DNA from: an uncultured Oscillospiraceae bacterium
GTDB taxonomy: Bacteria; Bacillota; Clostridia; Oscillospirales; Ruminococcaceae
Direction of reading: 5' to 3'
Length of the DNA: 64,000 bases
Assembly (NCBI GenBank): GCA_934526065.1
Contig: CAKSZX010000001.1
Location: forward strand, 269,594 to 333,593
A program made the position numbers and the translations under genes. Shown piece by piece: positions 1 to 64,000 of this stretch; within the stretch, counting starts at the first letter, position 1; every line of letters starts with the position of its first letter. The notes beneath the pieces were generated by a model. It saw nothing but the letters and a program-made list of their open reading frames with translations. It was not told the DNA's origin and did not search any database.

Positions 1-54
1 GATAACAAAATTATTCGTGTAAAAGTCATAGAGGGTATGTTCAGTGAGAATTAA
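1..54 (+). CDS. 3' end of an upstream CDS, possibly RimM (C-terminus only; start lies outside the window)
   Basis: The open frame from the window start reads ...DNKIIRVKVIEGMFSEN* and stops at 54, overlapping the trmD start. Its position immediately upstream of trmD matches the conserved rimM-trmD arrangement. Confidence 0.3.
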   Translation, partial: DNKIIRVKVIEGMFSEN

Positions 55-754
55 CATTGCAACTCTTTTTCCGGAAATGTGTGACGCCGTTATCAATACA
101 AGTATAATCGGCAGAGCAAAAAATGCAGGAAAAGTTGATATAAGGACATTTAATATAAGGGATTACACCCTGGATAAACACAGAAATGTTGACGATACTC
201 CATATGGGGGCGGTCACGGTATGGTAATGCAAACGCAGCCTGTTTATGACTGCTGTAAAGCTATCGACGCCGACAGCGACGAACCTGCCTTTATAGTGTT
301 TACAACTGCCGCCGGTAAGGTTTTTGACCAGCAGACGGCAATAGAACTTTCAAAAAAGAAAAATCTCACTATCGTGTGCGGCCACTATGAGGGCATTGAC
401 GAAAGGGTTATAGAAGAACTTGCGGACATGGAAATTTCCATAGGGGACTATGTTCTCACCGGCGGCGAATTGCCGGCACTTGTTATAACCGACGCCGTGT
501 GCCGTATGTTGCCGGGGGTTTTAAAAAGCGAAGAGGGCTTTACCGACGAAAGCCATTTTAACGGCCTTTTGGAACACGCCCAGTACACTCGCCCTTACGA
601 ATGGCACGGTATGTGCGTGCCGGATGTGCTTTTATCCGGCCACGAGAAAAATATCAGGGAATACCGCCGAAAGGACTCACTTGAAAGAACTTCGGCAAAA
701 CGCCCGGATTTATATAAAAAATTTGTTGAAAACAACAAAGAAGTTGAAAAGTAA
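44..754 (+). CDS. trmD: tRNA (guanine37-N1)-methyltransferase TrmD
   Basis: GTG start; N-terminus MRINIATLFPEM and the TPYGGGHGMVM motif are typical of TrmD; 236 aa. Confidence 0.9.
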   Translation: MRINIATLFPEMCDAVINTSIIGRAKNAGKVDIRTFNIRDYTLDKHRNVDDTPYGGGHGMVMQTQPVYDCCKAIDADSDEPAFIVFTTAAGKVFDQQTAIELSKKKNLTIVCGHYEGIDERVIEELADMEISIGDYVLTGGELPALVITDAVCRMLPGVLKSEEGFTDESHFNGLLEHAQYTRPYEWHGMCVPDVLLSGHEKNIREYRRKDSLERTSAKRPDLYKKFVENNKEVEK

Positions 755-929
755 TCGGCAAATTGAACAAAATTTTTCAAATATTGCCTGTAAAATGATG
801 TTAATTACAGATAAATTGTATTTAATTTGTTGACTAATTACTCATATTGTTATAGAATAAGCTAAACAAAATAAATATATGAGTGATGTCATTACGGCAT
901 CAATAATTTGTTTATGAGGAGAATATATA

Positions 930-1193
930 ATGTTTTATAAAGATGTTACAGTAGAAAATCAGGTAGGTTTGCATGCTCGTCCGGCAACTTTCTTTATTCA
1001 GAAAGCCAACGAATTTAAGTCATCAATTTGGGTAGAGAAAGAAGAGAGAAGAGTTAACGCAAAGAGCTTGTTGGGTGTTCTTTCACTTGGTATTGTAGGC
1101 GGTACAACAATTAAGATTATCGCTGACGGTCAGGATGAAGAAGCAGCTGTTGAAGCTCTTGTAAAGCTGGTTAACTCAGGCTTTGCCGACTGA
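930..1193 (+). CDS. ptsH: Phosphocarrier protein HPr
   Basis: 87 aa; GLHARPA active-site histidine region and an HPr-like fold signature (GGTTIKIIADGQDEEAAVEAL). Confidence 0.8.
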   Translation: MFYKDVTVENQVGLHARPATFFIQKANEFKSSIWVEKEERRVNAKSLLGVLSLGIVGGTTIKIIADGQDEEAAVEALVKLVNSGFAD

Positions 1194-1259
1194 TATAAAT
1201 ATATCGCAAACCGCCCGTTAAGTTTAAATTGGGCGGTATTTTTTTGTCCGGGGGAATAA

Positions 1260-3089
1260 ATGACAAAACAGGAACTTTACGAAAAAGCTCAAACCCTGCC
1301 GCTGTTGCCGGGGGTATATATAATCCGTGACAAGGATGATACGATTATATACATCGGCAAGGCCAAACGACTTAAAATAAGGGTAAGCCAATATTTTAAA
1401 GAGGGAAATGTTCACCTGCCGAAGGTGCGGAAAATGGTGGAACACGCATTTTCTTTTGATGTTATTGTTACAAACAGCGAGGTTGAAGCCCTCACTTTGG
1501 AGTGCAGCCAAATAAAACAGCACTCTCCTAAGTACAATATTTTGTTAAAAGACGATAAGGGTTTCAGCTTTATAAAAATATCAAAGGAAGATTATCCCAG
1601 AATTACCGCCGAACTGCAAGCAACCGATGACGAGGCCAAGTATTTGGGCCCCTATATGTCCAGCTTTGCGGTAAGGGAAATTGTGGAAACCGCACAGGAT
1701 ATTTTTAAATTGCCTACCTGCAACAGAAAGTTTCCCCAAGATTTCGGCAAAGAGCGACCCTGCCTTAACTTTCATATAAAAAAATGTATGGGTCTTTGCA
1801 CCGGCAGAATAAGCAAGGAAGATTACAACGAAATTATCGACAATGCCATTCGCTTTATAAAACAGGATACCGATAAAATAATCGACATATTGCAAAAAAA
1901 TATGGAGGAGGCCGCAGAAAATCTCAATTTTGAAAAAGCGGCTCTTCTCCGTGATCAAATAGCAGCAATAAGAAAATTAAATGCAGGGCAAAATGTTATA
2001 AACGAAAATTTACAAAGTCATGACTTTATAGCCGTTGCCGGGGCCGGCAAAAACTGCTGTGTAAGCGTTTTGCGCTTTCGCAAGGGCAAGTTGATGGACA
2101 AAAAAGAGCATGTGTTTTTCGGGGAGGAAAACGCCGGTGATGTAAGAGATGAATTTCTTGTTCAATTTTATTCTACCGAAACTCCCCCGAGAAATATAAT
2201 GCTTGACGAAATGCCCGATGACGGTGATATTGTCACTTATATTCAAGGCAAAAGCAAAAATAAGGTAAATGTCATGTCGGTGCAGCGTGGCGATAATATG
2301 AAGATAATAAAAATGGCTTACACCAACGCCGTTGAACGCCTTGCAAGAGACACAGGCAGGCTTGACAGGAATGTTCGTTTTTTGGACGAGCTTGCCAATA
2401 TATTGGGCCTTAAACAGGCGCCGAAAACCATTGAGAGTTACGATATTTCAAACTGGGGCGACGGCACAAGCGTTGCCGGCATGATTGTCTTTGAGGACGG
2501 CAAACCGAAAAAAAGCGGTTACAGAACTTTTAAGATGAAAACCGTGGCAGGCACCGACGACTATGCCTCTATGGCAGAAACCTTGTCACGCCGTGTTGCG
2601 GAGTTTGAAAAAGGGGCAGCCGGGCAGTTTGGCATAAAACCCGATGTAATATTCCTGGACGGCGGCAAAGGCCAATTATCGGCTGTTCTCCGTGTCTTAC
2701 AGGGTACGGCTTTTGAGGACGTGCCGGTGTTCGGTATGGTTAAGGACTCAAAACACCGCACAAGGGCGATGGTAAGCCCACAGGGGGAAATTGCAATCGC
2801 CATGCACAAAGGCATATTCAAATTCGTAACGGAAATACAGGATGAAGTCCACCGTTTTTCAATAGAATACCAGCGTAAAATCCGGAAGACAAAATCCTAT
2901 GCGGTAACTCTTACCAAAATACCCGGTATCGGCCCTAAAAAGGCTGAAAAACTTATGCGAGAGTTTAAAACCGTTGCAAATGTAAGAGAGGCGGAAATGA
3001 GCAAATTGGCGGATATTGACGGCATTAGCTATGCCGACGCCAGAAACATATATTTCTATTTTCACAATGAGGGAGAAGAACAAAATTGA
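1260..3089 (+). CDS. uvrC: Excinuclease ABC subunit C (UvrC)
   Basis: 609 aa; N-terminal GIY-YIG motif (GVYIIRD...IYIGKAKRLKIRVSQYF) and a C-terminal HhH region. Confidence 0.9.
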   Translation: MTKQELYEKAQTLPLLPGVYIIRDKDDTIIYIGKAKRLKIRVSQYFKEGNVHLPKVRKMVEHAFSFDVIVTNSEVEALTLECSQIKQHSPKYNILLKDDKGFSFIKISKEDYPRITAELQATDDEAKYLGPYMSSFAVREIVETAQDIFKLPTCNRKFPQDFGKERPCLNFHIKKCMGLCTGRISKEDYNEIIDNAIRFIKQDTDKIIDILQKNMEEAAENLNFEKAALLRDQIAAIRKLNAGQNVINENLQSHDFIAVAGAGKNCCVSVLRFRKGKLMDKKEHVFFGEENAGDVRDEFLVQFYSTETPPRNIMLDEMPDDGDIVTYIQGKSKNKVNVMSVQRGDNMKIIKMAYTNAVERLARDTGRLDRNVRFLDELANILGLKQAPKTIESYDISNWGDGTSVAGMIVFEDGKPKKSGYRTFKMKTVAGTDDYASMAETLSRRVAEFEKGAAGQFGIKPDVIFLDGGKGQLSAVLRVLQGTAFEDVPVFGMVKDSKHRTRAMVSPQGEIAIAMHKGIFKFVTEIQDEVHRFSIEYQRKIRKTKSYAVTLTKIPGIGPKKAEKLMREFKTVANVREAEMSKLADIDGISYADARNIYFYFHNEGEEQN

Positions 3090-3628
3090 AAGTTATAAGC
3101 GGTATTGCCCACGGCAAAAATATAGAAACCCTTGAAGGCTTGGAAACACGCCCTACAATAGCAAGGGTAAAAGAGGGAATATTTTCCTCTGTTCAATTTC
3201 AAATTCCCGGTGCAAAGGTTCTGGATTTGTTCGCCGGCAGCGGCCAAATGGGTATAGAATGTCTTTCCAGGGGGGCGAGTTCCTGTGTCTTTGTTGACAG
3301 CAGTAAAGAGGCTGTCAATGTGGTTACACGCAATGTAAAAAACTGCGGTCTCACGGCAGGCGCAAAAATTGTAAATACCCGTTCGCAGAGTTATATCAAT
3401 TCCACGGCTGAAAACTTCGACATTGTATTTCTTGATCCCCCATACAATATGGGAATTTTGGATGAAATTATGAAAAAAGTATATGAAATTGTCAATCCCG
3501 GTGGTATAATAATCGCTGAAAGCGAACTTGGTTGGAATTTAAAGGAAGAAATTAACGGTCTTATCGAAATAAAGAGGTTTAAGTACGGTAAGGTTGCTGT
3601 GACCAAGTTCCAAAAGGAGATTGATTGA
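3086..3628 (+). CDS. rsmD: 16S rRNA (guanine966-N2)-methyltransferase RsmD
   Basis: 180 aa; VLDLFAGSGQMGIE and FDIVFLDPPY SAM-MTase motifs; start overlaps the uvrC stop. Confidence 0.85.
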   Translation: MKVISGIAHGKNIETLEGLETRPTIARVKEGIFSSVQFQIPGAKVLDLFAGSGQMGIECLSRGASSCVFVDSSKEAVNVVTRNVKNCGLTAGAKIVNTRSQSYINSTAENFDIVFLDPPYNMGILDEIMKKVYEIVNPGGIIIAESELGWNLKEEINGLIEIKRFKYGKVAVTKFQKEID

Positions 3629-4113
3629 TGAATATCGCTATCTGTCCGGGCAGCTTTGACCCGGTTACACTGGGACACATAGATATTTTAGAGAGGTCCT
3701 CAAAACTGTTTGACAAGGTAATTGCCGTAGTAATGGTAAACCCCACTAAAAACCCCACTTTCTCCACCGAGGAGAGAGTAGCTCTTTTAAAAAAGGTCAC
3801 AAAGCATATTCCCAATGTGGAAATTGAAAGTTATTACGGCCTCGTTGCCGATTACGCAAGAGAAAAGGGTGCAAAAACCCTTATAAAGGGTTTGCGTGCG
3901 GTGTCCGACTTTGAATATGAGTTCCAGCAGGCATTGGCAAATAAAAAACTTAACTCCCAGCTTGAAACCATGTTTATGGTGACAAATCAGGATTATATGT
4001 ATCTTTCTTCAACAGTAGTAAGGCAAATTGCCAGTTTCGGCGGAGATATATCTCAGTTTGTTCCGGAGCGGATAAAAGACGAAATTGAGGATAGAATATT
4101 ACCAAAAAAATGA
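3625..4113 (+). CDS. coaD: Phosphopantetheine adenylyltransferase (CoaD)
   Basis: 162 aa; MNIAICPGSFDPVTLGHIDI (T/HxGH motif); conserved rsmD-coaD synteny. Confidence 0.9.
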   Translation: MMNIAICPGSFDPVTLGHIDILERSSKLFDKVIAVVMVNPTKNPTFSTEERVALLKKVTKHIPNVEIESYYGLVADYAREKGAKTLIKGLRAVSDFEYEFQQALANKKLNSQLETMFMVTNQDYMYLSSTVVRQIASFGGDISQFVPERIKDEIEDRILPKK

Positions 4114-4127
4114 AAGGAAAATAAGAT

Positions 4128-4577
4128 ATGGCAGTTACAATAGAAAGCATGCTTGAAAGCCTTGAAGAAGTTTTGGAAGAAGGCGTAAGCGTGCCTCTCA
4201 GCGGCGGCAAGAGAATGGTTGATGTGGACGCCGCAAGGGATATAATAGACGATATAAGATTGAGTATGCCAAGCGAAATCGCCCAGGCAAAGGCCATTGT
4301 GCGGGACAGAGCACGGATTATAGCCAAGGCCAAAAGAGAGGCCGATGAGATGATTAAAACCGCCGAACAGCGTGCCAGAAGCCTTGTGGCAAGGGAGGAA
4401 ATTGTTCGCCGGGCAGAGAACAGGGCAAAAATCATAAACAGTGAGGCAACGCAAAAAGCCGTGCGGATGAGAACCACTGTTACAAAATATTGTGACGGCA
4501 TGCTTGCTCAAACACAGGACTTGATGCAGAAAAATTTCAACGAGATGAAAATTTTAAGAGATAATCTTAAAAAATAA
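4128..4577 (+). CDS. Hypothetical coiled-coil protein (no TM segment)
   Basis: 149-aa ORF with good coding appearance. Highly charged helical sequence with no family I can recognise. Confidence 0.4.
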   Translation: MAVTIESMLESLEEVLEEGVSVPLSGGKRMVDVDAARDIIDDIRLSMPSEIAQAKAIVRDRARIIAKAKREADEMIKTAEQRARSLVAREEIVRRAENRAKIINSEATQKAVRMRTTVTKYCDGMLAQTQDLMQKNFNEMKILRDNLKK

Positions 4578-4624
4578 TCACACACTTTTTAAAATTTGCG
4601 TAGAATATACCACAGGAGGCGATT

Positions 4625-4696
4625 GTGTTGAAGGTGGTATTGGTTAAAAGTCCGAAATTTTTGCGTGGTATTTTAAAATTGGTATTTAAAATCTAA
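4625..4696 (+). CDS. Candidate 23-aa small ORF (MLKVVLVKSPKFLRGILKLVFKI)
   Basis: Perfect AGGAGG at 4614-4619, 5 nt before a GTG start; the stop is followed closely by a rho-independent terminator at 4705-4730. Confidence 0.2.
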   Translation: MLKVVLVKSPKFLRGILKLVFKI

Positions 4697-4704
4697 AATG
4701 TCAA

Positions 4705-4730
4705 AACAGCGCCTTGTGGCGCTGTTTTTA
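4705..4730 (+). terminator. Rho-independent terminator (AACAGCGCC-ttgt-GGCGCTGTT + T-run)
   Basis: Perfect 9-bp stem, 4-nt loop, followed by TTTTTAA. Confidence 0.5.
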
Positions 4731-4807
4731 ATTTGCCGCAAAACATAAACTTTTCTTCTTATGAATATTATTTACAAGGTGAAAGCCGATAGGAAGGAGA
4801 GAATTAT

Positions 4808-6319
4808 ATGCAAAATCAATCTGTTGCCGACAGCATAAGCAGAACAGGCAAGCTGTTTGAGTATGGGGTGGAACTGCCTGTGGAACAGGAAATTCTGCTT
4901 GCGGATTATGACAGCCCGGTGTTTAAAATAATTAAGTCGAATATAGAATGTACCGTAACCCAAAAATATATTACAGGGGGAAAACTTAATGTGGAGGGCT
5001 TTTTTAGAATAAGCGTATTTTACCGGCCGCCACAGTCAAAAAACATAACCGTTGTAAATAAAAGGGTTCCTTTTCAAAAGAGCTTTGATATAGCGGAGGA
5101 AGTAAAAGCCCCTTATTTTATAACGGTGTTCGGAGACATTCGGTATGTGAACACCAGAGCCATAAACCCCACAAGAATTGATATAAGGGGCGCTTACGGC
5201 CTTACAGCAAGGGTTTACGGCGGTGTAAGCCGGGGAATAGTAACCGCCGTAAACAGCAAAAATGTCTGCCGGGACAGCCGTGAAATAAGTCGGTTTGTTA
5301 TGTCTGCCCGGGGTACAAGGCAATTTTCGGCAGAGAGCGAAATAAATTCTCCGGGAGATTTTGAAAAGGTTTTAAATATTTCCTCAAATGCCGGCGGAAT
5401 GACCGTAACCGTTTACAACGACAAAGTAAATATAAAAGGTGAAATAACCGCTGATATAGCCTATACCGTAAAAGACAGCCGGGAGATACAAATCCAAAGC
5501 AAGAGCTTTGTGTATAATCAAATTGTGGATGTGCCCGGCGCAAAGGAAAAGGATATTGCCTTTGCGGATTTAGATATTGTAAATGTTGCCATAACCCAAA
5601 ATTCCGAGACCGAAAAAGTAAGCTGTATAATAACCGCAGCCTTGGATGTTAAATGTTTTGTAAAAAGCCGGGTTATTGCGGTGACAGACGCTTTTTCAAA
5701 AAAATATCGGGATATAAAACGGACAAAGGATATTCTGCGGGACGGCAACATAACTGCGGTAAATCGCACGATACAAGTTTTTGTAAGTGACACCGTGCCG
5801 TACCCCTGCAAGGTTTTATATTCTTTTGGCTCTGTGGGAAATCCACAGGTTATACAAGAGGGCGACAAGTGCCTGTTAAAATCAAAAGTGACGGTGAATG
5901 TATTCCGGACGAACGGTGAAAACGATATGGAATGTTACACAAAAACAGAGGACTGTACCTTGGACATAGGGGAAAAAATAAATCGGAATAACGAATATAT
6001 TTTAACCTGCCGAGTATCATCTGTTTCCGCAACGGGGACAAGTGACAGCATAAAGGCCGGTGTAAATATTTCGATAAATGGATTTGTGATAAAAAGAGAA
6101 AAATATACGGTTATGGAAAAATATTCCGAAAATACGGAAAAGCCCTTGGAGGAAACCGAAAACGCCCTTATCCTTTACTACGGAAAAAAGGGTGAAAAGG
6201 TATTTGATATTGCCCGGAGATACAGAGCAGACATAAATTTCATAGTTGAGGAAAACCGGCTTGCGGAAAAAGTTCTCACCGAGGACAAAATGCTTTTTAT
6301 ACCGGCTTTCGGAATGTGA
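4808..6319 (+). CDS. SpoVID-like sporulation protein (repeated DUF3794-like N-terminal region plus C-terminal LysM-like domain)
   Basis: 503 aa. The C-terminal ~45 aa (LILYYGKKGEKVFDIARRYRADINFIVEENRL) look like LysM. Stop overlaps the spoIVA start (GTG 6316). Confidence 0.5.
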   Translation: MQNQSVADSISRTGKLFEYGVELPVEQEILLADYDSPVFKIIKSNIECTVTQKYITGGKLNVEGFFRISVFYRPPQSKNITVVNKRVPFQKSFDIAEEVKAPYFITVFGDIRYVNTRAINPTRIDIRGAYGLTARVYGGVSRGIVTAVNSKNVCRDSREISRFVMSARGTRQFSAESEINSPGDFEKVLNISSNAGGMTVTVYNDKVNIKGEITADIAYTVKDSREIQIQSKSFVYNQIVDVPGAKEKDIAFADLDIVNVAITQNSETEKVSCIITAALDVKCFVKSRVIAVTDAFSKKYRDIKRTKDILRDGNITAVNRTIQVFVSDTVPYPCKVLYSFGSVGNPQVIQEGDKCLLKSKVTVNVFRTNGENDMECYTKTEDCTLDIGEKINRNNEYILTCRVSSVSATGTSDSIKAGVNISINGFVIKREKYTVMEKYSENTEKPLEETENALILYYGKKGEKVFDIARRYRADINFIVEENRLAEKVLTEDKMLFIPAFGM

Positions 6320-6327
6320 GGTACGCC

Positions 6328-7800
6328 ATGACAAATTTATACGAAAATATAGAAAAACGCACCGGCGGCGATATTTACATAGGAGTTGTAGGCCCTGTAA
6401 GAACCGGTAAAAGCACTTTTATAAAAAAATTTATGGAAGCTCTTGTAATACCTAATATTGCCGATGCCGACAAGCGCACAAGAACAATAGACGAACTGCC
6501 CCAGTCCGCCGCAGGCCGTACGGTTATGACAACCCAACCGAATTTTATTCCTCGGCAGGGGGTTGACATAGTAATCGGGGATAATCAAAATCTAAAAGTC
6601 CGCCTTGTAGACTGCGTTGGATATATGATAAACGGCGCACAGGGGGACACCGAGGAGGGCAAACCCAGAATGGTTAAAACTCCTTGGTTCAAACAGGAAA
6701 TTCCCTTTGAAAAAGCTGCTCGGATAGGCACCGCAAAGGTAATTCGGGAACATTCCACAATAGGGGTGGTTGTTACCACCGACGGCAGCATAAGCGACAT
6801 ACCCAGGGAAAATTACCTGTCTGCGGAAGAAAAGGTCATAACCCGGTTAAAGGCAATGAATAAGCCATTTGTGACCATTGTAAACAGCACCAATCCGGAG
6901 GGCCCCTCTGCCGCAGCCGCCGCAAGGCAGATTTTTACAAAATACAATGTGCCTGTTAAATGCGTAAACTGCCTTGATATGGATAAGAATGTTATTGAGG
7001 AAATTTTAACTATCGCCTTGACCCAGTTCCCGGTAAAAGAAATCAGCTTTACAGTGCCTAAATGGCTTGCCATGCAAAGCCGGGACTTTGCCCCAAAGGC
7101 GGAAATTATGGAAAGGATAAAAGAAAACTTTTCCGATATTACCAAAATAAGCGAAATAGTGCCGGCGGCGGAAAAATTGCCTGACGGAAAATTTTTAAAA
7201 ACGGCAAAGTGTAACGGAATCGACTATGGCACAGGCTGTGCCGAGGTAAAGGTTGATATAGACAAAGATTTGTATTATGACACTTTGCGTGATATGACAG
7301 GCCGTGATGTAAAGGACGACTGGGCGCTTATGCAGCTTATAGACGAACTTGTTTTTGCCAAGAGAGAGTACGATAAAATCGCCCCGGCACTGCAACAGGT
7401 GGAAACAGAGGGCTACGGAATAGTTATGCCCGGCCGGGATAAATTACAGCTTATGGAGCCGGAAATCGTGAAACAGGGCTCTAAGTACGGCATAAAATTG
7501 ACCGCTGCCGCCCCGAGTTTACATATTTTAAGGGCGAATATTACCACCACCGTTTCACCGATTATCGCCGACGAAACAAACGGCGAGGATATGGTAAATT
7601 CAATGATGAAAAATTTTGAAAATAACCCTTTGGAAATATGGCAGAGCAACCTTTTCGGCAATTCCTTGCAGGAGCTTGTAAACCGGGGAATGAACGCCAA
7701 ACTGCAAAATATCCCACAGCAGGCAAGAGAAAAACTTGCGGAAACCGTGGAAAAGGTGGTAAACGAGGGTTGTCAGGGGCTTATTTGCATAATACTATAG
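6328..7800 (+). CDS. spoIVA: Stage IV sporulation protein A (SpoIVA ATPase)
   Basis: ERTGGDIYIGVVGPVRTGKSTFIKKFME is near-identical in pattern to the Bacillus SpoIVA Walker A N-terminus. About 490 aa; ATG at 6328 with a GAGGT RBS. Confidence 0.9.
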   Translation: MTNLYENIEKRTGGDIYIGVVGPVRTGKSTFIKKFMEALVIPNIADADKRTRTIDELPQSAAGRTVMTTQPNFIPRQGVDIVIGDNQNLKVRLVDCVGYMINGAQGDTEEGKPRMVKTPWFKQEIPFEKAARIGTAKVIREHSTIGVVVTTDGSISDIPRENYLSAEEKVITRLKAMNKPFVTIVNSTNPEGPSAAAAARQIFTKYNVPVKCVNCLDMDKNVIEEILTIALTQFPVKEISFTVPKWLAMQSRDFAPKAEIMERIKENFSDITKISEIVPAAEKLPDGKFLKTAKCNGIDYGTGCAEVKVDIDKDLYYDTLRDMTGRDVKDDWALMQLIDELVFAKREYDKIAPALQQVETEGYGIVMPGRDKLQLMEPEIVKQGSKYGIKLTAAAPSLHILRANITTTVSPIIADETNGEDMVNSMMKNFENNPLEIWQSNLFGNSLQELVNRGMNAKLQNIPQQAREKLAETVEKVVNEGCQGLICIIL

Positions 7801-7859
7801 ATTTAAGCTAAAATTGCTTTTAAAAGTAAAGTGACGGTTCGTGCAGAACCGCCACTTTT

Positions 7860-8093
7860 TTATCTGAAATCAAACAATTTTTCAACAGGCACATCCAGTG
7901 CCTTGGCAATATCAAAAACCACGTCCAAAGAAACCGCACAATCACAGTTTTCTATTCTCGACATATGCGTTCTGCTGATATTAACCATTTCAGCCAACTG
8001 CATTTGCGACAACTTGTTCAGTTTTCTGTAATAGGCAATATTAAGTCCTAGTTTTGTGTATTCTTCATTGTGTGTAAGTTTCATAAATACCAA
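7860..8093 (-). CDS. XRE-family helix-turn-helix transcriptional regulator
   Basis: 77 aa; HTH_3 pattern (LSQMQLAEMVNISRTHMSRIENC). Divergent from a three-gene hypothetical block. Confidence 0.75.
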   Translation of the reverse strand: MVFMKLTHNEEYTKLGLNIAYYRKLNKLSQMQLAEMVNISRTHMSRIENCDCAVSLDVVFDIAKALDVPVEKLFDFR

Positions 8094-8156
8094 CTCCTTT
8101 ACAAAATCTTACACAAAATAAAATGTAATATCGACAACTTAAAATATATCATATGT

Positions 8157-8191
8157 AACATATTATGTTGCAAAAAGTCACATAATATGTT
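8157..8191. promoter_or_regulatory. Two near-identical 12-13-bp palindromic operators (AACATA-T-TATGTT and ACATA-A-TATGTT) spaced about 22 bp centre-to-centre; the second overlaps a TATAAT -10 box
   Basis: Read directly from the divergent XRE/8233 intergenic region. Classic arrangement for an autoregulated XRE repressor. Confidence 0.35.
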
Positions 8192-8232
8192 ATAATATGC
8201 GTACAAAGTCGAATTACGAAAGGAAGATAAAA

Positions 8233-9045
8233 ATGAAAAACAGCGATTTGCCGAAATTGCCTAAGCAATTTCAAATTCATGATGAAAAAGAAATGTTCTC
8301 ATTATTTTACGTTCTGTCTAAATATTTAAAAGAACATGAAAATATGACGGCACTGCGAAAAAAAGACAATCAACTGCTTATAAACGGTCTTGAAGATGTC
8401 AATAAACCGGCAACATATGTAATTTCAAGCGTGTTGGGCGGAACAATTGTTTTTGGAATACCGTTTTTAATAATATTTTATATTGTTACAAATGTTGTAC
8501 ATCTTGGCGATGGAAGAAGTTTGTATTATGTTTATGACACTTTTATAGCGAATATACCGGTTGTAAATCGGTTTTTAACTTGGTTAAGTGATTTTCATGG
8601 TGAAAGCATAATTTTATTATTGTTACTCCAGCTTTTTGTGCTTGCGCTATGGTATATCTTAGTTCCATGTATTACGGTTCTTATGCCGGCTATGGCTGTT
8701 ATTGCATTGTTTCAGCTTAAAAAAATTAAAAAGTCAATTCCTAAATTAAGGGATGAGGTTCGGGAGCTGGACAAGTATATCTCCGAACTTGAAAAAGAGA
8801 TGGATTTCGCAATAACATTTGTACCGCCGGACTATCGAACAAGCGAGGCTCTTGAATTTTTCTGCAATGATTTTGCAAACGGAAAGGTTACTAATCTAAA
8901 AGAGGCAATGAAAGAATACGATTTGTATTGTCACAGGAAATCCGTTGAGGAGACGCAAAAAAAAGCAGCCTCGGAACAAACTCGGCTTTTACAGGAACAG
9001 AACGAATTACTTAAAAATCTTAAAATTAGGGTTAAGAGATGGTAA
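8233..9045 (+). CDS. Hypothetical membrane protein (central TM helices, C-terminal coiled coil)
   Basis: ORF with an AAGGAAG RBS; hydrophobic segments (VISSVLGGTIVFGIPFLIIFYIV, IILLLLLQLFVLALWYILVPCITVLMPAMAVIAL); no recognisable domain. Confidence 0.45.
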   Translation: MKNSDLPKLPKQFQIHDEKEMFSLFYVLSKYLKEHENMTALRKKDNQLLINGLEDVNKPATYVISSVLGGTIVFGIPFLIIFYIVTNVVHLGDGRSLYYVYDTFIANIPVVNRFLTWLSDFHGESIILLLLLQLFVLALWYILVPCITVLMPAMAVIALFQLKKIKKSIPKLRDEVRELDKYISELEKEMDFAITFVPPDYRTSEALEFFCNDFANGKVTNLKEAMKEYDLYCHRKSVEETQKKAASEQTRLLQEQNELLKNLKIRVKRW

Positions 9046-9074
9046 TTCGTTTAAAATAATAAAGGAGATAAAAA

Positions 9075-9557
9075 GTGAAAAAAACAAAATCTATTTTTTC
9101 AAAAATATTGACAGTATTGGTAATTTGCGTTGTCATGTTTTCTTTTACCGGTTGCGGAAGTACAAAGGTAAATATGAATGATTACATAACTGTTTCTTTT
9201 GAGGGTTATAACGGTTACGCAAAACCGAGACTTACCGTAGATACCGATAGTTTAAATCGGGTTATCAAAGATAAAGCGGATTTTAATAAAAAGCTGATAT
9301 CTCTTGATAAAGATAATAACTTTTGGGAGTTAATGATTTCCGGGGCTGATTTGTCGGATTTGATAACGGTAAAATTTGCCGAAGATTATCAGAATCTTTC
9401 AAACGGCGATGTTGTGAGAGTTGAAATAGGTATGGATGATTTTATCGAGTCCGTTGCAGATTTTGACAAGTTACAAAAAACAATTAAAGTTGATTTTAAA
9501 CCGCTGGTTTTGGATTATGTTTCACCGGTTTGGAAGAGGCCAAGACAATGGATATAA
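9075..9557 (+). CDS. Hypothetical lipoprotein (lipobox FTGC)
   Basis: Signal peptide MKKTKSIFSKILTVLVICVVMFSFTGC. May be the N-terminal part of a frameshifted gene continuing in 9530-10258. Confidence 0.45.
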   Translation: MKKTKSIFSKILTVLVICVVMFSFTGCGSTKVNMNDYITVSFEGYNGYAKPRLTVDTDSLNRVIKDKADFNKKLISLDKDNNFWELMISGADLSDLITVKFAEDYQNLSNGDVVRVEIGMDDFIESVADFDKLQKTIKVDFKPLVLDYVSPVWKRPRQWI

Positions 9558-10258
9558 TCGGTCTTTTGAAAGATTATATAGTTTTTACAGGTGCCAATGG
9601 TGCAGGCGGTGTCAAGGTCGATATTCCTGCCGACTTTTATGAGGAAATTGACGGATATATTTTTACCCCTACCGATAGCGGCTCATTATCTGTCGTTCGT
9701 GATCATAAGGATTGTGGCAATATTAGTCTTACATTTCAAAATGTAAACGGTGAATACGTCAATTCAAATGGTGTGACTGTATCAAATGGAGACGAACTTA
9801 AAGTAGGAGTAAGTGACTTCGGTTTTAAATATAACGTTGAACAAGAAGGTTATATAATCCCGGAAAATTATACGGTAACCGTATCGGGCTTAGGGGAGTA
9901 CATTTCTTCGCCGGATCAGATTACGGAAGAAATAAAGACAGAAGTTGACAATCAAATTTATCGGTATGTGGCCGAAAGAAGAAAACCCATAGATCATTTT
10001 CCGAATTTCAAAATAGTTGGTTACAAGTGGGCAACTCTTAAATCAAACGCCGTTTCACATAATTTAGCGGTTGAGAAAAATTTTTTGTGTGTTATGTGCG
10101 AAAATGATATGGATTATTCGACTTATAAGATTACGAAATATTTCAGCCCCACAATATTGCTATATGATGACGGAACATACAAGGTGGATGTTGGCACCGC
10201 GCACAATCTTGAGTGGTACCCTTTGGATAAATACGATTTAACCGATATAAACTTTTAA
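9530..10258 (+). CDS. Hypothetical protein (possible C-terminal part of a split lipoprotein gene)
   Basis: Overlaps the previous ORF by 28 nt in another frame. Repeated motif similarity (VSFEGYNGY vs VTVSGLGEY) suggests one ancestral gene. Confidence 0.35.
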   Translation: MEEAKTMDIIGLLKDYIVFTGANGAGGVKVDIPADFYEEIDGYIFTPTDSGSLSVVRDHKDCGNISLTFQNVNGEYVNSNGVTVSNGDELKVGVSDFGFKYNVEQEGYIIPENYTVTVSGLGEYISSPDQITEEIKTEVDNQIYRYVAERRKPIDHFPNFKIVGYKWATLKSNAVSHNLAVEKNFLCVMCENDMDYSTYKITKYFSPTILLYDDGTYKVDVGTAHNLEWYPLDKYDLTDINF

Positions 10259-10283
10259 GTTATAAAACAAAAATTCCGGCTTT

Positions 10284-10544
10284 TCAGTCGGAATTTTCTT
10301 TTTTGTACTTGGCTATTAAAATTTGCTTTTCCCGGCGGGTAAGTTGCTTTATCCGATACTCTCTTTTCAGCGCCCGGCTTTTGTCCGGGCAGGGCTCACG
10401 GTAGGCAAGTTTTACCGGCAAGCGGCTTTTTGTGTATTTTGCTCCCTTGCCGGCGTTATGGGCGGCAAGCCTTTTTTCCGTGTCTGTCGTCCAACCTGTG
10501 TAAAGGGTGCCGTCGGCACACTGTAAAATATATACCCAATTCAT
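10284..10544 (-). CDS. GIY-YIG nuclease-family protein (UPF0213/YhbQ-like)
   Basis: 86 aa; WVYILQCADGTLYTGWTTDTEKRLAAHN is the canonical GIY-YIG signature. Confidence 0.75.
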   Translation of the reverse strand: MNWVYILQCADGTLYTGWTTDTEKRLAAHNAGKGAKYTKSRLPVKLAYREPCPDKSRALKREYRIKQLTRREKQILIAKYKKENSD

Positions 10545-10699
10545 AAAATCACCTGTTAAATATTACCATAAAACAGGGGCATTTACAAATCAAAATGCCG
10601 AAAATAATAAAATTTGTAGGTAAAATATTGATATTTTATTCATAAAGTAATATACTAAAAGTAGAGTTTAAGTATGTTATTTTGAAAAGAGGTGCGCCG

Positions 10700-11509
10700 A
10701 TGGCATTTGATATAAAAACTTTTTGTTACATTACTGATGCCTTTGAGAAAAAAGGAAAATTTGAGGCTGATTATCGGCATGGGGGACTGAATATTTTTTA
10801 TGCGGCAAAGGGCAGCTGCTCTGTTGTCAGCCACGGAAAAATACTCGAAATGGTTCAGGGCGATATTATTTGTTGCGACGGCACCGCAAATTTAAAATGC
10901 GAAGCAAAAACCGATGATGTTTACGGCATAAACATAGTCGGCACGGTGGCGGAAAAATACGGCAGAGAAATAGAAACAGCCTTTGTTACCAACAGCCTTT
11001 TTTCGCCGTTTTTGCCACAGCAGATTATGCAGGTTGTAAAAGCTTATAAATCATTAAGTGAGATATATCTTGCCAATACCGGCTTTGAAATTATAAATGC
11101 TTTAAGCCACGGAGATAAAACTGCGGTAATTGCCAACACATTGATTATTGAGGCGGTACAGCTTATAAAAGAGAGGTACTGTCAGCCATTCGGTGTTGAG
11201 GATTTGGCACAGCGGCTTAAAATTTCAAAGAGCCACCTTGTCCGTGAATTTTTCAAATACACAGGCACAACGCCGGGTAAGTATCTTACAACGGTGAGAA
11301 TTGATGCGGTTAAATATCTGCTTGCCACAACTTCCCTTTCTCTTAATGAGATAGCGGCAAGAACCGGTTTTTCCGGGGATAACTATCTGTGCAAGTCCTT
11401 TAAAAGGGCAACGGGGGAAACACCGGTAGCTTATAAACAAAGGGTTATTTCTTCACAGTATTTGCCAAACCAAATGACATTACAGGTTGACCCGGAGATC
11501 TATCTTTGA
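10700..11509 (+). CDS. AraC-family transcriptional regulator (N-terminal cupin-like domain, C-terminal HTH)
   Basis: C-terminal AraC HTH (KISKSHLVREFFKYTGTTPGKYLTTVRIDAVKYLL...LNEIAARTGFSGDNYLCKSFKRATGETP). Confidence 0.8.
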   Translation: MAFDIKTFCYITDAFEKKGKFEADYRHGGLNIFYAAKGSCSVVSHGKILEMVQGDIICCDGTANLKCEAKTDDVYGINIVGTVAEKYGREIETAFVTNSLFSPFLPQQIMQVVKAYKSLSEIYLANTGFEIINALSHGDKTAVIANTLIIEAVQLIKERYCQPFGVEDLAQRLKISKSHLVREFFKYTGTTPGKYLTTVRIDAVKYLLATTSLSLNEIAARTGFSGDNYLCKSFKRATGETPVAYKQRVISSQYLPNQMTLQVDPEIYL

Positions 11510-11667
11510 TTTTAGTATCATACAGCCGAAAGAGAGCGTTTTGCGCTCTCTTTTTTAATCCGGTTTGAAATAATTGTGAAATATATATTAAAATTACTTG
11601 CATTTTAAAAAAATGTTATATAATATAAACATAACAAGTATTCAAATCAGACGAAAGCAGGTGTAAT

Positions 11668-12375
11668 ATGAAAAAGACCAAACGAACGGTAATTATTTTA
11701 TACGCAATATCTGTGGTTGTGTTTTTGGCCTATTGGGGCTTGTATCGGGTGAGCCGCAGGTTAGAAACCTTTGACGGCTTTTACACAAATTATCCTACGC
11801 CTATCGGGTGGGCGCCGGAATTTATCCTTTTCACCGCCGTACTGCCTTATTCACTGTTGATGCTTGCCTGTGGCAAAAGCGAAAATAAAAGGGCTTTGCA
11901 AGGTGTGTTTGGGGTGTTTATCCTGTTTATGGGGATTATGTTCGGCAAAACATTGCCGCAGGTGTACAGGCACTACAATCATTCGATTATGCTTAAAGAC
12001 ACAAGATACGATGTAACCGACATTGAGCTTGAAGATGTTGATAAGATTAGTCGGGCTAACGGCAATTATATTTTGTACATAGGCAGGCCCTCTTGTTTAA
12101 ACTGTGATTTTGCCTATGATAAAATATACAAGTCAACCGAGAGAGAAGCCCTTATGGTGTATTACTACGACACATCAAAGGACAGAGAGGATAACAACCG
12201 GGAAATGACGGCGGCACTTGATAAATACGGTATAAATTCCGTGCCGGCAGTGATTTTCTTTGTTGACGGCAAGGTTGACAAGTGTATTACAGGGGATGAG
12301 GTTGTAAACAATTTTTCCGACATTGTGCACCAATATAAAACCAATGCCACATATTTTACCGATAAGTTGAAGTAA
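11668..12375 (+). CDS. Membrane-anchored thioredoxin-fold protein (CLNC motif)
   Basis: N-terminal TM helices, then a CxxC motif (RPSCLNCDF) and a thioredoxin-like beta-alpha-beta region (VPAVIFFVDGK). Confidence 0.45.
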   Translation: MKKTKRTVIILYAISVVVFLAYWGLYRVSRRLETFDGFYTNYPTPIGWAPEFILFTAVLPYSLLMLACGKSENKRALQGVFGVFILFMGIMFGKTLPQVYRHYNHSIMLKDTRYDVTDIELEDVDKISRANGNYILYIGRPSCLNCDFAYDKIYKSTEREALMVYYYDTSKDREDNNREMTAALDKYGINSVPAVIFFVDGKVDKCITGDEVVNNFSDIVHQYKTNATYFTDKLK

Positions 12376-12420
12376 AAAAATTAAAAGGCTTTCGCTTTTA
12401 ATGGGCGAAAGCCTTTCTTT

Positions 12421-13473
12421 TTAGCTTATTTCCGTAATTTCCGTACCCGGGTAGTAGTGGGATAAAATCTCTTTGTAATCGCTGCCGTTTTGGGACATTT
12501 GGTTTGCTCCGTATTGGCTTAAACCGACGCCGTGGCCATATCCCTTTGTAACTGCGGAAAACTTGCCGTCCTCATAAAAGAACATAACGCAGGTGGACTG
12601 TAATTTTAAACAATCTCTAAGCTGATCCGCCGGCACCTTGTCTATGCCTATTGTCACATATTGAGCGTAACCGCTGTCAAAGTATGTTATGTCGCCAAAC
12701 CAATTTTCCGGGGTTTCTTCGCTTATTTCCAAGTTAGGAAAGTAGGATTTAAGCATTGTATAAAGTTCCGACACGGTAAACTCTTTTATCTTAATATTGT
12801 CCTCGCTTAACACATCATAAGGGCTTTCAACGCTTACAAGGTATGGTAAGGCTTTGCCCCACCGGTTTTCGCTGCTTTCGGTTTTGCCCCGGCTCATGGC
12901 AAAATAGCTTGTCAGGGCAGGTTGTCCCCCATAGGTTACAACGCTGTTTATAACCCGGTTTGCACAGCGGGTAAATTTTTCGTAATAGTCATAATAACTT
13001 GTACCCCAATACCGATTTAAGGTTTCTTTGCTCCGCCAGGTTTGCATATTGCTCTCGTTAAAGGTTATGTAATCGGTTTCTATGCTGCCGGGGTTTTCCT
13101 TGCAGTACAAATAGTAGCTGTGGGCGGCTATCATTTGGGCTTTTATGGCGTTTTCTTCGTAGCTTGCAGGCATTTCACAGGCGGCACAGCCGATAAGATA
13201 ATCCAAAAGGGGGATTTCCGTAACCTTTTCTTTTTCAAGGTCGTATAAAAATACCGTCTGCCGATTTTCCCGACGGTTGTCGGTTTGTCCGCCCTCCGGG
13301 GCAGGCTCTTTGCCTTTGCCGTAAATTTTGCTGTATGCAAAAGGCACCGCCAAATTAACTGCAATCAGAAAAATATAAATCGCTAAAAATTTTTTCATAT
13401 AATCCTCTATGTATTGTAATTTTCCTTTGTTTGTATTAGAATTATATTCAGAGAATAAATTTTTTATTACCAA
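12421..13473 (-). CDS. spoIID: Stage II sporulation protein D (SpoIID/LytB family lytic transglycosylase)
   Basis: Signal/TM N-terminus. Conserved SpoIID motifs YLxGxxAxEMP, AQAIAARSY-like (AQMIAAHSYYLY), and C-terminal GHGVGLSQYGANQMSQNG. Confidence 0.85.
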   Translation of the reverse strand: MVIKNLFSEYNSNTNKGKLQYIEDYMKKFLAIYIFLIAVNLAVPFAYSKIYGKGKEPAPEGGQTDNRRENRQTVFLYDLEKEKVTEIPLLDYLIGCAACEMPASYEENAIKAQMIAAHSYYLYCKENPGSIETDYITFNESNMQTWRSKETLNRYWGTSYYDYYEKFTRCANRVINSVVTYGGQPALTSYFAMSRGKTESSENRWGKALPYLVSVESPYDVLSEDNIKIKEFTVSELYTMLKSYFPNLEISEETPENWFGDITYFDSGYAQYVTIGIDKVPADQLRDCLKLQSTCVMFFYEDGKFSAVTKGYGHGVGLSQYGANQMSQNGSDYKEILSHYYPGTEITEIS

Positions 13474-13483
13474 GGAGTAGATT

Positions 13484-14461
13484 ATGGCTTTCTATGTTAT
13501 TTTTATGGTTGTTTGCCTTATGTTTTTTGCAGGGCGAATATATGAACTTTTAAATCTTACTGACTTTACCACAGGCTTTTTGTCCGCAAAGGGAATTGTG
13601 GCAAATCCGCTTACCGTTGCCCTTATTGTACTTGTGGCGGTTTGCTGTGGGGTTATAATCTTTTCCGGCAAGGGTGCGCCGCAAAAGCGCAAATATGCCA
13701 CCGGTTTGCCCTGGTTTATATCCGGCATGCTTTTTATAGCCGGGGCGATTTTCAGCATTATGGACACATTTAAGCACGGTGGATTTTTGGGCTTTGATAT
13801 TGCTATAATAATTGCCTCTGCCGGTGTGCTGTGGCTGGGCATTTTGGATATAAAGGGCAAAAAAAGAGAGAAAATACCATTTTTGCTAACAATGCTTTTG
13901 CCTGTGTCGTTTTGCCTTAACAGCGTTATATACGAAGTTTCCACCGTCCACAACAGCCTTTATACCATGAGAGTTTTGTCCTATATGTCCCTTTTGGTAT
14001 TTTTGCTTATGCTGTTTAAGTCGGTTTATCAGCCGGACAGTAAATCCGACGGCATGCTTTTTTCGGCCGCCCTTGTAAATGTGGCTTTTTCGCTTTTCGG
14101 CATAGGTGCTGTTGCAATTTGCTCCCTTGTAAAAAGAAGCATCGACCTGGGGGGCTTAATGTCCGATTTGGGCTTTGTGGTTATGGGCGTTTACTCTTTG
14201 ACGGTGTCTTTGATTATACTTGCAAAGGCGAAAAATCAAAGCCCTGTTAAAAAGAAGATTGTAGAAGATGAGGACGAAGATTTTGAAGAAGAATTTACCG
14301 ATGTTTTTGACGAAATAAAAGCGGAGCCGAAAGCCCCTGTATATACACCTAAAAGGGAAATTGAACAGACACGCCGGGTAAATTACACCGCAAAAAGTAA
14401 AACCCGCCGGGCGGAACACAGATCTTCCAACGGCAAGGTAATATACAAGGCAAGAAAATAA
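13484..14461 (+). CDS. Hypothetical polytopic membrane protein with acidic C-terminal tail
   Basis: Six or more hydrophobic segments, then EDEDEDFEEEF; no family recognised. Confidence 0.45.
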   Translation: MAFYVIFMVVCLMFFAGRIYELLNLTDFTTGFLSAKGIVANPLTVALIVLVAVCCGVIIFSGKGAPQKRKYATGLPWFISGMLFIAGAIFSIMDTFKHGGFLGFDIAIIIASAGVLWLGILDIKGKKREKIPFLLTMLLPVSFCLNSVIYEVSTVHNSLYTMRVLSYMSLLVFLLMLFKSVYQPDSKSDGMLFSAALVNVAFSLFGIGAVAICSLVKRSIDLGGLMSDLGFVVMGVYSLTVSLIILAKAKNQSPVKKKIVEDEDEDFEEEFTDVFDEIKAEPKAPVYTPKREIEQTRRVNYTAKSKTRRAEHRSSNGKVIYKARK

Positions 14462-14656
14462 TATACATAAAGTGATAATACTAACAAATAAAACTGTTAG
14501 TATTATTATTTTAATTTAAAACAGTGAATATAGCCTAAAATATAATATATAGTTGAAAATATTTTGTTTAATTTATGATTTATTAACAAATGATGGTTGA
14601 TATTATGTTAATATATAGGTGAAGAAAATTCAATTTCGGAAAAGGGGAGGACGGTT

Positions 14657-14947
14657 ATGAACGAAAACACAAGAAAAACTATAAACGAAGCCATAAGCGC
14701 ATTTAAGTCAATAAGAAATTATTCCATATTAAACATAGTAGTTTGTGTAATAGGTTTAGAACGGTTTTTTAAACTTGATGTGTACTCATTTGATTACATA
14801 AAGACATTCGATTTTTCCCCCGGTAGCATAGTGAGATATGCTCTTGTTCTTTCGATGTTGCGGTCTATTGGCATTGCAAGATTTTCAATGGTGAAAATCA
14901 GAACATTAAAGGAGAGCCTTCCGCCACGGGATGACGGTTCGCAATAA
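14657..14947 (+). CDS. Hypothetical small protein
   Basis: 96-aa ORF in an AT-rich intergenic stretch with a GGGGAGG RBS; no homology recognised. Confidence 0.3.
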   Translation: MNENTRKTINEAISAFKSIRNYSILNIVVCVIGLERFFKLDVYSFDYIKTFDFSPGSIVRYALVLSMLRSIGIARFSMVKIRTLKESLPPRDDGSQ

Positions 14948-15000
14948 AATAACAACAGCCCGGCATGCCGCCGGGCTGTAATTTTGTTTGATTTTAAATT

Positions 15001-16719
15001 TTATTTGCTTGCCAAGGCATTTACAGCCCGTTTTGCCGCCGCCGCAGCGTCGGCGGTGTAAATGTCCGCACCGATTTCATCGCAGTATTCCTGGGTTATA
15101 GGGGCGCCGCCAATCATAATTTTAACTTTATCTCTAATGCCTTTTTCTTTTGCAAGGGCAACAACTTTTTTCATTTCGTCCATTGTGGTGGTAAGCAGGG
15201 CGGAACAGCAAATAATATCGCAGTTTTCATTTATGGCGGTATCAACAAATGTTTCGGCGCTTACATCTGTGCCAAGGTCGATAACCGTCAAACCGCTGCC
15301 CTCCATCATAATTTTAACAAGGTTCTTGCCTATGTCGTGCATATCGCCTTTTACGGTGCCCATGCAAACTTTGCCGGCGGATTTACTCTCGCCTTTAACA
15401 AGCAAAGGCTTTAAAATTTCCGTTGCGGCGGTCATACATCTGGCGGCCATAAGCATCTCCGGCACAAAAACCTTGTTTGCGGAAAAATCGTTGCCAAGGC
15501 TTACCATACCGGCAACAAGGCCCTTTTGCAGTATTGTTTGCCGGTCGATATTTTCTTCTATGGCTTGGTTGCACAGCTTTAAAACACGGTTTTTCTGCCC
15601 TTTTTTAAGGGCGGCGGCAAGCTGAGTGAGGGTGTCGCCGGTTTCGCTTTCTCCGGCGACGGAGATTTCTTTTTTAACAACTGTCTTTTCCGCTTTAATG
15701 CGCCTGTGTTCTTCTTTTCTGAAATTCGGCGCATGGAGAACCCGGTTGTACCTGTCTATTTCATCATCTATAATCGGGTCAACCTGTTTGTAAACCGTGC
15801 CGGGCAATCCGTAGGTAATACATGGGATAAAATGACCCATTGGGCAATCCGCCCAAAGAACCTCTTTCATATACCGGCGGATTTCTTCCTCGGCGGCGTC
15901 GGCTCTGTCAATGCTTGCGCCCACTCCGCCCATTAAGGTAAGCTTGCCGTCCAGATGTGCCAAAAGCCGTGGAATATTATTTTCCGGCAGAACGCCCTGC
16001 CAAATCTGTATGCCTATTTCCGCCATATCGTCAACGATAGGGGCACAGTAAGAGTCCGCATGGTGGGCGGCTATCACCCCTTGCGAGCGAATATAACCGT
16101 AAAATTTCCTGTAAGGCTCTTTGAAAAATTCACGCCACATATCCTCTTTCATAAACAAGGCATCCTTTGCACCCCAGTCATCGTGAGAAAGTATTAAATC
16201 CGGGTGCAGGTTGTCTATAACAGTCTTTGCGTAGCTCATTCTGTACCGCAAAATGTAGTCGATAAGCCGGTGCATTTCCCGGGGGTGTTCGTAAAGGTTT
16301 GTCAAGGTGTCCTCAAAACCCATTAAAAAATGCAGTTGTTCAAATATGCCGGTGCCCATAACAACCGAAACCAATTTGCCCTCTTTGCGTATTTCCTCCC
16401 CTTTGGCAAGGCTTTCTTCCCAGCCTGTTTGGCAGTTTGCGGCAATGTCCGGGGCGTGTACCGTCTCTTTCCACTTTGTTATATCTTTCAAGGCCTTGTT
16501 TTCGGCTGTGATATGGGGCATTCTGCCCGGGGCGTCCTCCGGGTAAATAAATGTAACCCCGAATTTATCAACGGCAGTGCCGCCTTTTTTCAGCCCTATA
16601 TCCAAAAATTTACTTACGGGGGTGCCGTAAACAAAGCCCATTGCCTCATATTGTTTAAGCTGTCTTTCCGGCTTGCCGTCTTTTTTTATTGTTTCTCTCA
16701 ATATTTGTGCAGGTGTCAT
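15001..16719 (-). CDS. CmuA-like fusion: URO-D/MtaA-family methyltransferase domain plus B12-binding cap and cobalamin-binding domain
   Basis: 572 aa. The C-terminal ~200 aa carry the B12-binding_2 helical cap and DxHxxG (GDMHDIGKNLV), SALLTTT and MIGGAP motifs of a corrinoid Rossmann domain. The N-terminal ~340 aa is a TIM-barrel-like uroporphyrinogen-decarboxylase/MtaA-type methyltransferase with His/Cys-rich candidate Zn sites (HHADSYC, CPMGHFIPC). Confidence 0.65.
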   Translation of the reverse strand: MTPAQILRETIKKDGKPERQLKQYEAMGFVYGTPVSKFLDIGLKKGGTAVDKFGVTFIYPEDAPGRMPHITAENKALKDITKWKETVHAPDIAANCQTGWEESLAKGEEIRKEGKLVSVVMGTGIFEQLHFLMGFEDTLTNLYEHPREMHRLIDYILRYRMSYAKTVIDNLHPDLILSHDDWGAKDALFMKEDMWREFFKEPYRKFYGYIRSQGVIAAHHADSYCAPIVDDMAEIGIQIWQGVLPENNIPRLLAHLDGKLTLMGGVGASIDRADAAEEEIRRYMKEVLWADCPMGHFIPCITYGLPGTVYKQVDPIIDDEIDRYNRVLHAPNFRKEEHRRIKAEKTVVKKEISVAGESETGDTLTQLAAALKKGQKNRVLKLCNQAIEENIDRQTILQKGLVAGMVSLGNDFSANKVFVPEMLMAARCMTAATEILKPLLVKGESKSAGKVCMGTVKGDMHDIGKNLVKIMMEGSGLTVIDLGTDVSAETFVDTAINENCDIICCSALLTTTMDEMKKVVALAKEKGIRDKVKIMIGGAPITQEYCDEIGADIYTADAAAAAKRAVNALASK

Positions 16720-16729
16720 TTTAAATTCC

Positions 16730-17182
16730 TCACTTTACCAAAATACAGGCGGTAAAAGTCATTGTTTTTACCCCATAGTTATATTTAAGCCCATTTTTAA
16801 GGCATACATCTCCCACAAGCAGACCGTAGGCTTCCATAGACGGGAAAACTTTGCCGGGGAAACGACATGGTTTTGACGGATATGTGCATTTTTTGCATCT
16901 TGTACAGCCGCCGGCACCCATAGGCAGAATATCGCCGTAAATGCGCTTGGCTTGCCTTACAAGGGTGTCAAACCTCGATTTGTGTTTTGCCTCACAGCGC
17001 CTTATGGTTTCAAGGTCAAATTCATCATCCATTACCTCAACGGTTTGCACAACTATGCCGCCGCTGTAAGCCGCAGCTCTTTTGCTTATGTTTTCAAGGC
17101 TGCCTACCGCCGGGGGACAAGCCCAACTTCTGCCGTATTTGACGCACTTATCAGCCGAACACATATCCCTTACTTCCTGCAT
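16730..17182 (-). CDS. DUF2284-family predicted metal-binding protein
   Basis: 150 aa with the WACPP motif and a Cys cluster (GGCTRCKKCTYPSKPCRFP); immediately upstream of the methyltransferase-corrinoid gene on the same strand. Confidence 0.5.
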   Translation of the reverse strand: MQEVRDMCSADKCVKYGRSWACPPAVGSLENISKRAAAYSGGIVVQTVEVMDDEFDLETIRRCEAKHKSRFDTLVRQAKRIYGDILPMGAGGCTRCKKCTYPSKPCRFPGKVFPSMEAYGLLVGDVCLKNGLKYNYGVKTMTFTACILVK

Positions 17183-17347
17183 AAAAACAAGTGTATTTGT
17201 ATCCAGCGGAGCATAATGTTCAAAGCCTATTTCCCGGGCAAGTTCGTATATTTTTTCGGTAATTGTTCTTCACCGCCTTGACAAGGCGCAACCGCCTCGT
17301 GTATATTTAAAACATATTTTAGCTTATTATACGAAAGGCAAAAAATA

Positions 17348-18889
17348 ATGTCAAGAGCGGATATAGTTTACAGAGGAAAAACAATCGTCGTGTCTGCAAA
17401 AGAAGGTCGGAGTGTTTTGAAAATTTTGCAAGATCGGGGAATAAATATTCAAGCGCCTTGCGGCGGCAGAGGCACCTGCGGCAAATGTGCCGTTACTGTG
17501 GTGCAAAACGGCATGAGGAAAACCGTCTTGGCTTGCCAAACAAAAATTTTTGGTGATTGTACCGTTGAGGTGCCGGATTTTGTCGGCGGTAAAATAGAGG
17601 ATGAAATATCCGGCAATTTATTATTTCAACCCCAAAAAGGTTACGGTGTGGCCGTTGACATAGGAACAACATCAATTTCTTTGGCGGTGTATAATCTGGA
17701 AAACGGCCGGCTTGTAGGTAAAAATTCACGGTGGAACAGGCAAACCGCTTACGGTGGGGATGTTATTACAAGAATTAAATACACCATGGATAACCCTAAT
17801 GGGCTTGAAAGACTGACAACACTTGTGCAAAAGCAGATTTTTGATATGTCGGCGGAAATTTTGGATAAAAACAAAATTTCACATGATGATGTAACAAGCC
17901 TTGTGATAGCCGGTAACACTGTTATGGAACATATTTTTTCCGGGCTTGATCCCCGGTCTATGGCGGCAGCCCCCTATAAGCCGAAAACCCTGTTCCAAAC
18001 CGGCGAAAACATAACCTATTCGGAATTTAAAAATGCAAAAGTTTTTATTTTTCCCTGTGTGTCCGCCTTTGTGGGCGGCGATATAACAAGCGGTATTTAC
18101 ACTTTGGAAATTGCCGAAAGCCGTGTAAAAACCCTGTTTATAGACATAGGTACAAACGGCGAGATGGCATTGTGGAACGGCGAAAAATTTATATGCTGTT
18201 CTACCGCCACAGGCCCCGCTTTTGAAGGAGCCGGTATCGTTTGCGGTATGCCCGGTGTTGACGGCGCAATTTGCAAAGTAAAAATAAATGGGCCAGAGCT
18301 TGCCTTTGACACCGTGAACGGGAAGAATGCCGTTGGAATATGCGGTTCCGGCACCGTTGATGTAATCGCCCGGCTGCTGGAAAACGGAGTTATCGACTAT
18401 GGGGGAAGAATGTTAAACCCCCAAGAAGTTGAAAACCCGGTAAAAAAATATATGGGCGAGGACGAAAATGAAAACGGAATATTCTATCTTACCGAAGATA
18501 AAAAAGTGTTCTTCACTCGGGAAGATGTGAGAAAAATTCAACTTGCCAAAGCGGCAGTGGCAGCCGGAATAAAAACAGTTGTAAACAGCGCAAAACTCGG
18601 TTATAATGACATAGACAAGGTTATCATATCCGGGGGTTTCGGCAAAAATTTAAGTACCGAAAGCCTTTGCCGAATAGGTATGATACCGGCGGAATTTGCC
18701 GATAAAACACAGTACGCCGGCAACACGGCATTAAGCGGAGCGGCAAAAACTTTACTTTATCCCGGTAATAGACCGGAAGTAGGCAAGATAAAAAATATGT
18801 GCGAATATATCGAGTTATCCCAAAGTAAAGAATTTACGGAGGATTACATAGAGCAAATGGTATTTGAAAACAGCGAGGTGGATTTATAA
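17348..18889 (+). CDS. Corrinoid reductive activase (RACo type): N-terminal plant-type 2Fe-2S ferredoxin plus ASKHA/DUF4445 ATPase domain
   Basis: 513 aa. CGGRGTCGKCAV...C ferredoxin motif, then an acetate/sugar-kinase-Hsp70-actin-fold region (VDIGTTSISLAV..., FIDIGTNGEMAL). A TTGACA-18-TATATT promoter lies upstream. Confidence 0.75.
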   Translation: MSRADIVYRGKTIVVSAKEGRSVLKILQDRGINIQAPCGGRGTCGKCAVTVVQNGMRKTVLACQTKIFGDCTVEVPDFVGGKIEDEISGNLLFQPQKGYGVAVDIGTTSISLAVYNLENGRLVGKNSRWNRQTAYGGDVITRIKYTMDNPNGLERLTTLVQKQIFDMSAEILDKNKISHDDVTSLVIAGNTVMEHIFSGLDPRSMAAAPYKPKTLFQTGENITYSEFKNAKVFIFPCVSAFVGGDITSGIYTLEIAESRVKTLFIDIGTNGEMALWNGEKFICCSTATGPAFEGAGIVCGMPGVDGAICKVKINGPELAFDTVNGKNAVGICGSGTVDVIARLLENGVIDYGGRMLNPQEVENPVKKYMGEDENENGIFYLTEDKKVFFTREDVRKIQLAKAAVAAGIKTVVNSAKLGYNDIDKVIISGGFGKNLSTESLCRIGMIPAEFADKTQYAGNTALSGAAKTLLYPGNRPEVGKIKNMCEYIELSQSKEFTEDYIEQMVFENSEVDL

Positions 18890-20106
18890 TGGAATTACAT
18901 TACCCTTTGATATTGGACGGTTCAACCGGTACTCAACTGCAAAAAAGAGGCTATGACGGCGGCGTTTGTGCCGAGGCATGGTCGATAGATCACCCGGAGG
19001 TTGTACAGGATTTTCAAAAGGAATATTTACAGGCCGGCTCACAGGTTTTGTATTCCCCTACATTCGGTGCAAACAGGGTAAAACTTGAAGAAAACGGCAT
19101 TTTCAACAAAGTGTATGACTTTAACTATAAACTTGCCTCAATAAGCAAAAAAATTGCACAGGACAAAGCCTATGTTGCCGGGGATATTGCCCCAACCGGC
19201 AAATTTTTGGCTCCTTTGGGGGACACGCCCTTTGAAGAAATGGTTGAAATATACACCGAACAGGCCAAGGGCTTACAGGACGCCGGTGTTGACTTTTTTA
19301 TCATCGAAACAATGATGACTGTGCCGGAGGCCAGAGCCGCATTATTGGCTGTAAAAAGCGTAAGCGACAAACCTGTTTTCGTCACATTTTCGGTAGATGA
19401 AAAGGGCAATACCCTTACCGGCTCCGACATAGAGGCTGTTTTGGAGATTATGCAGGGCATGGGTGCCGACGCATTCGGCCTTAACTGTTCCGTAGGCCCT
19501 AAGGAAATGTTGGAATCTATAAAACGCCTTACAGACTATGCGGAAGTTCCTCTTATCGCAAAGGCAAATGCCGGCCTGCCCAAAGTTGTTGACGGTAAAA
19601 CCGTGTACGACTGCCCGCCGGAAACCTTTGCCGACTGTGTGCCGGGGCTTGCCCGGGCAGGGGTGCAGATATTCGGCGGTTGTTGCGGCACAATGGCAGA
19701 GCATGTAAAGGCCATAGCCGACGCCGTAAAAAATGTAAAACTTGTAAATCCCAACCCGAAATATACCGATTTACTTCCTCTTTGCACTGAAAAGAAGCTG
19801 TTTCTGTTGCCGAAAGATGTAAAACCCGGCAAGATTTTGCCATGTGATGAAAATTTGGGCGAGGCTTTGGAGGAAGCGGAAACAGACGATGAAAAGTTGA
19901 TCACAGTCCAAATACGCAGAGAGGACGAACTTGATAATTTTGCGGATTATCAATATGCAATATATAAGCCCCTTTGTCTTATGTGCGAGGACGAGAGTAT
20001 TCTTGAACAAGCGTTAAGGCTGTACCAAGGCAGGGCAATGTATGACGGCAATCTGCCGGAAGATTTCTTGCGGAAAATGGCAAAAAAATACGGTTTGATT
20101 TATTAA
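18889..20106 (+). CDS. Homocysteine S-methyltransferase-domain protein (MetH N-terminal Hcy-binding-domain homologue) with ~110-aa unknown C-terminal extension
   Basis: 405 aa. ILDGSTGTQLQ, TFGAN, GLNCSVGP and GGCCGT motifs contain the three Zn-ligand cysteines of the Pfam S-methyl_trans/MetH Hcy-binding barrel. Start overlaps the RACo stop (ATAATGG). Confidence 0.75.
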   Translation: MELHYPLILDGSTGTQLQKRGYDGGVCAEAWSIDHPEVVQDFQKEYLQAGSQVLYSPTFGANRVKLEENGIFNKVYDFNYKLASISKKIAQDKAYVAGDIAPTGKFLAPLGDTPFEEMVEIYTEQAKGLQDAGVDFFIIETMMTVPEARAALLAVKSVSDKPVFVTFSVDEKGNTLTGSDIEAVLEIMQGMGADAFGLNCSVGPKEMLESIKRLTDYAEVPLIAKANAGLPKVVDGKTVYDCPPETFADCVPGLARAGVQIFGGCCGTMAEHVKAIADAVKNVKLVNPNPKYTDLLPLCTEKKLFLLPKDVKPGKILPCDENLGEALEEAETDDEKLITVQIRREDELDNFADYQYAIYKPLCLMCEDESILEQALRLYQGRAMYDGNLPEDFLRKMAKKYGLIY

Positions 20107-20154
20107 AATCAAAAACGGAGTATTCTATATAAAAAACGAAAAATACAAACCGGC

Positions 20155-20706
20155 TTGATATGTGAGGATTTTGACGACAACTTTTTTAACCGCAGGGTTG
20201 CGGCAAAAAAGCTGTTCAAACGGTACAACAAAACCGAGGACGAGGACACCGAGAAAATAGCCGAGATAATGAATAAGCTCTTTAAAAAAGTAGGCAAAAA
20301 TGTTTGGATAGAGCCGGATTTTCACTGCGAATCCGGCAAAAATATTGAGATAGAGGATGATGTTTACATAAACTTCGGCTGTATAATTCTCGACTGCGCC
20401 CGGTTTACAATCGGCAGAAATACATTGTTGGGGCCAAATATAGGTATTTATCGGGTAAACCACTCTCTTGATCGGGCGGAAAGAATAACCGGCGGCTGTA
20501 TTGGCAAACCCGTGCATATAGGTAAAAATGTGTGGCTCGGCGGAGATGTTAAAATTTTGGCCGGGGTTACGATCGGAGACGGCAGCGTTATCGGCGCAGG
20601 CAGTGTTGTTACAAAAGATATACCCCGGGGCGTAGTCGCCGCAGGCAATCCGTGCAAGGTATTGCGTAAAATAGACGAAAGAGATAAACTCGGGTACTTA
20701 AAATAA
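20155..20706 (+). CDS. Maltose/galactoside O-acetyltransferase-family hexapeptide-repeat acetyltransferase
   Basis: 183 aa; Maa-type N-terminal helix (NKLFKKVGKNVWIEPDFHC) and left-handed beta-helix repeats (IGKNVWLGGDVKILAGVTIGDGSVIGAGSVV). TTG start; no upstream ATG before the stop. Confidence 0.7.
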   Translation: MICEDFDDNFFNRRVAAKKLFKRYNKTEDEDTEKIAEIMNKLFKKVGKNVWIEPDFHCESGKNIEIEDDVYINFGCIILDCARFTIGRNTLLGPNIGIYRVNHSLDRAERITGGCIGKPVHIGKNVWLGGDVKILAGVTIGDGSVIGAGSVVTKDIPRGVVAAGNPCKVLRKIDERDKLGYLK

Positions 20707-20765
20707 AATAAAATAAAAAACAAACAGCTATTTATATTCGGCGAGTATAAATAGCTGTTATTAGT

Positions 20766-21092
20766 TTATTCCGCACTGTTTTTGTAATCCGTGCCCCATT
20801 TTTCCATGGCATCCAAAATCGGGCGCATTGATTCACCCAAAGGGGAAAGAGCATACTCTACTTTCGGCGGAACTTGCGGATAGACGGTTCTTGTTATTAT
20901 ACCGTCGTTCTCCATAGAGCGCAAACTGTCGGTTAAAACTTTTTGACTTATTCCCACAAGGTCTTTTTGTAACTCGTTAAAACGCCATGGGCGCTGAAAA
21001 AGGTTTCTCATAATCAGCAATTTCCATTTACTGCCTATAAGCTGTACCGTTGTGGCAACCGGGCAAGCAGGCAGTTCTTCTTTTTTAAGCAT
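20766..21092 (-). CDS. HxlR-family (MarR-like winged-helix) transcriptional regulator
   Basis: 108 aa; CPVATTVQLIGSKWKLLIMRNL...RFNELQKDLVGISQKVLTDSLRSMENDGII is the HxlR signature. Confidence 0.8.
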   Translation of the reverse strand: MLKKEELPACPVATTVQLIGSKWKLLIMRNLFQRPWRFNELQKDLVGISQKVLTDSLRSMENDGIITRTVYPQVPPKVEYALSPLGESMRPILDAMEKWGTDYKNSAE

Positions 21093-21227
21093 ATTACAAT
21101 CTCCTTTAATGTAACATCATTTATTACTGTTACATTTGATTTTAATGTATTGACACCGAAAAGTAAATAGAATAATCGTCTGTTACACATAAAGTTCACA
21201 TGGGTTACTTTTCGGTAACTATATAAT

Positions 21228-21244
21228 AAAAAAGTGCGTACTTG
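21228..21244. promoter_or_regulatory. Conserved 17-mer AAAAAAGTGCGTACTTG (copy 1) overlapping the -35 region of the lipoprotein-gene promoter
   Basis: Exact 17/17 repeat of the motif at 22291-22307. The near-palindromic core AAGTGC/GTACTT is followed by a 17-nt spacer and a TATAAT box. Confidence 0.35.
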
Positions 21245-21313
21245 TTTTCGACTGTAAAAAATTTTATAATAAAGTCGTTGAACACAAAAATAAACTTTTA
21301 AAGGAGTATCACT

Positions 21314-22243
21314 ATGAAAAAGATATTTGCAATTTTACTTTCCGCACTTGTTTTGGCCGGCGGGTTTACAGCTTGTTCAAACAGCGAGGGCGTTTCATCT
21401 TCACAATCCGATACGGCGTCTGTTGCGTCTGAAAATCAAACTTCAAAGCCTGTTGTAACAGCCGGAGAAATAGAAAAAGGCAGTGTTACGGTATATGACT
21501 ACGGAAATGTTAAATTGCACGCAGTTGCAACGGAGGACGCCTTAGGCGACGAGTATTATATCGTAGAGGGAGAAAATTCCCTTATCGGCATTGAATTGCC
21601 CAGCTTTACAGATGATTTGGAAGCTATGAAAAATTATATCGAAAAACTCGATAAACCTGTCGAAGGGTTCTTTATATGCGACCACCCGGCGGGCAAGAGT
21701 TATATTGACGGTGTAAAAATCTACGGCACCGACGGCGCTAAAAAATCTATCGAAAGCGGTTCTACATTCGCCACAACAGACGGTTTGTACCAAACTTTCG
21801 GCGATGATTTCCACGGCGGAGATGACATGGCCGATATAAATACCGTGGTATCCGGTTCGGTTACAATAGACGGTATTGAGTTTAATCTTATCGACAGGGG
21901 CGAAACTTATGACCTTGAAATTCCGTCAATGAATGTTGTTTACACTCATATGCTGGGCAAAACAAGCCATTCTATTCTTCTCAGCGTTGAACGGATGGAC
22001 AATATGGTTAAAGTGTTAAATGAATATCAAAGTACAGGCTACGATATGATACTTTCCGCCCACAGCACACCGGAAGGTCAGGATGCTGTAACCGAGAAAA
22101 TAGCCTATGTTGAAAAGACCAAAGAATTGGCTGAGGAAAGCACAACCGCCGATGAATTTATTCGGGCTATGAAAGAGGCATTCCCGGATTACACAGGTGA
22201 AAATTATCTTGAAATGAGCGCAAGCGCATTATATGCAGAATAA
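21314..22243 (+). CDS. Hypothetical secreted lipoprotein
   Basis: Lipobox signal (LAGGFTAC); 309 aa; no confident family assignment. Confidence 0.5.
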   Translation: MKKIFAILLSALVLAGGFTACSNSEGVSSSQSDTASVASENQTSKPVVTAGEIEKGSVTVYDYGNVKLHAVATEDALGDEYYIVEGENSLIGIELPSFTDDLEAMKNYIEKLDKPVEGFFICDHPAGKSYIDGVKIYGTDGAKKSIESGSTFATTDGLYQTFGDDFHGGDDMADINTVVSGSVTIDGIEFNLIDRGETYDLEIPSMNVVYTHMLGKTSHSILLSVERMDNMVKVLNEYQSTGYDMILSAHSTPEGQDAVTEKIAYVEKTKELAEESTTADEFIRAMKEAFPDYTGENYLEMSASALYAE

Positions 22244-22290
22244 TATGTAAAACGGGCGGGCATTTAAGCCCGCTCGATTTCATAGGTTAC

Positions 22291-22307
22291 AAAAAAGTGC
22301 GTACTTG
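22291..22307. promoter_or_regulatory. Conserved 17-mer AAAAAAGTGCGTACTTG (copy 2) overlapping the -35 of the macro/SirTM promoter
   Basis: Identical to 21228-21244; followed by TTGCCA-16-TAAAAT promoter-like elements; a GCGGGC/GCCCGC terminator hairpin lies just upstream. Confidence 0.35.
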
Positions 22308-22354
22308 CCATAAAATCACAGCGTGGTAAAATAAAGTAAAAGGCGGTGAAAATT

Positions 22355-23131
22355 ATGACCCAAAGCGAGAGAAGAATATTTCTTATACAAGAACTGTTAA
22401 AGGAAAGACACAGCGAGGACATTGAAATCCCAAAAGACAGTACAAACCAAAAAAGACTGCTGAGGGCGCTGTTTAATGTGCGCCCGCCCATACCTGCAAA
22501 AGAAGAATTTTTAAAAATACAAAATAGGTATTTGCAGGAGGCAACAAGAGAAAAAGGTATAGCGGATTATAAAAATTTAACCCAGATTGCCAAAGAAATT
22601 TACCTTTGGCAAGGGAATATAACGCGGCTTAAATGCGACTGCATAGTAAATGCCGCCAACAGCCGGCTTTTAGGGTGCTTCCACCCAAATCACGGCTGTA
22701 TAGACAACGCAATACACACATATGCCGGGGTGCAGTTGCGCCTTGTCTGTAACGAAATTATGGAAAAGCAGGGCAAGGAAGAAATGCCCGGCAGGGCCAA
22801 AATCACACCGGCGTTTAATCTGCCAAGTAAATATGTAATCCACACGGTGGGGCCTATTGTAAGCGTAAAATTGCAACCTGACGATTGCCGTCTTTTAAAA
22901 TCGTGCTATAATTCATGCTTAGATGTTGCCCGGGAAAATGGGCTTAAAAGTATAGCTTTTTGTTGTATATCAACAGGGGAATTTCATTTCCCCAATGAAA
23001 GGGCGGCAGAAATCGCCGTTGAGACGGTAAAGGAATATAAATTGAAAAATCACAGTGAAATCGAGGTGATATTTAATGTTTTTAAAGACGCAGACAGAGA
23101 AATATACGAGAGAATATTATCAAAATATTGA
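22355..23131 (+). CDS. Macro-domain protein (ADP-ribose/O-acetyl-ADP-ribose hydrolase family) with ~80-aa N-terminal extension
   Basis: LWQGNITRLKCDCIVNAANSRLLGCFHPNHGCIDNAIH...TGEFHFP are canonical Macro motifs (NAAN...GGG-like...G[IV][YF]G[FY]P-like). Confidence 0.75.
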   Translation: MTQSERRIFLIQELLKERHSEDIEIPKDSTNQKRLLRALFNVRPPIPAKEEFLKIQNRYLQEATREKGIADYKNLTQIAKEIYLWQGNITRLKCDCIVNAANSRLLGCFHPNHGCIDNAIHTYAGVQLRLVCNEIMEKQGKEEMPGRAKITPAFNLPSKYVIHTVGPIVSVKLQPDDCRLLKSCYNSCLDVARENGLKSIAFCCISTGEFHFPNERAAEIAVETVKEYKLKNHSEIEVIFNVFKDADREIYERILSKY

Positions 23132-23948
23132 AAAGCTCAAAAATGCATTGGATGACGCCGACTGTATTGTTATAGGCGCAGGGGCGGGGCTTTCGACTTC
23201 CCGGGGATATGAATACGGCGGAGAGAGATTTAAAAAATATTTTTCCGATTTTGAGGAAAAGTACGGATTTCACGATATGTACTCCGGCGGTTTTTACCCA
23301 TATAAAACCCTTGAAGAATACTGGGCTTATTGGAGCAGATATATTTATGTAAACAGGTATGTACCGGCGCCAAACAACCTTTATGAAAAACTTTTAAATT
23401 TGGTAAACGGCAAAGATTATTTTGTAATAACCACAAATGTTGACCACTGTTTCCAAAAGGCCGGCTTTGATAAAAAACGCCTCTTTTACACTCAGGGTGA
23501 CTACGGGCTTTTTCAATGTCCGACCCCCTGTTGCAGAGAGACTTTTGACAATAAGGACGCCATAACAAAGATGTACTTTGAGCAAAAAGATATGAAAATA
23601 CCGACGGAGTTAATCCCCAAATGTCCCCATTGCGGCAGGCTGCTCACTATGAATTTACGCAGTGACGATAAATTTGTGGAGGACGAGGGCTGGCACAGAC
23701 GGGCAGAAAGGTATCGGAATTTTTTGAGAACAAGAGAAAATCAAAAAATTCTTTTCTTAGAGTTAGGGGTCGGTTACAATACGCCGGTTATTATAAAGTA
23801 TCCATTTTGGCAAATGACGGCGAAAAATCCAAGGGCGACATATGCCTGTGTAAACATGGGGGAGGCCCTATGCCCGAAAGAAATAAGGGAGCAATCTCTG
23901 AGTATTGACGATGATATATATCGTGTTATCTCACTCCTTGAAAAATAA
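23076..23948 (+). CDS. SIR2-family protein, macrodomain-linked class (SirTM-like)
   Basis: GAGAGLS NAD-binding loop, TTNVDH, and zinc-ribbon Cys pairs (CPTPCC...CPHC); overlaps the macro gene by 56 nt, suggesting translational coupling. Confidence 0.7.
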   Translation: MFLKTQTEKYTREYYQNIEKLKNALDDADCIVIGAGAGLSTSRGYEYGGERFKKYFSDFEEKYGFHDMYSGGFYPYKTLEEYWAYWSRYIYVNRYVPAPNNLYEKLLNLVNGKDYFVITTNVDHCFQKAGFDKKRLFYTQGDYGLFQCPTPCCRETFDNKDAITKMYFEQKDMKIPTELIPKCPHCGRLLTMNLRSDDKFVEDEGWHRRAERYRNFLRTRENQKILFLELGVGYNTPVIIKYPFWQMTAKNPRATYACVNMGEALCPKEIREQSLSIDDDIYRVISLLEK

Positions 23949-23986
23949 AAATCCCGAGGGAATTTGCCCTCGGGATAAATTTTTAA

Positions 23987-25381
23987 TTAAAATTCAAGTT
24001 TTTGCAGTTCGTACATACCGCATATTAAAATTTCAAGTGCGTCCATAAGTCCGTCTATGGAAAAACCTTCTTCTGCCATATGCTCTGTACCTATGTAATC
24101 AGGGTTAGGCACATTGCGTGAAACAATGCCGAAAGCTGCACCGGCAGGAAAAGCCCTCCGGTATGTTCCGCCGCCGATAGTGTACGGTTTTTCATCTTTA
24201 CCGGTAAGTTCATTGTAAACGCCTAACAGAGCTTGTATTGCCGGGTGTTCCGGACCTGAGCAAAATGGCGGATTGCCGCTTGCACTCGTAATTCTTCCGC
24301 CTACCGAACTAAGCTTTTCGCAGAGCTGTTTTTCCATCTTTTCAACCGATGTGCTTGTGGGGAAGCGGATATTTATATTTTGGGTGAACACGCCGTTTTC
24401 AAAATCTATAAGACCGCCTATAACCGTAAGGGGGTCAAAAACATCGTCTTTGGCATCAATGCCCAATGTGCTGCCGTCATAATTGTGGTGCATATCCCGG
24501 ATTAGTTCCATATAGGGCTTTTCATCGGCGGTAAAAAGGTTATTTTCAAGGCCGTAGTCCATAATCATGCCTATGGCGCTTACTTTGCCTTGCGGCCGCA
24601 TTGCGTGGCCGCCTATGCCGTGAGCCGTAACCGTTACTGTGTCTCCGTTGTCGGCAATTTCAAAGTTTTCTTTTTCGGGGAAATTGCCTGCGGATTTTTT
24701 AAATTCTGCCCGGGCAAGATCGGATATTACATTGCTTGCCACTCCGGCTTTAAATTTTACCACATTTCCGTTTTCAATCTTTTTACTTGCAAGGCCGAAA
24801 GAGGCAATGCCTTTTTCGCCGCAGCAAACAGGGAAGTCCGCATCCGGAGTAAAAATAAACACCGGCGGTTTTTCTTGTTGTAAGTAGCAGCGCACATCGG
24901 AAGAACCTGTTTCCTCATCACTGCCGAAAATCGCTCTCATGGTATAAGGCAAGTCCAGGTTTTGCTCCTTGAAAAATTTCATCATGTAAGATGTCAAAAC
25001 CGCAGGGCCTTTGTCGTCGCTTACGCCTCGTCCCACAAGGTAACCGTTGATCTCACGAACGGTAAATGGGTCGGCTTTCCAACCGTTGCCCCGTGGCACA
25101 ACATCAACATGGGCGATAGAAGCAAGGTATTTTTCACTTTTGCCGTCTATTTGTGCATAGCCTGTTCTGTTGTCTAAATTTTTCACCGACAAACCGTTTT
25201 TCTTTGAAATTTCAAGAATTTTTTCAAGAGCTTTTTTAGGCCCCCGGCCGTAAGGCGCACCGTCTTCGGGGGTGCCCTGTACGCTGTTTATGCTTACAAG
25301 GTCCTTGATGTCGGCTACTATGTCCTCTTTGTTTTTTTGTACGAAATCTTTTACTTTCCGCTTAAATTCACTGTCAATCAT
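23987..25381 (-). CDS. M20-family dipeptidase (PepV/Sapep-like)
   Basis: 464 aa; HVDVVP...GRGVSDDKGP metal-binding motifs of M20A dipeptidases. Confidence 0.8.
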   Translation of the reverse strand: MIDSEFKRKVKDFVQKNKEDIVADIKDLVSINSVQGTPEDGAPYGRGPKKALEKILEISKKNGLSVKNLDNRTGYAQIDGKSEKYLASIAHVDVVPRGNGWKADPFTVREINGYLVGRGVSDDKGPAVLTSYMMKFFKEQNLDLPYTMRAIFGSDEETGSSDVRCYLQQEKPPVFIFTPDADFPVCCGEKGIASFGLASKKIENGNVVKFKAGVASNVISDLARAEFKKSAGNFPEKENFEIADNGDTVTVTAHGIGGHAMRPQGKVSAIGMIMDYGLENNLFTADEKPYMELIRDMHHNYDGSTLGIDAKDDVFDPLTVIGGLIDFENGVFTQNINIRFPTSTSVEKMEKQLCEKLSSVGGRITSASGNPPFCSGPEHPAIQALLGVYNELTGKDEKPYTIGGGTYRRAFPAGAAFGIVSRNVPNPDYIGTEHMAEEGFSIDGLMDALEILICGMYELQKLEF

Positions 25382-25413
25382 ATTTGTCCTCCTATGACTG
25401 TTATATACTTAAA

Positions 25414-27003
25414 TTATACTTGCATCGTATCTTTTTTACAAGTCAATATGTGTTTTTTATGGGAAAAAATATCGCAGATTTTTTGTGTAATTGTTACAAT
25501 GCCTATTGCACTTACAATAAAAAATAAACTCCACTGATTTATAAGTTGGCGGTGATTGGACTCCCAAAGCATCATAAACAGCCAAAAGCCCACAAGCCCC
25601 AAGTACGGGGCAAGGGTTGTGTTAAATTTTTTCTCTTTGAGCTTTACAATCCCTCCCGCAACCCCAGTGACAATCATAAACAGGTAAAACGAATTTGAAA
25701 AATTGTTGTATATGCCGTAGTAAGGCCCGTTTTCCAAAACAAGTTTATACACTGTGTTTACAGGTTCCGAAGGCTCGGCGTACAGGTAACTGTAACGCAT
25801 ATCCCGGTTGCCGGAACCGAATGTGCGGCAGGTTTTTCTGTAAAGTAATTTTAAATATCCGCCAAAACCCATTTCTTTAAGTCGGTTTGCTATCTCCTGT
25901 TTATTAAGCTCTATCCTGTTGGCTTTTCCGCCTACGGAACAGGTTATTTCCCATTCGTCAATCCAGCTGTAAGAGCCGTCTTTTTGTAAGCCCATCATCA
26001 AAAAGTGGGTTACCGGCATGGCCTCATCGGCACGGCTTTCTTCTATTACGGTGCCGTATTCCCACCGATGAAAACCGGTGTTTACACCGAGAAATACAAT
26101 GATTGCAATTAAAAATTTTGGCAGTGATTTTTTAAATTTGCCCTTGAAAATACTTTCTGTAAACAGCGCAATAAATATAATTGCTACCGTAGCTTTTATC
26201 TGCATACCAAGACCAAGACAAACCCCGGCCAAAACCCGGTACAAAATTGATTTTTTCTTATCTGCGCACTCCAAAGCTCTGTGCATAAATAAAAGAATAC
26301 AGGGAACGACCCAAACCGAGTAAGTATCCGTATAACTGACGCAGCTTTGAAAATAAACGGGAATATAGCAGGCGGTTATAAACAAAAACATAAGTGCGGT
26401 TTTATTGCCGAAAACCTCGTCTGTATAGTAAAAGGCGGCGGCTATCATAATTGTAAACAGAATATGCCCCACAACCATGGAAACAAAGTAGTAATCCGTA
26501 ACCCCCAAAAGGCTGACAATTTTAAACAAGGCCTGTAAAAGCATAAATTCTCCTACATTGTTTGTATAGTGGTGCAGGTAATTGTTGTAAAGCTGAAAAT
26601 CTTCACTGTTGCCCTGCCGAGAATATATAACAGCGCCGTTGAAAACTTTTTCGTGGTCATATAGCGGAGAATTCATATTAAAAAGGCTCACAACAAATTG
26701 AATGGCAAAAATTAAGATCAAAAATACAATCAAAATCCTTTTGCGGTTTTCAATCAATTTTTCCCGGTGTTTCGAGGATATAAAAATATCGGCTGCCGTT
26801 AAAAAAGCCCAACAGAACATTAAAATTATCTGAACTGCCGGGTTGTAATCAAAAGAAAGATTTTTGCCCAGCCGCCGGAACAAAACAAGACAATATATAA
26901 GGCAGAACAAAACTAAAACAGCTTTTGAATAAAATTTGTTCGCCTTTGAGTTAATGGCGGAAAAACAGCCGCCGTCCGTATTTTTCATATGTATAGCTCC
27001 CAA
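25414..27003 (-). CDS. GT-C-fold polytopic membrane glycosyltransferase (ArnT/PMT/YfhO-like)
   Basis: 529 aa with more than 10 predicted TM helices and no soluble catalytic domain; divergent from a GtrB-like GT2 gene. Confidence 0.45.
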   Translation of the reverse strand: MGAIHMKNTDGGCFSAINSKANKFYSKAVLVLFCLIYCLVLFRRLGKNLSFDYNPAVQIILMFCWAFLTAADIFISSKHREKLIENRKRILIVFLILIFAIQFVVSLFNMNSPLYDHEKVFNGAVIYSRQGNSEDFQLYNNYLHHYTNNVGEFMLLQALFKIVSLLGVTDYYFVSMVVGHILFTIMIAAAFYYTDEVFGNKTALMFLFITACYIPVYFQSCVSYTDTYSVWVVPCILLFMHRALECADKKKSILYRVLAGVCLGLGMQIKATVAIIFIALFTESIFKGKFKKSLPKFLIAIIVFLGVNTGFHRWEYGTVIEESRADEAMPVTHFLMMGLQKDGSYSWIDEWEITCSVGGKANRIELNKQEIANRLKEMGFGGYLKLLYRKTCRTFGSGNRDMRYSYLYAEPSEPVNTVYKLVLENGPYYGIYNNFSNSFYLFMIVTGVAGGIVKLKEKKFNTTLAPYLGLVGFWLFMMLWESNHRQLINQWSLFFIVSAIGIVTITQKICDIFSHKKHILTCKKDTMQV

Positions 27004-27124
27004 ACTTGCGATAAATTAACATAATTATAGCAATATCACGAAATTTTTTCAATAAATTATGGAAATATTCACATTTCTGTGTTATAATTAAAATTCGAGA
27101 ATTCAAGAGAAAAGGAATGTATAA

Positions 27125-27487
27125 ATGAAAAAACATCTTAATGTAAACACCGTGCTTATAGGCCTTTTGGTTATAGTTTCCCTTGGTGTGTTCGGTTATC
27201 AAAAGTTCTTCAAAAATTCACTTTCCGCCGATAACGGCATTGCCGAAGTTTATGTGGGCAATCAGGTGGTAAAAAGAATACCCCTTAACAAGGATGAAAC
27301 ATACACAATTACACAGGGCTTGCTCACCTGCACCATTGATGTAAAGGACGGCAAGGCGGCGTTTATAAACAGCCAGTGCCCGGATCACCTTTGCGAGGGT
27401 TTCGGTTACATAGGCAACGAAAATGATTTTGCCATTTGCGCCCCGGCAAATGTAGGTATGATGATTACATCGCCTGTAAAAAAGTAA
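27125..27487 (+). CDS. NusG_II (DUF1312)-family small membrane-anchored protein
   Basis: 120 aa; N-terminal TM, then V..YV.G..V...PL..D....I.....G...I.V..G.....S.CPD..C-type pattern (CPDHLC). Confidence 0.5.
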   Translation: MKKHLNVNTVLIGLLVIVSLGVFGYQKFFKNSLSADNGIAEVYVGNQVVKRIPLNKDETYTITQGLLTCTIDVKDGKAAFINSQCPDHLCEGFGYIGNENDFAICAPANVGMMITSPVKK

Positions 27488-27816
27488 ATTTACATTGTTA
27501 AATAGTTGTTTGATTTGTAAAGCTCCCGGTGGGGGCTTTATTTTTGTCACAAAAGCCAAAACTTTCCCGGCTCGGCTTTGATGTATAAGATGATCGGTGG
27601 ATGATTACATATCCCCCGGTGAGGGAAATTTCTCGGCGATTTTCTTTATCTTTATAAAAATAAGCTCCTTTTCGGTTCACAATTTTTAAGTTTATTACAG
27701 CATTTGCAAAACAATGTGTAAATCAGGCTGTTTTTGCGAAAAAAACATAGAAAAAAATAAATTTATATGTTATCATATACAATGTAACATAAATGATACA
27801 AAAGAGGACAAATTTA

Positions 27817-28754
27817 TGTCAAAACTTATTTCGGTGATAGTGCCCTGTTACAATGAGCAGGAAGTCCTTCACCTTTTTTATGAGGAAATTACCCGTGTTG
27901 CAGGAGAAATGCCAAATTACAATTTTGAATTTTTGTTTGTAAACGACGGGTCAAAGGACAAAACCCTTGAAATATTAAAGGAATTTGCACAAAAAGACGA
28001 GAGGGCAAAGTACATATCTTTTTCCCGCAATTTCGGCAAGGAAGCGGCAATTTATGCCGGTTTGGAAAACTCCAAAGGGGATTATGTATGTATGATGGAT
28101 GCGGATTTACAGGATCCGCCAGCGCTTTTGCCGGAAATGGTAAAGTATATTGAGGAGGAGGGCTATGACTCCGTTGCCACACGCCGTGTCACAAGAGAGG
28201 GCGAGCCGCCGGTTAGGTCTTTCTTTGCCCACAGATTTTATCATTTGATGAATAAAATCTCCAAAACCGAGATAGTTGACGGGGCAAGAGATTATCGCCT
28301 TATGACAAGACAGTTTGTAAATTCACTGCTGGATTTAGGCGAATACAACAGATTTTCCAAGGGGCTTTTCGGCTGGGTAGGCTACAAAACCAAGTGGTTG
28401 GAATACAAAAATGTGGAGCGTGCCGCCGGGGAAACCAAGTGGTCTTTCTGGAAACTTCTTCTTTACAGCATAGAGGGCATTGTGGCTTTTTCAACCGTGC
28501 CTTTGACAATCAGTATCACAGTTGGGCTTTTGTTTTGCCTTATAGCCCTTATCGGTGTTATATTTATAGTGGTCAGAACATTTGCTTTCGGCGATCCGGT
28601 TGCCGGCTGGCCGAGTATGGTTTGCATAATACTTATGATAGGCGGTATACAGCTTTTCTGCGTGGGTATTTTGGGAGAATACCTCGCAAAGACATACTTG
28701 GAGGTTAAAAACAGACCTTTGTATATATGCAAGGAAACAAATATAGAAAAGTGA
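27817..28754 (+). CDS. GT2 polyprenyl-phosphate glycosyltransferase (GtrB/CsbB/DPM1-like) with C-terminal TM helices
   Basis: ISVIVPCYNEQ, FVNDGSKD and DADLQD motifs; two C-terminal TM helices. Confidence 0.8.
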
Positions 28755-28873
28755 TTTAAAAGGCAACTCACGATGGTTTATCGGGGTTGCCATAAATAAT
28801 GGGGTTGAAATATATCACTAAATATTGTATAATCTAATTCAGATAAATACAATATATAGCGTTGGAGGATAAA

Positions 28874-29374
28874 ATGAGATATGCACAAATGCGAAGGTAC
28901 GACGTTGCAAACGGAGTGGGCATACGCACCACACTGTTTGTAAGCGGTTGCCACTTCCACTGTAAAAACTGTTTTAACAGCGAATATTGGCCTTTTGAAT
29001 ACGGCGAGGAATACACCGACGCCGAAATGCAAAAGTTTATAGATATGGGCAAAGTCGACAATGTGACTGGATATTCGATTTTAGGCGGTGAGCCTATGGA
29101 TCAACTTTCGGATAATATGTTGCTTAAAACCGTACAGGAAATAAAAAAGCAAACAGGAAAAACAATATGGATGTGGTCTGGCTGGACATACGAGAATATG
29201 AACGAAAAACAGCGTGAAATATTAAAATATGTTGATGTGCTTGTGGACGGACAGTTTGTTGACGAAAAGAAAAATCTTAAATTGTTGTTCCGTGGCAGTG
29301 AAAACCAAAGAATTATAGATGTGCCTAAAACATTGGCACAGGGCAAAGTAGTGTTATGGGAGCATAAAGAATGA
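28874..29374 (+). CDS. nrdG: Anaerobic ribonucleoside-triphosphate reductase activating protein (NrdG, radical SAM)
   Basis: VANGVGIRTTLFVSGCHFHCKNCFN is typical of NrdG; about 167 aa. Confidence 0.85.
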   Translation: MRYAQMRRYDVANGVGIRTTLFVSGCHFHCKNCFNSEYWPFEYGEEYTDAEMQKFIDMGKVDNVTGYSILGGEPMDQLSDNMLLKTVQEIKKQTGKTIWMWSGWTYENMNEKQREILKYVDVLVDGQFVDEKKNLKLLFRGSENQRIIDVPKTLAQGKVVLWEHKE

Positions 29375-29823
29375 GCAGCGAAAAAATAAAAATTGTGTAT
29401 CACTCGGATAAGATAGAAAAATTGCGCTATATAGACGGCAAGTCCGACTGGATAGATTTGCGCAGCGCAGAAGATGTTGTTATGAAAAAAGGGGAGTTCC
29501 GTTTAATAAATTTGGGCGTTACAATGAGCCTGCCCGACGGATATGAAATGATTATAGCACCCCGTTCTTCAACATTTAAAAACTTCGGTATTTTGCAGAC
29601 CAACAGCATAGGTGTAATTGATGAAAAGTACGGTAAAAATTCAAGCAAAGATGTGCTTATGTACCCGGCTTTGGCTGTTCGTGATACGGAAATTCATGTA
29701 AATGACAGAATTTGCCAGTTCAGAATACAAAAGCACCAACCAAAGATTATTTTTGAAGAAATTCAGCCGGAGGACTTAGACGGCGAAAGCCGTGGCGGTT
29801 TCGGGTCTACCGGGGTTAAATAA
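29371..29823 (+). CDS. dUTPase-family protein (divergent motif III)
   Basis: Motifs APRSS, RICQFRI and C-terminal SRGGFGSTG match trimeric dUTPase motifs 2, 4 and 5; motif 3 is GVIDEKYGKNSSKD rather than the GxIDxxYRGE consensus; ATGA overlap with nrdG. Confidence 0.55.
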   Translation: MSSEKIKIVYHSDKIEKLRYIDGKSDWIDLRSAEDVVMKKGEFRLINLGVTMSLPDGYEMIIAPRSSTFKNFGILQTNSIGVIDEKYGKNSSKDVLMYPALAVRDTEIHVNDRICQFRIQKHQPKIIFEEIQPEDLDGESRGGFGSTGVK

Positions 29824-30001
29824 AATATTTTATAAGTTTATAAAGAAAAACGGAACTTATCAAGATGATAGGTTCCGTTTTATATTTTATAATTTAACTC
29901 TTGGAAAAGGGAAAAGAATAATCAGAAAAGTATGGGTTTGTTCGCAAAGTTTTAAAAATCAAAAACAGCGGATTTCTCCGCTGTTTTATTTTATATATTG
30001 A

Positions 30002-30751
30002 TTATTTACACAAAATGCTCTTTGCAAATTCTACCTGTTCTTTTGTAGGCATCGGCACGCCTTCAAGGCGGTAGGGGATACCTAATTTTTCGTATTTTGC
30101 AATAGCCATTGTGTGGTATGGCAATACCTCCACACGCTCCACAACGCCGGGATTTATTGCGTTTAGGCTGTCTATAAATTCCCTTGTGGCTTTCAAATCT
30201 TTCTCGTTGTCGGTACAGCCGGGCAAAAGAACCTGGCGTATCCACATTTTTTTATTTTGGCCTGCAAGGCGCTTTGCACACCGCAAAACATTCTCGTTGC
30301 CGTAGCCGGTAAGCTCTTTGTGTTTTGCACTGTCAATCTGCTTTATGTCAAGCAAAACCAAATCGGTAAGCTCCATAAGGCTGTCAAATTTTTTAAGCCA
30401 TTCTTCATCATCGCAGAATGGGCCGGCAGATGTGTCAATGGTGGTGTTTACACCTTTTTTCTTTGCTATGCGGAAAAGCTCGGTTACAAAGTCCATTTGC
30501 ATTAAAGCCTCGCCGCCGCTTACGGTTATACCGCCGCCGTTTTTCCAATAACTGCGGTATTTGTACGCACCGTCGAAAACCTCTTGTGCCGTGGCTGTAT
30601 AAGAGCCCTCTGCCTTGTCGCCCCATGTTTCCGGGTTGTGGCAGTATTTGCAGCGCATGGGGCAGCCCTGTAAGAATACAATGTATCTTACGCCCGGGCC
30701 GTCAACTGCGCCAAAGGTTTCTATGCTGTTTATATTGCCTTTAATTTCCAT
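30002..30751 (-). CDS. pflA: Pyruvate formate-lyase activating enzyme
   Basis: CPMRCKYCHNPETW radical-SAM cluster motif; 249 aa; immediately downstream of pflB. Confidence 0.9.
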   Translation of the reverse strand: MEIKGNINSIETFGAVDGPGVRYIVFLQGCPMRCKYCHNPETWGDKAEGSYTATAQEVFDGAYKYRSYWKNGGGITVSGGEALMQMDFVTELFRIAKKKGVNTTIDTSAGPFCDDEEWLKKFDSLMELTDLVLLDIKQIDSAKHKELTGYGNENVLRCAKRLAGQNKKMWIRQVLLPGCTDNEKDLKATREFIDSLNAINPGVVERVEVLPYHTMAIAKYEKLGIPYRLEGVPMPTKEQVEFAKSILCK

Positions 30752-30838
30752 AATTTATTTAATATTCCTTTGCTTTTCAGTGATAAAAAAGCCCCGCCTA
30801 AGAGGGCAGGGCTTGAAAGGGGGATAATCCCGGTCTTA

Positions 30839-33094
30839 TCAGAATTTATCGTGGAAAGTTCTGCTTATAACGTCAAGCTGCTGTTCTCTTGTAAGAGAAA
30901 TAAACTTAACGGCATAGCCTGAAACACGGATTGTGAAGTTTGCATACTCCGGTTTTTCCGGGTGTTCCATAGCGTCAATAAGTTTGTCCTTGCCGAATAC
31001 GTTTACATTCAAGTGGTGTGCACCCTGGTCAAAGTAGCCGTCCATAACATTTACAAGGTTTGTGGCTCTTTCGTCATCGCTGTGACCCAAAGCGTCCGGG
31101 TTCATAGCCTGTGTATTTGAAATACCGTCCAAAGCCCAGTGATACGGAAGCTTTGTAAGTGAGTTCAATGAAGCCAACAGACCGTTCTTTTCAGCGCCGT
31201 ATGATGGGTTAGCACCAGGTGCAAAAGGAGTCCATGCCCGACGGCCGTCCGGCAATTCGCCTGTGAACTTGCCGTAAACAACATTTGATGTGATTGTAAG
31301 AATTGATGTTGTAGCCTCTGAATCACGGTATGTGTGGTGCTTCTTGATATCGTCAAGGAATGTTTTAAGAAGCCATACGCCGATGTCGTCTGCTCTGTCG
31401 TCATCGTTGCCGTATCTTGGGAAGTCATCGCTGTCACGCTCAAAACCTACTGCAAGACCCTGCTCGTTGCGCTTTACCTTAACTTTTGTGTACTTGATAG
31501 CGCTCAAAGAGTCGATAACATGTGAGAAGCCTGCGATACCTGTTGCAAATGTACGGCGAACATCTGTGTCGATAAGAGCCATCTGTGCTGCTTCATAGTA
31601 GTATTTATCGTGCATGTACTGGATAAGGTTAAGTGTATTTACATACAAACCTGCAAGCCAGTCAAGCATAACCTTGTACTTGGCGATAACTTCGTCATAA
31701 TCAAGGTAATCGGATGTGATAGGTGCGTAGTTCGGGCCAACCTGTTTGCCTGTTCTGATATCAACACCGCCGTTGATAGCGAACAAAAGTGTCTTTGCAA
31801 GGTTTGCTCTTGCGCCGAAGAACTGCATTTCCTTACCTGTCTGTGTTGCGGATACGCAGCAGCAGATTGAGTAATCGTCGCCCCAAACCGGTTTCATAAC
31901 ATCGTCGTTCTCATACTGAATTGAAGATGTCTTAACAGAGATCATAGCTGCATATTTCTTAAATGCCTTAGGAAGTTTGCTGCTGTAAAGAACTGTAAGG
32001 TTAGGTTCAGGTGAAGGACCCATGTTTTCAAGTGTGTGGAGGAAACGGAAGTCGTTTTTTGTAACCATTGAACGGCCGTCAACGCCCATACCGCCTACTT
32101 CAAGTGTTGCCCAAACCGGGTCGCCTGAGAACAATTCATTGTAAGATTTAATTCTGGCAAATTTTACCATACGGAACTTCATAACCATGTGGTCGATAAG
32201 TTCCTGTGCCTCAGCTTCTGTCAACTTGCCGCTTTCAAGATCACGCTGAATGTAAATATCCAAGAATGTTGAAATACGACCTACGGACATAGCGGCACCG
32301 TTTTGTGTTTTGATTGCAGCAAGGTAGCCGAAGTAGAGCCACTGTACAGCTTCCTTTGCGTCCTTTGCAGGTGCGGAGATGTCATAGCCATAAATTTCAG
32401 CCATTTGCTTAATGCCCTGCAAGGCTCTTATCTGTTCTGCAAGTTCCTCACGACGACGGATAATGTCATCTGTCATTGTGCCGTCACCGCAGTTCAGCTT
32501 GTCCTCTTCCTTCCAAGCGATAAGCTGGTCGATACCGTAAAGTGCGATACGACGATAGTCGCCTACAATACGGCCTCTGCCGTATGTATCCGGCAAGCCT
32601 GTGATAATATGGCTGCTTCTTGCCGCACGCATTTCAGGTGTGTAGGCATCAAAAACTGCCTGGTTGTGAGTTTTGTGGTAATCATTGAATATTTTGTGAA
32701 GCTGAGGGTTTACATGGTAGCCGTACATTTCGCAGGCTTCCTCTGCCATTTTGATGCCGCCGTAAGGCATAAATGCTCTTTTAAGGGGCTTGTCTGTTTG
32801 AAGACCTACGATTTTTTCAAGGTCTTTCAAAGATTCGTCTATATATCCCGGGCCGTAAGAGGTAAGGCCGGATACTATCTCGGTTTCCTCGTCCAAAACG
32901 CCGCCGTTTTCACGCTCGGCCTTCTGCAATTCCTGCAATCTGCCCCAAAGTTTATCAGTGGCATCTGTGGGGCCTTCAAGGAATTCCTCGTCGCCGTCAT
33001 ATGGTGTGTAGTTGTTCTGAATAAAGTCACGAACATTGCATTCAAGCTTCCAAATACGGCCTTCAAAACCGTTCCATGCATCATTTTTTAACAT
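30839..33094 (-). CDS. pflB: Formate C-acetyltransferase (pyruvate formate-lyase)
   Basis: 751 aa; C-terminal glycyl-radical motif RVSGYAV; catalytic Cys-Cys region (CCVSA). Confidence 0.9.
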
Positions 33095-33545
33095 ACAGAT
33101 TCTCCTTTATATGAAATGATGATAAATAAAATTGCTTGCGTGATTTTCACATTTGTTATTAAAGTTATATTCAACGCAAAATCACGGCAGTATATGTGAC
33201 ACGAAGAAAAGCTCCGGCAATCCGCACACGGTGCAAATATGGTCGGCAGGGCGTTTTATAAACCTACTTAGAAACTATCTTGTGTATTGACTATTCACAT
33301 ATCTTGCGGTTAGATTATAACATCCACACTATATGTATGTCAATGAAAAACAGTGAAAATTTTATCGAATTATGTAATCTGCTTTGAACACCTGTTGTAT
33401 CAATGAAAAATTCTGTGTAAAACGCACAATGAAAATGTTAGCCAAACAGAACATAAACACGGGATAAATCCTATTTTGTTGTAATTAAAATTATATTATA
33501 TCTAACTTGTGAAAATGTTACACAAGTCTATTTATTGTCAATGCC

Positions 33546-33574
33546 TTGACATAGAATTTGCCATGATTTATAAT
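33546..33574 (+). promoter_or_regulatory. Sigma-70/SigA-type promoter TTGACA-17-TATAAT for the downstream amidohydrolase
   Basis: Consensus hexamers with a 17-nt spacer, 25 nt upstream of the ATG at 33599 (RBS AAAGGAG). Confidence 0.5.
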
Positions 33575-33598
33575 TTAAGAAAACAAAGGAGAAATAAA

Positions 33599-34783
33599 AT
33601 GGACGCTTTGAATTACGCAAAAGAAATTAAAGAACAAATAACTGCATGGCGCAGAGACTTGCACAGAATTCCGGAATTGGGTCTTGACCTGCCACAGACA
33701 AAAAAATATGTCTGTGAAAAGCTTGACCGGTGGGGCGTGCCTTACACCGAGTACGATGATTGCAGCGGCGTTGTTGCCCTGCTTGGCAAGCCGGGCAAAA
33801 AAGTATTGGCGCTTAGAGCCGATATGGACGCTTTGCCCATAAAAGAGGAAACAGGTTTTGAATATTCTTCAACCAACGAAAATATGCACGCCTGCGGCCA
33901 CGACTGCCACACGGCGATACTTTTGGGAGTGGCAAAGATTTTAAAAGAGCACGAGGACGAGCTGAACGGTCAGGTTAAATTATTCTTCCAGCCCGGTGAA
34001 GAAGGCCCCGGCGGCGCACCTGTTATGATTGCCGACGGCTGTATGGAAAATCCTCATGTTGACAGCATCTACGCACTGCATGTAGGTGAAATCCCGGAGG
34101 GGGCAAAAGCCGGAGACATCACCCTCCACTACGGTGATATCACCGCTGCCGATGACCAGTTTGATTTGTATGTAATAGGCAAGGGCGGACATGGTGCGGC
34201 ACCTCATATGTGCGTTGACCCGGTTGTTGTTGCTACGACTATTATAAATACATTTCAAACAATAGTAAGCCGTGAAATGGACCCTACGGAGCCTTGCGTT
34301 ATCACTGTTGCCACATTGCAGGCAGGCAGAGGAGCCGAAAACATAATCAGCGACACCTGCTATATGAGAGGTACGGTTAGAAATGCCAATATGAAGAACA
34401 GAAACTATGTTCTTAAAAGAATGGAAGAGGTTGTAAAGGGCATTTGTATGGCTATGAGAGCCGATTATAAATGGAAGCTGGACTACGGCTACCAGCCTGT
34501 TGTAAACGACGATGCAATGACCGATAAACTTATTGCTTCTGCCGGCAAAGTGATAGGGGAGGAAGCTATTCATGTAGGCGGAAAGCAGCAGATGGGCGGC
34601 GAGGACGCAGGTTTCTATTACCAGCTTGTACCGGGTTGCTTCTTTAACCTTTGCTGTATTGCACCGGCAAGTGACGGCAAGGTTTATCCTGCTCACAACT
34701 GCCACATGACAGTTGACGACAGCGTGCTTTACAAAGGAACTGCGATTTTCGTACAGGCAGCTTTTGATTATTTGAACAACTGA
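33599..34783 (+). CDS. M20D-family amidohydrolase (N-acyl-L-amino acid amidohydrolase/hippurate hydrolase-like)
   Basis: HACGHD metal-binding motif and EEGPGGA; about 394 aa from ATG 33599. The listed ORF starts upstream, within the promoter. Confidence 0.8.
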   Translation: MDALNYAKEIKEQITAWRRDLHRIPELGLDLPQTKKYVCEKLDRWGVPYTEYDDCSGVVALLGKPGKKVLALRADMDALPIKEETGFEYSSTNENMHACGHDCHTAILLGVAKILKEHEDELNGQVKLFFQPGEEGPGGAPVMIADGCMENPHVDSIYALHVGEIPEGAKAGDITLHYGDITAADDQFDLYVIGKGGHGAAPHMCVDPVVVATTIINTFQTIVSREMDPTEPCVITVATLQAGRGAENIISDTCYMRGTVRNANMKNRNYVLKRMEEVVKGICMAMRADYKWKLDYGYQPVVNDDAMTDKLIASAGKVIGEEAIHVGGKQQMGGEDAGFYYQLVPGCFFNLCCIAPASDGKVYPAHNCHMTVDDSVLYKGTAIFVQAAFDYLNN

Positions 34784-34888
34784 TAAAAATAAAATACAAA
34801 TAAAAGGCGAACCAAAGGGTTCGCTTTTTTGATGTGAAACAGTTATTCAGAAAAGAAAAAAGCCGAGGCTATTGCCCCGACCGATTTG

Positions 34889-34975
34889 TGGTGCGGATAA
34901 CAAGACTTGAACTTGCACTGCATTTCTACAACTAGCCCCTCAAGCTAGCGCGTCTGCCTATTCCGCCATATCCGC
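34889..34975 (-). tRNA. tRNA-Leu (anticodon GAG), 87 nt including encoded CCA
   Basis: The reverse complement folds as a class II tRNA: acceptor GCGGATA/TATCCGC, anticodon stem CTAGC/GCTAG with loop TTGAGGG, long variable arm, T-arm GTTCAAGTC. Own TTGACA-17-TATCAT promoter at 35003-35031. Confidence 0.8.
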
Positions 34976-35229
34976 ATATTTATATGTTCCTGTGTGAGAA
35001 CAAGACATATGATACCACAAGAAATTATTTTTGTCAACTGCAATTTTACAAAACAAAAGATTTTTTGAATTGCTTGTTATCTGTTAAAGCATAGCGGTGA
35101 AAATCAACCTGATTTTAAATCTTTTGCCATTGAAAATTTTTAATAAATAAGTAATTTTATATCGTGAAATTTTCGGTGCTTTAAAATTCAAACAAAAATA
35201 AAACCGAGGAATTATCCTCGGTTTTACTG

Positions 35230-35316
35230 TGGTGCGGATAACAAGACTTGAACTTGCACTGCATTTCTACAACTAGCCCCTCAAGCTAGCGCGTCTGCCT
35301 ATTCCGCCATATCCGC
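35230..35316 (-). tRNA. tRNA-Leu (anticodon GAG), second identical copy
   Basis: Identical 87-nt sequence 341 bp downstream; own TTGACA-17-TATCAT promoter and a CCGAGGA-aattat-TCCTCGG hairpin. Confidence 0.8.
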
Positions 35317-35393
35317 ATATTTATTCTGTCTCATGTGAGAACAGAATAAATGATACCACAGAGTTCGTGTTTTGTCAACAATTTTTTTGAAAA

Positions 35394-36728
35394 TTATTCG
35401 TTTTCTTCACCGCCGGCGATTTGTACCCGGTTGTCAGAGGTGTAATCAAATGTAGAAACATCTTTTAATTTTCTGTTCATTACATTCATTCTTGTGCCGG
35501 ATAATGTATTCAGTTCATCTTGTGCCTTAGACATAATTCTCTTTGTTTTTTCCAATGAATCGCTGAATTTTGCAAATTCCGTTTTAACTTCCGCCAAAAC
35601 TTTCCAAACCTCGGCGCTCTTTTTCTGCACCGCAAGGGTCTTAAAGCCCATTTGCAAGCTGTTAAGCAGGGCGGCCATTGTGGTTGGGCCGGCTATGTTG
35701 ATTTTTTCCCTTTGCAGTTCCTCGATTAAGCCCATTCTAACAACTTCGGAATACAGCCCTTCGGTAGGCAAAAACATAATGGCAAATTCCGTTGTGTTAG
35801 GCACATCTATATATTTTGTGCTTATGTCCTTTGCAAAGCCTTTAATTCTGGTTTTAAGCTCTTTCTGGGCGTCTTTTACGAAATCCCGATTCCGGCTGTC
35901 GTATGCGTCAAGCAGCTTTTGATAGGCGTCCAAGGGAAATTTTGCGTCAATAGGCAGGTACACAAAGCCGTTGTCAGACCCAGGCATCTTAACGGCATAT
36001 TCAACTCTTTCGGTTGAGCCTTTTTTTGTTATTACATTTGTGTCATACTGTTCCGGGCTTAAAATCTGCTCCAAAATGGAACCCAGCTGAACCTCTCCCA
36101 AAATACCCCTGGTTTTTACATTGGAAAGAACTCTCTTCAAGTCGTCTACGCCGGCACTTACTTTTTGCATCTCACCGAGAGATTTGTAAACCCGTTCAAG
36201 TCTTTCGCTTACCTGCTTAAAGCTCTCGGTAAGTCGGCTTTCAAGGGTCTTTTGCAGCTTTTCGTCAACGGTGGCACGCATTTCGTCCAATTTTTTCTCG
36301 TTGTTTTGCTGCAAGTCGGACATTTTCTTTTCCATTGTCCGATTGATTTGCTTCATTTGCTCGTTGTTTTGAGATTGAAAAAAGTTGAACCTTTTATCCA
36401 TGGAATTTGAAAATTCCGCCACGGTTTTTCTCAAATCCTCAATATTTTTGGCGGTATTTTCACGAAAATCACTAAATCGTCTGTCATCTGCCGCCGCAAG
36501 CCTGCTTTGTAAATCCGCCTGTGCGTCGGCATTTTGTTTTAACTGTCTTTGCAAAAAGTCCAAGGTGGAGGCACGGCTTTTTTCGCTGTTGTCGGCAATG
36601 TTTTTTTCAAGCTCCTTAAACTCTTTCCGATTGTCATCTTTTTTCATCCTTGTAAGTGTTAAAAGATTTAAAACTATGCTTACTATGCCTAAACCGATGG
36701 CGATTATTATAAGTGTTTCTGTACTCAT
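35394..36728 (-). CDS. rmuC: DNA recombination protein RmuC
   Basis: 444 aa; N-terminal TM, long coiled coil, C-terminal RmuC nuclease-like domain (YLPIDAKFPLDAY...FAIMFLPTEGLY). Confidence 0.8.
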   Translation of the reverse strand: MSTETLIIIAIGLGIVSIVLNLLTLTRMKKDDNRKEFKELEKNIADNSEKSRASTLDFLQRQLKQNADAQADLQSRLAAADDRRFSDFRENTAKNIEDLRKTVAEFSNSMDKRFNFFQSQNNEQMKQINRTMEKKMSDLQQNNEKKLDEMRATVDEKLQKTLESRLTESFKQVSERLERVYKSLGEMQKVSAGVDDLKRVLSNVKTRGILGEVQLGSILEQILSPEQYDTNVITKKGSTERVEYAVKMPGSDNGFVYLPIDAKFPLDAYQKLLDAYDSRNRDFVKDAQKELKTRIKGFAKDISTKYIDVPNTTEFAIMFLPTEGLYSEVVRMGLIEELQREKINIAGPTTMAALLNSLQMGFKTLAVQKKSAEVWKVLAEVKTEFAKFSDSLEKTKRIMSKAQDELNTLSGTRMNVMNRKLKDVSTFDYTSDNRVQIAGGEENE

Positions 36729-36730
36729 GA

Positions 36731-37702
36731 TCAGTTTGCTCTGTTCTCCTTGTCTCTTGCAAGTTTTTCAATGGCGTCCTTTATCATTTGTATAAAAGGA
36801 ACTCTGTCCACATCAAGGGAAACCTGAGCATTGGGCTTTTTGTGCAATGTGTTGTTCACATCGGTAACGGTCATACCGTATGTATATCTGCCGTCTATAT
36901 CAACGGTTACATAGTAATCCTTACATTTAACAAGTTCAGGCTTTAAAATCCAGGCAAGAGTCATGCTGTCGTGCATTGCAAGACCGGGGTTTTTCATTCT
37001 TTCACGGTAGTGTTCCGCATAAATGCCGCACATATCGCAGAGAACCTTAGAAATACTGTTGCCGTTTGCCTTGTATTCTTCAAGCTCGTCAAATCCGATG
37101 TAGCCGTTCCATGTGGCGTCAAGACAAGCCATTTTGATGGGAACGCCGGATGCAAAAAGAACATAGGCCGATTCCGGGTCCTGCATTATGTTGGCCTCGG
37201 AGACAGGGGAGGCGTTGCCTTTTAAGGTGGAACCGCCCATCATAACTATTTCCTTGATTTTAGGCGTAAGTTCCGGGTGGGTCATAATAAGCGTAGCCAC
37301 ATTTGTCATAGGTCCTACCGGCACAAGTGTAACCGGCTGCCGACTTTGGCGTAGCCGATTTGCCATAAATTCAACTGCGGATACAGGTTCTATTTTCTTT
37401 TTCGGCTTCGGCAAAGGATTGTCTATATCCCCAAGGCCGTCCTTGCCGTGAACTATGCTTTTTTCCGGCGGATTGTAAAATTTTACCATAGGCTTTCTCC
37501 GGCCTTTTGCAACGGGTATATCCTCTCTGCCGATAAATTCAAGAATTTTAAGTGTGTTCTCGGTTGTTACGTCTATCGGTCTGTTGCCGTAGGTGGTGGT
37601 TATGCCCAAGACATCAAATTCTTCGCTGCCCCGTGCAAGACAAATTGCGAAAGCGTCGTCAATGCCGGTGTCAACATCCATAATAATTTTAATTTTTTCC
37701 AT
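36731..37702 (-). CDS. Inosine-uridine-preferring nucleoside hydrolase family (paralog 1)
   Basis: N-terminal DVDTGIDDAFAI (DxDxxxDD Ca-binding motif); 323 aa. Confidence 0.85.
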   Translation of the reverse strand: MEKIKIIMDVDTGIDDAFAICLARGSEEFDVLGITTTYGNRPIDVTTENTLKILEFIGREDIPVAKGRRKPMVKFYNPPEKSIVHGKDGLGDIDNPLPKPKKKIEPVSAVEFMANRLRQSRQPVTLVPVGPMTNVATLIMTHPELTPKIKEIVMMGGSTLKGNASPVSEANIMQDPESAYVLFASGVPIKMACLDATWNGYIGFDELEEYKANGNSISKVLCDMCGIYAEHYRERMKNPGLAMHDSMTLAWILKPELVKCKDYYVTVDIDGRYTYGMTVTDVNNTLHKKPNAQVSLDVDRVPFIQMIKDAIEKLARDKENRAN

Positions 37703-37712
37703 ATCTGTCCTC

Positions 37713-38657
37713 TTAGAATTTTGCTATTGCCTTGCGTATATTGGCAAGGTATTCGTTTTTATCCATACTTATGCACAGGTCAACATTCGGCAGGCGTTTA
37801 AGGTGTCCTTTGTAATCAAAGACCGTCTGCCCCTGGTTTGTACTGCTTTGTGTTTCGCATATAACATAGTAGCTGTTTGTTACAAGACTTGTGTCCCGGC
37901 TTAACAGCGCCCCGGCGATTGTCGGGTCACAAAGCTCTATCTCTAAATTCTCGTCATCGGCGATGCCTTGACTGAGAGTGAATTTTTTAAAATGGTTATA
38001 GAAAGATGTGAGCAACGGCTTTAATCTCGGCGAAATTTCGCACAGAGCTTTAAAGTCGGCGTTCTTTAATTTGTTTTCGGCACAGAAACGCAGATCCGAC
38101 ATTGTAATGGGTATTCCGCTTTCCAATACCACATGGCAGGCGTGGGGATCGCCCCAAACATTAAATTCCGCATACTGTGAGTGGTTGCCGTAATCTCTGG
38201 AACCGCCCATCATGTAAATTCTCTTAACGTATTTTGGCAAATCCGGGTATTTCATAAGGGCAAGGGCAATGTTTGTAAGGGGGCCCAGGGCCACCAAGAT
38301 AAGTTCGCCTTTTTCCTCTTTGGCAATGTTGTAAATAACATCCCATGCGGCTTTCTCCTCCGGCTTTTTAACGGGGGCAGGCAGAATGTGACCGCCAAGG
38401 CCGTTGCTTCCGTGTACATCGCTTGCGCCCTTAGCCGGTACAATCATAGGCTTATTTGCTCCCTTTGCTACGGGGCAGTCAAGGTTTAACAGCTCACACA
38501 GTTTAAGTGCGTTTTCGGTTGTACCCTCCAAACCTACATTTCCGTGAGTTGTTGTGATAGCTTTGATTTCGACATTGTCTGAGCCGGCAAGGGTGATGAT
38601 GGCGATGCTGTCATCAATGCCCGGGTCGGTGTCGATTATAATCGGTGTTTTTTTCAT
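37713..38657 (-). CDS. Inosine-uridine-preferring nucleoside hydrolase family (paralog 2)
   Basis: N-terminal IIIDTDPGIDDSIAI; 314 aa; tandem with paralog 1. Confidence 0.85.
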   Translation of the reverse strand: MKKTPIIIDTDPGIDDSIAIITLAGSDNVEIKAITTTHGNVGLEGTTENALKLCELLNLDCPVAKGANKPMIVPAKGASDVHGSNGLGGHILPAPVKKPEEKAAWDVIYNIAKEEKGELILVALGPLTNIALALMKYPDLPKYVKRIYMMGGSRDYGNHSQYAEFNVWGDPHACHVVLESGIPITMSDLRFCAENKLKNADFKALCEISPRLKPLLTSFYNHFKKFTLSQGIADDENLEIELCDPTIAGALLSRDTSLVTNSYYVICETQSSTNQGQTVFDYKGHLKRLPNVDLCISMDKNEYLANIRKAIAKF

Positions 38658-38782
38658 AAAATTCCTTTCCTTTTTGTTTTATATTACAAACATTGTAACA
38701 CATAGCGGCACTTTTGTAAAAGATGTTATTTACATATTTCCGTCATTGTTTTATACTATACTTCATTGAGAGGAATGAAGTT

Positions 38783-39610
38783 ATGGTAGGGAATGTGACC
38801 CCTGTTTTGGAAAAATTGAATGATAAAGACAGGAAAACATATCTTTCCGTCTATTGCTCGCTGTGTCATGAACTGAGCCGCAGATACGGCTGTTTCGCTC
38901 GATTTCTGTTAAGTTATGACATGGTGTTTTTAGCTTTATTGGAGGACGGTTTAAACGGCCGGCTTTACATAGGCGATGAGAAAAAATGCGTTGCCGGGAT
39001 TTTGGGGAAGAAGAGAAAAATTTTTTCTTCCGCAGGGGTTAAATATGCCGCCGATGCTTCGGTTATACTGGCCTACTTTAAAATTTTGGACAATTTGAAG
39101 GACGAAAAACTTTTAGGTAAACTTAAAAATCTTTTGGTTTTGCCATACATATTTTTTAAATATCAAAAAGTTAGGAAAAATCGTCCGGCTCTTGCAAACA
39201 GCATAGAAGAACGGCAAAAAGGCCAAAGGGACGCAGAAACCCGATTTAAAAGCCTTGACGACCGGGCCTTTGCCACGGAAGAAATGACAAAGTCGCTGGT
39301 TTTAAAGGGAACTGTCTATGATGATAAAATGTCTCTCGGCCGGTTCGGCTTTTTCTTGGGCAGGTTTATTTATATTCTTGACGCAATAGAAGATTACCGG
39401 CAGGACGAGAAAAACGGTTCCTTCAATCCTTTTCTAAAAGGCCGCAACAGCCCCGGGGAGGCTCGGCGGGAGTGTTATATGGCTCTTGGGGAGGCTGTTC
39501 ACCGGCTTGACAAATTGAAATTTTTGCAAAATAAAGATATAATTTACAATATAATTTGTCTGGGATTGCCCCGGCAGATAAAACATTACGGAGAAACTGA
39601 AAATGGATAA
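38783..39610 (+). CDS. Hypothetical protein (DUF5685-like), partner of the J-domain protein
   Basis: About 275 aa from ATG 38783; Cys pair (YCSLCH); stop overlaps the J-domain protein start. Confidence 0.4.
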   Translation: MVGNVTPVLEKLNDKDRKTYLSVYCSLCHELSRRYGCFARFLLSYDMVFLALLEDGLNGRLYIGDEKKCVAGILGKKRKIFSSAGVKYAADASVILAYFKILDNLKDEKLLGKLKNLLVLPYIFFKYQKVRKNRPALANSIEERQKGQRDAETRFKSLDDRAFATEEMTKSLVLKGTVYDDKMSLGRFGFFLGRFIYILDAIEDYRQDEKNGSFNPFLKGRNSPGEARRECYMALGEAVHRLDKLKFLQNKDIIYNIICLGLPRQIKHYGETENG

Positions 39611-40256
39611 ATATTATAAAACTTTGGGGTTAAGCCCCGACCGGACGGAGCAGGAAGTCCGCCGGCAGTACAAAAAATTGGAAAAAAATTACAACCCGGA
39701 TAACTTTGCGGATCCGGGGCAAAAAAAACATGCCCGGCAGGCAATGGAAGAAATAAAGGATGCATATATAAATATACTCAATTCTTACCGGGACAGCGGG
39801 TATTCTTCTTACGCATCTTCCGGGCAATATCAACAGCAGACATTTGCCGAAAGCGAATATGCCCGGGAAAACTACGGCAAGAACACCGCCACCCGGCAGG
39901 ATAAGCAGGAATTTTACGACAGCATAAGAAACCTTATAAAGCGGGGGGAATACCCGAATGCCGTTTCAATGCTTTCGGCTTACGGGGACACGGAAAACGC
40001 CCTGTGGAACTTTCTCATGGGTACCGCAAAATATTATAACGGGCAGGTGAGCGAATCTTTGGTTTATTTTAAAAAAGCAAAGAGACTTGACCCCTATAAC
40101 GCCGAATATCGGGCTGTGGCAGACAGAATGGAGCAGTCGAGAAAGGGCAATATTCACGGCACACCTTGGGGTGAAAAAGGCAGTCGGACAACCGATGTAA
40201 ACTGCGACGGCATAGGTCCGCTTATTCGGTGCGGCATACTGTCAAGGTGCCTGTAA
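39603..40256 (+). CDS. J-domain (DnaJ-like) protein with degenerate HPD motif (NPD), TPR-like middle region and Cys-rich C-terminus
   Basis: DKYYKTLGLSPDRTEQEVRRQYKKLEKNYNPDNF aligns to the J-domain helix II/III, but His of HPD is Asn; C-terminal CDGIGPLIRCGILSRC. Confidence 0.6.
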   Translation: MDKYYKTLGLSPDRTEQEVRRQYKKLEKNYNPDNFADPGQKKHARQAMEEIKDAYINILNSYRDSGYSSYASSGQYQQQTFAESEYARENYGKNTATRQDKQEFYDSIRNLIKRGEYPNAVSMLSAYGDTENALWNFLMGTAKYYNGQVSESLVYFKKAKRLDPYNAEYRAVADRMEQSRKGNIHGTPWGEKGSRTTDVNCDGIGPLIRCGILSRCL

Positions 40257-40266
40257 GGAGTGCGCC

Positions 40267-40807
40267 GATGAAAAAAACAAACGCAATGAAGATTGCTTTT
40301 TGCGGTATAACCGCCGGCTTGTGCACCGCTGTTATGCTTATGGGGTACTTGTTCCCTTTTGCAACATATGTATGCCCGGCAATGGCTGCCCTGTTGCTTT
40401 TTCCCATAGCTTATGAGTATGGAGCAAAAACATCTTTTACGGTGTATTTAGCTGTGAGTTTTTTATCCTTTTTCCTTGTGCCGGATTATGAACTTGTGTT
40501 TATGTTCGTTATGGTCTTTGGTCTGTTTACGGTTATAAAACTGCCCATGGACAGAAAGTTCAAGAAAAAGACGAATTATCTTCTTAAATTCATATATGTA
40601 AACGGCACTTTATTTTTAAGCTACTTTATTTTGCTTGTGATTTTCCCCGTGCAGGCTCTTTTGAGCGAATTTGCCGAGTACAGCGTCGGTTTTGGCGCCT
40701 TGCTTGTTGTGATGTTTGACATAACTTTTTTTCTGTACGACAAAGCCATAGAAAAAATGCTTGTGATTTACATTTACAAATTACGACCGAAACTTATTAA
40801 AAAATAA
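40267..40807 (+). CDS. Hypothetical polytopic membrane protein
   Basis: About 180 aa with 5 hydrophobic helices; downstream of the J-domain gene. Confidence 0.45.
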
Positions 40808-40861
40808 AATAATAAAACAAAAATCACCTTGTAAAAATATAATATTACGAGGTGATTTTTT

Positions 40862-41404
40862 ATGGGTTTTAAACAATCGAAAACATTTATGAATTTACAA
40901 ACCGTCTTTGGGGCAGAGTGCAAAAGCTTTGCCAAATACTCTATGTATGCCGCCAAAGCAAAAGAGGACGGCTTTGAGCAGATAGGGGAAATATTTGCCC
41001 AAACCGCAGGCAACGAACTTGAACATGCCAAAATACGGTTTAAACTGATAAACGAAGCCGATGATTTACCTTATACATCGGACAATTTAAAAGAGGCGGA
41101 AATCTGCGAAAATTACGAAAATCGGGTTATGTACAAACACTTTGCCGCTGTGGCAAAAGAGGAAGGTTACCGCAAAATAGCCGATCTGCTTGAAAAAATA
41201 GGGCGGACAGAGGCCGCCCACGAAAGACGCTTTGCCGCCCTTGCGTTGAATATGGACACGGCAAAAGTATTTTACAAAGATGATAAAAAGATTTGGGTGT
41301 GCCGCAACTGCGGATATGAAACCTATGATTGGCAGAGCAGGGAAAAATGCCCGGTGTGCGGGGCAGATCAAGGATTTTCTCAAATAAAGCCGGAAAATTA
41401 TTGA
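40862..41404 (+). CDS. rbr: Rubrerythrin
   Basis: Ferritin-like diiron ExxH motifs (ELEHAKIRF, EAAHERRF) plus C-terminal rubredoxin-like CRNCGY...CPVCG. Confidence 0.85.
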   Translation: MGFKQSKTFMNLQTVFGAECKSFAKYSMYAAKAKEDGFEQIGEIFAQTAGNELEHAKIRFKLINEADDLPYTSDNLKEAEICENYENRVMYKHFAAVAKEEGYRKIADLLEKIGRTEAAHERRFAALALNMDTAKVFYKDDKKIWVCRNCGYETYDWQSREKCPVCGADQGFSQIKPENY

Positions 41405-41488
41405 ACATAACAAAAGAATATTTTAATTTTGCCGATACATAATAACTTCGGAACACAATCCGCAAATAAAACAGATAAGGAGTTTGTT

Positions 41489-41674
41489 GTGAAAGCATTT
41501 ATAAACGAAGATTTGTGTATCGGTTGCAGTTTGTGCCGGTCGATTTGCCCGGCAATTTTTGTTATGGAGAATGAAAAGGCCAAAGTGCGAATGTGGGATA
41601 TAGAACCTATTTATCAAGATGATGTTGAAAACGCACGGCAGTCATGCCCCTCCGGCGCAATTATAACCGAGTAA
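41489..41674 (+). CDS. Small ferredoxin (single [4Fe-4S]/[3Fe-4S]-type, CxxCxxC...CP)
   Basis: GTG start with AAGGAG RBS; CIGCSLCRSICP motif; about 61 aa. Confidence 0.6.
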   Translation: MKAFINEDLCIGCSLCRSICPAIFVMENEKAKVRMWDIEPIYQDDVENARQSCPSGAIITE

Positions 41675-41705
41675 AAGAAAAAGCCACGGCAAATGCCGTG
41701 GCTTT

Positions 41706-41781
41706 TGGCTGGGGTACTAGGATTCGAACCTAGGGAATGCCAGAGTCAGAGTCTGGTGCCTTACCGCTTGGCGATACCCCA
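41706..41781 (-). tRNA. tRNA-Gln (anticodon CTG), 76 nt with encoded CCA
   Basis: Reverse complement TGGGGTATCGCCAAGCGGTAAGGCACCAGACTCTGACTCTGGCATTCCCTAGGTTCGAATCCTAGTACCCCAGCCA gives a cloverleaf with anticodon loop CTCTGAC. Confidence 0.8.
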
Positions 41782-41950
41782 ATGTTTAACGCCTAAATAT
41801 GATAACACAGAAATCGAATTTTGTAAAGCATTTTTTTACAAAATTTTGCAGCTGGGCAAAACGAAGACAATCGGCAGCCAAAATTTTGAAAAAAATTATT
41901 TTGCAGAAAAGGAAAGATAAAAACAAAGCCACGGCAAGTGCCGTGGCTTT

Positions 41951-42026
41951 TGGCTGGGGTACTAGGATTCGAACCTAGGGAATGCCAGAGTCAGAGTCTG
42001 GTGCCTTACCGCTTGGCGATACCCCA
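41951..42026 (-). tRNA. tRNA-Gln (anticodon CTG), second identical copy
   Basis: Identical 76-nt sequence 245 bp downstream; preceded by the same GCCACGGCA-(a/g)-TGCCGTGGC hairpin. Confidence 0.8.
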
Positions 42027-42096
42027 ATGCTTAACGCTCAAACATAATAACACACAATCGTGGATTTGTAAAGCACTTTTTTGATTTTTTGAAAAA

Positions 42097-42447
42097 TTAT
42101 TTCAATTTTTCTGCCCACTCCTTTTCTTTAAAGCCGATAAGCACAAAATCATCACCTACTAAAATCGGCCTTTTCACAAGCATACCGTCACTTGCAAGTA
42201 ATCGCAATTTCTCCTTATCGGTCATATTCGGCAATTTGTCTTTAAGCCCCATATTCTTGTATATCAATCCGCTTGTGTTGAAAAACTTTTTGATTTCAAG
42301 TCCGCCTTTTGCCTGCCAAAGTTTAATTTCTTCTTCGGTTGGATTTTCTTCTTTGATGTGGCGACCGGTGTATTCGATACCGGCGTCGTCAAGAAATTTT
42401 TTTGCTTTCAGGCAGGTGGAGCACTTAGGATAGTACACAAACAACAT
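42097..42447 (-). CDS. ArsC/Spx-family thioredoxin-fold protein (CxxC)
   Basis: 116 aa; N-terminal YYPKCSTCLKAKKFLD pattern of the ArsC/Spx/YffB family. Confidence 0.65.
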   Translation of the reverse strand: MLFVYYPKCSTCLKAKKFLDDAGIEYTGRHIKEENPTEEEIKLWQAKGGLEIKKFFNTSGLIYKNMGLKDKLPNMTDKEKLRLLASDGMLVKRPILVGDDFVLIGFKEKEWAEKLK

Positions 42448-42689
42448 AAAATTATACCTCGTTTCTTTTTCTTATTCAGCCACATAATACCACGGAAAAA
42501 GCGTATAGGAAACAACAATTTTTATCAAACGCCAAAAAATCGACATTTTTCTTCTGTTTAAGCCGAAAAAATCACAATTTACTTATTGCAATTATTTTTA
42601 AAAGCAGTTATAATAATTAACAAAAGTGGGTAAAAGTGTCCAATAGTGGTTAAAAACCATAAATTCGGTGAGAAAGGGGTTGTTCATAT

Positions 42690-43109
42690 ATGCTGATGGG
42701 CAGATACGAATATTCCCTTGACGCTAAAAGCAGAGTGAACTTTCCGCCGAAATTCCGTGCCGAAATGGGGGACAACCTGTATGTAACCAAATGGTTTGAC
42801 GGCTGTCTTGTGGTTTACGGTGAACGGCGGTGGCAGAGTTTAGACGAAAAATTTGCCCGGTTGCCGGTTACAAAATCCCGTGATTTGCGCCGTATCATAT
42901 ACGGCAACGCCACCGAGGTACAGCCGGACAAGCAGGGCAGAATCCTGTTGCCGCGGTATCTCAAAGACCACGCAAAAATCCAAAAGGATATTGTCGTCAT
43001 AGGGGCAAGGGATTACGCCGAAATTTGGGACAGACAAGCCTACGAAGAATATGAAAAAACAAACGATTTTTCCTCAATAGAGGGAAAACTTGACGATATG
43101 GAGTTTTAA
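42690..43109 (+). CDS. mraZ: Transcriptional regulator MraZ
   Basis: 139 aa; duplicated SpoVT/AbrB-like halves (LDAKSRVNFP..., DKQGRILLP); first gene of the dcw cluster. Confidence 0.85.
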   Translation: MLMGRYEYSLDAKSRVNFPPKFRAEMGDNLYVTKWFDGCLVVYGERRWQSLDEKFARLPVTKSRDLRRIIYGNATEVQPDKQGRILLPRYLKDHAKIQKDIVVIGARDYAEIWDRQAYEEYEKTNDFSSIEGKLDDMEF

Positions 43110-43112
43110 ATT

Positions 43113-44039
43113 ATGACCGAATTCAGCCACAAATCAATAATGCTGAACCAATGTATAGAGGGCTTAAATATAAAGCCCGACGGTATATATGTTGACGGCA
43201 CCTGCGGCGGACGGGGACATTCAAAGGAAATTGCCAAAAGGCTTACCACCGGCAGGCTTTACGGCTTTGACCAAGACCCCGATGCGGTTGCTGTGGCAAC
43301 CGAAAGGCTGCGGGGGTTGCCCGCCACGGTTATACATGAAAACTTCCGCAACGCAAAGGCCGCCTTGCACAAATTGGGTGTTGAAAAAATAGACGGCGTG
43401 TTGCTTGACCTTGGGGTTTCCAGTTACCAGCTCGATGCGGCGGAAAGAGGGTTTTCTTACAACAACGACGCATATCTTGATATGCGTATGAGCAAAGAGG
43501 GACCCTCGGCGGCGGATTTGGTAAATACCTTGCCGTTGCAGGATTTGACCGATGTTTTGAGAAACTACGGCGAGGAAAAGTTCGCCTACCAAATAGCAAA
43601 AAAAATTGTGGCTCGCCGCCGGGATGAGGCAATAACCACAACAAAACAGCTTTCCGACATTGTAAACAGCGCCTATCCTGCGGCGGAGAGAAGAAAGGCC
43701 AAAAACCCGTCCCGCAAAACTTTCCAGGCTTTGCGCATTGAAGTAAACGATGAACTGGGTGCTTTGGAGGACGCTTTGGACGAATTTTTTGAAATGCTTA
43801 ACCCCGGGGGAAGAATGTGCATTATGACATTCCATTCACTTGAAGACCGCATGGTTAAGCAGTATTACAAAAAGCTTGCGGTAAAATGTACTTGTCCGCC
43901 GGAATATCCCATATGCGTTTGCGGCGGCAAGGCAAAAGCGGAGATTATAACCCGCAAACCGATAGAGGCCGATCGGCGGGAACAGGAAGAAAACAGGCGT
44001 TCCCGTTCGGCAAAACTGAGAATACTTGAAAAACTTTAA
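43113..44039 (+). CDS. rsmH: 16S rRNA (cytosine1402-N4)-methyltransferase RsmH (MraW)
   Basis: HKSIMLNQCIEGL, GIYVDGTCGGRGHS and DLGVSSYQLD motifs. Confidence 0.9.
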   Translation: MTEFSHKSIMLNQCIEGLNIKPDGIYVDGTCGGRGHSKEIAKRLTTGRLYGFDQDPDAVAVATERLRGLPATVIHENFRNAKAALHKLGVEKIDGVLLDLGVSSYQLDAAERGFSYNNDAYLDMRMSKEGPSAADLVNTLPLQDLTDVLRNYGEEKFAYQIAKKIVARRRDEAITTTKQLSDIVNSAYPAAERRKAKNPSRKTFQALRIEVNDELGALEDALDEFFEMLNPGGRMCIMTFHSLEDRMVKQYYKKLAVKCTCPPEYPICVCGGKAKAEIITRKPIEADRREQEENRRSRSAKLRILEKL

Positions 44040-44077
44040 GTTTCTATGAATATAACATACAGAGAGGGAGAAAAAAG

Positions 44078-44551
44078 ATGGTAAATCAAAACACGGCTTA
44101 TGACCTGTCTTTTTACGAGGCAGAAGAGGAAAGACAAATTGCCCGTAAGCAGACAAAAGAGAGCCGTTTGATAAAGGCCGAAAGGCGTTATTCCATAACC
44201 AAGAAAATAGCCGATATAGTAAGCGTTGCGCTTGTGGCAGGGCTTTTGATAGCTGTGATTGCCACCAATGCCGCAATTACCGACACAACGGTTAAAATCG
44301 CCACTGCAAGAGAGGATATAGTTCAACTTGAAAGCCAACGGGATTATTTAAACTTTACCCTTGAAAGCAGAATGACCCTTGACGAAATTGAAAGTTACGC
44401 CGTGAACAACCTGGGAATGGTAAAAATGGACTCCTCCCAAAAGAAGTATGTGGAACTTGAAGATCAAAATGTGATTGTAAAATACGATACAACGGTATCA
44501 TCTAAGATAAACAAGGCTATTCAGCCGGTTTTGTCATATTTTATGCCGTGA
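44078..44551 (+). CDS. ftsL: FtsL-like cell-division protein (bitopic, coiled coil)
   Basis: 157 aa; single TM (VALVAGLLIAVIATNAAI); position between rsmH and the PBP gene. Confidence 0.55.
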   Translation: MVNQNTAYDLSFYEAEEERQIARKQTKESRLIKAERRYSITKKIADIVSVALVAGLLIAVIATNAAITDTTVKIATAREDIVQLESQRDYLNFTLESRMTLDEIESYAVNNLGMVKMDSSQKKYVELEDQNVIVKYDTTVSSKINKAIQPVLSYFMP

Positions 44552-44654
44552 TAAAATAATATTTATTGTAAATTAGGCGGAGAGTAAAGAAAATTTTGTA
44601 TTCTGTACCCTTCGCCTAAAATCGCAAATTAAAAGCATCTGAGAGATTTAAGAA

Positions 44655-46934
44655 ATGAGCAAAAGAATAAAAGGACAGACAAATGTAACAAAAAAGCTGA
44701 TCGGGCGCTCAAATTTTCTGCTTGTATGCATGGTTATGTTGTTTGTGTTGGTTTCAGTCAACTTATTCAGAATACAAATACTCAATTACGAAAAGTACAA
44801 GGCGGAGGCAACTCAGGTACAGTTGAGAGAGACACAGCTCTCGGCTAAAAGAGGTACCGTTTACGATTCAAATATGAAAGTTCTCGCTCAAAGCGTTACG
44901 GTTTGGACTATTTTTGTTTCGCCGAAAGAACTTGACGTGAACTTCCCGGAAGAGCAAATCGCCGGCCTTACAAAAGAGCAAATTCAGGAGAAATCCAGAG
45001 AATTGGTTGCCGACGGGCTTTCGCAAATTTTGGAGGTTGATAAGGATTCCGTACTTGAAAAACTTAAAAAAACCGACAGCTATTATCAGGTCATAAGGCA
45101 AAAGGTAGATAAACCCTTGGCGGATCGGGTATCACGGTTCTGCCAAGAAAATGATATAGACGGTGTAAATATAGCGGAGGATCACAAGAGATATTACCCT
45201 TACGGCAACTTTGCATCAACGGTCTTGGGATTTTGCGGTTCCGACAATCAGGGCTTGTCCGGTTTGGAAAGCTATTATGATGAGGAACTCACCGGCACGG
45301 TGGGCAGGGTTATCTCTGCCAAAAACGGATTGGGCTACGATATGGGCACCGATTACGAAGTTTTGGCGGAGGCAAAAGACGGTTACAGTCTTGTGACCAC
45401 CATTGACGAAACTATCCAGCACTACCTTGAAAACCGGTTGCGGACGGGTATAGAAGAAAACGCCGTTTTAAACGGTGCTTGCGGCATTGTAATGAATGTG
45501 AAAACCGGGGCAATTTTGGCCTTGGCAAGTTATCCGAACTACGACCCTAATGACCCGTATACCCTTGTTAACACCGATTTGTACAACAGTATAACGGCCA
45601 TCGAAAACCCGGAAGAACAAAATGCCCGGATGAGCGAGGCAAGGCAAAAACAATGGCGCAACAAGGCGGTAAACGATTTGTATGAACCGGGTTCGGTTTT
45701 CAAAATAGTAACCGCCGCCGGCGCTTTGGATTCCGGCGCAGCCTCTCTTACATCAACCTATGTTTGCCGTGGTGCCGTTACGGTTGAGGACAGGGTTATG
45801 CGCTGTGCCCAAACAAGCGGCCACGGCACGGAAACATTTGCCCAGGCGCTTATGAATTCCTGTAACCCGGCTTTTATAGCTATAGGTACGGCAATGGGCA
45901 AAGATGTTTTTTACGATTATTTCTACTCTTTCGGTCTTGCGGAAAAAACGGGAATAGACCTGCCCGGCGAGACTAACAGTATTTATTACACTGCCGAAAC
46001 ACATACGCCGGTTACTCTGGCAAGTTCGGCTTTCGGTCAGTCAAACAAGATAACACCTATACAGATGATTACAGCCGTTGCAACTGCTGTAAACGGCGGC
46101 AATTTGGTTACGCCCCATGTGGTTGAGAAACTTTTGGATTCCGATGGCAACGTGGTAAAAGATTTAACCCCGGCAATACGCCGTCAGGTTATAAGTGAAA
46201 GCGTAAGTAAAACAATATGCAGTATTTTGCAGGATAATGTAAATACAGCCGCCGGTCACGGTAAAAGCGCCTATGTGGCAGGGTACAGAGTTGGCGGCAA
46301 AAGCGGTACTTCACAAAAACTTGACAACGCCAACGGTTCCGACAGCGAATATATAGCTTCCTTTGTGGGCTTTGCGCCGGCAGATGACCCGGAAATCGCA
46401 ATTCTGATAATGCTTGACACGCCAACCGGTCAAAACGGTTACTACGGCGGTTACACGGCAGGCCCTATTGTAGGTAAACTCATGGGTCAGGTACTGCCAT
46501 ACTTAGGGGTGGAGCCGGTTTACTCGGCAGGCGAACAGGCCACCATAACCGTAAGATCGGTAACGGGAGAATCGGTTTCTCAGGCAACCGAAACTTTGCA
46601 AAGAGCAGGCTTTACGGTAAAAACCGTAGGCAGCGGCTCAAGCGTTGTTTCACAGTTCCCGGTTTACGGAACAAAAATGTCCACAGGCAGCACGGTGATT
46701 CTCTACACCGAACAAGGGGAGACAACTATGGTTCCGGTGCCGGATTTGTCCGGCAAGTCGGCACAAAACGCAAGAAGCACCCTCACATCTTCGGGGCTTA
46801 ATATTGAGGAAACCGGCGCTTACGCCGGCTCAGGCAGCGTTGTGGTAAAATCCCAGTCGCCTCGGGCAGGGGACAAAGTGCCGTTGGGTACCACTGTAAC
46901 GGTAACTTATGTAGACAACAGTACATTTGAATAA
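44655..46934 (+). CDS. Class B penicillin-binding protein (FtsI/PBP2B/SpoVD family) with two C-terminal PASTA domains
   Basis: 759 aa; transpeptidase motifs SVFK (STFK), SCN (SxN) and KSGT; two PASTA repeats at the C-terminus. Confidence 0.85.
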   Translation: MSKRIKGQTNVTKKLIGRSNFLLVCMVMLFVLVSVNLFRIQILNYEKYKAEATQVQLRETQLSAKRGTVYDSNMKVLAQSVTVWTIFVSPKELDVNFPEEQIAGLTKEQIQEKSRELVADGLSQILEVDKDSVLEKLKKTDSYYQVIRQKVDKPLADRVSRFCQENDIDGVNIAEDHKRYYPYGNFASTVLGFCGSDNQGLSGLESYYDEELTGTVGRVISAKNGLGYDMGTDYEVLAEAKDGYSLVTTIDETIQHYLENRLRTGIEENAVLNGACGIVMNVKTGAILALASYPNYDPNDPYTLVNTDLYNSITAIENPEEQNARMSEARQKQWRNKAVNDLYEPGSVFKIVTAAGALDSGAASLTSTYVCRGAVTVEDRVMRCAQTSGHGTETFAQALMNSCNPAFIAIGTAMGKDVFYDYFYSFGLAEKTGIDLPGETNSIYYTAETHTPVTLASSAFGQSNKITPIQMITAVATAVNGGNLVTPHVVEKLLDSDGNVVKDLTPAIRRQVISESVSKTICSILQDNVNTAAGHGKSAYVAGYRVGGKSGTSQKLDNANGSDSEYIASFVGFAPADDPEIAILIMLDTPTGQNGYYGGYTAGPIVGKLMGQVLPYLGVEPVYSAGEQATITVRSVTGESVSQATETLQRAGFTVKTVGSGSSVVSQFPVYGTKMSTGSTVILYTEQGETTMVPVPDLSGKSAQNARSTLTSSGLNIEETGAYAGSGSVVVKSQSPRAGDKVPLGTTVTVTYVDNSTFE

Positions 46935-46947
46935 ACGGAGGTAAACA

Positions 46948-48393
46948 ATGAATATTCATCGGTTGTTGCAAAATGTAAAATACACAGGAAATCCGGGGGA
47001 TTTTGATACGGATTTTGTCACGGACGATTCCAGAAAGGTGCGAGCCGGCTGTGTGTTCGTGCGGAGTAAAGGCGGCAGTTTTGACGGCCACACCTTTGCC
47101 GAAAAGGCAGTTGAAATCGGCGCAAAATTGATTGTTGCCGAGAGAGATACAGGTGTTAAAAATCAGATTTTGGTGGAAAATTCAAGGCAAGCTTATGCCC
47201 TTATGTGCGGAAACTTGTTTGACAATCCGGCAAAAAAATTAAAAATGATAGGCATAACCGGCACAAACGGCAAAACCACCTCTGCTTTTTTGATTAAAGA
47301 TTTGTTACAGCAAATGGGCAAACAGGTTGGGCTTATGGGCACGGTACAAAATATGATAGGCAGCCAGATAATACCTGCCAAATTCACCACGCCCCAGCCA
47401 TACGAACTGAACGCTTTGCTTAGCCAAATGTATAAGTCCGGCTGTGAGTATGCGGTTATGGAAACATCAAGCCAGGCATTGGCACAAAATAGGCTCTACG
47501 GTATAAAATTTGATGTGGGTGTTTTTACAAATCTGACGCAAGACCACTTGGATTATCACAAGACAATGGAAAACTATTTTGACGCAAAGTGTTTGCTTTT
47601 TCAAAACAGTGAAAAAATAGTTGTAAATTATGACGACCCATACGGCAAAAAGGTTGCCGAGAGATTTAAAGACAAAGAAGTTATAACTTTTTCCGACAGA
47701 GACAACACTGCGGATTACACTGCCAGAAATATAGAGTATTCTTCAAAAAATGTAAAGTTTTTGATGGTTGCAAAGGGCAGTATAAACAGAGTGGATTTTC
47801 CTATGCCCGGTGAATATTCCGTCCACAATGCCATGGGTGCGGCTTTGGCTCTCATTGCCTTGGGCTTTGACGAAACAGATGTATGCACCGCTTTAAATCA
47901 TGTTCATGGCGTAAAGGGAAGATGCGAAATACTTGTAAAAGAACCTTTTACAGTTATATGCGACTACGCCCACACAGACGACGGACTGAAAAATGTGCTG
48001 TCATCTATTCGCCCCTTTGTAAAGGGCAGATTTATAGTTTTGTTCGGCTGTGCGGGAGAAAGAGACAGCGCAAAGCGTATTTTGATGGCTCACGCCGTGG
48101 CGGACTATGCGGATTATGTGTTCCTTACCAGCGACAATCCGAGAGGGGAGAATCCGCAGAGCATTATAGACAGTGTTTCCGGTTACTTTGATGAGAAAAA
48201 AGTACCTTACACTGCGGAAGTTGACAGAAGAAAAGCTATCAATTCCGCCCTTAATATGTTACAATATAACGATACACTTATATTGTGCGGTAAGGGACAC
48301 GAGGACTATCAGGTGTTAAACGGCATCACCGTGTACCTTGATGAACACGATATAGTGAAAAAATTTATGGATAATTACAATAAGGAAAATTGA
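46948..48393 (+). CDS. murE: UDP-N-acetylmuramoyl-L-alanyl-D-glutamate--2,6-diaminopimelate ligase (MurE)
   Basis: IGITGTNGKTTS P-loop; DNPR motif near the C-terminus (SDNPRGE) typical of meso-DAP-adding MurE. Confidence 0.85.
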   Translation: MNIHRLLQNVKYTGNPGDFDTDFVTDDSRKVRAGCVFVRSKGGSFDGHTFAEKAVEIGAKLIVAERDTGVKNQILVENSRQAYALMCGNLFDNPAKKLKMIGITGTNGKTTSAFLIKDLLQQMGKQVGLMGTVQNMIGSQIIPAKFTTPQPYELNALLSQMYKSGCEYAVMETSSQALAQNRLYGIKFDVGVFTNLTQDHLDYHKTMENYFDAKCLLFQNSEKIVVNYDDPYGKKVAERFKDKEVITFSDRDNTADYTARNIEYSSKNVKFLMVAKGSINRVDFPMPGEYSVHNAMGAALALIALGFDETDVCTALNHVHGVKGRCEILVKEPFTVICDYAHTDDGLKNVLSSIRPFVKGRFIVLFGCAGERDSAKRILMAHAVADYADYVFLTSDNPRGENPQSIIDSVSGYFDEKKVPYTAEVDRRKAINSALNMLQYNDTLILCGKGHEDYQVLNGITVYLDEHDIVKKFMDNYNKEN

Positions 48394-48394
48394 T

Positions 48395-49747
48395 ATGGAA
48401 GCAATTTTACTTTCACAGCTTGTAAAAGGTTTTGCAAGCCCGGCAAATGACTGCTATATAACCGATGTAGTAACCGATTCACGCAGCCGGGGCAAGGGCA
48501 GTTTGTTTCTTGCCATAAAAGGCGAAAGGGTAAACGGACAGAATTTTGCCCGGAAGGCACTGAGCCAAGGTGCGGAATTTGTTATCACGGAAGATTTAAT
48601 TGCCGATGTGCCTGCCGAAAAACAGCGGGTTGTTGCAAATGTTCTTGACGCAAGCATCAAAATGGGTGCAAATGTCAGGGCAAAATACAATCTTGATGTT
48701 ATCGGCGTAACCGGCAGCGTGGGCAAGACAACAACAAAAGATTTTATTTATGCGGCAATTTCGCCTTTTGCCCCTACGGTAAAAAGCCTGGGCAATCGGA
48801 ATAACGAACTGGGTATGCCAAAGACAATCTACACATTTACACAGGCGGATAAATTTCGGGTTTTGGAAATGGGTATGGAAAACTTCGGCGACGTACACAA
48901 ATTGTCGATGGCCGCAAAACCAAGAGCCGCTGTAATCACAGGTATCGGGGTTTCTCACCTTGAAAGAATGAAAACCCGCGAGAATATTTTTAAAGCAAAA
49001 ATGGAAATATGCGACGGTATGAGCGATGACGGAATTCTTGTATTAAACGGCGACGACGACTTTTTACCTGCCGCAAGACCGGAAAAGCCTAAAAATATCG
49101 TATATTTTGCAATCAAAAATCAAAATGCCGATGTTGTGGCAAAAAATATCCAACAGCAGGGCAGAAGTACCGCATTTGTTATAAGCGATAAAAAATACGG
49201 CGATTTTAACTGTGTTATACCTACCGTGGGCAATCACAATGTTATGGACGCAATGTCCGCTTACGCCGTTGCCACAAGGCTTGGCTTTGACCCGGCTCGG
49301 GTTTGCAAAAATTTGGGCGGATACCAGGTCTCCGGTTGGCGACAGAATTTTGTGGAAAAAAACGGCGCTTTGATTATAGAGGACTGCTACAATGCCGCCC
49401 CGGATTCCATGAAAGCGGCCATAGACACCCTTGTAAGCGTTGCAAAAGGCAGAAAGATTTGCTGTTTCGGCGATATGCTTGAACTTGGAGACGACACTGA
49501 TAATCTGCACCGTGAAGTAGGGGAGTACGCCAAGGAAAAGTGCGTTGACTGCATGTGGACTTACGGGGAAAAGGCAAGTTTTATCGCAAAAGGCTTCGGC
49601 GACGGAGCTGAGAATTTTGCCACAAAACAGGAACTTACCGACTATGTGATTAAAAACCTCAAAGCCGGCGACACTATTGTTTTAAAGCGGAGCCACAGCA
49701 GAAAATTTGAAGATATACTTGAACGGATTTATAAATATTGGGAGTAA
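48395..49747 (+). CDS. murF: UDP-N-acetylmuramoyl-tripeptide--D-alanyl-D-alanine ligase (MurF)
   Basis: IGVTGSVGKTTTKD P-loop; dcw position after murE. Confidence 0.85.
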   Translation: MEAILLSQLVKGFASPANDCYITDVVTDSRSRGKGSLFLAIKGERVNGQNFARKALSQGAEFVITEDLIADVPAEKQRVVANVLDASIKMGANVRAKYNLDVIGVTGSVGKTTTKDFIYAAISPFAPTVKSLGNRNNELGMPKTIYTFTQADKFRVLEMGMENFGDVHKLSMAAKPRAAVITGIGVSHLERMKTRENIFKAKMEICDGMSDDGILVLNGDDDFLPAARPEKPKNIVYFAIKNQNADVVAKNIQQQGRSTAFVISDKKYGDFNCVIPTVGNHNVMDAMSAYAVATRLGFDPARVCKNLGGYQVSGWRQNFVEKNGALIIEDCYNAAPDSMKAAIDTLVSVAKGRKICCFGDMLELGDDTDNLHREVGEYAKEKCVDCMWTYGEKASFIAKGFGDGAENFATKQELTDYVIKNLKAGDTIVLKRSHSRKFEDILERIYKYWE

Positions 49748-49750
49748 AAA

Positions 49751-50755
49751 ATGATTAGGATTTCTTTTTTGGTCACAGCGCTGTTGTCATTTGCACTGTC
49801 AGCTTTAAGCGGTTTTATATTTATACCTTGGTTAAGAAAGTTAAAATTCGGGCAAACTATTCTTGAAATAGGCCCGAATTGGCACCGGGCAAAGCAAGGC
49901 ACTCCTACAATGGGCGGTTTTATGTTTTATGCCGGAACTTTTGTAGGTATCTGCGGCGGTTTGTTTATGATTTCAGGTGAGCTTAAAAATTTAATCGGGG
50001 CAATGTACACAAACCAGGTTGTCAGCCTTTGCGTAAGCATGCTTACAGCCTTGGGTTTTGGCATTATCGGCTATGTTGACGACCATATAAAAGTTGTAAA
50101 AAAACAAAATTTGGGTCTCAGCCCAAAGTATAAAATTTTCGGTCAGGTCTTTGTTACCGCCGCCTTTTTGGCAGGGCAGTATTACATAGGCCATATCACC
50201 ACGGTAATTCAACTGCCTTTTTTAAAGCCTTTTGACTTGGGTTTGTTCTACTACCCCATAGCCTTTGTGGGCATAATATTTATGGTCAACGCCGTAAATT
50301 TAACCGACGGCATCGACGGTTTGTGTTCTTCCGTAACTTTTGTGGTGGCTCTCGGATTTATGATGATTTCCGCCGCTTACGGCTATTACACAAATGCGAT
50401 TTTCGCCATTGCATTGGCAGGGGCGCTTGTGGGCTTTTTGGTATGGAATTTCCACCCGGCAAAAGTATTTATGGGCGATACCGGCAGTATGTTTTTAGGC
50501 GGCGCCGTTGTTGCCATGGCATGGGCGGTAAACAGGCCGGAAATACTGGTGTTTATGGGAATTATTTACACATGCGAAGCTCTCAGTGTTGTTATTCAGG
50601 TAACATATTTTAAAATCACTCACGGCAAGAGAATTTTTAAAATGAGTCCTATTCATCACCATTTTGAAATGTGCGGGTGGAGCGAAGTAAAAATTGTTAC
50701 GATTTTTACCGCTATACGGACAATTTTTGTTGCCGTAGGCTATTTGACATTTTAA
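49751..50755 (+). CDS. mraY: Phospho-N-acetylmuramoyl-pentapeptide transferase (MraY)
   Basis: 334 aa; NLTDGIDGL and PIHHHFE motifs. Confidence 0.9.
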   Translation: MIRISFLVTALLSFALSALSGFIFIPWLRKLKFGQTILEIGPNWHRAKQGTPTMGGFMFYAGTFVGICGGLFMISGELKNLIGAMYTNQVVSLCVSMLTALGFGIIGYVDDHIKVVKKQNLGLSPKYKIFGQVFVTAAFLAGQYYIGHITTVIQLPFLKPFDLGLFYYPIAFVGIIFMVNAVNLTDGIDGLCSSVTFVVALGFMMISAAYGYYTNAIFAIALAGALVGFLVWNFHPAKVFMGDTGSMFLGGAVVAMAWAVNRPEILVFMGIIYTCEALSVVIQVTYFKITHGKRIFKMSPIHHHFEMCGWSEVKIVTIFTAIRTIFVAVGYLTF

Positions 50756-50776
50756 TTTTTAACGGAGGAAAGTGTT

Positions 50777-51952
50777 TTGGCGTCAAAGACAAAAACGAAA
50801 AAGCGTTTTAAAATAAGACAAATTTTCAACGAAAAAGGCAACGGTTTTGATTTGCCTTTTTTGGGCATTGTCATTATTCTTTTGCGGTTTGGCCTTGTTA
50901 TGCTTTATTCCGCAAGCTATGTAAAGGCGATTTACAAGTTTGACGACAGCCTCCACTATATAAGAAAACAGGTTCTATATGCAATTTTGGGCTTTGGAGT
51001 TATGATTTTTGCCTCAAGGGTAGATTACCATATTTACCGCAGGTTTATACCTGCCCTTATGGCTCTCACCTATGTGCTGTTGCTTGTGGTTCTCACAATG
51101 AAAGACTACAACGGCTGTCACAGGTGGATTACAATTCCCGGTGTGGGTACTTTTCAGCCTTCGGAAATCGCAAAGTTTGTGGAAATACTTGTATTTTCTC
51201 ATCTGATTGAGCGAAACTATGACAGAATGAAAGACCCACGATACGGTATAGTTCCATTTATGCTTGTGATTGTTTCCTTTGTTTCACTTTTGTATTTTGA
51301 ACCGCATCTTTCCTGTATTGTTATTATCTGTTTTATAGGTGCCACCATGATGTTTGTTGGCGGCAGTGATATAAAGTGGTTCGGCGTCGGATTTTTGGCT
51401 TTGCTCGGTGCGGTTATGATAGCCTTTTTGCTGTTTAGGGATCAAATAGGCCGGTACATTTACCCCCGTATAGAGTCCTGGAGACACCCGGAGCTTGACT
51501 TGCAAGGTGATGGATACCAAAGTTACCAGGCTTTGCTTGCCATAGGCAGCGGCGGTCTGTTTGGCTTGGGTATAGGTAACTCAAGACAAAAGCATTTACA
51601 TTTGCCGGAAATGCAAAATGACTTTATATACCCGATTATTTGCGAAGAACTGGGTTTTATCGGCGGTATGCTTGTTATCATTTTGTTTTTGGCACTGCTT
51701 TTCAGAGGATTTCAGATTGCGAAAAAAGCCAAGGACAAATTCGGCGCAATGATGGTTATAGGTATAATCACACAAATTTCAATTCAGGCTTTTTTAAATA
51801 TAGCCGTTGCGACAAACACAATACCTAACACAGGTATCTCGCTGCCGTTCTTTTCCGACGGCGGCACTGCGCTGCTTATGGTACTGGGGGAACTGGGTAT
51901 TGTTTTATCTGTATCACGACAGGCAAATATGAATGAGGATGACGGAGAATGA
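50777..51952 (+). CDS. ftsW: FtsW/SpoVE (SEDS family) peptidoglycan glycosyltransferase
   Basis: 391 aa; 10 TM helices; SEDS motifs (QPSE, LPEMQNDFI... region); follows mraY directly with no murD. Confidence 0.85.
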   Translation: MASKTKTKKRFKIRQIFNEKGNGFDLPFLGIVIILLRFGLVMLYSASYVKAIYKFDDSLHYIRKQVLYAILGFGVMIFASRVDYHIYRRFIPALMALTYVLLLVVLTMKDYNGCHRWITIPGVGTFQPSEIAKFVEILVFSHLIERNYDRMKDPRYGIVPFMLVIVSFVSLLYFEPHLSCIVIICFIGATMMFVGGSDIKWFGVGFLALLGAVMIAFLLFRDQIGRYIYPRIESWRHPELDLQGDGYQSYQALLAIGSGGLFGLGIGNSRQKHLHLPEMQNDFIYPIICEELGFIGGMLVIILFLALLFRGFQIAKKAKDKFGAMMVIGIITQISIQAFLNIAVATNTIPNTGISLPFFSDGGTALLMVLGELGIVLSVSRQANMNEDDGE

Positions 51953-53070
51953 AAGTTATAATTGCCGCCGGCGGCACAGCCGGACACATAAACCCGGGCC
52001 TTGCCATAGCCCAGTATATAAAATCAAAACACCCGGAGGCGGAGATAATGTTTGTGGGCCGCAAGTCCGGCATGGAATACGGCCTTGTGACAAAGGCAGG
52101 TTACGAATTTTGCCACATGGAGGTAACAGGTTTTCAACGCAAGATAACGCCTCAGAATATCGGCAGGAATATCATTACGGTGAAAAATCTTTTGACGGCA
52201 GGGGCAAAATCCAAAAAGATTTTAAAGGACTTCAAACCTGATATTGTCATAGGCTGCGGCGGATATGTATCCGGCCCGATAGTTTTGCAGGCGGCAAAAA
52301 TGGGTATAAAAACCGCTATACACGAACAGAATGCCTTTCCGGGCGTGACAAATAAAATACTTGCAAAAAATGTAGACACGGTATTTTTGGCAACCGAAAA
52401 GGCAAAAAAATATCTTGACGAAAAGGCAAATATCATAGTTTGCGGCAATCCGGTGAGAATGGAAATTCAATCTGCCGACAGCCTAAAGGCTAAAAAAGAA
52501 CTTGGGGTAGAGGGCAAAACCGTCCTCCTGTCTTTCGGCGGCTCTCTCGGCGCCATGATGGTAAACAACCGGATGAAGAGCCTTGTTTTGCACAATAGGG
52601 ACAGAAAAGATATTGTACACTTTCATGTTGTGGGCAAGTACGACGACGGCGATTTTGTAAAATTTTTGAGTGAAAACGGCATAGAGCAGTCGGAAAATTT
52701 AAAGGTGTTTGAGTACCTTTATGACATACCTAAATATATGGCTGCGGCGGATATAATCATAAGTCGCTGCGGCGCATTGACCATTGCGGAAATAGGCTGT
52801 ATGGGCAAGGCATCAATACTTATTCCGTCGCCGAATGTGGCGGAAAACCACCAGTATTACAACGGCAAAGTGCTGTCGGACATAGGTGCCGGAATTTTGA
52901 TTGAAGAGAAAAATCTGAACGAAAAATCCATTACCGAGGCATTTGACAGCCTGTACCTAAACCCGGAAAAAATAATCAAAATGGGTCAGCTTGCAAAAAC
53001 CACATACAGGCGGGATTGTTTGGATATAATCTATAATAATCTTAATCTTGACCCAAAGAACGGGGATTGA
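51949..53070 (+). CDS. murG: UDP-GlcNAc--undecaprenyl-PP-MurNAc-pentapeptide GlcNAc transferase (MurG)
   Basis: MKVIIAAGGTAGHINP N-terminus and GT28 C-terminal domain. Confidence 0.85.
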   Translation: MKVIIAAGGTAGHINPGLAIAQYIKSKHPEAEIMFVGRKSGMEYGLVTKAGYEFCHMEVTGFQRKITPQNIGRNIITVKNLLTAGAKSKKILKDFKPDIVIGCGGYVSGPIVLQAAKMGIKTAIHEQNAFPGVTNKILAKNVDTVFLATEKAKKYLDEKANIIVCGNPVRMEIQSADSLKAKKELGVEGKTVLLSFGGSLGAMMVNNRMKSLVLHNRDRKDIVHFHVVGKYDDGDFVKFLSENGIEQSENLKVFEYLYDIPKYMAAADIIISRCGALTIAEIGCMGKASILIPSPNVAENHQYYNGKVLSDIGAGILIEEKNLNEKSITEAFDSLYLNPEKIIKMGQLAKTTYRRDCLDIIYNNLNLDPKNGD

Positions 53071-53885
53071 AAGTGAAATCCGAGAATAAATCAAAACAAA
53101 AGAGCAAAATCAAGAAAGCACAGGATGAAAATGTTCTGCGACCGGAAAAATTTGCCGGTGAAAAAAAGAGCCGAAAAGATATAAGAAAACAAAAAAAACA
53201 CAATGCCATTGCAACATTTATACTTGTGGCAATACTTATAGGCATATGCGGCTACATATCGGTAAAAGTGTTCTTTATTGTTCAGACTGTGGATGTGGAA
53301 GGGTCCGAAAAATACTCTCGGCGGGAGATTGCAAATTTTTGCGCCATACCTTTCGGAGAGAATATATTCAATGTTGATACGGAATATTACCAAAATGCCC
53401 TGCCGGAAAATTTTACATACATAGAAACCGCCACGGTGCAGCGCAAGTTACCCAACAAAATAAAAATCACCGTTGTGGATTCTGTACCCACATATTATGA
53501 GGAAACTTCCGTAGACGGCGGCACCGCCTACACGGTGTACTCCCAGAGTTTAAAGCCTTTAACCGGCACGGCGCAAAAGCCGGATAACCTTATAGGCATT
53601 TGGGTAAATCAAGAGGACGAAAACAGCCTTGGTGTATTTAATTCGGTTGTAGAATTTATAACCGACGGCGGCTATGACAAAGTCACTCAAATAAACACGG
53701 TGCAAACGGATAACATCAGCATCGAATATGACGGAAGAATCACCGTAAAACTTGGCACAATGCTAGATATGGCATACAAATTGAAGATGGCGTATTATGT
53801 TTTGCATCAGAAAATTCCCGAAGGGGAGAGAGGCGTTATGGACGCCACCGACGGCGGAAATGTTATTTACCGTATGACGGCGTAA
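53067..53885 (+). CDS. ftsQ: FtsQ/DivIB-like cell-division protein (POTRA)
   Basis: 272 aa; basic cytoplasmic tail, single TM, POTRA-like region (VQTVDVEGSEKYSRREI). Confidence 0.6.
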   Translation: MKVKSENKSKQKSKIKKAQDENVLRPEKFAGEKKSRKDIRKQKKHNAIATFILVAILIGICGYISVKVFFIVQTVDVEGSEKYSRREIANFCAIPFGENIFNVDTEYYQNALPENFTYIETATVQRKLPNKIKITVVDSVPTYYEETSVDGGTAYTVYSQSLKPLTGTAQKPDNLIGIWVNQEDENSLGVFNSVVEFITDGGYDKVTQINTVQTDNISIEYDGRITVKLGTMLDMAYKLKMAYYVLHQKIPEGERGVMDATDGGNVIYRMTA

Positions 53886-54043
53886 AAAAATAAAATAATT
53901 ATGAAAAAATGTTGAAATAGCGACAAAAATTTGTTATAGTTATTGTATATAATTATTTCGATAATTTATAAGCGTAAATTTAAAATATTTTCTGTTCTGC
54001 CCAAGGCGGAACTTTTGGATAAAATTTAGCGGAGGAATTGAAA

Positions 54044-55198
54044 ATGAGTTTTTACTTGGATGAAGAAGTTACAAATGCCACCAATATAAAAGTTGTAGGC
54101 GTAGGTGGCGGCGGCGGTAATGCCGTAAACAGAATGGTTGTTTCGGGACTTAAAGATGTTGAGTTTGTCGCCATGAACACCGACGCACAGGCACTTCAAT
54201 CCTCTAAGGCAACACAAAAAGTTCAGCTTGGTGCAAAGCTCACAAAGGGCAGAGGCGCAGGTGCCGACCCTGAAATAGGCCAGAGAGCCGCAGAAGAAAG
54301 TAAGGACGAAATTCTTCGGGCATTAAAGGGCTGCCAGATGGTATTTGTAACCGCAGGTATGGGCGGCGGCACAGGTACAGGTGCTGCGCCGGTTGTTGCG
54401 GAAGTTGCAAAAGAACAGGGCATACTCACAGTGGGAATTGTTACAAAGCCTTTTATGTTTGAGGGTAGCCGGAAAATGAAAAAGGCGGAAAAAGGTATTT
54501 CCAGCCTTCTCAAAAATGTGGACAGCCTTATTGTTATACCTAACGAAAAGTTGAAGAGCGTTTCCACAGAAAAAATCACATTGCGGAATGCTTTTGAAAT
54601 TGCCGACAGCGTTTTGAAACAGGGCGTTGAGTCTATTTCGGGTCTTATCAGCGATTCTTCATACATCAACCTTGACTTTGCCGATGTTCGTGCAATTATG
54701 AAAGACGCAGGCCGTGCCCATATGGGTATAGGCAGAGCATCCGGCGAAAACCGTGCTCAGGAAGCCGCAAAGATGGCTATTTCAAGCCCGTTGCTTGAAA
54801 CATCAATCGACGAGGCAATGGGTGTTATCATATTCTTTGTTGTGCCGGCAGATGTAGGTCTTGACGAAGTTGACGAGGCCGCAACCCTTATTACATCCAC
54901 AGCCAACGAAGAGGCAAACATTATTTGGGGCGCACGGTTTGACCCGAATATGACAGACGAATTTAAAGTTACCGTTGTTGCCACAGGTTTTGAAAATGCA
55001 AAGAAAAACAAGAAGGACGACGATTTTTCAAGAGCCGCAAAAGCAGACCTTATAGGGGATAAAAACGGCAACTGGTTTGACGATGAGGATTTTGATGTTA
55101 TAAATTGGAGCAGCAAAACCACTCACTTAAACGATGACGAAAGCGAAAAATACCTTGAATCAATCAAGGCTGTACTCAGGGGCAATTCCGGAAAATAA
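54044..55198 (+). CDS. ftsZ: Cell division GTPase FtsZ
   Basis: IKVVGVGGGGGNAVNRM and GGGTGTGAAPVVA tubulin signature; ATG 54044 after a GGAGG RBS. Confidence 0.9.
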   Translation: MSFYLDEEVTNATNIKVVGVGGGGGNAVNRMVVSGLKDVEFVAMNTDAQALQSSKATQKVQLGAKLTKGRGAGADPEIGQRAAEESKDEILRALKGCQMVFVTAGMGGGTGTGAAPVVAEVAKEQGILTVGIVTKPFMFEGSRKMKKAEKGISSLLKNVDSLIVIPNEKLKSVSTEKITLRNAFEIADSVLKQGVESISGLISDSSYINLDFADVRAIMKDAGRAHMGIGRASGENRAQEAAKMAISSPLLETSIDEAMGVIIFFVVPADVGLDEVDEAATLITSTANEEANIIWGARFDPNMTDEFKVTVVATGFENAKKNKKDDDFSRAAKADLIGDKNGNWFDDEDFDVINWSSKTTHLNDDESEKYLESIKAVLRGNSGK

Positions 55199-55227
55199 TT
55201 TATCAGTAATAACACCGGGGTGTTTAT

Positions 55228-56034
55228 ATGGAAAATGTTTTGTTCAACCAGTCACTTTTTGGTTTTGACAGGGGGCAGGTGCTTAAATATATCGACGATA
55301 TGTCGGCGCAGATGTCTCGGCAGGCTCGGGAGTATGCAAAAAAACAGACAGACTTGCAGGAAGAAATAGAAAAATTATCCGGGCAGGTTTCACGGATAAG
55401 TGATGAGTTTAATATTTCTGCCGAAAATGCCGATAAGCTGAAAAATGACTTACAAATTTTAAAACAGAATAATGACGAATTAAAACGCCAGGTTTCTTTG
55501 TACCGTGCAATGGTAACCGAAAGGGACAAGCAGATAGAACTTGTAAAAGGGGATATATCCGCAGCACGGGAGCGACAAAAGGCTTTGGAGGAAGAAAACG
55601 CCCGGTGGAAGTCCAAGCAGGACGAAATAGCCGCCTGTATGGTGGAGGCTCAAATGAGGGCTAAGGAGATTATCCAAAGCGCCGATGACGAGGCCGCCAG
55701 GCGCAAACGGCAGTTTAACGATAACGCCGCCCGGCTGTTGGACAAGGTTGAAGATTTTAAAGTCGAGATTGCCGATTTAGAGAGGCAACTTAACGATTCT
55801 TTTGAAAAGCTCAACGCCGCCATGCGGAATATGGACAAGGCCGGAAATATTATAGAAAACCAGGTAAAAGAATACCAAAGGGGCATAAGAACCATTGATA
55901 TTGTAAAGCCGGATGATCGGGAAATTGCAGGTGAAAAGCATACCTACGCCGCCGTAAAGCCGGTTAGCAAAGCTGGCAAAAAGACATTGACCGATGCGGT
56001 TTTAGACTCCATTTCAAAGCTTTTGGATAGGTAA
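55228..56034 (+). CDS. DivIVA-domain coiled-coil protein
   Basis: N-terminal FGFDRGQVLKYIDDM resembles the DivIVA FxxGYDxxEVDxFLD motif; long coiled coil; position after ftsZ. Confidence 0.45.
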   Translation: MENVLFNQSLFGFDRGQVLKYIDDMSAQMSRQAREYAKKQTDLQEEIEKLSGQVSRISDEFNISAENADKLKNDLQILKQNNDELKRQVSLYRAMVTERDKQIELVKGDISAARERQKALEEENARWKSKQDEIAACMVEAQMRAKEIIQSADDEAARRKRQFNDNAARLLDKVEDFKVEIADLERQLNDSFEKLNAAMRNMDKAGNIIENQVKEYQRGIRTIDIVKPDDREIAGEKHTYAAVKPVSKAGKKTLTDAVLDSISKLLDR

Positions 56035-56117
56035 ATGTGATTTAATCACAACATTATATCCCGGGCTCTGTTATAATACGGACAAATGATTACATAATCA
56101 GTAAAGGAGATATAATT

Positions 56118-56429
56118 ATGGAAGTAACAATTACAAAAGAAAATTTTGAACAGGTTGTTCTTAAAAGCGACAAGCCGGTTTTGGTAGATTTTTGGGCAAC
56201 ATGGTGCGGTCCTTGCAAAATGCTCAGCCCGATTATCGAAGAAGTTCGGAAAGAGACAGAGGGCAAGGCTGTTGTAGGCAAAATCAATGTTGACGAACAG
56301 CAGGAACTTGCAATGCAGTTCGGCGTTATGAGCATTCCTACATTGTTGGTTTTCAAAAATGGCGAGATTGTTAAAAAGCAGATCGGATTTATTCCGAAAC
56401 AGGCTGTTTTGGGATTGCTTGACCTTTAA
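56118..56429 (+). CDS. trxA: Thioredoxin
   Basis: 103 aa; WATWCGPCKM active site. Confidence 0.9.
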   Translation: MEVTITKENFEQVVLKSDKPVLVDFWATWCGPCKMLSPIIEEVRKETEGKAVVGKINVDEQQELAMQFGVMSIPTLLVFKNGEIVKKQIGFIPKQAVLGLLDL

Positions 56430-56709
56430 TAAAAACAAGATTTTACCGGGGGTGTTTGCCTCCGGTTTTTATTTTTATTGATATAAAATTTGCAAAATAT
56501 CCCATAAACTGATATAATACAAAGGCTTGTATGCAAATAATCACATATTTAATGATTATACTAATAATAGAAATATTAAAATCTCTTTAAATGTCTTTTT
56601 TTCGTTGATTATTTACATAAAAAAGTGTAAAATTACATTAAGTATGTATATTTGGCGACGGCCGGTTTTAGCTTATATAATTTGCTTCGCCTTAAACTTA
56701 GGAGAATTT

Positions 56710-58578
56710 ATGTCCGATTATTTTCATAAAATTATGTCTAAATATCGTCGTGTGATATTGTTTTTGACAGACTTTGTCATTGTGTGCAGCGCATATCTTT
56801 TTACATGGGTGCTTATAAGCGGCCGTGCCGATATGAACGATTATTACAGCCTTATGATTTCAAGCTGTTTTTTGTTTGTATCATGCTATGTTATAGTTTA
56901 TTTTGCCTCGGGTATGTACAGCAGTCTTTGGCGCTATGCGGAAATTGTGGAATTTTTCCGCTGCGCCTGGTCAAGCCTAATGGCGGTTGCCGCCTTTTTG
57001 GTTATTTCCCTGGTGATATATAAGGAGCGCCGTATTCCTATTTCGGTTTATGCTCTGTCGGCGGCCTTTGCCTCATCACTTACAATTTACACCCGTTTAA
57101 CCTACCGTATGTATCGCAATACAAAGATACAGAAAATGGGTAAAAAGCGCCGCCGTGTTTTACTTGTGGGTGCAGGGGACGCAGCGTCTACTCTTATCCA
57201 TGAGATAAATAAAAATGCGGAAAAAGAAATGAGCATTATCCGGGCTGTTGACGATGATAAAAACAAGCAGGGGCGCAGTATTATGGGCGTTGATATTTTG
57301 GGTACTACCGATGATATACCAAGCCTTGCAAAACGGTGCCAGGTGGATACAATTCTTATTGCCATACCAACTCTTACTCCGGAAAACAGAAAGAGGATTA
57401 TGGACATCTGCGTGTCCACTTCTTGCAGAATACAAACCTTGCCGGACATAGTAAAACTGATTGCCGACGGACGGGATTTAACCAGCCGTATCACCGATAT
57501 TAAGGTTGAAGATTTACTGGGCAGAGAGCCGGTTGTATTGCCGGACGAAGCAGAAAAACTTGTCAAAGATAAAGTTGTGTTTGTAACCGGCGGCGGCGGT
57601 TCAATAGGCAGCGAGTTGTGCCGCCAAATTGCCGCCATAGGCCCTAAAAAGCTTGTTATAATAGATATCTACGAAAACTGTGCTTACAGTGTACAGCAGG
57701 AATTAAAACGCAAATACGGCACATCTCTTGACATGGAAGTGTGTATTGCGTCTGTGAGAGATTCCAAGAAAATGGATATACTTTTTGACGAATATCGCCC
57801 CAATGTTGTTTTCCATGCGGCGGCACACAAACATGTTCCCCTTATGGAGGACGCCCCGGAGGAGGCAGTAAAAAACAATGTTTTCGGCACCTATAACTGT
57901 GCCCTTTGCGCAGAAAAATACGGCGTTGAAAAATTTGTGCTCATATCCACCGATAAGGCGGTAAACCCAACCAGCGTAATGGGTACAACAAAGCGCATTT
58001 GCGAAATGATAGTGCAAAACATTGGTCAAAATTCCGCCGGAAACACAATTTTTGTTGCGGTGCGTTTCGGCAATGTTTTGGGTTCAAACGGTTCGGTTTT
58101 GCCGCTGTTTAAAGAACAACTTGCAGAGGGCGGACCTCTTACCGTAACCCACCCGGATATAGTCAGATATTTTATGACTATACCTGAGGCCGTAAGCCTT
58201 GTTTTGGAGGCCGGTTCAATGGGAGAAAAAAGCGGTGAAATCTATGTTTTGGATATGGGCAACCCGGTTAAAATTTTAACCCTTGCGGAAAATCTTATAA
58301 AAATGTCCGGCTTTGTGCCTTATAAAGATATAGATATTGTATTTACAGGTTTGCGCCCCGGCGAAAAACTGTACGAGGAACTTTTGCAGGATGAGGAAAG
58401 CGTAAGAGAGACAAGTAACAAAAAAATCTTTATCGGTTCACCGTTGAAAATGGATGCAGACAGATTTTTTACGGATTTGTTGGAACTTAAATCCGCCGCT
58501 TACGAAAATGACCAAAATAAGGTAATGCACAAATTGAAAGAACTTGTGCCTACATTTAAACATGAAATAAAAGAATAG
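56710..58578 (+). CDS. Membrane-anchored polysaccharide-biosynthesis NDP-sugar 4,6-dehydratase/epimerase (CapD/PglF/WbpM family)
   Basis: N-terminal 4 TM helices; two Rossmann regions (VLLVGAGDAAS; VFVTGGGGSIGSEL); SDR catalytic YxxxK-type region. Confidence 0.8.
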   Translation: MSDYFHKIMSKYRRVILFLTDFVIVCSAYLFTWVLISGRADMNDYYSLMISSCFLFVSCYVIVYFASGMYSSLWRYAEIVEFFRCAWSSLMAVAAFLVISLVIYKERRIPISVYALSAAFASSLTIYTRLTYRMYRNTKIQKMGKKRRRVLLVGAGDAASTLIHEINKNAEKEMSIIRAVDDDKNKQGRSIMGVDILGTTDDIPSLAKRCQVDTILIAIPTLTPENRKRIMDICVSTSCRIQTLPDIVKLIADGRDLTSRITDIKVEDLLGREPVVLPDEAEKLVKDKVVFVTGGGGSIGSELCRQIAAIGPKKLVIIDIYENCAYSVQQELKRKYGTSLDMEVCIASVRDSKKMDILFDEYRPNVVFHAAAHKHVPLMEDAPEEAVKNNVFGTYNCALCAEKYGVEKFVLISTDKAVNPTSVMGTTKRICEMIVQNIGQNSAGNTIFVAVRFGNVLGSNGSVLPLFKEQLAEGGPLTVTHPDIVRYFMTIPEAVSLVLEAGSMGEKSGEIYVLDMGNPVKILTLAENLIKMSGFVPYKDIDIVFTGLRPGEKLYEELLQDEESVRETSNKKIFIGSPLKMDADRFFTDLLELKSAAYENDQNKVMHKLKELVPTFKHEIKE

Positions 58579-58589
58579 AGATTAGATTT

Positions 58590-59177
58590 ATGTACGAAAA
58601 ATATGTCAAAAGAATAATTGATATTGTTTTGTCCTTTGTGGGACTTGTTTTGCTGTCCCCGTTACTTTTGATTATCGCTTTGCTTATAAAGCTGGACTCT
58701 AAAGGCCCGGTGCTGTTTAAACAAAAAAGGGTGGCAAAAGGTAAAGCATATTTTTCTATTTTAAAATTCAGAACCATGTATGCGGATGTGCCGAAAGATG
58801 TACCCACTCACCTTTTGGCAAACCCGGACAGCAAGATTACAAAAGTCGGCAGGTTTTTAAGAAAATCCAGTCTTGACGAACTGCCACAGATTTGGAATAT
58901 TCTTGTAGGCGAAATGAGTATAATAGGCCCCAGGCCGGCGCTATGGAACCAATATGACCTTATAGCCGAGCGTGACAAATACGGCGCAAATGATATCAGA
59001 CCCGGACTTACGGGCCTTGCACAGGTTATGGGCAGGGATGAGCTGCCTATACCGATAAAAGCCGAGTATGACGGCAAATACGCCCGGCATATTACATTTT
59101 GGGGCGATATAAAAATATTTTTCAAAACAATAGGTAATGTAATCTCGGCCGATGGCGTTAAAGAGGGTAAACAGTAA
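58590..59177 (+). CDS. Bacterial sugar transferase (undecaprenyl-phosphate sugar phosphotransferase, PglC/WbaP C-terminal-domain family)
   Basis: 195 aa; single N-terminal re-entrant helix; SIIGPRP and DELPQ motifs. Confidence 0.8.
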   Translation: MYEKYVKRIIDIVLSFVGLVLLSPLLLIIALLIKLDSKGPVLFKQKRVAKGKAYFSILKFRTMYADVPKDVPTHLLANPDSKITKVGRFLRKSSLDELPQIWNILVGEMSIIGPRPALWNQYDLIAERDKYGANDIRPGLTGLAQVMGRDELPIPIKAEYDGKYARHITFWGDIKIFFKTIGNVISADGVKEGKQ

Positions 59178-59240
59178 AAAACACCTGCAAAATTCTTTGA
59201 ATTGAATTTTGCAGGTGCTTTTAATTATGCCTTATAATAC

Positions 59241-59348
59241 TTAGTTTTTAGCGCTTGAAGTCTTTTTGTTTTCTGTTGAAGTCTTCTTGTTTTCGTTAGG
59301 GCTCTTTTTGTTTTCGGTAGAAGATTTTTTGTTTGATTCCTTTGTCAT
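59241..59348 (-). CDS. Candidate 35-aa lysine-rich repeat peptide (MTKESNKKSSTENKKSPNENKKTSTENKKTSSAKN)
   Basis: Read from the minus strand: AGGAAGTGA RBS 7 nt before the ATG; three (T/P)xENKK repeats; bidirectional hairpin terminator (CACCTGCAAAATTC...GAATTTTGCAGGTG) downstream. Confidence 0.3.
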   Translation of the reverse strand: MTKESNKKSSTENKKSPNENKKTSTENKKTSSAKN

Positions 59349-59543
59349 GGGTATCACTTCCTTTCACAGTTATAGTATAAACAGACCGGAAAATTTTATT
59401 CATTGGGCAAAAATTTCCATTTTTGTGCTAAATATCACGGTTTTAACTTTAACCGCACTTGAAAATATCTTTTCTGTATGGTAAAATAATTCAGTTAAGT
59501 ATATTTTAATTTAATCTTATATATAATAATTTAGGAGTATATT

Positions 59544-60293
59544 ATGTCAGGACATTCAAAGTGGAGCACAATTAAGAGAAAAAAAGGCGCAAACGACGCC
59601 GCAAGAGCTAAGGTATTCACAAAACTTTCAAGAGAGATTGCCGTTGCGGTTAAAGAGGGTGGCACAGACCCTAACAACAACAGCAAATTGAGAGACTTGC
59701 TTGCAAAGGGCAGAGCCGCAAATGTGCCGCAGGATAACTTGTTGAGAGCCATTAAAAAGGCCGGCGACGATGATAAAACAAACTACGAGGCAAATGTTTA
59801 TGAAGGTTACGGCAACGGCGGTATTGCTGTTATTGTTGAAACATTGACAGACAACAAAAACCGTACAGCGTCAAATATGCGTCACTACTTCGATAAATTC
59901 GGCGGTAATTTAGGTGCCAGCGGCTGTGTTTCATATATGTTTGAAGAAAAGGGTCTTATTGTAATTGACAAGGACGAATACGAAGAATACGACGAAGAAA
60001 AGGTTTTGAACGATTGTTTGGAAGCCGGCGCAGACGATGTTTCCTTTGAAGACGATGTAATCGAGGTTACAACTGCCACAGCTAATGTTGGTGAAGTTGC
60101 CGACGAACTTGAAAAAATGGGCTACAAAATGAGCCAGCGTGAACCTGCAATGATTCCGAACAACTACACAAGAATTGAAGACGAAGAAACTCTCAGAAAG
60201 CTTGCTCTTCTTTTTGACCACCTTGAAGAGGATGATGATGTTCAGAATGTTTGGAACAACCTTGAAAATGAAGAGGATCTCCCTGAACTTTAA
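59544..60293 (+). CDS. YebC/PmpR-family probable transcriptional regulatory protein
   Basis: MSGHSKWSTIKRKKGANDAARAKVFTKLSREI is the canonical YebC N-terminus. Confidence 0.85.
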   Translation: MSGHSKWSTIKRKKGANDAARAKVFTKLSREIAVAVKEGGTDPNNNSKLRDLLAKGRAANVPQDNLLRAIKKAGDDDKTNYEANVYEGYGNGGIAVIVETLTDNKNRTASNMRHYFDKFGGNLGASGCVSYMFEEKGLIVIDKDEYEEYDEEKVLNDCLEAGADDVSFEDDVIEVTTATANVGEVADELEKMGYKMSQREPAMIPNNYTRIEDEETLRKLALLFDHLEEDDDVQNVWNNLENEEDLPEL

Positions 60294-60371
60294 TAAGTTT
60301 ATAAAGTAATACGGATCATAACGGGCTTTGCGATTTAACCTTTGCAAAGCCCTTTTAAAAGAGGTATTGTT

Positions 60372-62078
60372 ATGACGGAAAAAAATTGTATTTTCTGCGG
60401 CGGCCCTGTTCGTGATGGGCAGGATTGCCCTTGGTGCGGTTTCCACCAGTCGGGAAGCCATGTTCGGGGTACACTGCCTTACGGAGCTAAGCTCAACAAC
60501 TATGTTATAGCGGATGTTGTTGATATGGACGGCGTAAGCACTTCATATTTGGCTTATGATAAAACCCTGCAACGCCGAGTAATTATAAAAGAGTATCTGC
60601 CTGTTTCTATGGTAGGCCCCAGAAACGGCGATAATGTTGAGGTTCAGCCGGACAAAGAGGTTTTATTCAAAAACCTGATGTTGGATTTCAGGGATTTGTA
60701 TATTTCTTTGGCTAAGATCGAAAGCCCGGCAATTCAGAAAATTTACGATATTTTTAACGCCAACGGCACGGTTTATGCCGTTCTTGAAAATGTAAAAGGG
60801 GAAAGCCTTAAAAAGACTATGCTCAAAAGGGCAAGACCATATACATTTAAAGAGGCAAGATGGTTGTTCCGGGATATTTTTCGGCTTTTGGGCAAATTGC
60901 GTGAAAATAACCTTGCCCACGGCGGTATAAGCGACGACACTGTTATCATTACACCGGACGGCAACGCAGTTTTAACGGATTTTGCCATTCGGGATTTAAG
61001 GGTTAAAAACGACCATGTAATGTACAAGTTGTATGACGGTTTTTCTGCCCCGGAACAGTATAATGTTGAACAATTTTCCGGCTTTTACACGGATATTTAT
61101 TCCGTTGCCGCACTGTTTTACTATGTTGTAACCGGCAAAAATCTCACACCGAATTCATTTGACGGCCGTGTTCCGGAATTGCCTAAGTGCGCCATAAACG
61201 CAATTAAATTTGCCACTAAACCCAACCCGGAGGACAGAATAGACAATATCGAAGATTTTGTCCTTATTTTGGACGACAAAGCGGTTGCAGAATCTGCAAA
61301 TGAACCTAAAAAAGAAAATCCATTGGCAAATTTGGCGGCAAAATTACCTTCCGGTTTTGACAAAAAATATGTGCCGTACATTATGGTTGCGGCAGTTATA
61401 CTTATATTTGCAATAGCCATACTTGGGCTTGCAGGTAAAAGCGGCGGACAAAGTTCTTATTCCGGGGACTCATCTTCATATATTATAGATGATGAAAAGT
61501 TGAGAGTGCCTGATTTCAAAGGTATGACATACAAGCAAATAAGTGAAAATCAGGAGTATAACGATAACTTCCTTTTCTATGTTTCTTATGAATACAACGC
61601 AGATATTCAAGAGGGCTATGTTATATCTTACGAGCCTCAAAAAGATATGGTTGTTGAAAAGGGAACAACAATTTACCTTGTTATAAGCAAGGGCGACAAG
61701 TATGCGGTTGTTCCGGACGGCCTTGTCGGCATGGACATAAGCGATGTTAAAAAGATTTTAGACGAACAGGGAATAAAATATAAGGTAACCGAAAAGCCGC
61801 AAACAAAAGAATATTCTTACGGCAAGGTTATCGGCACGGATATTTCATCCGGCACAAGGATAAGCACTCTTAAAGACACATTGGTGATTTATGTTGCGGA
61901 TAACACACCTGTGGCAACCCCAACTCCGACACCGACACCTACTCCAACACCCACACCAACGCCTACACCAACTCCGACACCAACACCGACACCTACTCCC
62001 ACACCTACACCCCCACCGGATTCATCATCCGAAGTTGTTGACGGCAGCAGTGAAGAGCCGACTGAAAAAACAGATTAA
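60372..62078 (+). CDS. Membrane protein with N-terminal zinc ribbon, degenerate Ser/Thr-kinase-like (pseudokinase) domain, TM helix, two PASTA domains and a C-terminal (TP)n tract
   Basis: CIFCGG...CPWCG; kinase-like VIIKEY Lys motif but HRD to HGG, DFG to DFA, and no GxGxxG loop; TM at VPYIMVAAVILIFAIAILGLAG; PASTA-like repeats; PTPTPT... tail. Confidence 0.55.
   Translation: MTEKNCIFCGGPVRDGQDCPWCGFHQSGSHVRGTLPYGAKLNNYVIADVVDMDGVSTSYLAYDKTLQRRVIIKEYLPVSMVGPRNGDNVEVQPDKEVLFKNLMLDFRDLYISLAKIESPAIQKIYDIFNANGTVYAVLENVKGESLKKTMLKRARPYTFKEARWLFRDIFRLLGKLRENNLAHGGISDDTVIITPDGNAVLTDFAIRDLRVKNDHVMYKLYDGFSAPEQYNVEQFSGFYTDIYSVAALFYYVVTGKNLTPNSFDGRVPELPKCAINAIKFATKPNPEDRIDNIEDFVLILDDKAVAESANEPKKENPLANLAAKLPSGFDKKYVPYIMVAAVILIFAIAILGLAGKSGGQSSYSGDSSSYIIDDEKLRVPDFKGMTYKQISENQEYNDNFLFYVSYEYNADIQEGYVISYEPQKDMVVEKGTTIYLVISKGDKYAVVPDGLVGMDISDVKKILDEQGIKYKVTEKPQTKEYSYGKVIGTDISSGTRISTLKDTLVIYVADNTPVATPTPTPTPTPTPTPTPTPTPTPTPTPTPTPTPPPDSSSEVVDGSSEEPTEKTD
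61912..62008 (+). repeat. Imperfect (ACNCCN)n microsatellite-like tract encoding (TP)n
   Basis: About 16 tandem ACx-CCx units inside the pseudokinase CDS. Confidence 0.6.
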
Positions 62079-62208
62079 ACAAATAGCAAAACAGACCTAA
62101 GCTCGGTTTATCGGCTTAGGTCTGTATTTTTGTAAAAGAAGTTTGCTTTTAATTTAATATGTAAAAATAAAAGGCGGAAAAATCCGCCTTTTTGAACATC
62201 TAATTATA

Positions 62209-62466
62209 TTAGTTGTTTGTGTAAGGGAGCAAAGCAACATATCTTGCTCTCTTGATAGCTGTTGTCAAATGTCTCTGGTGATAAGCACATGTACCTGTTA
62301 CTCTTCTTGGCACAATCTTGCCTCTTTCAGTAACGTACTTTCTGAGCTTTGCAACATCTTTGTAATCAATGTATTCTGCCTTTTCGGCACAGAAAGCGCA
62401 AACCTTTTTGCGGTTAGGTCTTCTTGCAGGGTGTCCGCCCTTGAATTCTCTATCGTTTCTTTCCAT
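62209..62466 (-). CDS. rpsR: 30S ribosomal protein S18
   Basis: 85 aa; ...[19 protein letters not shown]..., the typical S18 sequence. Confidence 0.9.
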
Positions 62467-62494
62467 GGTTGGAATTTTCTCCTTTACTTAAATT

Positions 62495-62971
62495 TTAAAA
62501 CGGTAAATCTCCGTCATCTGTTGATACTACCGAAAAACCGTCTAAATCCCCTGTTGAAAAGGAATTTGCAGACATTCTGTTTTCGGTCGCTCTCGGAGCA
62601 GGCTGTGTGTAACCTTGACTTGTGCCCATGCCCCGTGAGGCGCTGTTTCTGCTTTCTACAAAATAAACATTGTTAGCCACAACTTCAAAAGATGAAAGTT
62701 TTTTGCCGGTATCTCTGTCGGTGTACCGGTTTACCTGAATTGCACCGCTGAGACCGATCATATTACCTTTTACAAAATATCTCTGGACAAATTCACCGGT
62801 TGTACGCCACGCCACACATCTGATGAGGTCTGACGGATAAAAACCGTTTTCATCCTTTTTTGCGTTAGGTCTCTGAACCGAAATTACAAAAGAACAAACG
62901 CTTGTACCCTGTGGGGTCTGACGAAGTTCCGGGTCGGCGATAAGTCTGCCGACTAAACAAACAACATTCAT
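62495..62971 (-). CDS. ssb: Single-stranded DNA-binding protein
   Basis: MNVVCLVGRLIADPELRQTPQGTSVCSFVISVQR OB-fold N-terminus; C-terminal acidic tail DDGDLPF. Confidence 0.9.
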   Translation of the reverse strand: MNVVCLVGRLIADPELRQTPQGTSVCSFVISVQRPNAKKDENGFYPSDLIRCVAWRTTGEFVQRYFVKGNMIGLSGAIQVNRYTDRDTGKKLSSFEVVANNVYFVESRNSASRGMGTSQGYTQPAPRATENRMSANSFSTGDLDGFSVVSTDDGDLPF

Positions 62972-62989
62972 TTTCGTATTCCTTTCAAA

Positions 62990-63268
62990 TTAAAGAGCAA
63001 TGATCATTGAGCGCAAAACGCCGTCTGTAATTTTACTTACACGGTCAAGCTCTGCAGGGAAAGCAGCTTCACTTTCAAAAGTGAACAAAACATAGTAGCC
63101 TTCAGCTTCTTTGTTGATAAGGTAAGCAAGCTTTCTCTTGCCCCATTCGTCAACTGAAGTCAATGTGCCGTTTTCTGAAATAAGTGTTGAAAACTTTTCA
63201 ACGGTAGCTTTGATGGACTCTTCATCCTGCTTTGTGCTGATAACAAATATAGCTTCGTATTTCTGCAT
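62990..63268 (-). CDS. rpsF: 30S ribosomal protein S6
   Basis: MQKYEAIFVI... is a typical S6 N-terminus; rpsF-ssb-rpsR synteny. Confidence 0.9.
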   Translation of the reverse strand: MQKYEAIFVISTKQDEESIKATVEKFSTLISENGTLTSVDEWGKRKLAYLINKEAEGYYVLFTFESEAAFPAELDRVSKITDGVLRSMIIAL

Positions 63269-63441
63269 TAGTATTTACCTCCTTATGGACTTTTCGGCCA
63301 TGCCACTTTGACATGGCAAAGAGCGCTATTTTTAAATAGCAATTTATTATACCAAACCCGGTAAAATAAGTCAAGTATTTTAAAGGCCGTTTTTAAAAAA
63401 TAAGGCCGCTTTCGGCGACCTTTTTATTATTTTATATTAAG

Positions 63442-63987
63442 TTAGAAAAGCAAAAATACATAGAAAATATAAATTATCGCATACCGGCAAATAATGGCAA
63501 TGCCCACCTTGCTTGGGCCGGATTGTTTTATTATTTTTTCGTGGTATTCGTTTTCGTCACGGCTTGTGGCTTTTAATTTATTTAAATCCTTTATAACATT
63601 TTTTCTGTAAAGAACATTAGCCTTAAAGCCGATATAAATATTTATCATTATTTCTAAGACGGAAAACAACAGAGCAACCGTTTCAATACCCTTGAAATAC
63701 AGCGGGGAAGTGGCAGGCAAAGCCCCTATCTGAACTGCGGAAACTATAAGGTTCGGCATACCGAGGAAACCGTTAATCAATGCCGTTATAATAGCCCACT
63801 TACCCATTTTGCGGAATATAAACCACAGCGGCCGAAATAAAAACGCTGTGCCGTTAAAAGGTTTGTATTTAGGGTTGCTGTCCATTTTTTTGAATTTATA
63901 GATATAGTATCCGGCGTTGAAACCGATATATGCGGCGATGTCTTTTACCGGAACACCGTCAATTTCACCAGCCAACCGACGCTCCAC
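63442..63987 (-). CDS. Hypothetical membrane protein (DUF2628-like)
   Basis: 181 aa, 3-4 TM helices. The window ends 13 nt beyond the listed start. Confidence 0.4.
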   Translation of the reverse strand: MERRLAGEIDGVPVKDIAAYIGFNAGYYIYKFKKMDSNPKYKPFNGTAFLFRPLWFIFRKMGKWAIITALINGFLGMPNLIVSAVQIGALPATSPLYFKGIETVALLFSVLEIMINIYIGFKANVLYRKNVIKDLNKLKATSRDENEYHEKIIKQSGPSKVGIAIICRYAIIYIFYVFLLF

Positions 63988-64000
63988 CTGAGCCTTGTAA

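Follow-up and report, generated by a model that had tools for sequence, protein, structure and literature searches.

A divergently encoded corrinoid methyltransferase fusion and MetH-like homocysteine module of gut and rumen Clostridia, a candidate non-canonical methionine synthase

Positions 15001-20106 of the DNA analyzed here, a 64,000-nt stretch from an uncultured Oscillospiraceae bacterium (GCA_934526065.1 CAKSZX010000001.1:269594-333593; hereafter the window), carry a four-gene module in which a UroD-like barrel is fused to its own corrinoid domain and encoded opposite a MetH-type homocysteine (Hcy) barrel. We give about even chances to the reading that this module is a self-contained corrinoid-dependent homocysteine methyltransferase, i.e., a non-canonical methionine synthase, with a donor that is not pterin-bound and is probably an O-methyl compound.

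An earlier note on this DNA had claimed four divergent genes, two per strand, and the ORFs were found exactly where it had placed them (Table 1). The domain assignments made there also held for the CmuA-like order of methyltransferase and corrinoid domains, the B12 cap and Rossmann domain, the RACo activase, the Zn homocysteine barrel, and the Cys-rich DUF2284 protein co-oriented with the fusion; all reported Pfam matches in the four proteins were above the curated cut-offs. The RACo and Hcy genes overlap by 1 nt, and 10 nt separate the DUF2284 and fusion genes. In the divergent control region, a consensus scan gave sigma-70-type promoter matches of 11/12 on the + strand (17278-17307) and 12/12 on the - strand (17354-17326). 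These predicted promoters are face-to-face, so the 5' ends of both transcripts would overlap. No Rfam family was detected in this region. The bidirectional hairpin with T-runs is likely an intrinsic terminator closing the DUF2284-fusion transcript; sRNA-like Rfam matches at the hairpin were weak and below threshold. No riboswitch (SAM, S-box, T-box) was found at any of the 18 modules scanned, which were thus without the regulatory signature of methionine biosynthesis.

Table 1. Features of the module, with positions counted from the first nucleotide of the window
Feature	Coordinates	Strand	Basis
G+C-rich bidirectional hairpin with T-runs (likely intrinsic terminator)	14955..14979	.	Terminator scan, 10-11 pairs, 8 of them G-C
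URO-D::B12-cap::B12 fusion, 572 aa	15001-16719	-	ORF + Pfam
B12-binding cap (4-helix bundle) + Rossmann B12-binding domain, aa about 356-572 + stop codon	15001..15654	-	Pfam + motifs
UroD-superfamily (MtaA/UroD-fold) TIM barrel, aa 1-345 of fusion	15685..16719	-	URO-D Pfam
DUF2284 protein, 150 aa from ATG	16730-17182	-	ORF + Pfam
Divergent control region	17183..17347	.	Consensus scan + sequence; two near-consensus sigma-70-type promoter matches
RACo activase, 513 aa	17348-18889	+	ORF + Pfam
Zn homocysteine barrel protein, 405 aa	18889-20106	+	ORF + Pfam
MetH-type Zn-dependent homocysteine-binding TIM barrel, aa 1-285	18889..19743	+	Pfam S-methyl_trans, PDB match, conservation
Inter-barrel linker + first (βα)4 half of MetH/MeTr-type folate (pterin) barrel, aa 286-405 + stop codon	19744..20106	+	

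The barrel of the 405-aa protein matched S-methyl_trans (PF02574; 242 bits, residues 7-280) and contains the motifs ILDGSTGTQLQ, GLNC, and GGCCGT. The Zn-ligand triad C200/C265/C266 was kept in 119/119 family members, as were D10, E140, and T141, which match the MetH/BHMT motifs (LDG, ET) that contact the amino-acid moiety of homocysteine. The best PDB match was Thermotoga maritima MetH(1-566) (E=3e-58), with 32% identity and a TMq of 0.86 that includes part of the folate (Fol) barrel, compared to 20-25% identity and a TMq of about 0.57 for MmuM/BHMT. Foldseek likewise gave TMq values of 0.85-0.88 to MetH Hcy+Fol modules and 0.53-0.61 to single-barrel MmuM/BHMT. The NCBIfam equivalog cut-offs for MetH, BHMT, and YitJ were not reached. 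By sequence and predicted structure, the Hcy barrel is derived from MetH.

The tail of this protein had been called uncharacterised, and here the earlier note needs correction, as phmmer, Foldseek, and a tail-only profile all recognized half of the MetH folate barrel. The phmmer alignment extends through T. maritima MetH residues about 300-431, AF2 predicted β-α repeats (pLDDT 93.3), and the tail-only profile found the T. maritima MetH Fol barrel at E=0.007 and MeTr at E=0.6. The pterin-contact Asp of MetH falls on the variable position 365 and the pterin-contact Asn on E/D386; the invariant residues are instead P361-L362-C363, D368, R377, Q380-G381-R382, Y385, and G387. No module protein had a Pfam match to the pterin-binding family PF00809. 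The 405-aa protein is thus a truncated MetH N-terminal module whose tail is a vestigial half folate barrel that has lost the pterin-contact residues.

The N-terminal domain of the fusion matched URO-D (41 bits, residues 52-321), belongs to the UroD superfamily at the fold level by its UroD/MtaA-type (βα)8 barrel, and is presumed to be the methyl-donor:cob(I) methyltransferase (MT-I) domain. Its identity to any solved relative was only 13-16%, and no NCBIfam or PDB match connected it to the anaerobic O-demethylase MT-I enzymes (MtvB/OdmB/VdmB/MtoB). The active-site face carries H219-H220-A-D222 and H179-D180-D181-W182. The His/Cys metal sites previously ascribed to this domain did not hold up, as no Cys was invariant within residues 1-350 (C300 swaps with Ser, being Cys in 45/64 and Ser in 19/64 sequences) and H220-A-D222 aligns to H-I-C of MtaA, giving H-x-D where MtaA-type thiol methyltransferases have H-x-C. 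H220 was kept in 97% of the wider family; position 222 was Cys (MtaA-like xHxCG) in distant relatives and Asp in all close relatives and all fusions examined. With H220-A-D222 and no invariant Cys, the domain does not have the His-Cys-Cys zinc site of the MtaA/soluble CoM methyltransferase/Mlp group, and its identity to MtaA was 13-14%. The candidate metal site is thus His/Asp, which would weaken the option of a methylthiol donor and favor O-methyl or other hard-ligand donors; carboxylates in place of Cys ligands have been reported to mark O- over S-methyltransferases in the UroD superfamily (PMC10418091). On the active-site face, invariant charged residues (Arg, Lys, His, Asp, and Glu) are abundant, whereas MT-I enzymes for aryl methyl ethers or haloalkanes typically have a hydrophobic pocket, as in the aromatic cavity of CdmB (PMC13222342). 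Close stand-alone relatives of the domain are located away from any corrinoid gene, so the chemistry of this subfamily is not certain.

The corrinoid half of the fusion matched B12-binding_2 (64.9 bits, residues 365-437) and B12-binding (92.8 bits, residues 450-559) and carries motifs of the His-on type (DMHDIG at 459, SAL at 506, GG at 537). Its best NCBIfam matches were the methylotrophic corrinoid proteins MtgC, pyl_corrinoid, and MtbC (173-196 bits), with MetH behind them at 134 bits, placing it by profile score closer to these proteins than to MetH. The order URO-D, B12-binding_2, B12-binding was kept in 63/63 fusion homologues aligned and in every fusion match listed.

The 513-aa protein consists of an N-terminal 2Fe-2S ferredoxin domain (Fer2, PF00111, 32.8 bits) containing Cys38/44/47/63, a RACo middle domain (Raco_middle, PF17651, 164.5 bits), and a C-terminal ASKHA ATPase (RACo_C_ter, PF14574, 239 bits). 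It scored 344 bits against the NCBIfam AcsV-like model, below the equivalog cut-off, and is predicted to be a RACo/RamA-type ATP-dependent reductive activator of corrinoid enzymes. The DUF2284 protein (Pfam DUF2284, 145 bits) is a predicted metal-binding, Cys-rich accessory protein, possibly of the Fe-S type. Translation probably begins farther upstream, near 17261-17263 (ATT), as the conserved N-terminal segment, aligned with 175-188-aa homologues, continues in frame on the 5' side of the ATG.

A species-representative genome collection contained 567 tblastn-confirmed matches to the module, and hundreds of species of gut and rumen Clostridia have the fusion and Hcy gene pair. The pair looks like a B12-dependent methionine synthase in which an unrelated, uncharacterized methyl-donor domain takes the place of the folate-binding part, so that the carriers may obtain the methyl group of methionine from something other than folate. 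Loci were fetched for the best 80 of the 567 matches, and 85 loci were compared. The two genes were adjacent and divergent at every one of the 85 loci with enough contig to show it, with unrelated genes on either side, a pairing far beyond chance. The two proteins co-evolve, their distance matrices being correlated (Mantel r = 0.91, p <= 0.001, 67 loci), and this tight pairing makes methyl transfer from corrinoid to homocysteine the natural reading. The RACo gene was missing at about 16/85 loci, in several clades, and the DUF2284 gene at about 7/85. The four-gene neighborhood of the earlier note is thus, across genomes, a constant and obligate fusion/Hcy pair with two accessory genes that are sometimes missing, and without a recurrent MtrH or pterin gene.

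The lack of a pterin-binding or MtrH partner, also claimed before, was borne out over a wider range. No Pterin_bind, MtrH, or MTHFR family recurred among 408 flanking ORFs (within five genes, up to 82 loci), and neither a pterin-binding subunit nor a MetH- or MetE-sized unexplained ORF was found in the window, for which 25 of 59 Pfam families were listed. Neither the 85 loci nor the window contained a further Hcy or B12 gene, leaving the fused B12 domain as the sole corrinoid carrier nearby, and metF was never next to the module in the flanking genes examined. In one clade, Ca. Limivicinus (8 of about 70 loci), fchA, folD, and a 5-formyl-THF cyclo-ligase gene lie directly downstream of the Hcy gene on the same strand with short spacing, an indication of a folate link. 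Some carriers are asaccharolytic fermenters of amino acids (Mogibacterium, Anaerovoracaceae).

What was observed comprises the domain identities and folds, the conserved ligands, the obligate pairing and co-inheritance, and the lack of a nearby pterin partner; from these we infer which way the methyl group moves, what donates it, and what the tail and DUF2284 do. In the proposed cycle, the RACo protein, with ATP and its 2Fe-2S domain, would bring the corrinoid of the fusion from inactive Co(II) to Co(I). The UroD-fold barrel, a non-pterin barrel, would then hold the methyl donor by H220, D222, D180, D181, and E127, a His/Asp-type rather than a His/Cys/Cys site, and the methyl group would pass to Co(I) to give CH3-Co(III). 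The tethered cap and Rossmann module would swing to the 405-aa protein and its Zn (C200/C265/C266) barrel, on which homocysteine, as the thiolate, would accept the methyl group and become methionine. With its pterin contacts gone, the half folate barrel probably has a structural role, as a buttress or as a surface for docking. Among donor classes, an O-methyl compound, e.g., a methoxylated plant phenolic or methanol, would be the most likely. It is possible, though we hold this only tentatively, that the module is a widespread folate-independent, B12-dependent methionine synthase of gut and rumen Clostridia, drawing methyl groups directly from diet-derived O-methyl compounds via a UroD-fold methyltransferase of a new His/Asp type that carries its own fused corrinoid domain, and delivering them to homocysteine on a truncated MetH module. 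If so, dietary methoxy groups and B12 availability would be tied directly to bacterial methionine and SAM supply.

THF-independent homocysteine methylation had been proposed in the earlier note, and its outline agrees with the architecture, the pairing, and the lack of a nearby pterin/MtrH partner. Independence from THF is the more conjectural part, and the fchA-folD clade counts against it. MetE is another UroD-superfamily barrel and binds methyl-THF, and the UroD-superfamily barrel of the fusion could in principle do the same. The module might then be a housekeeping methyl-THF- and B12-dependent methionine synthase in which the UroD-like barrel replaces the lost MetH Fol barrel, MetE-like. 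The Ca. Limivicinus folate genes favor this, the 567 matches in non-methylotrophic gut fermenters would fit a housekeeping role, and the invariant charged residues of the active-site face could hold a pterin or a glutamate tail. However, the folate-gene linkage is limited to that one clade, metF was adjacent in none of the neighborhoods, no S-box or T-box element was found at any module scanned (n=18), and the corrinoid half is closer to the methylotrophic type than to MetH. Such a history would also be unparsimonious, with a working Fol barrel lost, folate binding rebuilt elsewhere, and a degenerate half barrel kept. Among characterized UroD-superfamily corrinoid methyltransferases none is known to use THF, and on the THF side the MT-II enzymes known from bacteria belong to the pterin barrels and not to the UroD type (PMC13222342). 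Overall, we regard this housekeeping reading as rather unlikely.

Corrinoid methyl transfers are reversible in nature, and MtsA-type enzymes demethylate thioethers (cited in PMC10418091), so the module could also run in the opposite direction. The Hcy barrel would then move the S-methyl group of methionine or a related donor to the corrinoid and the UroD-like barrel would pass it to some acceptor, for scavenging or methionine catabolism in amino-acid fermenters. Asaccharolytic amino-acid fermenters are indeed among the carriers, no methionine-repression riboswitch was found at the modules scanned, and the downstream folate C1 genes of one clade could oxidize the methyl group if the acceptor were THF. 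We nevertheless consider reversal improbable, as the Hcy half-reaction of MetH strongly favors methionine formation, the Hcy barrel retains all features of a methionine-forming MetH module, and no acceptor-side enzyme or C1-oxidation pathway was consistently linked to the module. It is very improbable that the PF02574 barrel methylates another thiol (e.g., sulfide, cysteine, or a mercapto-acid) in methyl disposal or thiol methylation rather than methionine synthesis: members of its family differ in the thiol or selenol that they methylate, organisms of the Holophaga type are known to couple O-demethylation to the methylation of sulfide, and the equivalog cut-offs for MetH, BHMT, and YitJ were missed, but the presumed homocysteine contacts D10, E140, and T141 were kept in 119/119 members and MetH Hcy modules are its closest relatives in both sequence and structure.

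No description of this combination was found in the literature searched, in line with the view of the earlier note that it is not a characterized system. The 405-aa protein shares the Cys3 Zn homocysteine barrel with canonical MetH, whose pterin-binding (βα)8 barrel with CH3-THF contacts is complete, whereas only the linker and (βα)4 are present here. In MetH the B12 domains are on the same polypeptide as the substrate barrels; here they are on the other protein, fused to the UroD-like barrel. The module proteins have no match to the AdoMet reactivation domain (PF02965), RACo being present instead, and scores of 196 and 134 bits did not approach the TIGR02082 metH equivalog cut-off of 1010 bits.

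Stand-alone Hcy modules served by a corrinoid protein on another polypeptide and by a RamA-type activase are already known, so this part is not new. In the split MetH/MtgBCDE systems of Phaeobacter inhibens and Ruegeria pomeroyi, the stand-alone Zn Hcy subunit MtgE receives its methyl group from a corrinoid carrier that is a protein of its own (PMC12478193; GapMind preprint 10.1101/741918). A RamA/RACo-type ATP-dependent activase replaces the MetH AdoMet domain there, and MtgB is a non-THF loader of the corrinoid, a precedent for a stand-alone Hcy module using a shared corrinoid protein that is also loaded by non-THF methyltransferases (PMC12478193). The module described here shares the stand-alone Hcy subunit, separate corrinoid carrier, and RACo-type activase. 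It differs in that split MetH has a pterin-binding subunit, MtgD, for which no counterpart was found near the module in the window or at any of the 85 loci. Split MetH also has a free-standing corrinoid protein, an MttB-superfamily non-THF MT-I, and DUF1638 as accessory protein, whereas here the corrinoid domain and a UroD-fold barrel share one polypeptide, a vestigial half Fol barrel is attached to the Hcy subunit, and the accessory protein is DUF2284.

By domain order, the fusion resembles CmuA of Methylobacterium and Hyphomicrobium, an N-terminal UroD-superfamily MT-I with a C-terminal corrinoid domain, so that a single polypeptide loads its own cofactor; CmuA is reported as an early-diverging UroD-superfamily branch (PMC13222342). 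This chloromethane:corrinoid methyltransferase passes methyl to the THF methyltransferase CmuB, whereas the partner here is a MetH-type Hcy barrel, and no CmuB/MtrH-like or pterin family partner was found among the 408 flanking ORFs. The fused MtsD/MtsF/MtsH proteins, MtaA/MtbA/MtsA of Methanosarcina, and bacterial Mlps are thiol or selenol enzymes with a His-Cys-Cys zinc site, and Mlps are >25% identical to coenzyme M methyltransferases (PMC10418091). The UroD-like domain departs from this group in its 13-14% identity to MtaA, its H-x-D motif, and its lack of a conserved Cys. Type 1 mlp gene clusters are described with separate Mlps and a separate corrinoid protein, and that description does not mention a PF02574 protein (PMC10418091).

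Anaerobic O-demethylase and haloalkane systems (MtvABC, OdmABCD/VdmB, MtoABCD, CdmBCA) are alike in features, not by demonstrated homology: they combine a corrinoid protein and a RACo-type activase with a UroD-superfamily MT-I in which non-Cys or carboxylate residues replace the zinc ligands or zinc is missing altogether. Their MT-I and corrinoid proteins are, however, separate polypeptides, and their MT-II is a pterin barrel that transfers to THF or H4MPT. Finally, the folate-independent methionine synthases Core-MetE and MesA-D (PMC7857596, PMC7005905) also methylate homocysteine from a methyl-corrinoid protein and not directly from methyl-folate. They bind homocysteine with a MetE-type (UroD-clan) Zn barrel and its His-Cys-Glu-Cys zinc site, which is absent here, whereas in the present module a MetH-type PF02574 barrel would bind homocysteine and the UroD-clan barrel would lie on the donor side.

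The four genes of the module were confirmed by an ORF check at the positions and on the strands read from the sequence in the earlier note. Since the gene of RACo (the corrinoid activase) and the Hcy gene (encoding a MetH-type homocysteine barrel with a tail) overlap by 1 base, and the DUF2284 gene lies 10 nt from that of the fusion (a UroD-like barrel, a B12 cap and a B12 Rossmann domain in one chain), the module consists of two divergent two-gene operons. HMM searches recovered the expected Pfam families for all four proteins, in each case above the curated cut-offs, while none of the four (0/4) attained an NCBIfam equivalog cut-off.

Features of the module and of the comparison loci (window positions unless a locus is named)
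Feature	Position	Strand	Evidence or remark
Fusion, 572 aa	15001-16719	-	URO-D (res 52-321, 41 bits), B12-binding_2 (365-437), B12-binding (450-559)
DUF2284 protein, 150 aa	16730-17182	-	Pfam DUF2284, 145 bits
RACo, 513 aa	17348-18889	+	Pfam Fer2 + Raco_middle + RACo_C_ter
Hcy protein, 405 aa	18889-20106	+	S-methyl_trans (res 7-280, 242 bits); residues 281-405 without Pfam family
Sigma-70-type promoter match, 11/12 consensus	17278-17307	+	consensus scan
Sigma-70-type promoter match, 12/12 consensus	17354-17326	-	consensus scan; -35 box overlaps RACo start codon
Hairpin, predicted terminator, strong	14955-14979		terminator scan; 3' of fusion gene
Mac/hexapeptide-repeat acetyltransferase gene	20155-20706	+	begins 48 nt past Hcy gene
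Two tRNA gene pairs	34892-35316 and 41709-42026	-	~245-340 nt spacing; Rfam 52.6/52.6 and 59.1/59.1 bits
fchA-folD-cyclo-ligase run	L001 11234-13275	strand of RACo/Hcy	equivalents in L014, L019-L023, L025
P0002, Hcy-protein variant, 603 aa	L005 8539-10350		two Pfam S-methyl_trans stretches, 403 bits
Stand-alone UroD-like relative, 334 aa	L086 8001-9005		HHSDS
Stand-alone UroD-like relative, 349 aa	L089 8001-9050		FHSCG
Reversed fusion, 613 aa, and neighbours	L088 3169-10801		Logan SRR10277274 contig; B12-binding_2 + B12-binding N-terminal, HHxD UroD-like barrel C-terminal

The two predicted promoters (17278-17354) point face-to-face, not back-to-back, so that divergent transcripts would share overlapping 5' ends, and transcriptional interference between them is possible. 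Riboswitch or T-box control of the module was ruled out by empty Rfam scans, which gave no riboswitch or T-box at the window module (at the gathering threshold and at E<=1); the modules of 17 further loci were free of S-boxes, T-boxes and cobalamin riboswitches. At one comparison locus, L062, the fusion gene is directly followed by a purine riboswitch, which precedes two ORFs, and a skipping-rope sRNA lies just past the Hcy gene (elements covered by 9892-9997 (+) and 4544-4629 (-)); neither was conserved at the module in the other scanned loci. In the window, no terminator separates the Hcy gene from the acetyltransferase gene. Because the first hairpin is found only at 20723-20759, the latter may be co-transcribed with the Hcy gene in the source organism; it is not conserved beside the module at other loci. 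Elsewhere in the window, the two tRNA gene pairs, with equal scores inside each pair, look like tandem duplicates.

The DUF2284 frame extends 29 codons upstream of the ATG at 17182 to a TGA (17183-17272, - strand). Its translation, RTITEKIYELAREIGFEHYAPLDTNTLVF, can be aligned to the conserved N-terminal part of 175-188-aa homologues, yet the extension contains no ATG, GTG or TTG; likely explanations are initiation at a non-canonical codon (ATT near 17261-17263) or a product truncated at its N-terminus. In the window protein, CPPAVG also replaces the CPPxCG of at least 90% of homologues, so that one conserved Cys is missing.

The Hcy-protein family comprised 2292 matches of 404-408 aa and the fusion family 2207 matches of ~571 aa. 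A scan with one genome per species gave 567 tblastn-confirmed matches, mainly from Oscillospiraceae (Ca. Limivicinus, Lawsonibacter and Scatomorpha), with other carriers in Acutalibacteraceae, Anaerovoracaceae (including the cultured Mogibacterium kristiansenii) and Solobacterium/Bulleidia; the samples came from gut and rumen. The best 80 of these 567 matches were fetched, and 85 loci were examined in all. Across these 85 loci, the fusion gene and the tailed Hcy gene were divergently adjacent wherever the contig extended far enough. RACo was absent from the cluster at ~16 of the 85 loci, scattered over several separate clades, and DUF2284 at ~7, and the flanking genes were unrelated between lineages. 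Pairwise distance matrices of the fusion and the Hcy protein were strongly correlated (Mantel r = 0.91, p <= 0.001, 67 loci). This correlation, together with recurrence at 85 loci from independent assemblies, ruled out chance adjacency or an assembly artefact. No further Hcy-barrel or B12-domain gene was present in any of the 85 loci or in the window. The fusion and the Hcy protein are an obligate pair.

That the Hcy protein carries a MetH-type Zn homocysteine barrel was corroborated by the Zn triad C200/C265/C266, kept in 119/119 family members, as were D10, E140 and T141 of the LDG and ET motifs common to MetH and BHMT. Its best solved-structure match was the T. maritima MetH Hcy+Fol fragment (E=3e-58), in an alignment spanning residues 7-402 in which the tail (residues 286-405) reached chain residues ~300-431. 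The AlphaFold2 model, of very high confidence (pLDDT 93.3, pTM 0.92), showed the tail as a linker plus four β-α units. In Foldseek comparisons the protein gave TMq values of 0.85-0.88 against two-barrel MetH modules (3bof, 8ssc, 9cbr, 9ssp) and just 0.53-0.61 against single-barrel MmuM and BHMT; therefore, ~115 tail residues superpose on the MetH folate barrel. Independently of the whole-protein search, a tail-only profile hit residues 381-431 of the T. maritima Fol barrel (E=0.007), with a weak match to MeTr as well (E=0.6). The tail, described as uncharacterised in the earlier note, can thus be placed on the MetH folate barrel. The pterin-contacting Asp ('PL-S-L-D' / 'C-L-D-S') aligns to tail position 365, which is variable (V/L/R), and the pterin-barrel Asn of 'I-N-S' to E/D386; invariant positions were P361-L362-C363, D368, R377, Q380-G381-R382, Y385 and G387. 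Judging from the alignments, the model and this conservation pattern, the tail is a vestigial half folate barrel, under selection and without a canonical pterin site, which makes the Hcy protein a truncated form of the MetH N-terminal module.

A second metal site in the tail (C319/C363/C366) was ruled out, as these positions do not co-vary and only C363 is ~99% conserved. The variant P0002 was likewise rejected as a form with a fuller Fol domain: its extra part, between barrel and tail, is an internal, partial repeat of the S-methyl_trans barrel that arose either by genuine tandem duplication or through misassembly.

For the UroD-like domain of the fusion, which modeled well on its own (pLDDT 84.6, pTM 0.83), sequence matches to solved UroD-superfamily members were marginal (E ~0.25-1.7), and sequence-level placement among these enzymes was dropped. 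The sole reproducibly aligned segment was H220-A-D222, facing the MtaA zinc motif H-I-C. The His/Cys metal sites previously proposed for this domain did not hold up, since a comparison of 64 family members showed no invariant Cys within residues 1-350; C300, the candidate third zinc ligand, was ruled out because it varies with Ser (45 vs 19 of 64). An exhaustive profile search with the domain gave 4772 representatives at E<=1e-3, among them numerous stand-alone proteins of 320-350 aa and a single fusion in reversed order (B12 then URO-D). Among 68 full-length relatives, H220 was 97% and D180-D181 95-97% conserved, and position 222 was Cys, as in MtaA (xHxCG), in 39 and Asp in 27; H-H-x-D was present in every closest relative and each fusion examined. 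From the split at position 222 and the C300 alternation, the UroD-like domain falls into a carboxylate-shifted sub-clade within a thiol-type lineage. In the UroD superfamily, a change from Cys ligands to carboxylates or non-ligands has been reported to distinguish O- from S-methyltransferases (PMC10418091), and zinc is dispensable for some MT-I enzymes (PMC13222342). The corrinoid half contained the B12 motifs DMHDIG, SAL and GG, and scored 173-196 bits against the methylotrophic corrinoid proteins MtgC, pyl_corrinoid and MtbC vs 134 bits against MetH (NCBIfam).

The reversed fusion adjoins five genes with CbiA/GATase_3, Oxidored_nitro, Mur_ligase_M/CfbE_C, CbiX and Fer4_NifH domains. Because this set resembles a coenzyme F430 biosynthesis (cfbABCDE)-like cluster, the contig presumably comes from a methanogen. 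Around the close stand-alone relatives of L086 and L089 the genes are glycolytic or regulatory, and none within 8 kb is a corrinoid, RACo or Hcy gene. Such proteins may work in trans with the corrinoid domain of the fusion, or their chemistry may involve no corrinoid. With no corrinoid or Hcy genes close by, the context of the stand-alone and reversed-fusion relatives was uninformative as a donor clue.

Together, the parts of the module would form a complete corrinoid methyl relay, in which RACo would bring the corrinoid back to Co(I), the UroD-like barrel would charge the tethered corrinoid from a methyl donor, and the MetH-type barrel would discharge the methyl group to homocysteine. We put the chances at about even that this general scheme holds with a donor that is not pterin-bound, probably an O-methyl compound. 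Such a donor is favored because the pterin barrel is degraded rather than retained, because the corrinoid half is of the methylotrophic type, because of the ligand switch from Cys to Asp (which points to O-methyl), and because the THF-side enzymes characterized in bacteria are all pterin barrels (PMC13222342). In a census that assigned the five genes closest to the module on either side (123 + 137 + 148 = 408 flanking ORFs) to Pfam families, no Pterin_bind, MtrH or MTHFR family recurred, and the earlier claim that no pterin-binding partner lies beside the module stands within this range. The rest of the window carries genes for cell division, sporulation and housekeeping, and no ORF of MetH or MetE size in it is left unexplained (25 of the 59 Pfam families there were listed).

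The main rival reading, in which the UroD-like barrel would be a new binding part for methyl-THF and the module a housekeeping methionine synthase, is rather unlikely in our judgment. It draws on the charged active-site face of the barrel, the wide spread of the module in non-methylotrophs and the linkage to fchA and folD. In the census, fchA (FTCD_C, 8 ORFs) and folD (7) recurred, then 5-formyl-THF cyclo-ligase, and the fchA-folD set was the sole recurrent functional neighbor. In the Ca. Limivicinus clade, the three genes lie directly 3' of the Hcy gene on the same strand, following RACo and Hcy with 11-19 nt gaps or overlaps as in L001, and RACo-Hcy-fchA-folD-cyclo-ligase looks like one operon. 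As a conserved neighbor revealing donor or acceptor, the census offered only this clade-specific fchA-folD(-MTHFS) and otherwise unrelated housekeeping genes. Less likely than this reading are a relay running in reverse, which we consider improbable, and a thiol acceptor other than homocysteine, which is more improbable still.

If methionine is made from a non-folate donor, the module would be a fifth methionine-synthase design beside MetH, MetE, core-MetE/Mes and split MetH/Mtg, and would link the methionine/SAM supply of abundant gut taxa to the availability of cobamides and to methyl donors in the diet. In annotation pipelines the Hcy protein appears as '5-methyltetrahydrofolate--homocysteine methyltransferase', the fusion as 'corrinoid protein of di/trimethylamine methyltransferase'. 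Because such labels are used, reconstructions for many gut and rumen Clostridia probably presume a canonical MetH that is not there. The module also illustrates modular change in enzyme evolution, with a MetH N-terminal module minus half its folate barrel, the stump still selected, and a methylotroph-type corrinoid domain joined to a UroD barrel of the thiol type in which Asp has taken the place of the Cys ligand. The cultured carrier, M. kristiansenii, makes direct testing feasible.

Methyltransferase::corrinoid fusions are already known from CmuA and MtsD/F/H. A full-text literature search found no account in which a truncated MetH module accompanies a UroD-fold::corrinoid fusion. Split MetH and MtgBCDE share with the module a stand-alone Hcy subunit and RamA-type reactivation, and the shared corrinoid protein of MtgBCDE is also charged by a non-THF methyltransferase (PMC12478193; 10.1101/741918). 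Type 1 mlp clusters likewise lack a THF methyltransferase, but have separate His-Cys-Cys Mlps, and a PF02574 protein is unmentioned for them (PMC10418091). Finally, folate-independent methionine synthases fed with methyl groups by corrinoid proteins are known, but these have MetE-type barrels (PMC7857596), whereas the Hcy barrel of the module is of the MetH type.

Follow-up and report, generated by a model that had tools for sequence, protein, structure and literature searches.

SirTM sirtuins (class M) are defined by replacement of the catalytic HG motif by QG (PMC4518038), and the motifs of their Zn-Macro partners are defined in PMC11490716. In Staphylococcus aureus (sav0322-0327) and Streptococcus pyogenes (spyM50865-50870) the two are encoded in an extended operon with GcvH-L and LplA2 and with OYE and/or LLM oxidoreductases; Zn-Macros and SirTMs linked to GcvH-L form clades. 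Induction of the Staphylococcus/Streptococcus operon by oxidative stress has been reported, and no SirTM substrate other than GcvH-L is known. Lone SirTM/Zn-Macro pairs have already been described, Clostridia included (Rack 2015, PMC4518038; Ariza 2024, PMC11490716), with Enterococcus faecalis, Treponema pedis and Methanobrevibacter oralis among those named. They form a recognised class whose targets and physiological role were stated to be unknown, and whose Zn-Macros cannot demodify SpyGcvH-L (Ariza 2024, PMC11490716).

A pair of this kind, macro and sirTM, is present in the window, i.e. the whole 64-kb stretch of DNA that was analysed (Table 1). Adjacent overlapping genes with macro first, a QG-type sirtuin, a Cx4HxC Zn-loop and the lack of GcvH-L and LplA2 are shared with the lone pairs of Rack 2015 and Ariza 2024, from which the window pair is no different in kind; the closest structural relative of its macrodomain, MorMacro (8rsi), itself belongs to a lone pair. 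Shared with the extended operon are the writer and eraser families, with conserved catalytic residues. The window itself offers no new kind of system. The preferred reading, with a probability of roughly 75%, is that the locus is a two-gene unit and the lone-pair form of the known SirTM/Zn-Macro system, placed under stress regulation by comparative genomics. By homology, SirTM would use NAD+ to put a single ADP-ribose on a specific cytoplasmic protein, and the Zn-Macro would hydrolyse the bond so made and release free ADP-ribose. The locus lies in the core chromosome, close to the dcw cluster.

Table 1. Features of the macro-sirTM locus (positions in the window).
Feature	Position	Strand	Description
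hxlR	20766..21092	-	HxlR/DUF24-family winged-helix regulator, 108 aa; Pfam PF01638, 111 bits
Inverted repeat TGTAACA-N11-TGTTACA	21110..21134	.	directly 5' of hxlR start codon
Long-form element, GTTAC-N5-GGTAAC ... AAAAAAGTGCGTACTT	21204..21270	+	ahead of MBL-fold lipoprotein gene
MBL-fold lipoprotein	21314..22243	+	309 aa, signal peptide MKKIFAILLSALVLAGGFTAC; fold from AF2 model and Foldseek
Hairpin	22244..22284	+	3' of lipoprotein stop codon; fold of 22236-22300
Short-form element GGTTACAAAAAAGTGCGTACTTG	22285..22332	+	predicted macro-sirTM promoter
macro	22355..23131	+	Zn-dependent MacroD-type macrodomain, 258 aa; predicted ADP-ribosyl hydrolase ('eraser')
Shine-Dalgarno GAGGTG of sirTM	23063..23068	+	within macro CDS, 7 nt 5' of ATG 23076
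sirTM	23076..23948	+	class-M sirtuin SirTM, 290 aa; predicted NAD+-dependent protein mono-ADP-ribosyltransferase ('writer')
Bidirectional terminator hairpin	23951..23976	.	10 bp, 7 G-C pairs; end of macro-sirTM unit
M20 dipeptidase gene	23987..25381	-	convergent to macro-sirTM

The sirtuin was assigned to the SirTM class by its residues and matches, and mono-ADP-ribosyltransferase activity is predicted for it by homology. S. pyogenes SirTM (5a3a) was matched over residues 10-287 (E = 5.5e-68), the only other PDB sequence match being the fungal Mfs1 fusion 8rsn; the Pfam SIR2 model scored 21.5 bits, under its cut-off of 24. The GAGAG (34-38), TTNVD (119-123) and Zn-Cys (Cys148/152/183/186) motifs named in an earlier, sequence-only reading of this DNA were all found, and GVGYNTP was located at 231-237. 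The catalytic HG is replaced by Q140-G141 ('YTQGDYG'), which aligned with SpySirTM Q137, while N121 (TTNVD) and R195 (NLRSD) aligned with Spy N118 and R192 of the catalytic trio and were at least 90% conserved in 24 diverse homologues. All mutationally validated SirTM residues (N121, Q140 and R195; roles taken from PMC4518038) are kept in the window protein.

The macrodomain was matched by Pfam PF01661 (131.9 bits) and by NCBIfam NF003163 'protein-ADP-ribose hydrolase' (361.9 bits, above the equivalog cut-off of 272). It carries NAAN at 99-102, the Zn-loop CFHPNHGC at 108-115 (Cx4HxC, with C108, H113 and C115) and DNAIH at 117-121 (Dx3H). Among PDB sequences, MorMacro 8rsi was matched at E = 1.2e-79, SauMacro 5kiv/8rsl at 1e-72 and SpyMacro 8rsm at 1e-62. 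The inactive SpyMacro control of published work is H117Y, a Zn-loop His mutant for which H113 would be mutated in the window protein. Zn-Macros are marked by an N-terminal three-helix bundle; the window protein has an N-terminal extension of ~80 aa, and the alignment with 8rsi ran across it from residue 5. The sequence-only reading had proposed the paired macrodomain as eraser; the three motifs and the NF003163 score support this and place it in the Zn-dependent subtype. The same reading had favoured SirTM over CobB-type and defence-type sirtuins, a choice upheld by Q140-G141, the 5a3a match, the low CobB scores and the negative PADLOC result, the last two given below.

The search for lipoyl partners used validated GCV_H and LplA seeds. 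It found no homologue of either GcvH or LplA in the 64-kb window (303 ORFs of at least 50 aa; best E = 0.078, 7.5 bits), and LplA gave no match at E ≤1 in the window or the related loci. Precomputed Pfam calls contained no GCV_H, LplA, OYE (PF00724) or LLM (PF00296) within ~8 kb on either side. Of the extended-operon features, GcvH-L and LplA2 are thus missing from the window, as had been claimed, and OYE and LLM from those ~8 kb. Without these four at the locus an operon-encoded lipoyl carrier cannot be the target, and the target of the pair is not an operon-encoded GcvH-L. The claim that the lack of the usual partners is unusual was not sustained: lone pairs were already on record, and GcvH or LplA was found within 7 kb in none of 80 related loci, which are the nearest 80 out of at least 596. 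In the window's clade the pair as a rule stands alone. The census is clade-limited since only these 80 were obtained from the genome scan, which was seeded with a 6-sequence SirTM alignment; an alignment of 24 sequences was too diverse as a seed. The related loci came mostly from MAGs of similar gut habitats and are phylogenetically not independent. As a family, the pair is present in at least 596 GTDB species genomes.

Both ORFs and their 56-nt overlap, as first read from the sequence, were confirmed, and independent gene calls on six metagenome contigs with the identical protein gave identical coordinates and overlap. Contigs with identical proteins reach 364 kb. The macro ORF (+ strand, stop at 23131) may be read from GTG 22346 or from ATG 22355, the latter preceded by AAGGCGGTG. 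An overlap of 47-86 nt with a constant frame relation was conserved across the related loci. Together with the strong ribosome-binding site inside macro, the overlap would couple the translation of eraser and writer. The macro gene lay directly 5' of sirTM in 71 of 81 sources; seven close SirTM homologues lacked a macro gene within reach, and an eraser is therefore not obligatory. The unit is bounded upstream by the hairpin at 22244-22284, starts from a promoter at 22305-22332 and is bounded downstream by the terminator at 23951-23976. The latter is also shared with the convergent M20 dipeptidase gene. The upstream hairpin is stable (−21.9 kcal/mol when 22236-22300 is folded, z = −5.35 relative to shuffled sequences) and is probably a terminator separating the lipoprotein and macro-sirTM transcription units, although its U-tract is weak.

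A conserved promoter/operator element of ~45 bp is present in two copies in the window, one ahead of the upstream gene and one ahead of macro. The long form overlaps a −35 box (TTGTTT) followed by a 17-nt spacer and a −10 box (TATAAT). The short form, with the operator pattern GGTTAC-N6-AGTGCGTACTT, overlaps a −35 box (TTGCCA, 22305-22310) followed by a 16-nt spacer and a TG-extended −10 box (TAAAAT, 22327-22332). Transcription of macro-sirTM would start from its own sigma-A-type promoter, with its −35 box within an operator that also precedes the MBL-fold lipoprotein gene. The short form was found directly 5' of macro in L020, L037, L045, L049 and L055 as well, and the operator directly 5' of macro or sirTM in the window, L016, L020, L037, L047, L049, L058 and L075. 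The exact 13-mer AAAGTGCGTACTT was present in 27 copies in 0.97 Mb (~0.03 expected), every one pointing toward macro-sirTM; with up to one mismatch, 37 sites were found in 81 sources, all on the strand facing macro-sirTM. The element shares bases with the −35 box and with an A-tract, so that promoter strength, and not operator function, could account for some of its conservation. The motif lies upstream of the −10 box, which argues for action at the level of DNA. An RNA element in the conserved leader was considered and rejected, as Rfam at E ≤1 found nothing in 20500-24200.

The operator appears to travel with the divergent HxlR/DUF24 regulator gene across related genomes. An hxlR homologue lay upstream of macro-sirTM in 43 of 59 related loci (downstream control, 1 of 53), a link confined to the window's clade, in which SirTM is 62-75% identical. 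Near more distant SirTM homologues hxlR was found in none of six loci, mostly short contigs with other contexts. Two operator variants co-vary with two HxlR subtypes; the motif was absent from the Collinsella loci, despite hxlR directly upstream of macro. A conserved cysteine at the N-terminus of helix α1 is a feature of the DUF24 family (PMC3351151), and the window protein has its conserved N-terminal cysteine at Cys10 ('PACPVA'). Its PDB matches were HxlR (7bzd/7bze), HypR (4a5m) and YodB (5hs7), with alignments beginning at the cysteine, and Cys10 aligned with the family's sensing cysteine, the first one aligned in 7bzd/7bze. The NCBIfam model redox_TF_RrpB scored 117 bits, under its cut-off of 175.

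In HypR, YodB, CatR, HxlR and QorR the N-terminal cysteine senses disulphide, quinone, hypochlorite or aldehyde stress, and characterised DUF24 members control nitroreductases and other flavin reductases. Since these relatives sense thiol or electrophile stress, we infer that macro-sirTM would be induced by thiol-reactive or oxidative stress, in parallel with the induction reported for the Staphylococcus/Streptococcus operon, and the window HxlR is proposed as sensor and regulator of the module. The arrangement resembles HypR-hypO, YodB-azoR1/yodC and HxlR-hxlAB of B. subtilis (PMC3351151) in its small winged-helix regulator with an N-terminal sensing cysteine, in a divergent or adjacent target operon with a nitroreductase or flavin reductase, and in an inverted-repeat operator 5' of the target promoter with a second site near the regulator start. 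It differs in the operator, GTTAC-N5-GGTAAC...AAGTGCGTACTT here and GTATCAAAATTGATAC in HypR, and in having an ADP-ribosylation writer/eraser pair in the regulon, which has been reported for no DUF24 regulon. The inverted repeat at 21110-21134 is possibly an autoregulatory site; the HypR box, too, is located 3' of its own promoter (PMC3351151). In L047 and L049 the same position is taken by a partly similar TGTTACA element. A divergent HxlR regulator, a shared operator and variable redox/ACGX cargo found no mention in the lone-pair papers or the literature searched.

The flanking genes, a lipoprotein gene and an M20 dipeptidase gene, were as the sequence-only reading had described them, and neither proved to be useful context. 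The lipoprotein family profile gave a weak glyoxalase-type match to PDB sequences (E = 0.011), and a fold search was therefore needed. The AF2 model (pLDDT 83) matched 8d2z in Foldseek (E = 6.6e-11, TM 0.61). On this model the upstream lipoprotein is taken to be an exported metallo-β-lactamase-fold protein, a co-regulated neighbour outside the macro-sirTM transcript. Its close homologues are lipoproteins or LysM fusions; cytoplasmic paralogues occupied the equivalent position in five related loci. Being exported (signal peptide and lipobox, lipoprotein or LysM-anchored homologues, MBL fold), it was set aside as an unlikely SirTM target. The M20 dipeptidase was rejected as a partner: its gene is convergent, lies past the terminator and was found at this place in same-species contigs only.

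In relatives, other genes accompany the pair. Genes for an ACGX-repeat peptide, a radical-SAM/SPASM maturase and flavoenzymes were found between hxlR and macro in 22 of 81 sources, Collinsella included, where they are divergent rather than co-linear. This ACGX-containing arrangement would make up a second type of extended operon. The genes co-located with the pair encode nitroreductases, PNPOx-like flavoproteins and an NAD(P)H-binding reductase, as is typical of DUF24 regulons; a link to flavin oxidoreductases and to oxidative or thiol stress is common to the window's clade and the extended operon. The candidate targets best placed in relatives are the proteins encoded by the insertions that separate hxlR from macro. 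The ACGX peptide/radical SAM-SPASM system (TIGR04341/TIGR04340) lies there directly between hxlR and macro-sirTM and is absent from the window, and no paper on it was found in the literature searched.

An alternative that deserves some weight, though it is rather unlikely, is that the pair serves this peptide system, the matured ACGX peptide taking the role of GcvH-L. ADP-ribosylation would fall on the Asp that is conserved behind every ACG unit of a small, sulfur-rich carrier, which would have to be modified beforehand; the relatives' operon would comprise a Cys-rich ACGX-repeat peptide, radical-SAM/SPASM maturase, nitroreductase and PNPOx-ferredoxin with SirTM/Zn-Macro distal, and in the window organism the peptide system would lie elsewhere under the same operator. 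The peptide genes scored 81-83 bits on TIGR04341 against a cut-off of 28 and the maturase 593 on TIGR04340 against 400, and a maturase-seeded search placed SirTM within ~2.5 kb in 47 of 52 metagenome loci, which are nevertheless close relatives from one clade (83-98% identity). Each repeat has a conserved Asp (ACG[AS][GSA]DK), the one site mapped for a SirTM, D27 of GcvH-L, is likewise an Asp, and Zn-Macros also cleave Cys-ADP-ribose. Against this, no homologue of the ACGX peptide, maturase, nitroreductase or PNPOx was found in the 64-kb window, co-location indicates co-regulation and not a substrate relationship, and in many loci the pair stands with other cargo (c9, c13, c17, c27) or with none. 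It is put forward just as tentatively that the lone pair of gut Clostridia and Collinsella is an output of the HxlR/DUF24 stress regulon acting on a regulon product and not on a lipoyl protein, with the radical-SAM-matured, Cys-rich ACGX peptide as leading candidate, supplied in trans through the shared operator in the window organism. If true, LplA2/GcvH-L would have a parallel in a second ADP-ribosylation circuit that depends on a modification.

The remaining explanations are far less probable. A toxin-antitoxin-like module along the lines of DarT/DarG, with SirTM arresting growth and the overlapping upstream macro as enzymatic antidote, is improbable: the antidote gene comes first, with a tight overlap and apparently coupled translation as in type II/IV systems, and macrodomain antitoxins such as DarG exist, but seven close SirTM homologues lack a nearby macro gene, the pair sits within metabolic/redox operons under a stress regulator and in a core chromosome setting near the dcw cluster, PADLOC was negative, and characterised SirTMs are highly target-specific and have been produced recombinantly for assays. 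Marginally less credible is a conventional sirtuin deacylase whose macro partner merely clears O-acetyl-ADP-ribose. MacroD-type proteins do deacetylate this by-product, and macro reached 157 bits on O-acetyl-ADP-ribose deacetylase models, under their cut-off of 200; its Zn-loop subfamily and its score above the protein-ADP-ribose hydrolase cut-off point the other way. The CobB type was rejected for the sirtuin, in which Gln140 stands in place of the catalytic His and for which CobB models gave 19-32 bits against cut-offs of 221-395; SpySirTM has no deacylase activity, and its activity is abolished by Q137H (PMC4518038). Least probable of all is an anti-phage NAD+-depleting effector like ThsA, DSR or SIR2-HerA with an accessory macrodomain. 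SIR2 domains are common NADase effectors of defence systems, yet none of the three proteins was matched by a PADLOC model, neither a sensor nor a HerA, TIR or pAgo partner was present nearby, the PDB sequence matches were SirTM and Mfs1 only, and the context is a conserved housekeeping/redox operon in hundreds of species; the defence type was rejected on these grounds.

Under the lone-pair reading, such pairs are very common among gut anaerobes of humans and animals, and not chiefly in pathogens, and a recognisable operator would place them under a cysteine-based stress regulator. Many of them are preceded by candidate partner genes (ACGX peptide, maturase, nitroreductase and PNPOx-ferredoxin), which narrows the question of the target to a few substrates and inducing conditions that can be tested. 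The pair is also carried by a culturable host, Collinsella aerofaciens ATCC 25986 (L063).

The macro and sirTM genes were called in the window as two open reading frames overlapping by 56 nt, and gene calls agreed on both genes and the overlap in 6/6 independent metagenome contigs encoding an identical 290-aa protein, bearing out the overlapping macro/SIR2-type pair first read from the sequence. GAGGTG lies within the macro coding sequence with ATG 23076 following 7 nt later; the macro start codon ATG 22355 is preceded by AAGGCGGTG. A stable hairpin was found 3' of the stop codon of the upstream lipoprotein gene (-21.9 kcal/mol, z = -5.35). Because it has its own promoter and a hairpin on either side, macro-sirTM looks like a bicistronic unit of its own. 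The M20 dipeptidase was rejected as a partner, being convergent, past the terminator and present on same-species contigs only.

Features of the macro-sirTM locus (positions in nt of the window)
Feature	Position	Strand	Remarks
hxlR	20766-21092	-	PF01638, 111 bits
Element, long form	21204-21246		Before the upstream lipoprotein gene
Upstream lipoprotein gene	21314-22243		309 aa; lipoprotein signal (MKKIFAILLSALVLAGGFTAC), Ser-rich linker; no Pfam family
Element, short form	22285-22310		Overlaps -35 box of macro promoter
macro promoter, sigma-70-like	22305-22332	+	TTGCCA, 16-nt spacer, TG-extended TAAAAT
macro	22355-23131	+	ATG start, 258 aa; 261 aa if the start is GTG 22346
sirTM	23076-23948	+	ATG start, 290 aa
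Hairpin after sirTM	23951-23976		10 bp, G+C-rich; common to sirTM and the convergent M20 dipeptidase gene
M20 dipeptidase gene	23987-25381		Convergent to sirTM

Functions were assigned throughout by homology and association. The sirtuin scored 21.5 bits against Pfam SIR2, under the cut-off of 24. Its residues 10-287 matched S. pyogenes SirTM (5a3a; E = 5.5e-68), and the sole other PDB sequence match was 8rsn, the fungal macro-SirTM fusion Mfs1. The required SirTM residues N118, Q137 and R192 of the S. pyogenes enzyme (Rack et al. 2015, PMC4518038) correspond to Asn121, Gln140-Gly141 (in place of HG) and Arg195. The downstream protein is thereby classed as a class-M sirtuin (SirTM). A CobB-type deacylase was rejected on scores of 19-32 bits against CobB models, far under their cut-offs of 221-395, and on the Gln-Gly replacing HG; a defence-type SIR2 was rejected since neither the sirtuin nor the macro protein matched any PADLOC defence model. 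The question of class left by the sequence-only reading, SirTM or defence-type, was thus answered in favour of SirTM.

The macro protein scored 131.9 bits against Pfam Macro and 361.9 bits (cut-off 272) against the NCBIfam equivalog NF003163, 'protein-ADP-ribose hydrolase'. Its top PDB sequence matches were zinc-dependent macrodomains, the best being 8rsi (Methanobrevibacter oralis; E = 1.2e-79), with further matches to 5kiv/8rsl (S. aureus) and 8rsm (S. pyogenes). The Zn-Macro subfamily is defined by sequence by NAAN, Cx4HxC, Dx3H and an N-terminal extension (Ariza et al. 2024, PMC11490716). NAAN was located at residues 99-102, the zinc loop CFHPNHGC at 108-115 and the dyad DNAIH at 117-121, and the N-terminal extension aligned by sequence to the three-helix bundle of 8rsi. 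With all of these defining features, the protein is classed by sequence as a zinc-dependent macrodomain. The earlier proposal of a SirTM writer and a macrodomain eraser is upheld, at this level, by the 5a3a and NF003163 matches and the motifs.

GcvH-L and LplA2, which had been reported missing next to the pair, were sought using E. coli and B. subtilis GcvH and E. coli LplA, Pfam-confirmed as GCV_H and LplA. No homologue of either was found among the 303 window ORFs of at least 50 aa with filters off (best E = 0.078, 7.5 bits), and precomputed Pfam annotations held no GCV_H, ligase, OYE or LLM within about 8 kb either side of the pair. Over 22 kb upstream and 40 kb downstream the absence is thus real. 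Contrary to what had been supposed, it is not unusual, since such pairs were already described: the GcvH-L/LplA2 type is confined to Lactobacillales and Staphylococcaceae and SirTM hosts include Clostridiaceae and Lachnospiraceae (Rack et al. 2015, PMC4518038), and 'lone SirTM/Zn-Macro pairs' are one of three genetic contexts (Ariza et al. 2024, PMC11490716). SirTM relatives amounted to at least 8000 clusters in a word-indexed search, 505 clusters at 50% identity using HMMER (E <= 1e-30), and at least 596 confirmed in a pattern scan that covered a single genome for each GTDB species. The best 80 of these 596 or more (SirTM 62-73% identical; Oscillospiraceae, Lachnospiraceae, other Clostridia and Collinsella) formed the locus set, and GcvH or LplA was found within 7 kb in 0/80; a single marginal GcvH-like ORF lay 7 kb from the pair in L042. 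The window pair is a further member of the lone class, which is far commoner among gut commensals than a 'pathogen' framing implies. Lone-pair macrodomains were unable to demodify SpyGcvH-L, and the nature of the target 'remains elusive' (Ariza et al. 2024, PMC11490716).

For the 80 loci and the window, ORFs were called, neighbours were clustered, and recurrent clusters were annotated. The macro gene lay directly upstream of SirTM in 71/81 sources (the window and the best 80 of at least 596), with an overlap typically of 47-86 nt; three of the ten exceptions were contig ends and seven were genuine. No macrodomain gene occurred within the fetched flanks of L029, L033, L048, L052, L058, L070 and L082 (SirTM 64-69% identical), several of which retain hxlR, the operator, and ACGX or nitroreductase genes. 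The order was reversed, SirTM before Macro, in L150, L154, L155, L163 and L087 (P0143), and L064 has two SirTM genes. DUF5131 and DUF1848 proteins adjoin the pair in L058, L040, L042 and L077 (cluster c18) and in L022, L032 and L046 (cluster c27).

After macro, the most conserved neighbour in the window and these 80 best loci was the hxlR homologue. Of the 59 loci whose upstream DNA extended for at least 3.5 kb, 43 had it within the 5.5 kb reach upstream, and two more immediately downstream; a control region 0.5-6 kb downstream held one in 1/53 loci. It was mostly divergent; seven Collinsella loci have it co-directional with macro, 64 nt in front of that gene. The window regulator aligned, starting at Cys10, to B. 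subtilis HxlR (7bzd/7bze), HypR (4a5m) and YodB (5hs7). This family senses stress through a conserved Cys near the N-terminus, where helix α1 begins; the stress signals are disulphide, quinone, hypochlorite and aldehyde, and the genes controlled encode nitroreductases, azoreductases and quinone reductases (PMC3351151). The regulator is probably a cysteine-based stress regulator.

Adjoining the regulator gene is an element of about 45 bp, aGTTAC-N5-GGTaACTa-N4-tAcAAAAAAGTGCGTACTT(g/t), with TATAAT about 19 nt further on; its closing TT(G) opens the -35 hexamer (in outline, GTTAC-N5-GGTAAC ... AAAAAAGTGCGTACTT, overlapping the -35 box). The exact 13-mer AAAGTGCGTACTT occurred 27 times in 0.97 Mb, an estimated 0.03 or so being expected by chance on two strands. 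All 37/37 sites with at most one mismatch in the 80 loci were on the strand pointing toward macro-sirTM. Since the genes directly 3' of the element differ between loci, it is not merely conserved orthologous flank; part of its conservation may reflect promoter rather than operator function. Its form co-varied with the regulator: HxlR proteins scoring 168-236 bits against the window protein accompanied GTTAC-N5-GGTaAC, and those scoring 118-132 bits ATAGTtTC-N5-GGTAACTACgGCACAATATTGTGCtTACTTTAC, a variant containing the perfect palindrome GCACAAT-ATTGTGC. Two copies were also present in L008 and L075, and a copy lay directly upstream of macro or sirTM in L016, L020, L037, L047, L049 and L058; the motif was absent from the Collinsella loci. 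We infer that the HxlR-type regulator controls macro-sirTM via this element. For HypR the binding site is an inverted repeat 5' of the target promoter, and a second copy lies 3' of the promoter of hypR itself (PMC3351151). A perfect inverted repeat, TGTAACA-N11-TGTTACA, lies at 21110-21134 between the hxlR promoter region and start codon, with a similar TGTTACA element in L047 and L049, and may be an autoregulatory site.

Residues 43-309 of the upstream lipoprotein were predicted to adopt a metallo-β-lactamase fold (mean pLDDT 83), with Foldseek matches to 8d2z (E = 6.6e-11, TM 0.61) and chlorothalonil dehalogenase 6uxu (TM 0.64). It has 228 detectable homologues, none named; the close ones are extracytoplasmic, being lipoproteins of like length or LysM-domain carriers. 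The same-position paralogues in L008, L010, L050, L075 and L084 lack the signal peptide and retain the conserved ESPCF and HDCH residues, which the window protein has lost. Family members at this position in relatives are cytoplasmic; the window subfamily gained a lipoprotein signal, and others a LysM domain. An exported lipoprotein makes an unlikely substrate for an NAD+-dependent enzyme of the cytoplasm. Its gene is likely co-regulated with macro-sirTM because the operator is common to both.

The genes between hxlR and macro varied among the window and the best 80 of at least 596 relatives: a fusion of a PNPOx-like flavoprotein with a 2x[4Fe-4S] ferredoxin (21 loci, in most of them directly 5' of macro), a radical SAM/SPASM protein (20), a nitroreductase (16), a small PNPOx-like protein and a ferredoxin-nitroreductase (5 each), an NAD(P)H-binding reductase (4), DUF1848 (3), and members of the upstream lipoprotein's family (6 sources including the window). 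The radical SAM protein belongs to TIGR04340, 'radical SAM/SPASM domain protein, ACGX system' (593 bits, cut-off 400), and in every locus with this maturase an ACGX-repeat peptide gene directly precedes it (for example MALSNLFGWEKK...(ACGSACGAGDKPEEKP)n; TIGR04341, 81-83 bits, cut-off 28). These peptides accompany the pair in 22/81 sources, all Collinsella loci included (L012, L014, L021, L022, L024, L031, L033, L040, L042, L043, L053, L056, L059, L062-L064, L067, L070, L071, L074, L078 and L082); in Collinsella the arm with peptide and maturase runs divergently from hxlR-macro-sirTM, not co-linearly. Neither an ACGX peptide, in any frame, nor a homologue of the cargo enzymes occurs in the 64 kb of the window. 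In a maturase-seeded metagenome scan (L095-L174), SirTM lay within about 2.5 kb in 47/52 loci with enough downstream DNA, these being close relatives of one clade and not independent events. Most of them run maturase, PNPOx-ferredoxin, Macro, SirTM, and a divergent hxlR lies some 400-500 nt upstream. The ACGX peptide and maturase would be the core of a second kind of extended operon in relatives. The searched library yielded no literature on the ACGX-repeat peptide system (the string occurs in unrelated senses), nor any that joins radical SAM to SirTM, or a macrodomain and sirtuin to HxlR. Together with the regulator and the operator, present twice in the window, this operon offers specific candidates for the long-sought non-GcvH-L substrates. 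The HxlR and ACGX links are valid for the window's clade. Six distant SirTM homologues (at most 48% identity, mostly on short contigs) had other contexts: the pair in reversed order behind a nitroreductase (nitroreductase-SirTM-Macro), an Rrf2 regulator together with an AAA ATPase, or no macro gene at all.

The window is ordinary chromosomal sequence from a gut Clostridia bacterium: it carries uvrC, the dcw cluster and a corrinoid methyltransferase cluster, with nothing unusual in base composition at the locus. The corrinoid-dependent methyltransferase cluster, just upstream of the module at 15001-20106, comprises a URO-D/B12-binding protein, DUF2284, a RACo-type reductive activator and an S-methyltransferase-domain protein (PF02574, S-methyl_trans). 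It is kept in same-species contigs only and is probably unrelated to the SirTM module.
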